From: Nitrosopumilaceae archaeon
GTDB taxonomy: Archaea; Thermoproteota; Nitrososphaeria; Nitrososphaerales; Nitrosopumilaceae
Reading direction: 5' to 3'
DNA: 31,017 nt
NCBI GenBank assembly: GCA_052389415.1
Contig: JBQTHX010000007.1
Location: 1 to 31,017 of the forward strand
Shown: positions 1-31,017 of the stretch, one piece after another
Position numbering within the stretch: the first letter of the stretch is position 1
Layout: every line of letters starts with the position of its first letter
Translations under genes and position numbers: made by a program
Notes under the pieces: model-generated
Databases searched by the model: none
What the model saw: the letters and a program-made list of their open reading frames with translations, nothing else
Told to the model about the DNA's origin: nothing

Positions 1-41
1 TATTAGAAATACTTTTTACATCCACATTTTGCCTAGCTTGT

Positions 42-554
42 GTGAATCTCAAAGAAAAAATTGCAGAATATCCTGATTTTCCAACAAAAGGAATTTTGTT
101 TAGAGATATCAGTCCACTTTTAAAAGATCCTGATGCAATTTCTTTTATTGCAGACGAATTTGCTAGACGATACAAATCAAGCGACGTAGATATGCTCGCA
201 GGAATAGAATCCAGAGGATTTCCACTTGCTTGTGCTTTGGCGTTGAAATACAAAAAGGGCATGATAATGATACGTAAGCAGGGAAAACTTCCTGGAAAGA
301 CAGAAAAATTGTCATATAGCATAGAGTATGGTAATGCCACAATGGAGATTCAAAGTAATGCCATACAAAAAGATCAGAAAGTACTCATTTGTGATGATTT
401 GTTGGCAACTGGTGGAACGGCAAAAGCTGCCGCAGATCTTGTTGAGAAAATTGGCGGCAAGGTTACTGGTTTTGCATTCATTGTAGAATTGTCTGATCTA
501 AAAGGTTCTGAATTAATTAAGAACCATAGATACGAATCTTTGGTGCGATATTAA
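42..554 (+). CDS. apt: adenine phosphoribosyltransferase
   Basis: [13 protein letters not shown] N-terminus, GIESRGF, RKxGKLPG and PRPP-binding loop [13 protein letters not shown]; GTG start. Confidence 0.96.
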
Positions 555-1345
555 TGGAACAAGCTGAAATAGGTATCTTTGGTGGAACAGGAATATACGA
601 TTCCGGTTTACTCAAGGAAGCCAAAGAGATTACTATAGATACACCATTTGGAAAAACATCCGATTCCATAACGGTTGGAGTTTTTAAAGGAAGAAATGTT
701 GCATTTATGCCAAGACATGGCAAAAAACACTCGATACCTCCTCATATGATCAATTTTAGAGCAAACATTTGGGCTTTCAAAGAAATGGGTATTAAAAGAA
801 TAATCGCACCATCCGCAGTTGGAAGTTTACAAGAAAAATTCGAACCGGGAGACATTGCTTTGCCATCACAGTTTGTTGATTTTACTAAATCAAGAAAAAC
901 ATCTTTTTTCGAAGGAGAAAAAGTGATTCATATCTCAGTGGCAGATCCTTTTTGCCCAGAACTTCAAGATGCTGTGATGAAGGTTACTGATAATTTACAT
1001 TTAAAAATACACAAGGATTGTACCTATGTTTGCATAGAAGGTCCGAGATTTTCAACTAGGGCAGAATCAAAATTCTACAAAAATGTATTAGGTGCTGACA
1101 TAATAGGCATGACCCTAATTCCAGAGTGCCAGCTTGCAAGGGAAGCACAGATTTGTTACGTCTCTATTTCAACTGTTACAGATTATGACGTTTGGGCTGA
1201 AAAACCAGTAACTGCAAAAGAGGTCATTGAAACCTTGACAAAAAATGTAGAAACTACAAAAAAGATCCTCGCATCACTGTTGGATTTTATTCCTACAGGA
1301 CGAAAATGCTCGTGTGAAAAAGCGTTAACAGAAGCCCAGTTCTAG
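554..1345 (+). CDS. mtnP: S-methyl-5'-thioadenosine phosphorylase (PNP/MTAP family)
   Basis: [42 protein letters not shown] motifs; coupled to apt through TAATG overlap. Confidence 0.94.
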
Positions 1346-1626
1346 CTGTCAGCAAAGGATTCTTTTGATATTCCTTCGGGAATTGTAATTTCGCCGTGCA
1401 CCAGTTTTTTCTGTAAGGTGTTGATCACTTCGTCAGCATCATACCCGAGTTTAACAAGCTCTTTTTGTACAGATTTTGAGATCTTTGCTCCAATATTATG
1501 ACCTCCTATTCTACCAAATGCGATAGCATTGAATCTAAAATTATGTCCGTCAATTACAAAAACTCCTGTAATCTTTGCGGCTATTTGGCTTCCATGTACA
1601 TTTTTGACATGAACTTGCAGATCCAT
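1342..1626 (-). CDS. hypothetical protein (94 aa)
   Basis: Protein-like ORF ([13 protein letters not shown]) filling the gap, co-oriented with neighbouring minus-strand genes. Confidence 0.8.
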
Positions 1627-1632
1627 AAGAAA

Positions 1633-2028
1633 CTAGATTTCCACTACTTTATTTACAAAATTTTCTATAAGAAAGTTCCAGTGTTTTTCGTCCTGCACCT
1701 TAAAATCATTTATTTTTAGTTTGATAACTTTTTCATCTACACATTCATGTTGTATTTCATCATCTTTTTTAATTTTGTAAAGTTTCCACATCTCTTTGTG
1801 TTTTTTCAAATTACATACAATGACAGACCATTTTTGATCCTGGCTAATTTTTGGCATACCGACTTCATCAACAAGTGTGTCGATTCCAAGTTGTTTTTCT
1901 TCACAGAAATGCACCTTGCATTTTACGCACCGCCATATATCTACGGAGCCAATAGTTCTTTTTTCATAATTAATGTTAGTGACTCCAAAGTACACTATTT
2001 GATGTTCGCATGAATTTGGCTCTACCAT
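1633..2028 (-). CDS. hypothetical Cys/His-containing protein, possible Zn-binding
   Basis: 131-aa ORF with CEH, WRCVKC, HFC and HEC; 6 nt from the next gene. Confidence 0.75.
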   Translation of the reverse strand: MVEPNSCEHQIVYFGVTNINYEKRTIGSVDIWRCVKCKVHFCEEKQLGIDTLVDEVGMPKISQDQKWSVIVCNLKKHKEMWKLYKIKKDDEIQHECVDEKVIKLKINDFKVQDEKHWNFLIENFVNKVVEI

Positions 2029-2051
2029 AATAATTTACACCAAATCTAGTT

Positions 2052-2411
2052 CTATTTAGTTCTTGCATCATCATACGGTTTCTCCAAAATAATAGAGATG
2101 TTGTCTACAAGAAGATTTCTTTTAAAAACTATGTTTTTTCTTTGACACATTCTTCTGTACATATTTACAACAGCAAATCTTGGATGAGTTGACTCAAATT
2201 CTGTTTTTGTGATGTCTATAAATCCTCCAAGATCGATTAAATCTTTTGCAGTATCTAGTGCCTCCTTTGCAGTTATGGAAAGATTTTTTGAGATTTCTTC
2301 TGCAGTCATTTTTCCTTTTTTTATGATCAACACAAAGACTTTGGCCTGAAGAGGAGTGAGTCTAACTTCAGAAATGAGTTTTTCTTCTACATTTTCTAGA
2401 TTTACGCTCAT
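2052..2411 (-). CDS. TrmB-like winged-HTH transcriptional regulator
   Basis: LTPLQAKVFVLIIKKGKMTAEEISKNL...L.DLGG pattern typical of the TrmB N-terminal HTH. Confidence 0.75.
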   Translation of the reverse strand: MSVNLENVEEKLISEVRLTPLQAKVFVLIIKKGKMTAEEISKNLSITAKEALDTAKDLIDLGGFIDITKTEFESTHPRFAVVNMYRRMCQRKNIVFKRNLLVDNISIILEKPYDDARTK

Positions 2412-2459
2412 AACGCAAGAGAAATTCTTGTCATAATTAAAGGTGAAGTATAGAAATCA

Positions 2460-2705
2460 CTAGTATTTTTTGCCCAAAAATTTTTTTGCTATTTTTATAG
2501 CAAATCCCATAGCAATGAAATGTACGACTAGCCCCACAATAGCAGCTTCTATAAGATTTCCTAGAATGGTCCAAGTTAAGAAAAATCCCGCAAGAGAGGG
2601 TATGCTAATAATAAGAGCAATTATGCTTCCCTTTGCAAACAATTCCGTTTTTGAGGTCTTGTTTGGTAGATCATTAGTATCCAATTGTTGACTTGATACA
2701 AACAA
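2460..2705 (-). CDS. small membrane protein (2 TM)
   Basis: Two hydrophobic segments and a basic C-terminus; TTG start uncertain. Confidence 0.7.
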   Translation of the reverse strand: MFVSSQQLDTNDLPNKTSKTELFAKGSIIALIISIPSLAGFFLTWTILGNLIEAAIVGLVVHFIAMGFAIKIAKKFLGKKY

Positions 2706-2780
2706 GATTATAAAAATATGACATCATAAAAAATCAAAGATCCTTTATATTTGGTTCATTGGTTTTGATATCTGTTCAGG

Positions 2781-3242
2781 TTGGCAAGTTACAAAAAACG
2801 ATACTCCAATGATAAATCCCTTGATTTTATTATACCACTAATTGTGTTATTATTTCTTGGCGTGGTTTACATTACATCTTCAAGAGCTAACGAAGGTTAT
2901 GTTAGTTTCATTCTGATAGGGATCGCAGCATTTGTAATGATCTACTGGACCAGAGTCCTGAAAAATATGACCAAAAATTCACAGCCGCAATTTACTCCAA
3001 AAGAAAGCGAGTCCAAAAACTGGGTTTACGATCTCATCAAGGGAGAAAATGAGATAGTCTTTGTTTCTGAAGTACCTGGACCAGAAGACATGGTAAGTGT
3101 AAGACTAATTGATGGAATTTTGTATATAAGAGGATCTGGTAGATTCTCAAAAGAGGTTCCAATCGAGGTTACTCCGGACATGGGAATTCATGATTTCAAA
3201 TACAGAAACGGAGTACTTACTCTAAGAATAAAAAAATTATAG
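2781..3242 (+). CDS. Hsp20/alpha-crystallin-like domain protein with two N-terminal TM helices
   Basis: C-terminal ACD features (EVPGPED.V.V, LYIRG, F.KEVP, YRNGVLTLRIKK); hydrophobic stretches at about residues 16-32 and 41-56. Confidence 0.8.
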   Translation: MASYKKRYSNDKSLDFIIPLIVLLFLGVVYITSSRANEGYVSFILIGIAAFVMIYWTRVLKNMTKNSQPQFTPKESESKNWVYDLIKGENEIVFVSEVPGPEDMVSVRLIDGILYIRGSGRFSKEVPIEVTPDMGIHDFKYRNGVLTLRIKKL

Positions 3243-4343
3243 GCTCTTTGCTAGTTCTAGCTTTTCTGGCAAATATTTATCAGTGATATTTGTAAGGCCA
3301 TATTTTGAGAAGGCTTCAAGCTCGGCCTTTCTTTTTAGTTTAAGGAAAACTTCTAGCTGAGTTTTCCAGTTTCCTTCTTGATAACGAGGATCTTTTTGCA
3401 GTTCATAGATTCTTTTGATGTCTGATTCGGTCATAGGTATGGTTGGAAGTTTGTATTTTTCAATATCTGTTGCCCATACACCAAGCCACTTTGCATCAGG
3501 TACTGTAAGCTCACGCAGATGAGCCGCATTGGCTGAACCAGATTTTATGACCATTGCTATGTGTTCCCCATAAACGTCACCATCAGCAAGAATGACTACT
3601 GGCAACCCCAACTCGGAGCTGAGCCTTTTGAGTAGATATCGCGTAGAACGTGGGGCTTGGCCTGCAGTATCAACTATGATTGCCTTGAATTTTTTGTGAA
3701 CTTTTTCTTCAACGAATCTTGTGAAAAGTCCACCCTTCTCAATCGCAATTACAAGCTCGGCATCAGTGTCTACAAGTTCTGCACTGCTAAGACTAGGACC
3801 TATTAAATATCCATCAGGATGATCTGACAAATTCATCCTTTTCCCTTCATACCCTGGTACAGTGTATTCAATTGTCAGATTACCAAAAACGCTGCTTCTT
3901 TCTTCTGGAAATACGTGAAAGTCTTCTCTTGCACGTGTAAGTATTGCTTCAAGATCAACTATTATGTTATCAGATTCTGGTTGATCCTCGAAATCTATTG
4001 CAAATGCCTGCGATGAATAATAAATGTCTCTAAGTGTAGAAGTCTTTCCTTCATTTACTAGTCTATTTACAAAGAATGCTAACCATGCAAGTTGTGTAAA
4101 AGAACGAAGCTGTGACATGTTCCTGGCGCTCCTCACTGCAGCTGCTTTTCCTAGGATGTACTGTCGCAGTTTCTTGTCATAAACAATATTACTAACAGAC
4201 CTACTTGGAATGGAGAATTGTGGAAACCTTCCGTTATTTAGATCATTGTATACAATGATACCTTGATTCTTAAGAAGAGAAAGTAGTTCCTGTTTTTTTG
4301 CTTCCACAGTTTTTGCTTGTTTAGATTTGTTCTTCAATTTCAC
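3237..4343 (-). CDS. top6A: DNA topoisomerase VI subunit A
   Basis: TLRDIYY catalytic Tyr motif; TOPRIM AIEK...DGDVYG; KAELEA. Confidence 0.97.
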   Translation of the reverse strand: MKLKNKSKQAKTVEAKKQELLSLLKNQGIIVYNDLNNGRFPQFSIPSRSVSNIVYDKKLRQYILGKAAAVRSARNMSQLRSFTQLAWLAFFVNRLVNEGKTSTLRDIYYSSQAFAIDFEDQPESDNIIVDLEAILTRAREDFHVFPEERSSVFGNLTIEYTVPGYEGKRMNLSDHPDGYLIGPSLSSAELVDTDAELVIAIEKGGLFTRFVEEKVHKKFKAIIVDTAGQAPRSTRYLLKRLSSELGLPVVILADGDVYGEHIAMVIKSGSANAAHLRELTVPDAKWLGVWATDIEKYKLPTIPMTESDIKRIYELQKDPRYQEGNWKTQLEVFLKLKRKAELEAFSKYGLTNITDKYLPEKLELAKSL

Positions 4344-6162
4344 TTCCCTTAGAAATTAGCTGTTTATAATTTGGTTCTTTCTTATTTCCTGAAAGTTCTG
4401 TAGTAAATTGAGCAATAAGTGGAACATACTTTGAGTAAAGGTTTGCTCGTTTTTTTGCCATGTCAGCCATTCCCTGTCTAGACATGTGAACTGCTAGTTT
4501 TCTTGCCAAGAATTGTAATGCATTTTTTAGCTCACGTTCTATTTCTTGTCTATCTGCTACATTCTCTTTGCCGACAGTTTTGTAGGGAATTCTAGTAGAA
4601 CAGATATGAGACACTATTACAAGTGGTGGTTCACCTTTGATCTTGTATCTACTCCAATCCATTTCGTTTACCACTTTTAAGACTACGTCACTTCCTTCGT
4701 CGTAAAGCAGGGGAATTCTATTGGCAAAGCGATAAACTTGTAGTCCTTTGGGAGGAATATCCCCTCCATATGCAATCCCCATCTCTACAATAAAGGGAAA
4801 TCCAGAGTATGCTGATGCGCTTCTTTGTATAACAGAAGCAAATTCTGGGTTGAAAAATTTCATAATACCTTTTGATAGCGGTTCTTCTCCCAGGGGAGCA
4901 AGGCAACTAGGATCCGGAGAGAGAAATTCTTCAAACTTCTGCAAAGAGTCAGATAATTTAACAAGGTCTTCGTTTGTCATACTTCCGATCCTTTTTTCTG
5001 GTTTAAATTTGGCAAATTCTGCAAACTTGTCCGCGGTTGTAGGACCAACTCTTTGGAATCTTTTCGTTAGAAAAGTATGCAGAGTATCCCCTGCCACCGT
5101 GTTAGCTAGTTGCTTGTAATATTGAGATTCTGGATCGAGTTCTATGGAATATGATTGAGAGTCTCCAAAATTCCAGTATGTAAGTTTTTTATTTGGAATA
5201 TCTAGATCATCGATTCTTATCTTGCTTAGTCTTTCAAAATCCATATCAAGAAAAGACATCATTGCTACAACAATTCGTACAGGCCTTGACAGTCCAGACC
5301 ATTTCTTTTGTGCTTTTTCTAAAATCATTTTTGAATTAGGATTCTTTTTTTGTAATCCCAGTTCACTTCTGACTTTGGCTATCATCTTGTTGTCAACTAC
5401 TGGAATTTGGTAATGTGTATCAACCATCATTCTCCTAATTGTCTCAACATCAATTCCATGAGGATGCGGTTTTATGATGGTAGGCGGTGGTGGCATCTCT
5501 TTTACAATTCTTGGATAATGGAATTTCTCTCCGTTTGGATCTTCAAAGGTAATTGATGCATAAGGAGTGATTAGAGATGTCTGGGCCACATAGTCACGAA
5601 TTTTTGTTCCTGCTTTTGAATAATCTCCTTCCAAAATAATACTAACCGAAAGACCTGTCTTGGCTGCTTCTTTTGTTGTGTGTTTCTGTATTATGGGTTT
5701 ATTTTTCTGGATGTCAAGTAACATAACAAATTCGTCTTGCGTCTTCCCATCCGCGCAACTTTTTACCGTAACAGGTTTGTTAGTTGTAATTTGACCATAA
5801 AGTATTGCCATTGTTGCTCCTAGTCCAAACATTCCCCTTGCTTGTTTGAGTCCAAACTTTGAACCATACAGAACAGTTCCAAATGCCAGTGGCACATGTT
5901 TTGGTTCAATTCCAGGTCCATTGTCTTTTACTGAAAGAATGTATGATTTTGGGTCTGGTTGTTCTAAATCCACCGCTTTTATTGAAAGATGGACATCTGG
6001 GAGGATGCCTTTTTGATCGCACGCATCAAGAGCGTTTTCAACGAATTCACGAACAGAGGTATATAGCGATCTTGTAGGATTACTAAATCCCGCTAGATCA
6101 CGGTTTCGATAGAAGAACTCACTTGGTGATATCTGACTAAAAGTTTCTTTAATCGAAGACAT
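4321..6162 (-). CDS. top6B: DNA topoisomerase VI subunit B (613 aa, with internal insertion)
   Basis: GHKL motifs EFVENALDA, DNGPG, GSKF, RGMFGLG; RFANRIPLLYD; start re-placed at ATG 6162 (MSSIKETFSQISPSEFF) because the longer ORF overlaps the KH gene extensively. Confidence 0.96.
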   Translation of the reverse strand: MSSIKETFSQISPSEFFYRNRDLAGFSNPTRSLYTSVREFVENALDACDQKGILPDVHLSIKAVDLEQPDPKSYILSVKDNGPGIEPKHVPLAFGTVLYGSKFGLKQARGMFGLGATMAILYGQITTNKPVTVKSCADGKTQDEFVMLLDIQKNKPIIQKHTTKEAAKTGLSVSIILEGDYSKAGTKIRDYVAQTSLITPYASITFEDPNGEKFHYPRIVKEMPPPPTIIKPHPHGIDVETIRRMMVDTHYQIPVVDNKMIAKVRSELGLQKKNPNSKMILEKAQKKWSGLSRPVRIVVAMMSFLDMDFERLSKIRIDDLDIPNKKLTYWNFGDSQSYSIELDPESQYYKQLANTVAGDTLHTFLTKRFQRVGPTTADKFAEFAKFKPEKRIGSMTNEDLVKLSDSLQKFEEFLSPDPSCLAPLGEEPLSKGIMKFFNPEFASVIQRSASAYSGFPFIVEMGIAYGGDIPPKGLQVYRFANRIPLLYDEGSDVVLKVVNEMDWSRYKIKGEPPLVIVSHICSTRIPYKTVGKENVADRQEIERELKNALQFLARKLAVHMSRQGMADMAKKRANLYSKYVPLIAQFTTELSGNKKEPNYKQLISKGSEIEEQI

Positions 6163-6721
6163 TTCCATTTTCCCATAGTTGCAATTTATCCTGTTTTTCC
6201 CTTCTTCTTGCTTCCTGCAAATCGTTATAGACAGCTCCGTGCATGCTACCTCTAGAAAGTGCAGATATTGCATCGACTGCATGTTTTAATTGACTACCCT
6301 CTCCAATTATTGATACAGTACGTCCATAAACCGAGATATTAGCACCGCTAAGCTCTTCTATGTTTTGTCTCACTCTACCACCTTCTCCAATTATTCTTCC
6401 TTTTATCCTTTCAATATTAGATGATGATTTTCCAGCGAATTCTCGCAAATCTATTACATGTAAGGCATTTTCACCTTGCAATAATCGCATTGCCTTTTCA
6501 GGAGAAAAGCCTCTTCCAATTGCCATCACAACTTCAACAGCTTTAAATGGCAACATATCTTCGATCTGTCCATTACCGCTTACCAGTATTTCCCCTGATT
6601 CGCTGTCAACTGTTATTTTTACAGAACATATTTTTTCTATCCTAGATTTTACTTTGCCTGTTTTACCAATAAGAACTCCAATCCGATCCAATGGAATGAG
6701 AACCGACTTGTCAAAACTCAA
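6149..6721 (-). CDS. KH-domain rRNA-processing protein (Dim2/Pno1/Krr1 family)
   Basis: IGVLIGKTG and KGRIIGEGG KH GxxG loops, AIGRGFSPEKA, G..HG.VY; usual position between rio1 and top6B. Confidence 0.92.
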   Translation of the reverse strand: MSFDKSVLIPLDRIGVLIGKTGKVKSRIEKICSVKITVDSESGEILVSGNGQIEDMLPFKAVEVVMAIGRGFSPEKAMRLLQGENALHVIDLREFAGKSSSNIERIKGRIIGEGGRVRQNIEELSGANISVYGRTVSIIGEGSQLKHAVDAISALSRGSMHGAVYNDLQEARRREKQDKLQLWENGNVFD

Positions 6722-7503
6722 TTTATTATCCTCGTTAATATATCAAATGGATTTTCCACTGTCAAACCTCTTTTAACAAAGAATCGTGATATATTCTTAA
6801 TATCTCTTTCAAGAAACTCTTTTGCATTTTTATGTTTTATATCTACTGCTGATCCTAGATCGAAAACAATTAGACCGTTTTCTGTTTTGAAAATATTGTA
6901 TTCTGAAAGATCGGCATGTACAAGTTTCGCTTTTTTATAAAGCTGACTGATGAGAAAAATTGCGTCGTTGTAGTCTTTTTCGTTAATTTCTGTTTCTATG
7001 AGAGTCTTGGCTGGTACTCCGTTCTTTCCTACAAATTCTAGTACCAAGATATTTTTAAGAATGTGTATTGGTTTGACAGAGGAAATACCATTCGCTACAC
7101 ACTGCGTCAGATTTCTGAATTCCTTTTGGGCCCAAAGTTCTACCATATTTCTTGTACCTTTTTTTATTCGAGAGAATCTTGGGTCGTCCACAAGGTATGG
7201 CCTTCGTTTTTTGAAGGTTGAGGCAGTAACTAGGTATATCTTAAGCGCAACGTCGTGTCCAGTGGGATCCACTGCCCAGTAAACCTTGGATTCTTTACCT
7301 GAACCAACAACTCCATTAACGTATGATATAACATTTGATTCTATTAGATTGGACAGAGCCATAATCGCAGTTTTATCTAAAACGTCATCGATAACCTTAT
7401 TTTTATCAAATATACTTTTTTCCGATCTTTCCTTTCTTTCTTTAGAAAGCAGATCACCATCAATACGCCTTGCTAATTTTTTTCCTAGTTCGTCTGACAA
7501 CAT
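6718..7503 (-). CDS. rio1: RIO1-family Ser/Thr kinase
   Basis: GSGKESKVY, VALKIY, WAQKEFRNL, HADLSEYNI, DLGSAV, FLERDIKNI. Confidence 0.94.
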   Translation of the reverse strand: MLSDELGKKLARRIDGDLLSKERKERSEKSIFDKNKVIDDVLDKTAIMALSNLIESNVISYVNGVVGSGKESKVYWAVDPTGHDVALKIYLVTASTFKKRRPYLVDDPRFSRIKKGTRNMVELWAQKEFRNLTQCVANGISSVKPIHILKNILVLEFVGKNGVPAKTLIETEINEKDYNDAIFLISQLYKKAKLVHADLSEYNIFKTENGLIVFDLGSAVDIKHKNAKEFLERDIKNISRFFVKRGLTVENPFDILTRIIN

Positions 7504-7543
7504 TTAAGATTTAAAATACTAGGTAAAATCGCTTGCGGGAAAA

Positions 7544-7855
7544 TCAAAAGTTCTTTGGGAGATGCCCATTCTCTTTTAACCAATCAACTTGCGATAATGT
7601 GTATCTCCAAGTAATATCTCCTCTATCATCTGATTTGAAATCCCAGGGAGCAAGAGTAACCACATCATTATCACGGATCCAAATTTTTCGTTTTAATTTT
7701 CCACGAATTCTGCCCATACGAGTTTTATCATCAGTGCATTTTACTAAAATGTGATCACTCCCCAAAAGTTTGATCACTCTACCAAGCAGCTCTCCCTCTC
7801 CTGGCAATTTCATTTCTTTTAGTTCACTTTCGTTTAGTACCTTTCGCTTTCCCAT
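7544..7855 (-). CDS. eif1A: translation initiation factor aIF-1A
   Basis: V.KLLG, RIRGKLKRKIWIR..DVV, PWDF, RGDI.WRY; ATG at 7855 preferred over TTG at 7864. Confidence 0.95.
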   Translation of the reverse strand: MGKRKVLNESELKEMKLPGEGELLGRVIKLLGSDHILVKCTDDKTRMGRIRGKLKRKIWIRDNDVVTLAPWDFKSDDRGDITWRYTLSQVDWLKENGHLPKNF

Positions 7856-7901
7856 GTTGCTCAAAAATTATTCCCGACTGAACACATATAATTGTGCTGT
7901 T

Positions 7902-8198
7902 TTAGAATTTGAAAACTAGAAGAAATGGAATTCCTTCTATTTCTTTAACTCCCTTTGTTGATCCGATTCCAAGATTTAATGATAATGAAATTGTTTCTTT
8001 TCCAACCAGATTAATGATAGCATATTTTTTTAAAAGTTCTTCAGCCTCAGACTGTTCGACAAAACGATCTGCAAAATAACTTTTACTTATGGTCATAGAA
8101 AAATCATCTTTTTTAATAGTTCTACCTACAAGTTTCGCATCACAAATATTTAACATAAGATTTTGTTGATAGTTTATTGTTTTAACAGCAAATGACAT
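7902..8198 (-). CDS. DUF424 family protein
   Basis: ICD..LVG, ISKSYF, IINLVG, I.GIP pattern; usual neighbour of aIF-2beta. Confidence 0.85.
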   Translation of the reverse strand: MSFAVKTINYQQNLMLNICDAKLVGRTIKKDDFSMTISKSYFADRFVEQSEAEELLKKYAIINLVGKETISLSLNLGIGSTKGVKEIEGIPFLLVFKF

Positions 8199-8618
8199 CT
8201 ACGCATACGTACCCTTGAGTGACGATTTTGCTCCACATGCCTCACAAACAAGAAAAGTAAATCTGTTGGATTTTTCTGCTCTCGTATCTGGACTCTTGCA
8301 AGCAGGGCATTCCAAGTATTCTTTTACATACCTATTTAGCAATGATGTGAAATCTTGTGGATCTCTCTTTCCTACAAAGACGGCTTTGTCACCTGCTAAT
8401 TGAGCGGGTGCGGCAAATTCTTTTGAAAGGTATTGTAAAACCTTGTCGGGATCTCTTCTTAGGATCTTTGGAAATTCAGCAAAGTTACGAAAGAAGGTTC
8501 TGTTTCCTTGCCACATAATATCAACGGCAGGAAGTTCAAATCTAGAGCCTGAACCCTTATTTTCCGAAATCTTATCTTGAATTTTCTTTAAGAGTTTCTC
8601 ATATTCTGAATTTACCAA
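8199..8618 (-). CDS. eif2b: translation initiation factor aIF-2 beta subunit
   Basis: RFELP, T.FRNF, L.RDP, YV.EY..CPACKSPDT...CEACGA zinc ribbon. Confidence 0.95.
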   Translation of the reverse strand: MVNSEYEKLLKKIQDKISENKGSGSRFELPAVDIMWQGNRTFFRNFAEFPKILRRDPDKVLQYLSKEFAAPAQLAGDKAVFVGKRDPQDFTSLLNRYVKEYLECPACKSPDTRAEKSNRFTFLVCEACGAKSSLKGTYA

Positions 8619-8682
8619 TATAAGGGAATTTCCTAATTGGCCCCTATATGGATTTTTAATTAAAAAAGAAGAAAGTGGTCCT

Positions 8683-8826
8683 CTAAGGCTTTCCTATTCG
8701 GAAGACGTTAGTGCCACACTTCGGGCAAGTGCCCTTTACTGCAGGTCGGCCGTTCTTTAGCTTAACTTCTTTTGGATTTGAAATATCGACTTTCTTCCTG
8801 CATTTTACACAGTATGCTTGTGTCAT
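8683..8826 (-). CDS. 47-aa basic zinc-ribbon microprotein (DUF5679-like); not in ORF track
   Basis: Hand translation: MTQAYCVKCRKKVDISNPKEVKLKNGRPAVKGTCPKCGTNVFRIGKP*; AYCVKC...NGR...G.CP.CGT pattern. Confidence 0.9.
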   Translation of the reverse strand: MTQAYCVKCRKKVDISNPKEVKLKNGRPAVKGTCPKCGTNVFRIGKP

Positions 8827-9081
8827 TTCATATTTTTACGAATGAAGTTGTATTTAGGAAGGAGATGTAAAAATTAATTCACTACACGCTGGAGCGATGT
8901 TAAATTTTATATTTTTTGATATGTTCAATTCATACATAAATTTTATAAAATATTATAGATTTTTGATATTTCTAATGAGTAAATGATCCAACTGATAGAA
9001 AATAGATGAATTGTGACCAGTATATACAAAATTGATTAGATTTCAGTATACTTTTAACCATCACAGGCGGATGGAGCTGAG

Positions 9082-9576
9082 TTGGCAAAAAAGCGAGGCA
9101 TTGTCCTTACAATAGCAATACTTGCAGCTATTACAGCAGCAAGTTTCACCATATGGTTCATTCCTCAAACCGAGGATTCTAGTTTTGTCATTTTGGATTT
9201 CGAATCCCATCTTAAGAGCATACAAGCACGACAAAAAATCATTGCTGAGGAAATTGAGACTGATTTTCAGGGAATGCAAGCTGGGACAGTTACTCCGGAT
9301 GATTTTATGATAAGAGCAAAAGCTTCAACCTCACAAATTAATGCATTGATAATAGAATTAGTAGAAAGCAAGGCTCCCACTGAGTGGCATGAGAGCTATC
9401 TAAACTTTGGAGAATCTCTAAAAAGTTACAACAACTACCTGTTGGAAACAATAGTAGTAGCAGATAAAATTAAGGAAGGCAAGACAGATGAGATTAAGGA
9501 AAACCTTGAGAGAATAGGTGCTTTAGAAAAGGAATCAGAATCCTTTGCTCTCAAATCAGATGAGACAAAACCATAA
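9082..9576 (+). CDS. membrane-anchored or secreted helical hypothetical protein
   Basis: Basic N-terminus and hydrophobic helix (MAKKRGIVLTIAILAAITAASFTIWF) followed by acidic amphipathic helices. Confidence 0.8.
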   Translation: MAKKRGIVLTIAILAAITAASFTIWFIPQTEDSSFVILDFESHLKSIQARQKIIAEEIETDFQGMQAGTVTPDDFMIRAKASTSQINALIIELVESKAPTEWHESYLNFGESLKSYNNYLLETIVVADKIKEGKTDEIKENLERIGALEKESESFALKSDETKP

Positions 9577-9680
9577 GATTACGACTGTTATTTGTAAGTC
9601 AAAATTATTGATGACAGTATTTCCAGTCTAGAACTTGGTAAATTAATTAAGGGATTATGCATATTTAATATCATTAAATA

Positions 9681-10826
9681 ATGTCAATCAAGGAAGAAAA
9701 ATTAGAGAGAAGTAATACTGAAACTAAGACAAGTAGGCTTTTAGTAATTTGTGTAGATAGAGATGACGATATCGGGAAAAAGGCAGGAGTTGCAACACCA
9801 GTTATTGGTAGAAACGCATGCATTGAAGCAGCTCAAAGACTTGCCTTAGAGGATCCTGAAGATGCAGATTCCAATTCCATATTTGCAGCAGTCAAGACAT
9901 TTGAAGATCTCGTAAGTAAAGGATACCAGGCAGAAGTAGTAGTAGTCGCTGGGACAGAAAATAAAGGAGTTCAGGCTGATGAAAAAATAGTTTTACAGGT
10001 AAGATCCATAATGGAAAAATTTACTGCAAGTGGCGCTGTAATCGTTTCTGATGGAGAAGATGATGAAAGCGTCATACCAATAATTCAAAATGTTTTGCCT
10101 ATTGTTTCAGTTAAAAGAGTTGTAATGCGAGTAAGCAGAAGCGTAGAATATTCTTATGCAGTGCTTGGGAGATATTTACGTGCAATCGTATTTGATTCAA
10201 GATATTCTAAATTTTTTCTTGGTGTGCCAGGAATTTTACTTGTCATTGGTGGTATCGCATCACTATTTGGAGTCACAAAGGAAATTTCTGCAGTATTATT
10301 GAGCATACTTGGCGGAGCATTTCTTATCAGAGCATTTGATGTAGACAGAACGTGGTCCCACTGGACAAAACCAACACCAGCCGGATTCATAAGAATATTC
10401 ACGTTGGTTGCTGGTATTCTTTTGATGTTAGTTTCAATACCAAACGGAATCAGCGCAATAGATCCCAACTTAATCCAAGATCAGCTTGACATATTGGGTG
10501 CAGTTACAAACAAAGTAATTCTTGGTCACTTTTTCGCAGGGGCTTTGCCTTTCCTTTGGATGGGAATCGGATGTATATTTGGAGGAACATTGCTTACCAG
10601 TTGGTTCAAGGGAAGCTTGAGATCGGTAACGGATGTTCTCCGTATGATTGTGCTTGCTTCACTTTATCCAATTGTATCTCAATTTACAAATATTATGACA
10701 ACTAATGAAAGTCCGTTTAGTCTCCTTCCTCCATTATTAATCGGATTAGCAGTAATACTCATATCCGCCACTGTTCTTTTCCGTAAATATAGGAAGAAAA
10801 AGGGCGGTGAAGTACTATCGGAATAA
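9681..10826 (+). CDS. DUF373 family membrane protein
   Basis: LVICVDRDDDIG.K.G..TPVIGR, DPEDADSN, VSDGEDD, SVEYSY and a multi-TM C-terminal half. Confidence 0.88.
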   Translation: MSIKEEKLERSNTETKTSRLLVICVDRDDDIGKKAGVATPVIGRNACIEAAQRLALEDPEDADSNSIFAAVKTFEDLVSKGYQAEVVVVAGTENKGVQADEKIVLQVRSIMEKFTASGAVIVSDGEDDESVIPIIQNVLPIVSVKRVVMRVSRSVEYSYAVLGRYLRAIVFDSRYSKFFLGVPGILLVIGGIASLFGVTKEISAVLLSILGGAFLIRAFDVDRTWSHWTKPTPAGFIRIFTLVAGILLMLVSIPNGISAIDPNLIQDQLDILGAVTNKVILGHFFAGALPFLWMGIGCIFGGTLLTSWFKGSLRSVTDVLRMIVLASLYPIVSQFTNIMTTNESPFSLLPPLLIGLAVILISATVLFRKYRKKKGGEVLSE

Positions 10827-10837
10827 AAGAAAGAGTA

Positions 10838-11605
10838 TTGAATCTTTCTGGTCTCTACAGTATTTATTCAAACAAACTTGAAAAAGAGATTAAAAATGAA
10901 AACCTACCAAATCACATAGCCATAATATTGGATGGGAATCGCAGGTGGGCAAAACGAAATCTTGTTGTAAAGGAAAATGGCCATTTTCATGGAGCAGATA
11001 CTGTTGAGAAATTACTTGATTGGTGTGAAGAACTAGGAATAAAAATAATAACTCTCTATGTATTATCAGCCGAGAATTTAGCTCGTGATGACGAGGAACT
11101 ACACTATCTTTATGCGTTAATCAAAGAGAGATTGGAAAAGCTCTACAATGATCCCAGGATTCATAGAAACAAAATGAGAATAAAAGCAATTGGCCGTGTT
11201 GAGCTTCTTCCACACTCTTTAAAAGAGATCCTGAAAAAATTGGAGGATGTAACCAAAGATTATGATGGGCATTATCTAAATGTTGCAATTGCTTATGGGG
11301 GTCAAAATGAGTTAGTTGATGCAGTTAAGAAAATTGCTACAAAGATTAAGGATGGTTCGCTCACTATAGATTCGATAGACAAGGAAGTAATAGAATCATC
11401 TTTGTATACTTCACATCTACCACAATCTTCCCCTGACATGATACTGAGAACATCTGGTGAGAAGAGATTAAGTGGTTTTTTAATTTGGCAAAGCGCGTAT
11501 AGCGAATTGGTATTTATGGATATTTTCTGGCCAGAATTTAGAAAAATAGATCTTATGCGTGCCATTAGGACATTCCAAAAAAGAGCACGAAGGCTTGGCA
11601 AGTAA
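10838..11605 (+). CDS. uppS: cis-polyprenyl diphosphate synthase (UppS family)
   Basis: PNHIAIILDGNRRWA, LSAEN, AYGG, RTSGEKRLSGFLIWQSAYSEL, C-terminal RRLG. Confidence 0.96.
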   Translation: MNLSGLYSIYSNKLEKEIKNENLPNHIAIILDGNRRWAKRNLVVKENGHFHGADTVEKLLDWCEELGIKIITLYVLSAENLARDDEELHYLYALIKERLEKLYNDPRIHRNKMRIKAIGRVELLPHSLKEILKKLEDVTKDYDGHYLNVAIAYGGQNELVDAVKKIATKIKDGSLTIDSIDKEVIESSLYTSHLPQSSPDMILRTSGEKRLSGFLIWQSAYSELVFMDIFWPEFRKIDLMRAIRTFQKRARRLGK

Positions 11606-11645
11606 GAGAAACGAATACTTAGAAGAACTGTTTTTTTCTTAATAA

Positions 11646-12062
11646 ATGATTGAAGAGAGATCTGCCGGCACTGTATTATTTTATGAAACAGAAAAGGAGA
11701 AATTTTTTCTTCTTTTAAATTATCCTTCGGGTCATTGGGACTTTGTTAAAGGAAACATCGAAGAGTCAGAAAAGCTCAAGCAGACAGTTGTTAGAGAGGT
11801 AAAAGAAGAAACAGGAATTTCAGATATAGAATTCATCAATGGGTTTGAAGATAAAATAGAATATCATTATCAGCGTGATGGAAATTTAGTTCACAAGGAA
11901 GTTGTTTTCTTCCTAGCAAGAACAAAAACTATTGATGTTAAAATTTCTCATGAACATTTGGGATTTGTATGGGTAACATTTGATGATGCTATTAAAAAGA
12001 TCACCTATAAGAACTCGAAACAGATAATGGATAAGATAAAAAAATTAGTTTTCAATACTTAG
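11646..12062 (+). CDS. NUDIX hydrolase (asymmetrical Ap4A hydrolase-like)
   Basis: Nudix box GNIEESEKLKQTVVREVKEETG; GHWDFVKG; ISHEH. Confidence 0.9.
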   Translation: MIEERSAGTVLFYETEKEKFFLLLNYPSGHWDFVKGNIEESEKLKQTVVREVKEETGISDIEFINGFEDKIEYHYQRDGNLVHKEVVFFLARTKTIDVKISHEHLGFVWVTFDDAIKKITYKNSKQIMDKIKKLVFNT

Positions 12063-12794
12063 TTGTTGTAGTTTTCTTGCTTCTGTTTTTGGATCCTTGG
12101 CATTAAAAATTGTTCTTCCAACAATAAGATAGTTTGCTCCAGATGCCAAAGTTTTTTTTGCATCTCCTCCCTGCGTGCCAATTCCTGGAGAATAAATCGC
12201 ACTTTTGTTTTTTATTTTCTTGTGGCATTCTGCGATAATTTCTGGAACTGTAGCACCGACAACGATTCCATCAGTTTTTAATGAAAGAGACCATTCAAGA
12301 AATAATTGATAAAGTTTTGATTGTTTGTTGCTTTCAGGATGTTTTACAGTCAATCCATAACCTAATTTTGCTCCAGGATGGCTCATGTGAACTAGCGTGA
12401 TGATCCCATTACCATTTTTGTGAGCAAAGGAAACTAAAGCTTTCAGATTTTCAAGACCCATTATTGGATTAACGATTACTGCATCAAAACCTGATTCCCA
12501 GAGTCTTTCTGCTGCAATAGTGTTTGTATTTCCAATATCATTAAGTTTTATGTCTGCAATAGTCTGCAGACCAAAATCGTGTGCAATTTTATTAATTTTT
12601 TTTAAACTCTTAAAACCAAGTGGCAATATTAAATGAAAGTTGAATTTTATTGCACAAAGGAATTCATTCAGATCCTTGATATTTTTAATCGTGATTCTTT
12701 CAAGTTTTTCCCCCAATTTGCAGTCCAGATCATTTGCAAGAATTATCTTACCTCTATCAGAAGCTGATCTTTTTATTCTGCTGCTAAAATTCAT
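12045..12794 (-). CDS. pyrF: orotidine-5'-phosphate decarboxylase
   Basis: DIKLNDIGNT catalytic motif, MSHPG, VVGAT, SPGIGTQGG, IVGRTI. Confidence 0.95.
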   Translation of the reverse strand: MNFSSRIKRSASDRGKIILANDLDCKLGEKLERITIKNIKDLNEFLCAIKFNFHLILPLGFKSLKKINKIAHDFGLQTIADIKLNDIGNTNTIAAERLWESGFDAVIVNPIMGLENLKALVSFAHKNGNGIITLVHMSHPGAKLGYGLTVKHPESNKQSKLYQLFLEWSLSLKTDGIVVGATVPEIIAECHKKIKNKSAIYSPGIGTQGGDAKKTLASGANYLIVGRTIFNAKDPKTEARKLQQLSIEN

Positions 12795-13447
12795 GGCTTG
12801 ATTAGTGAATGTTTGTTTTTTAGTTTTATTACCTTAAGATAAGAATATCCATGCTCACTTACAGATGGCGTAAATGACGGTTCTACTCCATTTTGGCTAG
12901 AGTATTTTAAAAATGGATTTTGCGGTTCTTTTTCAAGAACTACATGACAGAAATATGATACTTCGTCTGATTCATTGAAATTCATGAAGACCCCAAGCAT
13001 CCACTTGTTCCCATTTGGAAAAGCAAAAAGTGGAAATGGAGATTCCTCAAATCCGTAACTTAGTTTTACTAGACTTTCGAGATCTTCAAGTTCAAGAGGT
13101 TCATAATAATTAAGATCTTCCGTTTTTGTTTCCTGTTTTAATGACGGAGGTAGTGATTTTACTCGAACTATAGGTGAATAAAGGTACGTGGGATTTGTTA
13201 TCGTGTTTATAATGTCCGAATCTTCTTTGCCTGCCTTAAATCCATATGAGACATAGTGACCATTTTTTCCTTCACGTGTGAAATAGATTACAGGTCTTTC
13301 TTTGAGAAGATCCGCCTGCACGGCCAGTACTGGACTGCCATCGTGTTCAAACGAAAAGGTTGTGCGAGGAACTCTTTCCAATGCGCACACTAATCTTGAG
13401 AATTCTACTCTGTCTAATACTTCTACATAGTGAGGAAGTTTTACCAC
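12791..13447 (-). CDS. hypothetical protein (218 aa)
   Basis: Long protein-like ORF between purA and pyrF, 4-nt overlap with pyrF; apparent internal two-fold repeat (V....EFSRLV / L.DLESLVKL; PIVRVKS / KVIKLKN). Confidence 0.8.
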   Translation of the reverse strand: MVKLPHYVEVLDRVEFSRLVCALERVPRTTFSFEHDGSPVLAVQADLLKERPVIYFTREGKNGHYVSYGFKAGKEDSDIINTITNPTYLYSPIVRVKSLPPSLKQETKTEDLNYYEPLELEDLESLVKLSYGFEESPFPLFAFPNGNKWMLGVFMNFNESDEVSYFCHVVLEKEPQNPFLKYSSQNGVEPSFTPSVSEHGYSYLKVIKLKNKHSLIKP

Positions 13448-13495
13448 AATATTCTTTTAAAAAATACCCCATTAAAAGGTAGCAACGCTTTGATC

Positions 13496-14494
13496 TTATC
13501 GTCTATCAATTATGTCATCAACGCCAGGACCAGTGCCTATAATAGTTACAGGAACTTTGAGTTGATCCTCTATTGTTTTGATAAAGAGTTTTGCTGGCGA
13601 ACTAAGATCATCAAATGAACTCATGTTAGAACATTCCGGATAAAGAACATCAAGTTTTGTGATTGCTACCTGTGTTGCACTGTTTAACATAATTGCACGT
13701 TTCGCAAGGTCAAAATCAAACTCAGCCGCTCTTCTTGCACGTCCTGTAACGGTTCCTACTTCTTGCCAGCCCTTTACTTTAGTCTGTTCCACCGATAGTT
13801 CGTTTTTCAGAGGACCTGTTCCCACTCTAGTTACGTAAGATTTGAAAACTACCATTACATCTGTTACTTTTGTTGGTCCAAGTCCAATGTCAGAACATAT
13901 TCCAGAAGCAGTAACGTCTTTTGAGGTTACATACGGATATGTCCCATGCCATAAAGAAAGAAAAGTTCCCTGAGTTCCTTCAACTAGGACGTTTTCGTTT
14001 CTTTCTAATGCAAAATTGATAGAGTTTGGAACATCTTCAAGATAAAGGGCTAGTGAATCAATGTCTTTTGCAAGCTTTAACGTTCTCATTGCTCTGTCTG
14101 CATTAGCAGGACCTGTACCTGAACCTGTACTACCTATTGAATCCTTTAGTCTTCCTTGAGAATCTGCGTTTCTATGTGACTCCTCAATTATACCACATTG
14201 GGAATCTACAAAAGTCCTGTCAGAAACGCCAAATTCCTCAATTTCCTTCAAAAGTACTTCTGGACTTACTACAACCCCCGGTCCAATTAATAGCCGAACA
14301 TTTTTGTTCAAAAATGCACTTGGGAGCATTCTAACTTTGTATTTTTTATTTTCGTATTCTATGGTATGTCCAGCGTTAGGGCCTGCACCACCACGAACTG
14401 CGATTGTTGGATTATCCTTCATCGCAAGATATGAAATTATTTTTCCTTTTCCTTCATCTCCAAAAAATCCACCAACTACTACCAATGAAGGCAT
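13496..14494 (-). CDS. purA: adenylosuccinate synthetase (short archaeal type)
   Basis: GGFFGDEGKGK, GPNAGHT, IGSTGSGTGPA, EGTQG, GTYPYVTS, GTVTGR.RR, TKLD; start at ATG 14494 (MPSLVVVG). Confidence 0.96.
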   Translation of the reverse strand: MPSLVVVGGFFGDEGKGKIISYLAMKDNPTIAVRGGAGPNAGHTIEYENKKYKVRMLPSAFLNKNVRLLIGPGVVVSPEVLLKEIEEFGVSDRTFVDSQCGIIEESHRNADSQGRLKDSIGSTGSGTGPANADRAMRTLKLAKDIDSLALYLEDVPNSINFALERNENVLVEGTQGTFLSLWHGTYPYVTSKDVTASGICSDIGLGPTKVTDVMVVFKSYVTRVGTGPLKNELSVEQTKVKGWQEVGTVTGRARRAAEFDFDLAKRAIMLNSATQVAITKLDVLYPECSNMSSFDDLSSPAKLFIKTIEDQLKVPVTIIGTGPGVDDIIDRR

Positions 14495-14572
14495 ACTAGA
14501 CCTCAAAGCTGGCACATATTTAAGCCAAATTGCAGCAATACAATTTTAACATAGTAACCAAGTGCCAACTCT

Positions 14573-15034
14573 ATGTCAGAACCAAACTATGCTGGAAACA
14601 TAATAGTCTCACTAGCAAGCCTTCCAGACTTTCTAAGAAAACCTATATTGAAAAAAAGACTGATGGAATTTTTTTCAATGACTCTAGCAGACAAGGACGA
14701 AGTGATTAACAATGCATTAGCCGCTGGACCAACTATTCCATTTGATAATTTTGCAAGGCTATTCAAGACATGGCTTGAAATATTGAGTAGTCTTTCAGAA
14801 GAAAATAGAACAGCCATGTTTTCAGGATACATGACAGCTATTCTAAAAAATCCACAAAAACTTGTTTCATTTAATCTAGATGGGATTTTAGAAATTTATT
14901 TATCCTTAACTCAAGAACAAAAATTTACGATTTCTAACTCCGTCAAGAAATTATTAACTTCATTAGATGAAAAAAGTAAGAGGACATTATATCTCATAAT
15001 ACCAGATAGGGCTAAAAGAGAGTTTGTAGCCTAG
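14573..15034 (+). CDS. hypothetical alpha-helical protein
   Basis: 153-aa protein-like ORF divergent from purA. Confidence 0.8.
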   Translation: MSEPNYAGNIIVSLASLPDFLRKPILKKRLMEFFSMTLADKDEVINNALAAGPTIPFDNFARLFKTWLEILSSLSEENRTAMFSGYMTAILKNPQKLVSFNLDGILEIYLSLTQEQKFTISNSVKKLLTSLDEKSKRTLYLIIPDRAKREFVA

Positions 15035-15306
15035 GTAGGTTTATCAGGTTTTCGCTGATTTTCATCGGCATAATTTATTACATTTCCATCAGGAGTCATT
15101 ACACCAACAAAGACTTTTTCATACTTTTTGAGGACTTTTCTATGATCTGCAAGTGACATGTCAAGTTTCATCTCATTCATTACCATAATTCTATAGTTTT
15201 TCCATTCATTCCAGCACATATTGCAACACGGATAATTTGCTGCAATTGGATCAAGCTCGTCTGTATCTGGAATTTCCTTTCTACATTTAGTACATATTCT
15301 TTCCAT
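15031..15306 (-). CDS. YggX-like Fe(II)-trafficking/oxidative damage protection protein
   Basis: CW.EW.....M.MNE.KLD......RK.L......F matches the YggX consensus W..W....TM.INE..L......R..L. Confidence 0.72.
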   Translation of the reverse strand: MERICTKCRKEIPDTDELDPIAANYPCCNMCWNEWKNYRIMVMNEMKLDMSLADHRKVLKKYEKVFVGVMTPDGNVINYADENQRKPDKPT

Positions 15307-15380
15307 AGTAAACCCAATTAGGCGTAGTCATTTAATCTTTTTTTAAGAAAGGATATTACAATGCAGAACGAAATAGAGAC

Positions 15381-15587
15381 ATGAAGATAAAGTGTCCCAA
15401 GTGCAACGGAATTGCAGAACTTGCTGATGATTTTTCGTTTGTCAGATGCGATCCTTGTTCCTTGGATATGACATATGGAGAATATGTGAAGATCATAGCA
15501 TACAAAGACAGCACATATTCTGACATTTTAGGTGATTATGCCAGTAGCACAGAAGGAACAAAAGCCGGAACTCTTGACGATTGGTAG
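15381..15587 (+). CDS. small zinc-ribbon protein (68 aa)
   Basis: CPKC...CDPC; ATG start; C-terminal TLDDW. Confidence 0.8.
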   Translation: MKIKCPKCNGIAELADDFSFVRCDPCSLDMTYGEYVKIIAYKDSTYSDILGDYASSTEGTKAGTLDDW

Positions 15588-15627
15588 AAAAAAATTACCT
15601 GTAAGATTTAATTAATTTCTAAAGAGA

Positions 15628-16272
15628 TTGTGGTTATTGCAATTCGTATTTGAGATAATTTTGAATCTGATTGGTTTTATTGTAGGTGTAGTCATTGGAA
15701 TTTTATCATATATCGGTTTTAAGAACACTGGTAGCCCTACTCTTTTTAGGTTAACAATTGCTTTTCTGTCGATAAGCATAGGTTTTGGAGTGGTTGGGCT
15801 TGGATTTTTGACTGAATCTTTAGTAATAAAATCTGGAGACATTGAGCCATGGGTTCAAACTCTTGGCGTCGGCATACAAACAATAGGATATTTTTTCATT
15901 GCCTTTTCACACAGCATAAAGTCATTTTTCCCCAAGTCAAGATACTTTAGAACCATAGCATTTCCTCTTTTTGTCATTCCGGGAAATTCAATTGAGCATA
16001 TTATAAGGTCAATTTCTTTTATCCTATTGATATATGGGACAATAGAGACAATTCTATCGTATATGGCAAATAAGAAGAGCAACACGATATTTGTAGCCTC
16101 TGGTTTAGGTCTTCTTGCTTTAGGCGAATTTCTAGGATGGTATTCCGTTGTGTTTCCTCAATCAATACTGTACAACGTCTCAATATCAACCAAGATAGCT
16201 GGACTTGGTGCACTCTTTATTCCTGTATCCAAGGTGCCACTGACGGGGATGAAATTTGGCAGCAGTTTATAG
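15628..16272 (+). CDS. polytopic membrane protein (6-7 TM)
   Basis: Repeated hydrophobic helices; overlaps the downstream HTH gene by 17 nt. Confidence 0.8.
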   Translation: MWLLQFVFEIILNLIGFIVGVVIGILSYIGFKNTGSPTLFRLTIAFLSISIGFGVVGLGFLTESLVIKSGDIEPWVQTLGVGIQTIGYFFIAFSHSIKSFFPKSRYFRTIAFPLFVIPGNSIEHIIRSISFILLIYGTIETILSYMANKKSNTIFVASGLGLLALGEFLGWYSVVFPQSILYNVSISTKIAGLGALFIPVSKVPLTGMKFGSSL

Positions 16273-16546
16273 AACTCATATGAGCATTATTGGAGACATT
16301 CTTACAACTACTAGAGATGAAGCTCCAGATGAGTCAGGAGCAAGTGTTACCTACTTGATCCGCAAAGCAAACGTTTCTCATGTCAGGCTTTCAAAGATAT
16401 TAGAGATGCTTGTACAGCAGGGCCTATTAGAACAAAGAAATTCTGAAAGAGCGTGTAAGTATAAGATCAGTGACAGAGGAAGAGAGTTTTTGCAGGCTTA
16501 TCGTGGATTTAGAGAATTCGCTGACAATTTTGGTTTAAGAATTTAG
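16256..16546 (+). CDS. winged-HTH transcriptional regulator (HTH_45-like)
   Basis: YRT.M.II.DIL, VT.L..KANVSH.RL, Y.I...GREFL..Y; paralogous to 23671..23952. Confidence 0.85.
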   Translation: MAAVYRTHMSIIGDILTTTRDEAPDESGASVTYLIRKANVSHVRLSKILEMLVQQGLLEQRNSERACKYKISDRGREFLQAYRGFREFADNFGLRI

Positions 16547-16647
16547 TCTTCTTCATCTTCTGTTTCTTCATCATCTTCTGTTTCTTCATCATCTTCTATA
16601 TCGTCATCAAAATCATCTTCAAAATCGTTTTCAAATTCGTCAGACAT
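16543..16647 (-). CDS. 34-aa hyperacidic microprotein
   Basis: MSDEFENDFEDDFDDDIEDDEETEDDEETEDEED*; TTTAATAA box on the minus strand (16671-16678), 24-31 nt upstream of the ATG. Confidence 0.65.
   Translation of the reverse strand: MSDEFENDFEDDFDDDIEDDEETEDDEETEDEED
16553..16597. repeat. 18-bp tandem repeat, 2.5 copies (TCATCTTCTGTTTCTTCA)
   Basis: Exact copies at 16553-16570 and 16571-16588 plus a half copy; encodes the repeated EDDEET unit on the minus strand. Confidence 0.9.
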
Positions 16648-16799
16648 CGGTTGTAACAAAAGCCAAATTATTATTAAAGATTTAGTTATTATCCAGAATT
16701 TTCCATGTCTTGTTTGTAAAGAATAATCGGAAATTGATATGTGGACAAGTAATCTTAGCAGTGCTATTGTGGTACACCGAGAATTCTTTTCATCTAAAC

Positions 16800-16910
16800 C
16801 TAGGCCGGTGCGACCCAACCGCCACATGAAATGCAAATGTCCATGCCATCTTCATTTACATAGGTCTCAGAACCTGGAGGGCATTGACACTGTGGAATTT
16901 CTATATCCAT
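16800..16910 (-). CDS. 36-aa Cys4 microprotein (CxC...CxxCGG); not in ORF track
   Basis: Hand translation: MDIEIPQCQCPPGSETYVNEDGMDICISCGGWVAPA*; minus-strand GAAAATGATATAAG BRE/TATA-like element with ATATAA 24-29 nt upstream. Confidence 0.62.
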   Translation of the reverse strand: MDIEIPQCQCPPGSETYVNEDGMDICISCGGWVAPA

Positions 16911-16986
16911 GACAGATATTACAATAATCAATCTTATATCATTTTCAATAACAAAACATAATTTACTAATGACTATCTGAAAAATT

Positions 16987-17586
16987 GTGATAGTTTCTTG
17001 CGATCAAAGTGGAGTTAATCTTGCTGCGACCACGATAAAAAATGGAGGTTTGGTGGTATTTCCAACTGATACTGTCTATGGTCTTGGTTGTGATCCACGA
17101 AATGCAAAGGCTGTGGAGAAGATTTTTAAAATAAAAAAGAGAAAAGAATCAAAACACTTACCTGTACTTGCATATTCTAAAGAGGTTGTCTCAGAAATTG
17201 CCTTTTTTGATGAGATTTCCAACAAGATATCCAACAGGTTCTGGCCAGGTCAAGTAACGTTAGTTTTGAATCTGAAAGACCAGGAGATAAAAAAAGCAAT
17301 GGGGCTAAATGAGAAGGTAGCTGTTCGCGTACCAAATGATCCGTGCATCAAAGCGCTTTTAAAAGAATGTAAGCTGGTTGTTGGTACTAGCGCAAACTTT
17401 TCTGGCCAACCAGCATTTACTGATTCCAAAGAAGTTTTAGAAAATTTTTCTGGATTTGACATCTTATTGGATGGAGGTCTGATTTCAAATTCTACTTCTT
17501 CAACTATTGTTGAAGTGGAGGATGGCAGTATTGAGATACTCAGACAAGGAAAAATAACAAAGGAGGAAATCATAAACTCGATTTGA
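16987..17586 (+). CDS. sua5: L-threonylcarbamoyladenylate synthase (single-domain TsaC/YrdC-type Sua5 family)
   Basis: VVFPTDTVYGLG, IFKIKKR, FWPG, VAVRVP, TSANFSG, STIV, ILRQG. Confidence 0.93.
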   Translation: MIVSCDQSGVNLAATTIKNGGLVVFPTDTVYGLGCDPRNAKAVEKIFKIKKRKESKHLPVLAYSKEVVSEIAFFDEISNKISNRFWPGQVTLVLNLKDQEIKKAMGLNEKVAVRVPNDPCIKALLKECKLVVGTSANFSGQPAFTDSKEVLENFSGFDILLDGGLISNSTSSTIVEVEDGSIEILRQGKITKEEIINSI

Positions 17587-18104
17587 ACTTGATTGTAACA
17601 TCCAGCAGGCATTTAGAGTCTGAAGCAGCCGAGGAGATCTCTGAAATTCTTAATGAATTTGGTGATTCTAATCCAGCAGTAAAAATATCAGAGTTGTCTG
17701 GAATTCTTACTGCTACAACATCCCTTGATCCATTTCTTGTTGTGAAAAAGCTTCGGGAAAGAATACTTGAGGAACCATGGCTGATAAGATATTGTCATAG
17801 AGTCATACCATTGCATGATGCTGTTAAAACAAAAAAAGATGACATTGTAAAGTCTGTTCTTAGTCACGTGAGTAAATTTTTACAGCAAGAAACCTATAGA
17901 ATCACAGTAGAAAAAAGACATTCTGAAATCTCTACAAGTGAAATCATAAGTGAGATCGCAGACAAGATTCAAAATAAAGTTTCACTTGAAAAGTTTGACT
18001 GGTTAATTTTAATAGAAATACTGGGAAAAATGACTGGCATTGCAGTGCTAAAAGAAGATGATGTGTTAAGCACTCAGAAATTAAAGCGTAGTTTATCGGA
18101 ATAG
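17583..18104 (+). CDS. stand-alone THUMP domain RNA-binding protein
   Basis: RVIP, TYRITVEKRHS, KVSLEKFD.LILIEILG..TGI; 4-nt overlap with sua5. Confidence 0.85.
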   Translation: MNLIVTSSRHLESEAAEEISEILNEFGDSNPAVKISELSGILTATTSLDPFLVVKKLRERILEEPWLIRYCHRVIPLHDAVKTKKDDIVKSVLSHVSKFLQQETYRITVEKRHSEISTSEIISEIADKIQNKVSLEKFDWLILIEILGKMTGIAVLKEDDVLSTQKLKRSLSE

Positions 18105-18866
18105 AACAGCTGCTTTTTCAGCAAGTAAATCTTCTAGCGGAGATTCTGAAATTATAGATTCTAATTGTTTTTTTGAAATTTTAAATGTTGATTTTAAAAA
18201 AAACGAGTTTTTTAAAGAGAAGAATTTTGTTTTTAAATGATCTCTTACCTCAAAGAACAGTCTATCTATTGATCGTCTGTTGCCAATAACAATAATAACA
18301 AAATCTTGTTTTGGTTCTAGTCCTATCTTTTTTATTGCTTCACTAATCTGTTTTGTGCACGCAAATCGCATTAGGATATCTGTTTCAATTTCTTTTGAGA
18401 GCATCATGCGATCTTTTTGTGCAGTAATAGATACTGTGATAATTTTTTTTGCGTGATTCAAGCTTAGGATATAGTCTGATTTTATTCCTTGAATCACTAG
18501 ATCTGGATATTTTTTGCGCAAATTTTCAAGAAAAACCATAGGATTATCAATTGTGGTCATTCCAAGCAGCTCTACGTTTTTATTAAAAATCTTAAACTCC
18601 ATCCTTTGAGCTCCACCATGTATTATGGGAATAATGCTTACAATATCTCCGTCTTTGAGTTTTGTTTGAAAACCATCAAGGGTTGAAGAATCCATTCCAT
18701 TAATGGCAACTAGTATATTTTTGGTATCTAAACCGCTTGTGTTTTGCGGTAATTTTTTTTGAATAAAGTCTAAAAGTTCAGATAGGGTGGAGTCATATTT
18801 TTCAAATTCTAATTTATCTGTGCCAAGAGCTTTTTTTGCTCCACCAAGTAGCTTAATCGTAATCAT
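18093..18866 (-). CDS. cgi121: fusion of MoaD/ThiS/Urm1-like ubiquitin-like domain and KEOPS subunit Cgi121
   Basis: Residues 1-85 are a beta-grasp domain ending ILVAING...LKDGDIVSIIPIIHGG; the C-terminal part has Cgi121 features (SKEIETDILMRFACTKQISEAIKKIG; LLAEKAA). Confidence 0.88.
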   Translation of the reverse strand: MITIKLLGGAKKALGTDKLEFEKYDSTLSELLDFIQKKLPQNTSGLDTKNILVAINGMDSSTLDGFQTKLKDGDIVSIIPIIHGGAQRMEFKIFNKNVELLGMTTIDNPMVFLENLRKKYPDLVIQGIKSDYILSLNHAKKIITVSITAQKDRMMLSKEIETDILMRFACTKQISEAIKKIGLEPKQDFVIIVIGNRRSIDRLFFEVRDHLKTKFFSLKNSFFLKSTFKISKKQLESIISESPLEDLLAEKAAVLFR

Positions 18867-18921
18867 ATTTTCGTAGATAAATTATTGCCTATATTGAATT
18901 TTATTTAGGTTAAGAACAGCC

Positions 18922-19182
18922 TTAGGAAAGTATTCCTTCTTCTAATTTCTCGGCTTCATTGTCGGATCTGGTCTCTTGCATTGCCTGAGCCTCTTTTTCT
19001 TTTTGTTCCTCTATTTCGCGTTTGATAAAGGTAGTTATGTAACCTGCAATTTCATTTTTGAGACCTTTGGATCTAACTATTGCAACGTCATCGAGGGCTT
19101 TTTTGTTTTCCACAAAATCAGTGCCAAATCTATCTTTGTGCAAATCCATAACTTCTATCGAGATTCGTTTAATTCGGTTCAC
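18922..19182 (-). CDS. rps17e: 30S ribosomal protein S17e
   Basis: F..DF..NKK, SK.LKNEIAGYIT; GTG start. Confidence 0.93.
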   Translation of the reverse strand: MNRIKRISIEVMDLHKDRFGTDFVENKKALDDVAIVRSKGLKNEIAGYITTFIKREIEEQKEKEAQAMQETRSDNEAEKLEEGILS

Positions 19183-19212
19183 GTCTTCGATTAGATTAAG
19201 GGTTTTTTATAC

Positions 19213-19968
19213 CTATACACCTAGATAGCGATTTGAATTTTGTTCAATCTCATATGAAATATCATTATATGTTTTTTTCAAGATTTTAGCAGCACAAAAT
19301 ACAACACTAGGTAGAAAAGTGATTTGTGCAGTTTTCATACCAAAACACCGTGAAAATCGGACAGGACCATCTGTTTCTACAAGTATTTTGTCTCTATTTG
19401 TTTCTAAAAGCAAAACTTGTTTATCTTTTGCATATATCATTGCAGGACCATAAGAAGCATAACATCCAAGGTCCATTGCATCTTTTAGTTGTTTTTTGCT
19501 ACCAGCAAACCAATGTAAAAGCACACCCGGAATTGAATATGAAGGCAGTATAGAAAGAATTTCTTGCAGTGTAGAACGTGAGTGGATGGAAACGGGTTTA
19601 TGCAATTTTTCAGCCAATGAAAGCATTTTGTGAAATACGATTTCCTGTCTTTTGAAATCTTCATGGTTTGAAATATATGTTTTGTCAAGACCAATTTCGC
19701 CTATTCCAGAGATCTGACTAGAATTTTTTTCTATTAATTCGACAACTGGTTCTAAATCATCATTGGCTTTTTCTGGATGAATGCCAACAAACGGGAATAC
19801 AAGTTTGGTTCTTTTACCAAGATCAAGAGTTTTTTCTGAAGAATGAAGATCCATCGATACGCAACATGCACGGATCTTGATCTTTTCCATGCTGGTAATA
19901 ATGAACGGAATGTCTTGCGAATATTCCTCATCAGAAAGATGTATGTGTGCATCCATAAGCCAGCTCAT
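19213..19968 (-). CDS. tatD: TatD family hydrolase/DNase
   Basis: DAHIH, GIHP, IGEIGLD, SIHSR, HWF.G, ETDGP. Confidence 0.93.
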   Translation of the reverse strand: MSWLMDAHIHLSDEEYSQDIPFIITSMEKIKIRACCVSMDLHSSEKTLDLGKRTKLVFPFVGIHPEKANDDLEPVVELIEKNSSQISGIGEIGLDKTYISNHEDFKRQEIVFHKMLSLAEKLHKPVSIHSRSTLQEILSILPSYSIPGVLLHWFAGSKKQLKDAMDLGCYASYGPAMIYAKDKQVLLLETNRDKILVETDGPVRFSRCFGMKTAQITFLPSVVFCAAKILKKTYNDISYEIEQNSNRYLGV

Positions 19969-20071
19969 GGGATCTCTTTTATGATCTCCTTAAAATAGTC
20001 TGTAGAAATCGATTTGAGCGTGGGTTTTTTTCCACTCGAAGTCTTTTATCAAGGGCAAGAAATGTTACTTT

Positions 20072-20293
20072 ATGGCATCCTCTGAGTTTGGTCTTTCTGC
20101 AATGTATCGTATTTTAAAAAAATCTGGTGCGGAAAGAGTAAGCGATGAGTCTGCTGACGAATTAAGAAGAATTTTAGAAGAGATAGGTACAGCCATCGCA
20201 AAGAGTGCAGTAGATATGTCAACACACGCAGGAAGAAAGACCGTCAAGGCAGATGACGTCAGATTGGCAGCAAAACCATTTGCAAAATTCTAA
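20072..20293 (+). CDS. archaeal histone (HMf-like)
   Basis: RILKKSGAERVS...HAGRKTVKADDVRLA histone-fold signature. Confidence 0.95.
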   Translation: MASSEFGLSAMYRILKKSGAERVSDESADELRRILEEIGTAIAKSAVDMSTHAGRKTVKADDVRLAAKPFAKF

Positions 20294-20334
20294 CCTAAAA
20301 GATTTAATTGTTCATCAAGAGCTTTTTTGGCTAC

Positions 20335-20406
20335 GGTGAGGTGGCAGAGTGGCTATGCGTTCGCCTGCAGAGCGAATCTATAGGGGTTCGAATCCCTTCC
20401 TCACCT
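20335..20406 (+). tRNA. tRNA-Cys(GCA)
   Basis: Acceptor stem GGTGAGG/CCTCACC plus discriminator T; anticodon arm TTCGC-CTGCAGA-GCGAA; T loop GTTCGAATC; no intron, no encoded CCA. Confidence 0.96.
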
Positions 20407-20462
20407 TTAATTATAATATAATAACCAGCCTTTCTAAATGGACGATTTTCCTATCACCATAG

Positions 20463-22214
20463 TTGACAGAGAGAAGCAATGGTTTACTGGAATACATACC
20501 TGGCGCGCGCCCAATTTTATTAAGTCAAAACGGGCAACCATTAGAAGGATTTGTACAAAACATTCGTAATAGCATTAGAGAATATGCTGAGGATGCTTCA
20601 AGCGAAGTAGAGAAAGGGAATAATTTTTTGCAATGGGTCCTTACCAGAGTTTTTGAAGCAACAGAAGACGATGCTACAGATGCAATAGTAGATGGTGCTA
20701 ATGATTTAGGAATAGATGCCTACCTTCCAGTTGATTTTTCTGAAGGTACTGTACGATTGTTTCAATCAAAATATGGTTCGTCGCATTCCATTGAAGCGAT
20801 TGTTAAATTCAAGGAAGATGTAAAAAACCTTCAAATTCGAGACATTACTAAAATGCGCCCTGAACTTGCACATCTTGTTACCCAGATACGTGAGAAGAAC
20901 CTAAAGATAGAATGTGTTTATGTGACAGATCAAGAGGTCGAATATCAAAACAGCGAATCACTTGAAATTTGTGATATTGATTCAATTGTTCAAAAACTCT
21001 GGGATAGAATAAAAAAACCAGCTGCAGGAAAAAAGGCATCTATCAAGTTAGAAAGTAAGCTAAAATATCATAACACAATACTAGGTATTTTGAAGTTAAG
21101 AGAACTAACAACTTTTGTTACCAAAAATAGAGATTATGTCTTTGAATCAAACATTAGACAATGGATGCAGTTTAAGACCACAGTGAACAAGGGAATTCGA
21201 GAAACGCTTCAAGAATCTCCTGACAAATTCTTCTATTATAACAACGGGATAACCATTGTTGTAAGTGACTTTGAAGAACTTGAGGATAATTCGTTGATTT
21301 TGCATGCACCGCAGATCGTTAATGGAGCACAGACGTCAAACTCTATCTTAGATCATGCAAAGAGAACACACAATCTAGATGGCAGTATTACTGTCACAAT
21401 CATCAAAGCAGCAGATGAACGTGATCAAAACAATATAACAAAATATAGAAATTCACAAAACGCAGTACGGGGTAAAGATCTTGTCTCTTTGATGGATTTT
21501 CACAAATCTATAAAATCTCAGATGGAAAACTTTGGCTATTTTTATGAAATTCAGGCTGGCTCCTTTGACAGCAAGACAAAATCCCAACAAAGTGAGTTTA
21601 TTGGAGATGCAATATACAACAAATATCTTCCAGAAAATCACAAAAAAGTGATTGTTGCCAAAGACGCAATTCAAGCACTTGTAGCTGGGATTGAACAAAG
21701 ACCCACTGAATCATATAGCTCCCCAGCACAGTTTCTTCCACGAGGGAGTAAATATGATGAGGTCTTCAATGAAACACTCAAGGACGATTGTAGGCTTCTC
21801 TTGTACCCATATCTTGTAAAGGAATACGCAAAAAAAATTCTAAATTATGGCAAGAAGGGCGGTCATAAAACAAAAAGATATGGTACATTATTTTTTGTTG
21901 CCACATACTTTAAAATCTTACATGAGAAGATCTTATCAACAAAGTCTGATTTTAAAGAAGACATCTCAAAGCTAGAACCCATCTTTAAGAGTGTTAAGCT
22001 AAACCATAGAATTTTGAAATTAACTGACACAATTGTTACAAAATTCTTGGAAGACACTGTAGTAGATGATGAAATGGATGCGGCAAATACTTATCACAAT
22101 TTCTTTTCACACAATGTTTGGCAAGATTCCATGATACGAGTTATCGAAAAGAAAATAAAACAAGAAGAAGACGAAATTAATTCTATTAAAAAAATAGTTC
22201 AAGATCTTTTCTAA
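20463..22214 (+). CDS. AIPR-family protein (abortive infection phage resistance family) with N-terminal Mrr/PD-(D/E)xK-like domain
   Basis: DGANDLGIDA...LFQSKY N-terminal motif; AIPR core FESNIR, VNKGI.ETL, FFYYNNGITIV, QIVNGAQT, I.KYRNSQN.V...DL. Confidence 0.9.
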   Translation: MTERSNGLLEYIPGARPILLSQNGQPLEGFVQNIRNSIREYAEDASSEVEKGNNFLQWVLTRVFEATEDDATDAIVDGANDLGIDAYLPVDFSEGTVRLFQSKYGSSHSIEAIVKFKEDVKNLQIRDITKMRPELAHLVTQIREKNLKIECVYVTDQEVEYQNSESLEICDIDSIVQKLWDRIKKPAAGKKASIKLESKLKYHNTILGILKLRELTTFVTKNRDYVFESNIRQWMQFKTTVNKGIRETLQESPDKFFYYNNGITIVVSDFEELEDNSLILHAPQIVNGAQTSNSILDHAKRTHNLDGSITVTIIKAADERDQNNITKYRNSQNAVRGKDLVSLMDFHKSIKSQMENFGYFYEIQAGSFDSKTKSQQSEFIGDAIYNKYLPENHKKVIVAKDAIQALVAGIEQRPTESYSSPAQFLPRGSKYDEVFNETLKDDCRLLLYPYLVKEYAKKILNYGKKGGHKTKRYGTLFFVATYFKILHEKILSTKSDFKEDISKLEPIFKSVKLNHRILKLTDTIVTKFLEDTVVDDEMDAANTYHNFFSHNVWQDSMIRVIEKKIKQEEDEINSIKKIVQDLF

Positions 22215-22226
22215 ATTTGTTTATAC

Positions 22227-22295
22227 AAAAAGCGGCAGATGGGTGACCGATAGGTCTCTTGCAGGAGGTCCGCATCTAGCCATCCAGTCTACCGC
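22227..22295 (-). ncRNA. putative ~65-70 nt hairpin ncRNA
   Basis: 39/64 GC in an AT-rich intergenic region; long imperfect stem with four G-U pairs only on the minus strand; TTAAATA 24-30 nt upstream; T5 tract directly after the stem. Confidence 0.6.
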
Positions 22296-22363
22296 AAGAT
22301 TATTCGTATATGAAGTACTATTTAACATGATTTTTATAACGAAAATATTGGAACTGAATCAAA

Positions 22364-22528
22364 TTGGAAACTGATAATGAAAAATGTTCCATCTGCAATA
22401 AAACAATTGTAGAACACAAGTATTATCCAATGGATTCTTGGAATATTAATGGAGTTTTGTGTGGGACATGCTATTCCAAAAAGATTTCAGAATTTTATCC
22501 AGGCACACATGAAAGAACAGGACCTTAG
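22364..22528 (+). CDS. 54-aa CxxC...CxxC zinc-finger microprotein; not in ORF track
   Basis: TTG start: METDNEKCSICNKTIVEHKYYPMDSWNINGVLCGTCYSKKISEFYPGTHERTGP*; TTTATAA at 22333-22339; stop overlaps the stop of the convergent gene. Confidence 0.8.
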   Translation: METDNEKCSICNKTIVEHKYYPMDSWNINGVLCGTCYSKKISEFYPGTHERTGP

Positions 22529-23088
22529 TGTTCTAGAATCCATCCAGTTTCAATTTTATCTGTATCCAATTTTTCGCCAATACCAGTAGCATATCTCCAG
22601 ATAAAGGGGGCTTTTGTTTGCATTTTGACCTTTATTTTAGAAAGCGATTCTAATTCTTGATTTACGTTTGTAACAGAAGTTGCACAATTTTCACAAAACT
22701 TGCATTTGTTATCAAGTGTCACTGGTGAGGAATCAATCACTGGATAAGCCCTACACGCTAGAGGTCTATTTTTGTAAATTTTACAATTATAACCACCATG
22801 AGGTGACCTTTCCGTACTTTCAGTATCTAAAAATGGGCATGTGTTACCATTTGATTCTTTACCCATTAATTGATATGCAAGTATCTCAGTTGGTACATCA
22901 GATTTTTCATATGAAATGCCAATACGCGGTAGTATTACTATATCAAGGCGAAGATTTTTTGCATGATCTTCGATGATTTCTTTTTCTTCTGGAAGAATTA
23001 GAACTCCTACTTTACCAAACTTTTTTGTTGGATAATATTCTCGTTCTATGCAGCATTTTGAACAATCCTGTACGCAATTAAAATCCAT
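22525..23088 (-). CDS. YkgJ-family cysteine-cluster protein (CxxxCxxCC)
   Basis: FNCVQDCSKCC, CPFL, CKIY.NRPLACRAYP, CKFC. Confidence 0.88.
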   Translation of the reverse strand: MDFNCVQDCSKCCIEREYYPTKKFGKVGVLILPEEKEIIEDHAKNLRLDIVILPRIGISYEKSDVPTEILAYQLMGKESNGNTCPFLDTESTERSPHGGYNCKIYKNRPLACRAYPVIDSSPVTLDNKCKFCENCATSVTNVNQELESLSKIKVKMQTKAPFIWRYATGIGEKLDTDKIETGWILEH

Positions 23089-23122
23089 TGTTTAATTTTC
23101 CAGTTGTAAAATAAAACCCATT

Positions 23123-23605
23123 CTATGTTGTCCCAAATTTATTTTGATGTAGACAGCTCCAAGCTAACGAGTCATCTTTTGCTTCATTTTCTTGTAAAAA
23201 TTTTATGTCAGTTACTATTTTTTTCTTTTTAAAAAGTGCTACAGGCGATTCATCATTTTCTTTGTAGATTCCCATCCTTAGGTAGGCTTGTCCTTCGTGT
23301 CCTTTTTTAAATCGTTCATAGTGTTCGGATTTTTTTAAAACTTTGAAAAATGATTTATTTGATTCTGGAAAGGGAGAATCTGCACCCATTACAAACCAGT
23401 AACTGTCATTTACTTCTACAAATCTCATCTTTATGGATGGATCAGGCCACCATTTTATCACATCCTCCCAAATTCGGATGGCTTGTTTTTTGTCTGAAAA
23501 TATAGGAAACACATTCATTCTTAAATCGAAAAACCGATATCCTACTCCAAGAAAGTTATCAGTCCATTGGAATACATCTTGGTTAGGCACTGCAAACAAA
23601 GGCAA
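23123..23605 (-). CDS. hypothetical protein
   Basis: Protein-like ORF; start shortened to TTG 23605 (GTG 23590 also possible) to avoid head-to-head overlap with the HTH gene. Confidence 0.68.
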   Translation of the reverse strand: MPLFAVPNQDVFQWTDNFLGVGYRFFDLRMNVFPIFSDKKQAIRIWEDVIKWWPDPSIKMRFVEVNDSYWFVMGADSPFPESNKSFFKVLKKSEHYERFKKGHEGQAYLRMGIYKENDESPVALFKKKKIVTDIKFLQENEAKDDSLAWSCLHQNKFGTT

Positions 23606-23670
23606 AGAAGATCGATATTTATCTGATATGAGTAATACCCATATATTACCTCTGGATAGTGTTCCTAGAT

Positions 23671-23952
23671 ATGGTAGCCTATAGAACAAGTATGCAAATA
23701 GTAAGTGACCTACTTACGGTTACCGAACAAAGTGGGATAAATGGCATCAATGTAACCTCACTTTTGACAAAGGCAAATCTATCACATTCAAGACTAGGCA
23801 AGTTTCTAAATAATCTGACTGGGGCTGGTCTTATTAACAGAATAGAATTTGATGGAAAGAATGTTTTTGTCATTACTTCAAAGGGTAGACAATATCTGGA
23901 ATCATATAAAAACTTCCAGAATCTTGCAGATACCTTCGGTCTAGACCTCTAG
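23671..23952 (+). CDS. winged-HTH transcriptional regulator (HTH_45-like)
   Basis: MVAYRTSMQIVSDLL...VTSLLTKANLSHSRL...F.IT.KGRQYLESY; ATATATTA 23-30 nt upstream of ATG 23671. Confidence 0.87.
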   Translation: MVAYRTSMQIVSDLLTVTEQSGINGINVTSLLTKANLSHSRLGKFLNNLTGAGLINRIEFDGKNVFVITSKGRQYLESYKNFQNLADTFGLDL

Positions 23953-24114
23953 TCACTTGGATCTTCTTTCTTTTCGTTTCTGCCTGGCGTCATAAAATAT
24001 TAGAATTATCGCTCCACCAAGCAAAATGTAAAAGATCGTGATCCGGTCTCCTACTAGTGCAATTCCCATTCCTGCTATCAAAAAGATCAAGATAATCTTC
24101 ATGTATTTCTCCAT
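23953..24114 (-). CDS. 53-aa two-TM membrane microprotein with basic tail
   Basis: MEKYMKIILIFLIAGMGIALVGDRITIFYILLGGAIILIFYDARQKRKERRSK; start shortened to ATG 24114, with a TATA-like GATATATT 22-29 nt upstream. Confidence 0.68.
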   Translation of the reverse strand: MEKYMKIILIFLIAGMGIALVGDRITIFYILLGGAIILIFYDARQKRKERRSK

Positions 24115-24175
24115 GCAAGAATAGAATTTCAAAACAATATATCCTTTTGATATAAAAGGTGCTAGTAGGACGATA

Positions 24176-24349
24176 ATGAATACAAAATTACTTGAAATTA
24201 TTGGCCTTGCACTCATAGGCCTAATGATCTATGCTCTGTTTGGAGGTGGAAAAGATGGTCCGTTATGGTCACTGTTTTGGCCATGTGCAGCTGGAGTTGT
24301 TGCAATCAATGTATATCGTGCAAAAAAGAAAAAAAGTGCAAATAAATAA
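24176..24349 (+). CDS. 57-aa two-TM membrane microprotein with basic tail; not in ORF track
   Basis: MNTKLLEIIGLALIGLMIYALFGGGKDGPLWSLFWPCAAGVVAINVYRAKKKKSANK*; GATATAAA at 24149-24156; T-tract after the stop. Confidence 0.7.
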   Translation: MNTKLLEIIGLALIGLMIYALFGGGKDGPLWSLFWPCAAGVVAINVYRAKKKKSANK

Positions 24350-24480
24350 TTTTTTGAATAAATTTTTGTAATTTATGATTCTGTCCTAATCAAAATGATC
24401 TTTTTATTTAAAAAAGCAATTAGAATAAAGGTGATCGACAGATCTATAAAGGCGTACTTCATCGTTAGTGAGAGAGAAAG

Positions 24481-24576
24481 ATGAGTAAGGATTTCAGATG
24501 GTGGAGTGGTTTAGGAAAAGAATTAGAAATAGATCTTGAAAGTCAAGACGGTTTTAACGATGATGTTTCATCATAG
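24481..24576 (+). CDS. possible 31-aa microprotein upstream of dps
   Basis: MSKDFRWWSGLGKELEIDLESQDGFNDDVSS*; TATAAA at 24445-24450 and purine-rich GAGAGAGAAAG directly before the ATG. Confidence 0.42.
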   Translation: MSKDFRWWSGLGKELEIDLESQDGFNDDVSS

Positions 24577-24654
24577 ATTCTTTGTGTTTTAATTATAGAC
24601 ATCAGATATCTTTAAATTGAATCATGAGATGGGTTTTAGAAAGAGAAGGATAAG

Positions 24655-25236
24655 ATGACAAAAAAAATAGATGTTGTTGGGATAAATGTATTAAAACAAA
24701 ATGGTGCAAAAGTGGATGAAATCACTAAATTACTAATCTATAATGCATCAGTTGAGTTTACAGCGTATTATTACTTTACACTGCTCAGAGCTCATTGCAC
24801 AGGCATGGAAGGTGAAGGAATAAAGGGTGTAATTGAAGACGCGAGGCTGGAAGATCTTAGCCATTTTGAATCATGTATAGAAAGAATCTATCAACTTGGT
24901 GGAACTCTTCCCATAAACGCAACTGATTTTATCAAAATGTCAGGTTGCGAATTCTTGCAATTACCGCGAAGTCGAACTGATTTGAAGGCAATTCTAGAAA
25001 AGTGTCTAAAAGCGGAACAAGGAGCAATTGTCAACTGGAATAAAATGTGCAATCTAACTCTAGGAAAAGATCCAACAACTTATGATATTGCAAAGGATAT
25101 TCTTGCAGAAGAGATTGAGCATGAAGCCTGGTTCCTTGAGTTGTTATATGGCAGACCATCAGGACATATGAGAAGGAAGTATTCTGGTGAAAGACCTCAT
25201 ACTCGAAAGCATTCTAGATCATTAGATCATCTGTAA
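24655..25236 (+). CDS. dps: DPS-like (DpsL) ferritin-superfamily antioxidant protein
   Basis: EFTAYYYFT.LR, GMEGEG.K...EDARLED..HFE, RIY.LGG, GKDP.TYD.A..IL.EEIEHEAWFLELLYGRPSGH, as in Sulfolobus/Pyrococcus DpsL. Confidence 0.93.
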   Translation: MTKKIDVVGINVLKQNGAKVDEITKLLIYNASVEFTAYYYFTLLRAHCTGMEGEGIKGVIEDARLEDLSHFESCIERIYQLGGTLPINATDFIKMSGCEFLQLPRSRTDLKAILEKCLKAEQGAIVNWNKMCNLTLGKDPTTYDIAKDILAEEIEHEAWFLELLYGRPSGHMRRKYSGERPHTRKHSRSLDHL

Positions 25237-25266
25237 GCACTAGAAAATATTTAATTTTAGAAATTA

Positions 25267-25340
25267 AGCCTCGAGCGGGATTCGATCCCGCGGCCTAACG
25301 CTTACGAGGCGTTCGCTCTACCAGGCTGAGCTATCGAGGC
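25267..25340 (-). tRNA. tRNA-Thr(CGT)
   Basis: Reverse complement GCCTCGA-TA-GCTC-AGCCTGGTA-GAGC-G-AACGC-CTCGTAA-GCGTT-AGGCC-GCGGG-ATCGAAT-CCCGC-TCGAGGC-T; full cloverleaf. Confidence 0.95.
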
Positions 25341-25362
25341 AATGGTTCGCTTTCCATCAGAG

Positions 25363-25370
25363 TTTATAAA
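25363..25370. promoter_or_regulatory. palindromic TATA box (TTTATAAA) between tRNA-Thr and the phosphomutase gene
   Basis: 23 nt from the tRNA 5' end (25340) and 23 nt from the TTG at 25393. Confidence 0.65.
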
Positions 25371-25392
25371 AAGCCTTTGTGCTTGTGATTCG

Positions 25393-26706
25393 TTGAAAGT
25401 ATCCATCTCTGGTGTGAGAGGAATTTTTGGTGATGATTTAAACCTTAATGATATTATGAAATTTTGTAGAAATTTTTCTGTTTTCATAAAATCGAAAAGA
25501 TGTGTCGTTGCACAGGATACTAGACCTTCAAGTAAAATTCTAAGTGAGACTGCAATTGCTACATTGATGGAAAGAGGAATAAATGTTTACAATTTAGGAA
25601 TTGCTCCAACGCCAGTAATTTTTAGAGAATCAAGAAAATATGGTGCAGGCATTATGATCACATCATCTCATAATCCCTTAGAATGGAACGGATTAAAATT
25701 CATCTTGGAAGGCCGTGGAATAAATGAATCAGAACTTGTAGAGATAACAAAGAATCACAAATTTTCAAAAGAAAAAATTGGTTCAGAGTTACAAGCGACT
25801 TCAAATTATATTTCAGAAGCAATAAGACTAATTGGTAAAGTAAAAGACTCACCAAAAATTGCTGTAGACGTAAGTGGAGGAGCTGCATTTGATGTTGCAC
25901 CCAGATTGCTTCAAAGCCTAGGATGTAAGGTCATTTCAATAAATGAAAAACCAGGAATTTCTTCACACGGTCCTGATCCTACATCAGTTAAGCTTAACGA
26001 CTTGGTTACAGCTACAAGAAAATGCGAAATTGGCTTTGCTTTTGATCTTGATGGGGATAGAGTGGTAGTTGTAAAAGATGGAAAAAAACAGGTCCCAGAT
26101 GTTACTTTGGGGTTAGGGATTTCAAAAGCACTTGAATTAGGATACAGACGGTTTGTCCTTAGCATAGATACCAGTGTATCTGTTGAAAAATTTATCAACG
26201 ATAACGGAGGTCAAGTTCACAGATCAAAGGTAGGGGAAGCAAACGTTGTGGATTTGATGTTAAAAACAGATTCACAAGCAGGCGGAGAAGGAAGCAGTGC
26301 TGGTTTCATTCTCCCAGAGTTTAACATGTGTCGTGATGGCATTTTGACTAGTGGCTTGGTTGCCTCAATGCTAACAACAAAAACATTTTCTGAAGTACTA
26401 GAATTCATGGAAGATTATGTTCAGTTACGAACCAAAATGGTTGTGGAGGATTTGTTTCACAAAAAAACTTTGGAGATATTGTCTAAGAAGATGAAGAGTC
26501 AATATAGCCAGTTGATTAGTATTGATGGACTAAAAGCAATTGTCGACGAGGACAGCTGGGTGCTTGTGAGACAATCAAACACTGAACATATTATCAGAAT
26601 ATCTGCAGAATCAAAAAGTTTAGGAAAAGCTCGATCTATTCAAAAGCAGGTTTCAGAGATGATAAAACAAAGCTATGATCAAGCAAGACGAGACAGAAAT
26701 CATTAA
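25393..26706 (+). CDS. alpha-D-phosphohexomutase (phosphomannomutase/phosphoglucosamine mutase family)
   Basis: SISGVRG, DTRPS, MITSSHNPLEWNGLK phosphoserine loop, FDLDGDR metal loop, GGEGS, VRQSNTE..IRI; TTG 25393 preferred because the longer ORF abuts the tRNA. Confidence 0.92.
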   Translation: MKVSISGVRGIFGDDLNLNDIMKFCRNFSVFIKSKRCVVAQDTRPSSKILSETAIATLMERGINVYNLGIAPTPVIFRESRKYGAGIMITSSHNPLEWNGLKFILEGRGINESELVEITKNHKFSKEKIGSELQATSNYISEAIRLIGKVKDSPKIAVDVSGGAAFDVAPRLLQSLGCKVISINEKPGISSHGPDPTSVKLNDLVTATRKCEIGFAFDLDGDRVVVVKDGKKQVPDVTLGLGISKALELGYRRFVLSIDTSVSVEKFINDNGGQVHRSKVGEANVVDLMLKTDSQAGGEGSSAGFILPEFNMCRDGILTSGLVASMLTTKTFSEVLEFMEDYVQLRTKMVVEDLFHKKTLEILSKKMKSQYSQLISIDGLKAIVDEDSWVLVRQSNTEHIIRISAESKSLGKARSIQKQVSEMIKQSYDQARRDRNH

Positions 26707-27631
26707 AATTTTTCAACGAGCATTTGGGAAAAAATCAAAGTTCATAGCTGAAGATGTAGAGACATTTAGGATACAAAAGATGTATTTTGTTGCTAAATCT
26801 GACATGTTAGTTGAGAGCACTGATGTTCCCAAGGGCATGAAAACACAGGAGATTGCAAGAAAGAGCATAGTCGCCTGTGTAAGTGATTTTTCAGCAAAGG
26901 GAGTAAAACCGCTTTGTGCCACTGTAACCCTTGCCATTCCAAGAGGATTCTCCAGATCCAAGATAAAGAAATTGGCATGTGGGTTCAAAAATGCATCAAA
27001 AGAATTTGGTTTCAAAATAATCGGAGGGGACACAAATGAAGGAAAAGAGATAGTAATTGAAGTATCCATGTTTGGTATTGCTCAGAAAATAGTTAAAAGA
27101 AGAAGCTCAAAGATTAATGATGTTATCATTACCTCAGGCCCCTTTGGATATGTTTCTTCAGGATTAATGATCATTTTGAATCATTTCAAAGCAGATTCCA
27201 AATTTAATCAAAGATGCAAAAAACAAGTTTTTAGACCAATTCCTAGATTAAAGTTTGGTTTGTCAATTGCAAAATATCTTTCGTCTTCAATGGATTCAAG
27301 TGATGGGTTGTCTGCTACACTAAACGAGATGAGTAGACAAAGCTCAAAGAAATTTGTCATAACAAAACTTCCAAGTCATGAAGATGTTGCGCAATTTGCA
27401 AAGAAAAATAAAATAAAATTTACTGATCTTGTTTTTAATGGCGGTGAAGAATATGAGATCGTTGCAACAGTTTCATCAAAGAACTTGTTAAAGATCAGAC
27501 AAATTGCAAGAATTCAAAACATTCCATTATTTGAAATTGGTCATGTTACAAGAGGGAAAGGAGTGATTTATCAAGATCGAAGTGAGATTAAAGCTGTGCA
27601 AGACAAGGGTTGGCTTCATTTCAAATCCTAA
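26675..27631 (+). CDS. thiL: thiamine-monophosphate kinase
   Basis: DMLVE.TD, VSDF.AKG..P, IIGGDT, SMDSSDGL, GGEEYE, C-terminal GWLHF. Confidence 0.93.
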   Translation: MIKQDETEIIKIFQRAFGKKSKFIAEDVETFRIQKMYFVAKSDMLVESTDVPKGMKTQEIARKSIVACVSDFSAKGVKPLCATVTLAIPRGFSRSKIKKLACGFKNASKEFGFKIIGGDTNEGKEIVIEVSMFGIAQKIVKRRSSKINDVIITSGPFGYVSSGLMIILNHFKADSKFNQRCKKQVFRPIPRLKFGLSIAKYLSSSMDSSDGLSATLNEMSRQSSKKFVITKLPSHEDVAQFAKKNKIKFTDLVFNGGEEYEIVATVSSKNLLKIRQIARIQNIPLFEIGHVTRGKGVIYQDRSEIKAVQDKGWLHFKS

Positions 27632-27661
27632 TGTTTTTTAAACCCATGAGAAGCTTGGAAA

Positions 27662-28066
27662 ATGTTGTCTGAACAAGAAGCCAAGGAAAAATGGGGTATT
27701 GCTCACATTTACAGTAGTTATAACAACACAATTGTTCACATAACAGATATCTCTGGTGCTGAGACTGTAGCAATTAGTTCTGGAGGCAGGCATGTAAATG
27801 CCGATAGGTACGAGTCATCACCATATGCTGCCATGAAATCAACCGGAGCGGTTGTAGAAGCTGCTCATGATAAAGGCTTCACAGGCATGCACATTAGAGT
27901 AAGAGCAGTAGGAGGAGTTGGAGCTAGAGTACCAGGTCCAGGTGCACAAGCAGCAATTAGAGCACTAGCAAGGGGAGGATTTAAGATTGGACGAATCGAC
28001 GATGTTACGCCAATTCCACACGATACTACTCGTAAGAAAGGCGGCAAACGAGGAAGAAGAGTCTAG
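27662..28066 (+). CDS. rps11: 30S ribosomal protein S11
   Basis: [47 protein letters not shown]...GGKRGRRV. Confidence 0.97.
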
Positions 28067-28386
28067 TCTTCTACAAGTTTCATTCTTATTTTGCAGTTTT
28101 TAGATTCAAAGAATTTAGTTACAAAATCCGTAAATTTTTCTTGGAATGCTTTACCTTTTGTATTCATTATCTGATTGCCAAATTTTTCCTGCATGCCTGC
28201 GAGTAGTTCATTTTTAAATAATATTTTGAAAAATGTCCAACCAAATTTTTCCACTGGGTTACTAAGCAAGAAACCATCAGTAACTCCACACGATGATTGT
28301 AGTTCTTTCATGACCAAAGTAACAAGTTGTTTATCAGATTCGTATTTTGTAGTAGAAATTTCAAAAACTATAGCTCTGTTGCTCAT
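28063..28386 (-). CDS. hypothetical protein (107 aa)
   Basis: Protein-like ORF ([12 protein letters not shown]), 14 nt downstream of the aquaporin gene. Confidence 0.78.
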
Positions 28387-28400
28387 GTTGGTTTTATTCT

Positions 28401-29090
28401 CTAGCTGGTAAATTTGGATTTCGAAAATTTATTTCTGTAGATAAATGCGACTATGCTTGAGCCTACAAAAGTAGCAGACCAGTATAACCATAAATCATCC
28501 ACCATACCAGAAAATATTGCAGGAGTCAATGAACGAACTGGATTCATAGAAGCCCCTGAGATAAAAGATAGAAAGAAAATGTCTAATCCTACCATGCCTC
28601 CAATGGCAATACCGCTAAAGTTTCTTAATCCCTTTGTATATACTACTACCAAAACCACTCCCATTAGAAGAGATGTAGCCAAGACTTCAACGCTAAAGAT
28701 AAGAGGTAATGAAAAAGAGAGGTTTGGAGCATTTGCACCAAGATTGGCTTCTGTCCCTATAACATATTTCACAAAAAGACTTCCAAGTAAAGCTCCTACC
28801 ACCTGTGCAATCAAATAGACGGGCAGTAGGTTTCTTGGAATGTGTTTTGTAATTAGAAATCCGATTGTTACCGCAGGATTGAAATGTGCCATAGAAATTT
28901 TACCAAAAGCATAAACCATTAAAGATACTCCAACAAATGGAGCAAATGCAATAAACGGTAGCCCAAGCGATCCTTGAAATTTTGCATCCAGGACTACTGA
29001 ACCTGTTGCAAGTACAACTATTACAAACGTCCCTACAACTTCAGCAATAAACTTTTTTTGGTTAGAATATAGCTTATTTATTAGCTTCAA
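28401..29090 (-). CDS. MIP/aquaporin family channel, probable arsenite efflux route
   Basis: AEVVGTF, ISMAHFNPAVT, SGASMNPVRS; 6 TM; overlaps the arsC end. Confidence 0.9.
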   Translation of the reverse strand: MKLINKLYSNQKKFIAEVVGTFVIVVLATGSVVLDAKFQGSLGLPFIAFAPFVGVSLMVYAFGKISMAHFNPAVTIGFLITKHIPRNLLPVYLIAQVVGALLGSLFVKYVIGTEANLGANAPNLSFSLPLIFSVEVLATSLLMGVVLVVVYTKGLRNFSGIAIGGMVGLDIFFLSFISGASMNPVRSLTPAIFSGMVDDLWLYWSATFVGSSIVAFIYRNKFSKSKFTS

Positions 29091-29487
29091 GATCTGTGAC
29101 GAGCTCGCTTATCTTTTTTTCAATTTCATCTCTAATTTTTCTAACGATATCGATTGGTTTGCCTTTAGGATCGTGTATTGCCCAATCAATTACATTATTG
29201 AGAAACAATGCCGGACATGATTTTTTATCCATGCACCCCATGTTTATTATTTTAATAGAATGTTTTATCATCCCTTCAGATAGTGTCTTAGGAATTTGTC
29301 TAGTGATGTCAATGCCAATTTCATTCATTACTTCAATTACCAATGGGTTTATTTCGCTAACAGGTTGTGTACCTGCACTGATTGGTTGATAATTTGACTT
29401 TGCATATTTTCTAAAAAATCCTTCAGCAATCTGACTCCTACCTGCATTTTCTACGCACACAAAGAGTATCTTTTTTGTTTCAGACAT
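29074..29487 (-). CDS. arsC: arsenate reductase, LMW-PTP fold (thioredoxin-type)
   Basis: P-loop CVENAGRSQ, SAGT, resolving pair MGCMDKKSCP, DP motif; start re-placed at ATG 29487 (MSETKKILFV). Confidence 0.88.
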   Translation of the reverse strand: MSETKKILFVCVENAGRSQIAEGFFRKYAKSNYQPISAGTQPVSEINPLVIEVMNEIGIDITRQIPKTLSEGMIKHSIKIINMGCMDKKSCPALFLNNVIDWAIHDPKGKPIDIVRKIRDEIEKKISELVTDLEANK

Positions 29488-29493
29488 GGAAGA

Positions 29494-29522
29494 TTTATAT
29501 AAATATTGGTTTATATAAATAT
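29494..29522. promoter_or_regulatory. divergent arsC/arsR promoter-operator: 13-bp direct repeat TTTATATAAATAT x2
   Basis: Copies at 29494-29506 and 29510-29522, each containing the palindrome TTTATATAAA, in the 43-bp gap between the two start codons. Confidence 0.65.
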
Positions 29523-29530
29523 CTGTTGAT

Positions 29531-29833
29531 ATGAATAGCTTAACACTACTCAAGTGTATCTGTGACGAGACGCGCTTTAATATTCTTGAATTACTTCAAA
29601 AAAACAATGAATTGTGTGTAAATGACTTTGTTTCCCACTTAAAGAAAGATCAGCCTTTGATATCACATCATCTAAAAGCATTAAAACAATGTGGAATAAT
29701 ACGTTCAAGCGAAAATGGAAAAATGACAATGTACCGAATTTCTAATGTGGAAACATCTCGGCTCATTAGCAATATTATAAAGACAAGTAAAAAAATTGTA
29801 ACAATTTGCACTGATCCTGCTTGTTGTGCTTAA
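29531..29833 (+). CDS. arsR: ArsR/SmtB family metalloregulator
   Basis: DETRFNILELL, ELCVND, QPLISHHLKALKQCGII, G...MY; C-terminal CTDPACCA; divergent from arsC. Confidence 0.88.
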   Translation: MNSLTLLKCICDETRFNILELLQKNNELCVNDFVSHLKKDQPLISHHLKALKQCGIIRSSENGKMTMYRISNVETSRLISNIIKTSKKIVTICTDPACCA

Positions 29834-29851
29834 AATTATTTTTCAGATTAT

Positions 29852-30283
29852 TTACTCAGTTTGATTTTCTGAACTTTCTTTGATGGAGGCACTTTCCTTT
29901 AGTTTTTCAGACCAAGAAACAAGCTTTCCATCTTGTTCTACGTTTATCGTAGTAGCTACACGGATCAGAATTCCAAGAGACCTGAAAAGTGCAAGTAATT
30001 TACCACCGTCGATTGTTTCTGTGACCTCACCTGACTGGATCAAGTCTGCAAGCTTTGCCACTACCAATTTGGTTTCTTCTGGAAATTGAGTTTCTGCATT
30101 TTGTAGAATTTCTAAACCGCGATAACCAAGTTGTTTTATTAGGATCTCCCTTGGATTTGGAGCCGTAGTTTGACTCTTTGCTGTTTTCAGTTCTTCTTGT
30201 TTTTGTTGTAGAGAGATATTTTTTTGCATCTCAAGCAATCGTTTTGCCTTGAGAAGCTCCAGCTCTTTGTCTTCTTCACTCAT
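29852..30283 (-). CDS. PDCD5-like double-stranded DNA-binding family protein
   Basis: ED.ELELLKAKRL.EMQ N-terminus; REIL...L..R..E.L.....P......L..L..SG.....I....L..L; ATGA overlap with rtcB. Confidence 0.75.
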   Translation of the reverse strand: MSEEDKELELLKAKRLLEMQKNISLQQKQEELKTAKSQTTAPNPREILIKQLGYRGLEILQNAETQFPEETKLVVAKLADLIQSGEVTETIDGGKLLALFRSLGILIRVATTINVEQDGKLVSWSEKLKESASIKESSENQTE

Positions 30284-31017
30284 CCTTTGATTACACCCAT
30301 AGGAACAAGTTTTACAACCTTGGTGGCTATGCCAAGTTCATGAGAAACATTTGCTACTGCATCCACATCTTTGTATGCTTCAGGCGTTTCTTCCACAACT
30401 CCTTCTCGTGTAAGAGCTTTTATGAAAATTCCCTTATCACCGAGCGTTTTTTGTACCTGAACGTCAGTATAGTTTCGACGAGCGGCAGATCGTGACATAG
30501 TTCTTCCTGCACCATGCGCTGTAGATCCAAAACTAAGATCAAGCGAATTTGGTTTTCCTAAAAGAATCCAGCTAGCCGTTCCCATTGAACCTGGGATGAA
30601 GACTGGCTGTCCAATGTCTCTATATTTTTGCGGTATTTCATCTCTGCCTCCTGGAAATGCTCTGGTTGCACCCTTTCTATGAACCACAACCGATTTTAGC
30701 TGTCCATCAATTTTGTGTTTTTCTACCTTTGCGATATTATGAGCCACATCATAAACAAGCTTCATGTCTAAAGCAGATTCAGATTGTTTGAAAACACGTT
30801 CAAATGCCTTTCTTGTCCAATGTGTGATCATCTGTCTGTTACTCCATGCAAAGTTTAGTGCAGCAAACATGGCTTTTCTATAAGACTCTCCTTCATCAGA
30901 TGAATTTGGAACACAAGCAAGTTCTCTGTCAGCCAAAGATATTCTATATTTTCCAAGCGACTGTTCAGAAACTCTGAGGTAGTCACTGCATATTTGGTGA
31001 CCAAAACCTCTTGAACC
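30280..31017 (-). CDS. rtcB: RtcB tRNA-splicing/RNA ligase (5' part lies outside the window)
   Basis: Frame open to the window edge (GSRGFGHQICSDY); YDVAHNIAK, HRKGATRA, IPGSMG, STAHGAGR, EE.P.AYK. Confidence 0.96.
   Translation of the reverse strand, partial: GSRGFGHQICSDYLRVSEQSLGKYRISLADRELACVPNSSDEGESYRKAMFAALNFAWSNRQMITHWTRKAFERVFKQSESALDMKLVYDVAHNIAKVEKHKIDGQLKSVVVHRKGATRAFPGGRDEIPQKYRDIGQPVFIPGSMGTASWILLGKPNSLDLSFGSTAHGAGRTMSRSAARRNYTDVQVQKTLGDKGIFIKALTREGVVEETPEAYKDVDAVANVSHELGIATKVVKLVPMGVIKG

Follow-up and report, generated by a model that had tools for sequence, protein, structure and literature searches.

In most archaea the main type II topoisomerase is topoisomerase VI, from which the meiotic Spo11 machinery descends. 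Recent cryo-EM work is reported to show that DNA bends and crossings are read by the outer surface of Top6B, H2TH element included. E. coli GyrB carries an insert of ~170 residues, a lineage-specific folded domain that is set between domains of the ATPase subunit and leaves the core intact.

The closest described systems are the solved Top6B proteins of S. shibatae (2zbk_B, 1mu5) and M. mazei (2q2e_B, 9o8p), which have the same GHKL, H2TH, and transducer domains as the protein described here and match it end-to-end (E 1.6e-131 and 1.3e-78). In the excerpted text of a cryo-EM study, the M. mazei H2TH residues R263, K268, and K308 touch the DNA arms and are required for relaxation (PMC13040014), while the excerpted text of a second report places an extra domain at the C-terminus of M. 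mazei Top6B, unlike the insert considered here (PMC11302465). Compared with the solved proteins, the Top6B analyzed here has ~108 extra residues, predicted to form a domain of their own between the post-GHKL helix and H2TH. This insert differs from that of E. coli GyrB in host domain, fold, and lineage, and no sequence relation between the two was found. We found no published description of it in full-text literature searches, although supplementary alignments may show it.

An additional domain between the ATPase and H2TH domains of Top6B

The window, by which we mean the whole 31,017-nucleotide stretch of DNA analyzed, encodes Top6B on its minus strand (P0001, 615 aa; 4321..6168 including the stop codon), with matches to Pfam Topo-VIb_trans (9.6e-57) and HATPase_c (8.2e-08). 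The assignment to Top6B is based on a GHKL ATPase fold, an H2TH element, a transducer domain (PF09239), and an adjacent Top6A gene on the same strand (3237..4343; TOP6A-Spo11_Toprim 2.9e-51, TP6A_N 3.5e-15). All Top6B domains lie on the minus strand: the GHKL (Bergerat) ATPase domain at 5464..6168 (residues ~1-235, within the S. shibatae Top6B alignment of residues 5-247), the H2TH element at 4894..5088 (residues ~361-425, aligned to the H2TH of 1mu5, 2zbk_B, and 2q2e_B), and the transducer domain with C-terminal helices at 4324..4893 (residues ~426-615, of which PF09239 spans 418-573). The motifs ENALDA, DNGPG, and GMFGLG were unchanged throughout an alignment of 61 Top6B sequences (A1), as was the FQRxG of H2TH. 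A full-length AF2 model superimposed on 1mu5 with a TMt of 0.88 and on 2zbk_B with a TMt of 0.81.

The longest Top6B open reading frame, 4321-6282 on the minus strand, shares ~130 bases with the 3' end of the KH-domain gene located upstream. Since homologues begin near MSSxKE, translation probably begins at the ATG of 6168 or 6162. Top6A starts with GTG at 4343 and overlaps the end of Top6B by ~20 bases, so the two genes probably form one operon. Upstream of top6B on the same strand (6149-8618) are genes of translation and ribosome biogenesis, encoding a KH-domain protein, a RIO kinase, eIF1A, a DUF424 protein, and an eIF2-beta/eIF5-type protein.

The insert (P0002) occupies 5089..5424 on the minus strand and comprises Top6B residues 249-360. 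Its stop-free translation is identical to the 112 residues quoted in the first-pass annotation, which had described an insertion of ~110 residues in Top6B; both flanks, PHPHGIDVETIRRMM and TLHTFLTKRFQRVG, were found in the protein. A phmmer search against solved structures gave an alignment to S. shibatae Top6B (2zbk_B) that was broken at this point, pairing P0001 residues 5-247 with 2-244 and 356-608 with 246-504. In M. mazei Top6B (2q2e_B), residue 253 stood opposite P0001 residue 251 and residue 258 opposite residue 363. Approximately 108 residues thus have no counterpart in either protein, and the solved Top6B proteins have 1-4 residues at the site, which bears out the size and position first proposed, as well as the statement that Sulfolobus-type Top6B has only a few residues there (244 to 246 in the S. 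shibatae alignment).

Close relatives without the insert read ...VEFMRRMIRQSKEPYLVKYMSKRFHRVG, whereas the window reads ...VETIRRMM[insert]GDTLHTFLTKRFQRVG. This alignment indicates that the helix preceding the insert (residues 241-251, VETIRRMM...; 5416..5448, minus strand; an AF2 helix just upstream of the insertion point) is native, being common to the insert-free relatives L031 and L032, and that the insert lies between it and H2TH. An in-frame insert of 106-113 residues was present in all 61 sequences of A1, and the insert region recurred in 1290 database matches. Because of this recurrence, the insert is neither a chance feature nor an assembly artefact.

AF2 modeling of the insert alone, based on the 61 aligned sequences, gave a pLDDT of 84.8 and a pTM of 0.76, and the same secondary structure recurred in the full-length model. 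The insert is predicted to be an independently folding alpha/beta domain with four helices, then three antiparallel strands forming a sheet, and finally one closing helix. All modeled elements are on the minus strand: helix 1 at 5359..5391 (residues 260-270); helix 2 at 5293..5334 (279-292, given as ending at W290); helix 3 (295-307) with a short helix (311-314) at 5227..5286; the sheet at 5140..5220 (317-323, IRIDDLD; 328-333; 338-343); and the C-terminal helix at 5092..5124 (~349-359, YYKQLANTV). The second half of the insert, RPVRIVV...YYKQL, was present as reported earlier; it corresponds to residues 295-354 and to window positions 5107-5286, slightly narrower than the 'about 5095-5286' given at first.

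Distribution and conservation of the insert

Region 235-370 of Top6B matched 1290 database proteins at E <= 0.001. Among the matches listed, the best 120 of the 1290, all were Top6B, with names from Nitrosopumilales, Nitrosotalea, and Thaumarchaeota. Two genome samples were searched. The phylum sample consisted of 301 genomes searched with Top6B. The window's family (f1) contributed 43 further genomes, and all of them matched, 42 in one piece and G239 split over two contigs. None of the matches in the 257 genomes of other families crossed the insert; these genomes gave at least two pieces (~1-250 and 360-610), except for two with a single partial match and four without a match.

The class sample was searched with a distant insert-bearing Top6B (P0137). 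It matched in all 145 f1 genomes (143/143 without the unpublished G389 and G488), 140 of them as one uninterrupted match, while G239, G374, G406, G410, and G465 gave 2-3 matches each. By the same search, the insert was carried by 7/7 genomes of family f49 and 3/3 of family f52. Families f51 and f53-f61 gave a two-piece match in nearly every genome (three pieces in G345, none in G360), and all 30 genomes of f50 matched weakly (E 1e-36 to 1e-45). Among the sampled families, the insert was placed in f1, f49, and f52, with absence from the sister families f50 and f51. Extracted insert-free genes had 5 residues at the site in twelve cases and 7 in three f50 genes; this range of 5-7 covers genes of f50, f51, and f56 and ten genes of other families in the phylum. 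The insert HMM detected no relocated copy above 3.7 bits in the insert-free Top6B of f50, f51, and f56.

Family f50 belongs to the same order as the window, and its Top6B (L033, L035, and L039, from G395, G428, and G377) was strongly divergent in 30/30 genomes (1.5-3.9 Mb): its E values compare with 1e-70 to 1e-95 in more distant families, and its reading frames are 654-995 aa long.

When the Top6B tree was made with the insert columns removed, a single gain accounted for the distribution (support 59), and f1, f49, f52, and f50 grouped as a clade (SH-aLRT 95). The very long stem of f50 (2.07 changes per site) makes loss in f50 and original absence indistinguishable. The insert would have entered Top6B once, at the junction of the post-GHKL helix and H2TH, and purifying selection would since have kept it in three families belonging to the window's order. 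Because f50, in the same order, has no insert, the insert appears dispensable for a working Top6B lineage.

Identity of the insert to that of the window ranged from 19 to 91% among the 61 aligned sequences. W290 is the sole invariant residue within it, and L270, A286, L293, R295, V297, L307, L314, K316, D323, Y331, and L354 are conserved in at least 90%. Lysine or arginine occurs in at least 80% of sequences at twelve positions (265, 267, 274, 285, 288, 289, 295, 298, 316, 318, 328, and 352), and eight positions are conserved as acidic. The hydrophobic core of the insert is conserved as well. Net charge is modest, at +3 in the window with a median of +2 and a range of -3 to +10. Synonymous sites were saturated (dS >1.8 or saturated), so only dN was compared: the insert had a dN of 0.13-0.33, well below dS but 2-2.7-fold the value in the flanking 100 codons, which indicates weaker constraint than in the enzyme core.

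Resemblance to tyrosine recombinases and type IB topoisomerases

Searches for relatives of the insert returned little beyond Top6B itself. Pfam gave only a sub-threshold phage tail match (E 0.042) for P0002 and no family that recurred in more than two of 25 insert sequences. Sequence searches of the PDB, with single sequence and profile, gave only matches at chance level (E >= 0.2), such as those to PSB27, MazE, and a spore protein. HMMER with the insert against 1.84 billion representative proteins yielded 20 matches, namely Top6B fragments, the full-length distant Top6B P0137, two PKD-repeat proteins, and two giant low-complexity proteins; a homologue search with P0137 returned 5 proteins. 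No stand-alone or differently fused insert was found among the 1.84 billion representatives. With the insert model, Foldseek gave no match at E <= 0.001 (best PDB match E 0.39, best BFVD match E 0.051), so that the structural check suggested at the outset delivered a confident fold but no significant structural neighbor.

The stretch LTYWNFGDSQS (window 5140-5200, residues ~323-343) mimics the WxFGDG motif conserved in the PKD domain, a beta sandwich of ~85 residues, and accounts for the two PKD-repeat surface proteins among the matches (E 2.5e-06 and 2.4e-05). A PKD identity was rejected: the two proteins match insert residues 69-110 only, via YWNFGD, and the model has just three strands. The WNFGD motif is limited to f1 and is absent from the inserts of f49 and f52.

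According to the first-pass annotation, the second half of the insert follows a pattern shared by tyrosine recombinases and type IB topoisomerases, and the insert was read, from a by-eye resemblance, as an inactive DNA-binding module captured from a DNA-breaking enzyme. In the fullest form of this idea, the insert is a true but degenerate N-terminal catalytic lobe of such an enzyme, kept as a non-catalytic DNA-binding module, which we regard as possible with the odds against it. The order of elements predicted for the insert (helix, helix, three strands, helix) resembles that of the N-terminal catalytic lobe of these enzymes, and both would have a hydrophobic helix of the 'box I' kind with [IV]R[IV].D[IV]D after it. 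Variola/vaccinia topoisomerase (2h7g, 2h7f, 1a41), XerA (5hxy), and XerD (1a0p) were the best structural neighbors of the insert model, none at E <= 0.001. Among the 50 Foldseek PDB rows listed, ten belong to this superfamily and cover the same part of the insert (1a41, 5hxy, 6z01, 5dcf, 5jjv, 4a8e, 8a0a, 5vfz, and 1a0p among them), and the top TMq values among the 50 BFVD rows listed were for an integrase (0.41) and a DNA_BRE_C protein (0.38).

Comparison of profiles gave a similar picture. When hhalign was run with the insert profile against 25 integrase catalytic domains of related genomes, the score was 19.6 (P 0.017-0.019) and the register was as expected, with RIVVAMMSFLDMDFERLSKIRIDDLD of the insert, in the region of helix 3, aligned onto integrase 'box I', and 1 of 100 column shuffles equaled this score. 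In the ESM-Atlas, once Top6B families were excluded, the ten best named clusters all belonged to the integrase clan, including PF00589 and PF16684; these integrase and telomere-resolvase clusters scored 0.79, where scores below 0.9 are leads only and one third of shuffled proteins also gave ten of ten in one clan.

Possible donors exist in the same genome, which has four integrase matches and a topoisomerase IB. With the insert HMM, the integrase of contig C29 took rank 8 among 5,481 six-frame open reading frames (E 3.5), its alignment keeping the register seen with hhalign, and another integrase took rank 156; the other two integrases and topoisomerase IB were missing from the 221 frames reported. 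No paralogue or donor of the insert other than Top6B itself was recovered among the 5,481 frames. Two C29 frames of 86 aa and 61 aa matched the insert HMM over helices 1-2 only (E 0.003 and 0.86). They were rejected as donor or paralogue, as their hhalign P values (3.6e-4 and 2.7e-3) were lost once selection from 5,481 frames was counted.

Mobile elements are common in these archaeal genomes. Contig C29 (27.6 kb; outside the window) carries at ~5.3-15.6 kb (L120) an island of ~10 kb between guaA and pterin genes, with a tyrosine integrase at 14440-15570 and mostly unassignable frames, which probably represents a mobile element that has integrated. Of the 13 best insert-HMM matches in the genome, four lie on this contig, including the two small frames noted above (9410-9667 and 11378-11560). 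Tyrosine integrases are patchily distributed (26/41 genomes). The eukaryote-type topoisomerase IB (C30:86422-87108, L084; PF01028 E 1e-75; 525-aa frame) was found in the window's own genome and in 27 of 30 others of the family, giving 28 among the 31 searched; completeness of the three that lack a match is 73-95%.

Against homology, all recombinase and topoisomerase IB scores are in the noise range. As a control, the insert profile was compared with the unrelated Top6B transducer and scored 19.2 (P 0.022). A thaumarchaeal topoisomerase IB gave P 0.28, equaled by 38 of 100 shuffles, with the local alignment falling on the equivalent LRxEH...FDFLGKDS stretch. No PF00589 or PF01028 match was obtained for any of the 25 insert sequences at E <= 10 or for P0002 alone, and the profile search of PDB sequences returned no recombinase. 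A single short motif, L..L..[IV]R[IV].D[IV]D, underlies all the sequence signals and may have been used by AF2 too, and the lines of evidence are therefore not independent. Moreover, the insert would hold just half a catalytic domain: H2TH starts directly after it, leaving no segment for Arg II, His, or Tyr. The alignments agree with the apparent loss of the catalytic arginine and lysine first described: the arginine I position is occupied by D310, an acidic residue in no fewer than 80% of sequences, and there is no conserved lysine in the turn between strands 2 and 3 (333-339).

The different methods agree on a resemblance to recombinases, yet none of them makes it significant. The 'box I' register that underlay the original pattern was recovered in the alignments, but all scores stayed below a meaningful level; with Foldseek at E 0.39 and hhalign P values so close to that of the control, capture from a DNA-breaking enzyme keeps the standing of a conjecture, and true homology is a minority prospect. 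A specific scenario, in which the topoisomerase VI of ammonia-oxidising archaea is a chimera of two unrelated DNA-cutting enzyme families that arose by a single capture of an N-terminal catalytic half, perhaps from a mobile-element integrase, with arginine changed to aspartate and the piece retained as a DNA-gripping lobe by H2TH, is less likely than not.

A possible DNA-arm-binding lobe

We hypothesize that the insert is a lineage-specific accessory domain that acts as a DNA-arm-binding lobe of Top6B, with a probability of roughly 45%. This proposal is based on its location and on its twelve conserved basic positions. The insert leaves Top6B 5-10 residues upstream of the H2TH positions that match the DNA-arm contacts of M. 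mazei: R373, in H2TH and invariant in A1, aligns with M. mazei K268, and K369 adjoins the position of M. mazei R263. The insert would widen the outer DNA-binding surface of Top6B and help to hold or sense DNA arms or crossings and to couple ATPase and strand passage to DNA binding. The insert itself is non-catalytic, and the remainder of Top6B is intact. Since origin and function are different matters, a DNA-arm-binding role is compatible with an origin from a recombinase or topoisomerase.

The main rival is that the insert is a protein-protein interaction or regulatory module, acting on Top6B dimerization and the ATP gate or on a lineage-specific partner, with an unrelated origin and a helix-sheet-helix arrangement that is merely common. 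Its mildly positive charge, its conserved acidic positions, and the lack of a convincing match to a known fold would fit such a module; however, the conserved basic positions argue against it and the gene context (Top6A, KH, RIO kinase, and eIF1A) suggests no partner, and we consider it unlikely. It is far harder to regard the insert as a tolerated, functionless expansion of a surface linker. The elevated dN and the absence from f50, a family of the same order, would agree with this, but the confident predicted fold, a length fixed at 106-113 residues down to 19% identity, the invariant W290 with eleven further positions at least 90% conserved, and retention in every sampled genome of three families make it very improbable.

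We give almost no credence to an intein remnant, to the relic of some other selfish element, or to a duplication of H2TH, even though the domain boundary of a replication-related enzyme is a typical place for an intein, as the insert is predicted by AF2 to fold as one small domain. An intein was rejected on its junctions (RRMM|VDT and VAG|DTL), which have neither a Cys/Ser start nor a His-Asn plus Cys/Ser/Thr end, agreeing with the early remark that intein termini are missing; across members the insert begins with V, T, or I and ends with G followed by D or E, and Pfam searches of the insert and 25 members gave no match to Hint, LAGLIDADG, or endonuclease families. Duplicated H2TH, named as an alternative in the first-pass annotation, was discarded after hhalign of the insert against the H2TH columns gave P 0.67 and a score of 8.0 over 1 aligned column.

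Returning to the DNA-arm-binding lobe, the insert is a natural gain-of-domain variant for probing how contacts between Top6B and DNA control ATPase and strand passage, and it is a clean molecular marker of three related families. If true, an integrase or topoisomerase IB origin would be a rare reuse of a dead piece of another DNA-breaking enzyme. Ammonia-oxidising archaea are among the most abundant microbes on Earth, and the presence of a whole extra domain beside H2TH suggests that their topoisomerase VI handles DNA arms differently.

Follow-up and report, generated by a model that had tools for sequence, protein, structure and literature searches.

The window analysed here, a stretch of 31,017 nucleotides from a Nitrosopumilaceae archaeon, carries an AIPR-family ORF (20463-22214; Pfam AIPR, 3e-56; PADLOC AbiU, 2e-46) and, further on, a 54-aa zinc-ribbon ORF (22364-22528, plus strand). 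Between these two genes lies a hairpin on the minus strand. The only tRNA genes that ARAGORN detected in the window are tRNA-Cys (20335-20406, plus strand) and tRNA-Thr (25267-25340, minus strand), with none at the hairpin. The features of the locus are the following.

22232-22295, minus strand: candidate small RNA gene, a 64-nt rod hairpin (nt 1 = 22295, nt 64 = 22232)
22288-22295, minus strand: 5′ half of the basal clamp helix, with the conserved GGUAG, outside the antisense match described below
22232-22239, minus strand: 3′ half of the basal clamp helix, with the same evidence from the pairs of alignment A3 as the 5′ half
22260-22269, minus strand: invariant apical stretch (nt 27-36), which reads A, C or U, then CUCCUGCA in 67 distinct sequences
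22227-22231, minus strand: T5 tract, read directly, immediately after the stem
22319-22325, minus strand: TATA-box-like TTAAATA, with 23 nt between the box and the first G of the stem
22319-22345, minus strand: conserved block, putatively a divergent promoter, nearly invariant in 30 aligned loci

The hairpin and its promoter

The preliminary description of this DNA had reported a GC-rich island whose minus strand folds as a single rod, and both observations were borne out. The 64 nt at 22232-22295 have a GC content of 0.61 and the minus strand reads as first described; in a 111-nt context, it folds with -33.2 kcal/mol (z = -3.28), and 0 of 200 shuffles were as good. The plus strand of the same region gave -26.3 kcal/mol (z = -1.07), and 32 of 200 shuffles were equally good. 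The four G-U pairs previously singled out (nt 5-60, 16-50, 18-48 and 23-44) are present in the minimum-energy structure of the minus strand. They had been taken to point to selection on a minus-strand RNA, which agrees with the counts over 67 distinct homologues: G-U cells exceed A-C cells on this strand (220 vs 61), and hence the minus strand of 22232-22295 is the one under selection.

The box upstream of the hairpin and the T tract downstream of it were likewise found as reported. TTAAATA lies at 22325-22319 and keeps a fixed spacing in nearly all of the loci read, with a 23-nt spacer that is variable in sequence; the flanked alignment thus consists of a conserved hairpin and a conserved upstream block ending in TTAAATA, separated by this spacer. 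The same geometry is seen elsewhere in the genome, as an A/T peak at -29 to -25 before the starts of long ORFs, and transcription would start at or near 22295. The block at 22319-22345 is common to the hairpin and the 54-aa zinc-ribbon ORF, a second TATA-like box in it faces the opposite way, and it would comprise two back-to-back promoters. At the other end, the T5 tract occupies 22231-22227, 12 nt from the AIPR stop codon, and is likely to be an archaeal termination signal in this genome. The tract is not conserved elsewhere: in many relatives, the first T run lies 25-40 nt farther downstream, within sequence antisense to the 3′ end of AIPR.

A search of Rfam 15 in E-value mode over 21700-22900 gave only a chance-level overlap with Va-907 (11.3 bits against a gathering score of 45, E = 2.3), in line with the earlier failure to place the RNA in a known family. 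The C/D box and H/ACA classes were rejected by eye, as the rod lacks C/D boxes, an ACA box and an internal pocket. The hairpin contains no conserved ORF either; in relatives, an AUG runs straight into a UAA within the arm. In summary, the part of the preliminary description that proposed a discrete sRNA gene on the minus strand, outside the known families, stands, on the promoter, the covariation described below and the lack of Rfam and tRNA matches, whereas its second part, the possibility that the RNA is a partner of AIPR, is not supported.

Conservation and covariation within one archaeal family

A BLAST search with the hairpin over 151 genomes of the family found near-identical single copies in five genera, and a covariance model built from 21 sequences (R1) reached further genera. 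For the genera that R1 missed, the DNA downstream of AIPR orthologues was read, which brought the total to 67 distinct sequences (alignment A3), from which a second covariance model (R2) was built. Both models match the hairpin of the genome under study at full length. The counts over the 151 genomes (BLAST, R1, AIPR, target gene, R2 and leader pattern) include three unpublished genomes, G077, G092 and G093, the class-sample count includes G077 only, and G077 and G093 have rows in alignments A1 and A3; no claim rests solely on these three genomes, and publishing their data needs the permission of the depositors.

Covariation in relatives, suggested earlier as a check on the RNA, was found. In A3, 88.8% of the cells are paired, compared to 30-48% when the 3′ partner columns are slid by 1-3 positions, and the covariation score is 0.373, compared to 0.226 for shuffles, and was reached by 0 of 500 shuffles; kinship inflates these pairing and covariation figures, and the slid controls keep the relatedness and still fail. 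Two-sided changes occur in 16 of the 24 stem pairs, in 150 cells. Within the basal clamp, the A3 pairs 3-67 to 7-63 are nearly invariant, and the pairs 1-69 and 2-68 covary. The core of the loop, CUCCUGCA in columns 29-36, is invariant in 67/67 distinct sequences, while 62 sequences have C and five have U at column 28, and the apical stretch resembles an anti-Shine-Dalgarno sequence. RNAalifold, applied to a first, shallow alignment, returned a different, small apical hairpin, which may form transiently; the deeper alignment A3 supports the rod.

R2 found exactly one match per genome in 120 of the 151 family genomes, from 22 of 27 genera, and none in g5 (0/4), g7 (0/2), g8 (0/1), g10 (0/1) and g19 (0/9). 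Across a sample drawn from the class, R2 matched 70 of the 80 genomes of the family and 0 of the 70 from 11 other families. For R2, 'not found' means absent from the genomes searched, under the stricter filters of Infernal. A dispersed repeat of the REP or MITE type is ruled out, since there is one R2 match in each of the 120 positive genomes and a single copy of the hairpin in its own genome (1.43 Mb). As judged from the sequence comparison, the hairpin thus represents a genuine, previously undescribed small RNA gene of a single ammonia-oxidising archaeal family.

Complementarity to the start of an 80-aa zinc-ribbon gene

A small gene, located on contig C67 in the genome under study, came to attention through a stray exact match of 16 nt to the hairpin in genomes of g6 and g11. 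The features relevant to the match are these.

C67, about 39656-39658, minus strand: TTG start codon of the 80-aa zinc-ribbon gene
22260-22282, minus strand: antisense segment (nt 14-36, the upper 5′ arm and the loop), complementary to the target leader, the TTG start and the first codons
22240-22254, minus strand: 3′ arm (nt 42-56), which resembles the target and pairs with the antisense arm via several G-U pairs and bulges

The target protein has 80 aa, two CxxC pairs and a basic N-terminus, and it is found in 142 of the 151 genomes and in all 27 genera. Pfam and NCBIfam give only sub-threshold zinc-ribbon matches, the sequence matches in the PDB are weak (zinc-finger and RPB9), and the ESM Atlas lists a 'hypothetical protein'. 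It has no similarity to the 54-aa zinc-ribbon protein encoded beside the hairpin. An AlphaFold model of the target had a mean pLDDT of 49.7 and was too poor for use.

In the 5′ region of the gene, compared in 50 genomes, the start codon TTG alternates with ATG and GTG and is followed by codons for A-R-T/I-R-R-A-N-R, and in-frame stop codons lie just upstream of it in many genomes. The alternation of the start codon and the upstream stops imply that the gene has a short leader, made up of UGCAGGAGG and the 6-nt spacer, with a Shine-Dalgarno-like site. About 21 nt upstream of the U of UGCAGGAG, a palindrome contains a conserved TATA-like box, and on this basis we infer that the target mRNA starts at this U or within a few nt of it.

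Over about 24 nt, the loop and the 5′ arm of the hairpin are reverse-complementary to a stretch made up of this leader, the start codon and the first two codons. The ungapped register extends over 24 consecutive positions of the target, beginning at the U of UGCAGGAG and ending at +9, and thus includes UGCAGGAGG, the spacer, the start codon and two codons; at every one of these positions, pairing was found in 22 or more of 28 genomes (19 genera). One position beyond either end of the register, pairing drops to 4/28 and 2/28 genomes, the latter at k = 24, so that the pairing with the target ends before the basal clamp. Taken by itself, the genome under study gives an unremarkable match (16 nt, one mismatch; E = 3.6 in a BLAST-short scan), and it is the comparison across genomes, and only this, that makes the match of the two sequences convincing.

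The energies of this pairing were then compared with those of the hairpin. In the genome under study, a co-fold of the two RNAs has 22 intermolecular pairs with one bulge, at nt 14-36 (22282-22260), with a ddG of -15.2 kcal/mol, and the duplex alone has about -40 to -42 kcal/mol. Across genomes, duplex energies range from -37 to -48 kcal/mol; in eight genomes, the hairpin has -24.9 to -30.3 kcal/mol, compared to -38.2 to -47.4 kcal/mol for the duplex with the target, and co-folding favours the heteroduplex by -11 to -23 kcal/mol in 10/10 genomes tested.

The two sequences also change together. Two-sided changes in the RNA and the target were found at k = 8, 10, 11, 12, 14, 15 and 19: a U or A in the start codon is matched by an A or U in the hairpin, two versions of the leader spacer are mirrored in the 5′ arm, and a variant at a third codon position of the target is matched in the arm. 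In many genomes, among the matches listed, the leader and the reverse complement of the RNA are identical over 24 nt and share lineage-specific variants. When the number of Watson-Crick pairs in cognate combinations was compared with permuted ones, 0 of 5000 permutations were as good, both with 28 genomes and with one genome per genus (n = 19), and the same was true of the duplex energy (-42.6 kcal/mol for cognate pairs, n = 28, vs -37.3 kcal/mol for pairs from different genera, n = 728), although these permutation figures overstate the significance, since related genomes are not independent. The shared variants could also come from gene conversion between the two loci instead of independent compensatory mutation. 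At nt 28 of the loop, the genomes with U have a target A in three cases, a G (wobble) in three and a G with an adjacent mismatch in one, and two genomes with C have a target A (mismatch); the test at this nucleotide is suggestive only.

The presence of the RNA and that of the leader were compared using a degenerate 26-nt leader pattern with at most two mismatches, which occurs in 119 of the 151 genomes, whereas the reversed control occurs in none. The pattern was found in 114 of the 120 hairpin-positive genomes; in a few of these (G097, G133 and G104), the sole pattern match is the RNA's own reverse complement. The six without it are three incomplete assemblies from which the target gene is absent (G105, G140 and G150) and three genomes of g13 (G012, G037 and G059), with the leader spacer being 1 nt shorter in G012. 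Among the 31 genomes without a hairpin match, 26 also lack the leader pattern, and five have it (G009, G024, G039, G063 and G080), three of which are at least 98% complete. Where the hairpin was not found, the target is often leaderless or has a different leader (g19, g7, g8, G110, G041 and G028), and in g5 the leader is degenerate. The groups without the hairpin follow the phylogeny, so that independent loss events are few; from the pattern over genera, as opposed to a tree-based count, we estimate about five.

Complements of the loop were also sought elsewhere in the genome under study. Exact matches of 9-12 nt lie mostly in coding sequence and are at chance level, and none of the start regions other than that of the target stood out among crude ORF starts. 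The motif TGCAGGAGRT outnumbered its reversed control 4-30-fold in four of five genomes, from which nothing is drawn, because it spells common codons. We also rejected the idea that the loop is an anti-Shine-Dalgarno decoy for many mRNAs: GGAG is found at -18 to -3 in 69 of 1243 crude ORF starts, compared to 32-39 in controls, and by these counts Shine-Dalgarno-led genes are a minority. The 16S rRNA gene is present in this assembly only as a fragment, at a contig end.

Proposed antisense control of translation initiation and its alternatives

From the sequence data as a whole, the hairpin probably acts in trans as an antisense sRNA and prevents translation of the 80-aa zinc-ribbon gene from being initiated. 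What the analysis obtained is conservation, structure, strand, complementarity with its sharp limits, co-variation, co-occurrence and favourable energetics. The RNA would be transcribed from its own TTAAATA promoter as a hairpin of about 64-70 nt, whose start and end we infer. It would have three parts, namely the GGUAG basal clamp, an upper stem with the antisense arm on its 5′ side, and the invariant loop of 10-12 nt, which is anti-Shine-Dalgarno-like. As the antisense arm is mostly base-paired in the hairpin, access to it needs strand displacement. The open loop would pair first with the 5′-terminal ribosome-binding site of the target mRNA, the apical stretch being proposed as the toehold that meets UGCAGGAG at the mRNA 5′ end; pairing would then spread into the 5′ arm and displace the 3′ arm, which is weaker and rich in G-U pairs. 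With about 24 bp, the duplex so formed would hide the ribosome-binding site and the start codon, and translation of the zinc-ribbon protein would be blocked; the mRNA may also be destabilised by the duplex. Repression is the direction to be expected, because the duplex covers the ribosome-binding site and the start codon. The Pfam models of Piwi and RNase III had no match in the genome under study (94% complete), with controls scoring as expected, and a microRNA-like pathway is not supported for this reason. The antisense model leaves the conservation of GGUAG in the clamp unexplained.

A further reading, which we offer tentatively and consider rather doubtful, is that the RNA is a natural self-caged riboregulator, in which an imperfect copy of the target, the 3′ arm, cages the antisense and releases it only through the loop toehold. 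In the folding models, the 3′ arm does cage the antisense arm, and whether the cage or the duplex prevails could depend on temperature, on a helicase or on a protein at the GGUAG clamp. If this were true, the RNA would form a switch-like, single-target circuit on a zinc-ribbon regulator, which may in addition control its own promoter through the conserved palindrome. It would then be an archaeal counterpart of engineered toehold switches and, as far as the literature was searched, the first defined sRNA-target pair in ammonia-oxidising archaea.

Another explanation, in our judgement unlikely, is that the hairpin acts by binding a protein. Its stem or 3′ arm would mimic the initiation region and titrate a regulator, perhaps the zinc-ribbon protein, or GGUAG would recruit a protein, and the complementarity would be a by-product. 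The GGUAG/CUACC clamp, which is conserved in sequence as well as in pairing outside the antisense match, the likeness of the 3′ arm to the target sequence, and the conserved palindrome in the target promoter, which suggests control at the protein level, would fit this explanation. However, the best-conserved part of the RNA is the antisense strand with the loop, which matches the target with Watson-Crick precision, and the presumed mimic arm is degenerate, with many G-U pairs and bulges. The match moreover extends from the ribosome-binding site to +9, which are the limits expected for a block of initiation.

That the hairpin is an RNA partner, an antitoxin or a decoy substrate of the adjacent AIPR/AbiU-family protein, as the preliminary description had suggested, we now consider very unlikely. 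The idea was worth testing, because this family has a predicted HEPN RNase domain, described as N-terminal in AIPR proteins in excerpts of PMC3506569, and the neighbouring ORF matches both AIPR and AbiU. The hairpin adjoins the AIPR gene, convergently and within a few nt of its stop codon, in 46 of 47 loci examined, and its loop contains U-GCA-A, which may be seen to resemble a Cys anticodon loop, with a tRNA-Cys gene flanking AIPR. The adjacency of hairpin and AIPR carries little weight, however, since the whole neighbourhood (orf87, orf188, the zinc-ribbon ORF, the hairpin, AIPR and TatD) is syntenic. An AIPR-like gene is present in 123 of the 151 genomes and 22 of 27 genera, with 74-95% amino-acid identity in most genera, and the two features separate in both directions. 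Three genomes have the hairpin and no AIPR match (G001, G012 and G019), in G059 a tRNA and TatD stand in the place of AIPR, and in G016 AIPR persists only as a 65-residue remnant with stop codons beside the hairpin; in all five, the hairpin is intact, with compensatory changes. Conversely, the genus g5 has AIPR in 4/4 genomes and a hairpin match in 0/4, and at two of its loci (L142 and L143), searched with the filters off, R2 had no match between AIPR and the zinc-ribbon ORF, which are about 100 nt apart. As at least five genomes have the hairpin but no intact AIPR gene and g5 has AIPR but no hairpin, and as the invariant loop and the 5′ arm are accounted for by another target, a role as partner of AIPR is not supported.

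It is also highly improbable that the hairpin is a structural element of convergent gene ends, that is a terminator, a stabiliser of 3′ ends or a cis-antisense to the AIPR 3′ end, with no activity in trans. Such an element would suit the position in a convergent gap and the T5 after the hairpin in this genome, and a T run that comes first within the AIPR 3′-end antisense, as in many relatives, would make a read-through antisense RNA possible. Yet the hairpin has its own conserved promoter and no co-directional gene upstream of it in the gap; the nearest minus-strand ORF ends at 22525, and a plus-strand ORF lies between. The invariant loop, the persistence of the hairpin where AIPR is gone and the co-variation with a distant gene also speak against it. 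A terminator proper was rejected on the lack of a co-directional upstream gene and on the T run after the stem not being conserved, while the loop and the arm are. A simple terminator scan found no site in this region, the scan being of the bacterial type and so uninformative for an archaeon.

Finally, we give very little credence to the complementarity being a historical leftover with no regulation, for example of an inverted partial duplication of the target 5′ end followed by gene conversion, which would yield the identical 24-nt tracts, derived variants included, at both loci; across 22 genera the tract has persisted beside diverging flanks, its limits at the ribosome-binding site and at +9 are sharp, and it lies in a hairpin with independent stem covariation, an invariant loop and a conserved promoter, and the hairpin and the leader were lost together several times.

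Significance and comparison with known systems

The passages returned by full-text literature searches contain no description of this RNA or of sRNAs in these archaea. According to excerpts of a 2014 review, no sRNA study existed for Thaumarchaeota (PMC4152357), and, by text terms, a 2026 review of environmental sRNAs does not mention ammonia-oxidizing archaea (PMC13414033). The present analysis yields an RNA family that has a covariance model, occurs within known limits and co-evolves with one specific mRNA target. In the sea as well as in soils, members of this archaeal family of ammonia oxidisers are some of the most abundant microbes. The data suggest that long, near-perfect antisense control can persist between unlinked chromosomal loci, and they mark the gene of the uncharacterised 80-aa zinc-ribbon protein, present throughout the 27 genera sampled, as a candidate for a tightly regulated gene.

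As a kind of regulator, trans-encoded sRNAs that mask translation initiation are already well known. The bacterial stem-loop antisense RNAs of CopA/CopT, RNA-OUT/RNA-IN and Sok/hok start pairing through their loop, and they are encoded opposite their targets on plasmids or transposons, so that the complementarity is automatic. The hairpin would resemble them in making the first contact with its loop and in its long, near-perfect pairing over a 5′-proximal initiation region. In contrast to these systems, the hairpin and its target occupy distinct chromosomal loci, which in complete genomes are separated by more than 1 Mb, and hence their match must be maintained by selection or by gene conversion.

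Synthetic toehold-gated riboregulators combine a hairpin-sequestered sequence, a single-stranded toehold and a more stable duplex with the partner. The logic proposed here is the same, with an order of events deduced from the modelled energies, but the RNA is natural and it is the regulator that would be caged rather than the mRNA. Like the RNAs of type III toxin-antitoxin systems (ToxI), the hairpin is a small structured RNA beside a gene of the abortive-infection type with a predicted RNase domain. Unlike ToxI, it is a single hairpin and not a repeat array, it is convergent instead of upstream in an operon, and the hairpin and the protein each occur alone.

A further parallel comes from archaea. 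In Methanosarcina mazei, excerpts of PMC4152357 describe sRNA162, a trans-encoded sRNA that masks the ribosome-binding site and the start codon of MM2441. As far as these excerpts go, the two have in common that they are archaeal small RNAs with their own transcription (predicted in the present case), which pair in trans with the ribosome-binding site and the start codon of one mRNA, that this mRNA encodes a small, regulator-like protein, and that translational repression is the predicted outcome. They have no relation in sequence or structure, with no Rfam match for the hairpin, and differ in the range of families in which they occur. The two also differ in the antisense itself, which in sRNA162 lies in a single-stranded linker and in the hairpin is about 24 nt long, nearly perfect and caged in its own stem.

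The AIPR gene and its paralogue

The AIPR/AbiU-family gene, which is convergent with the hairpin, was surveyed in a set of 151 family genomes and compared with its syntenic neighbours, and a second AIPR paralogue was located in the window's own genome.

20463-22214, plus strand: AIPR/AbiU-family gene, directly 3' of tRNA-Cys
Contig C59:30102-31823 (own genome, outside the window), minus strand: second AIPR paralogue, 44% identical

The gene is present in 123 of the 151 genomes, with an amino-acid identity of 74-95% in most genera, which is higher than that of both TatD (43-69%) and orf188 (34-78%). By these comparisons, its pattern is that of a core gene, not of a defence gene with a sporadic distribution. 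In the genomes without it, the hairpin directly faces the tRNA, and this arrangement points to an ancient insertion or deletion at that tRNA. The C59 paralogue contains one in-frame TAA. It is also adjoined by a tRNA gene, the 3' acceptor strand of which has 10 nt in common with the hairpin loop; we treated this shared 10-mer as a chance match.

Genes beyond the hairpin

22364-22528, plus strand: 54-aa zinc-ribbon ORF (CxxC...CxxC), divergent from the sRNA
22525-23088, minus strand: YkgJ-like gene (CxxCxxCC), flanked by the zinc-ribbon ORF and orf188

The 54-aa ORF adjoins the hairpin in every locus examined except one (G012), and it is kept in g5, a genus that has lost the hairpin and retains the AIPR gene. 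Its only match is a weak one to DUF4428 (E = 0.007), and a comparison of its product with the target protein of the sRNA revealed no similarity. With a conserved TATA-like box some 25 nt upstream of its TTG, the ORF is probably leaderless. The CxxCxxCC gene was found only in the genera nearest the window (g1, g6, g9 and g11); it is absent from the other genera, where the locus is otherwise syntenic.

Loop conformation and the target-gene start

In A1, the first, shallow alignment of the hairpin, an alternative apical hairpin of 4-5 bp can be drawn between nt 22-26 and nt 32-36 (nt 1 being 22295), and it fits the variation seen at nt 24 and 25. It would conceal half of the loop and could represent a second conformation of the RNA.

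The target gene, encoding an 80-aa zinc-ribbon protein, lies in region L104 of own-genome contig C67.

L104:817-1089, minus strand: target gene by mechanical ORF calling, starting at an upstream ATG
L104 about 1095-1125, minus strand: palindrome TTAGAC, 5-6 nt, GATCTAA, upstream of the target gene

Mechanical calling makes the gene 10 codons too long at the 5' end in the own genome, whereas the true start, judged by comparison across genomes, is the TTG at L104 1059-1057. Hence, annotations in the window's genus may be overextended at the 5' end, masking the leader with which the sRNA is predicted to pair. The palindrome overlaps a TATA-like box and is conserved in the hairpin-positive genera; it looks like a transcription-factor operator, the factor possibly being the zinc-ribbon protein itself.
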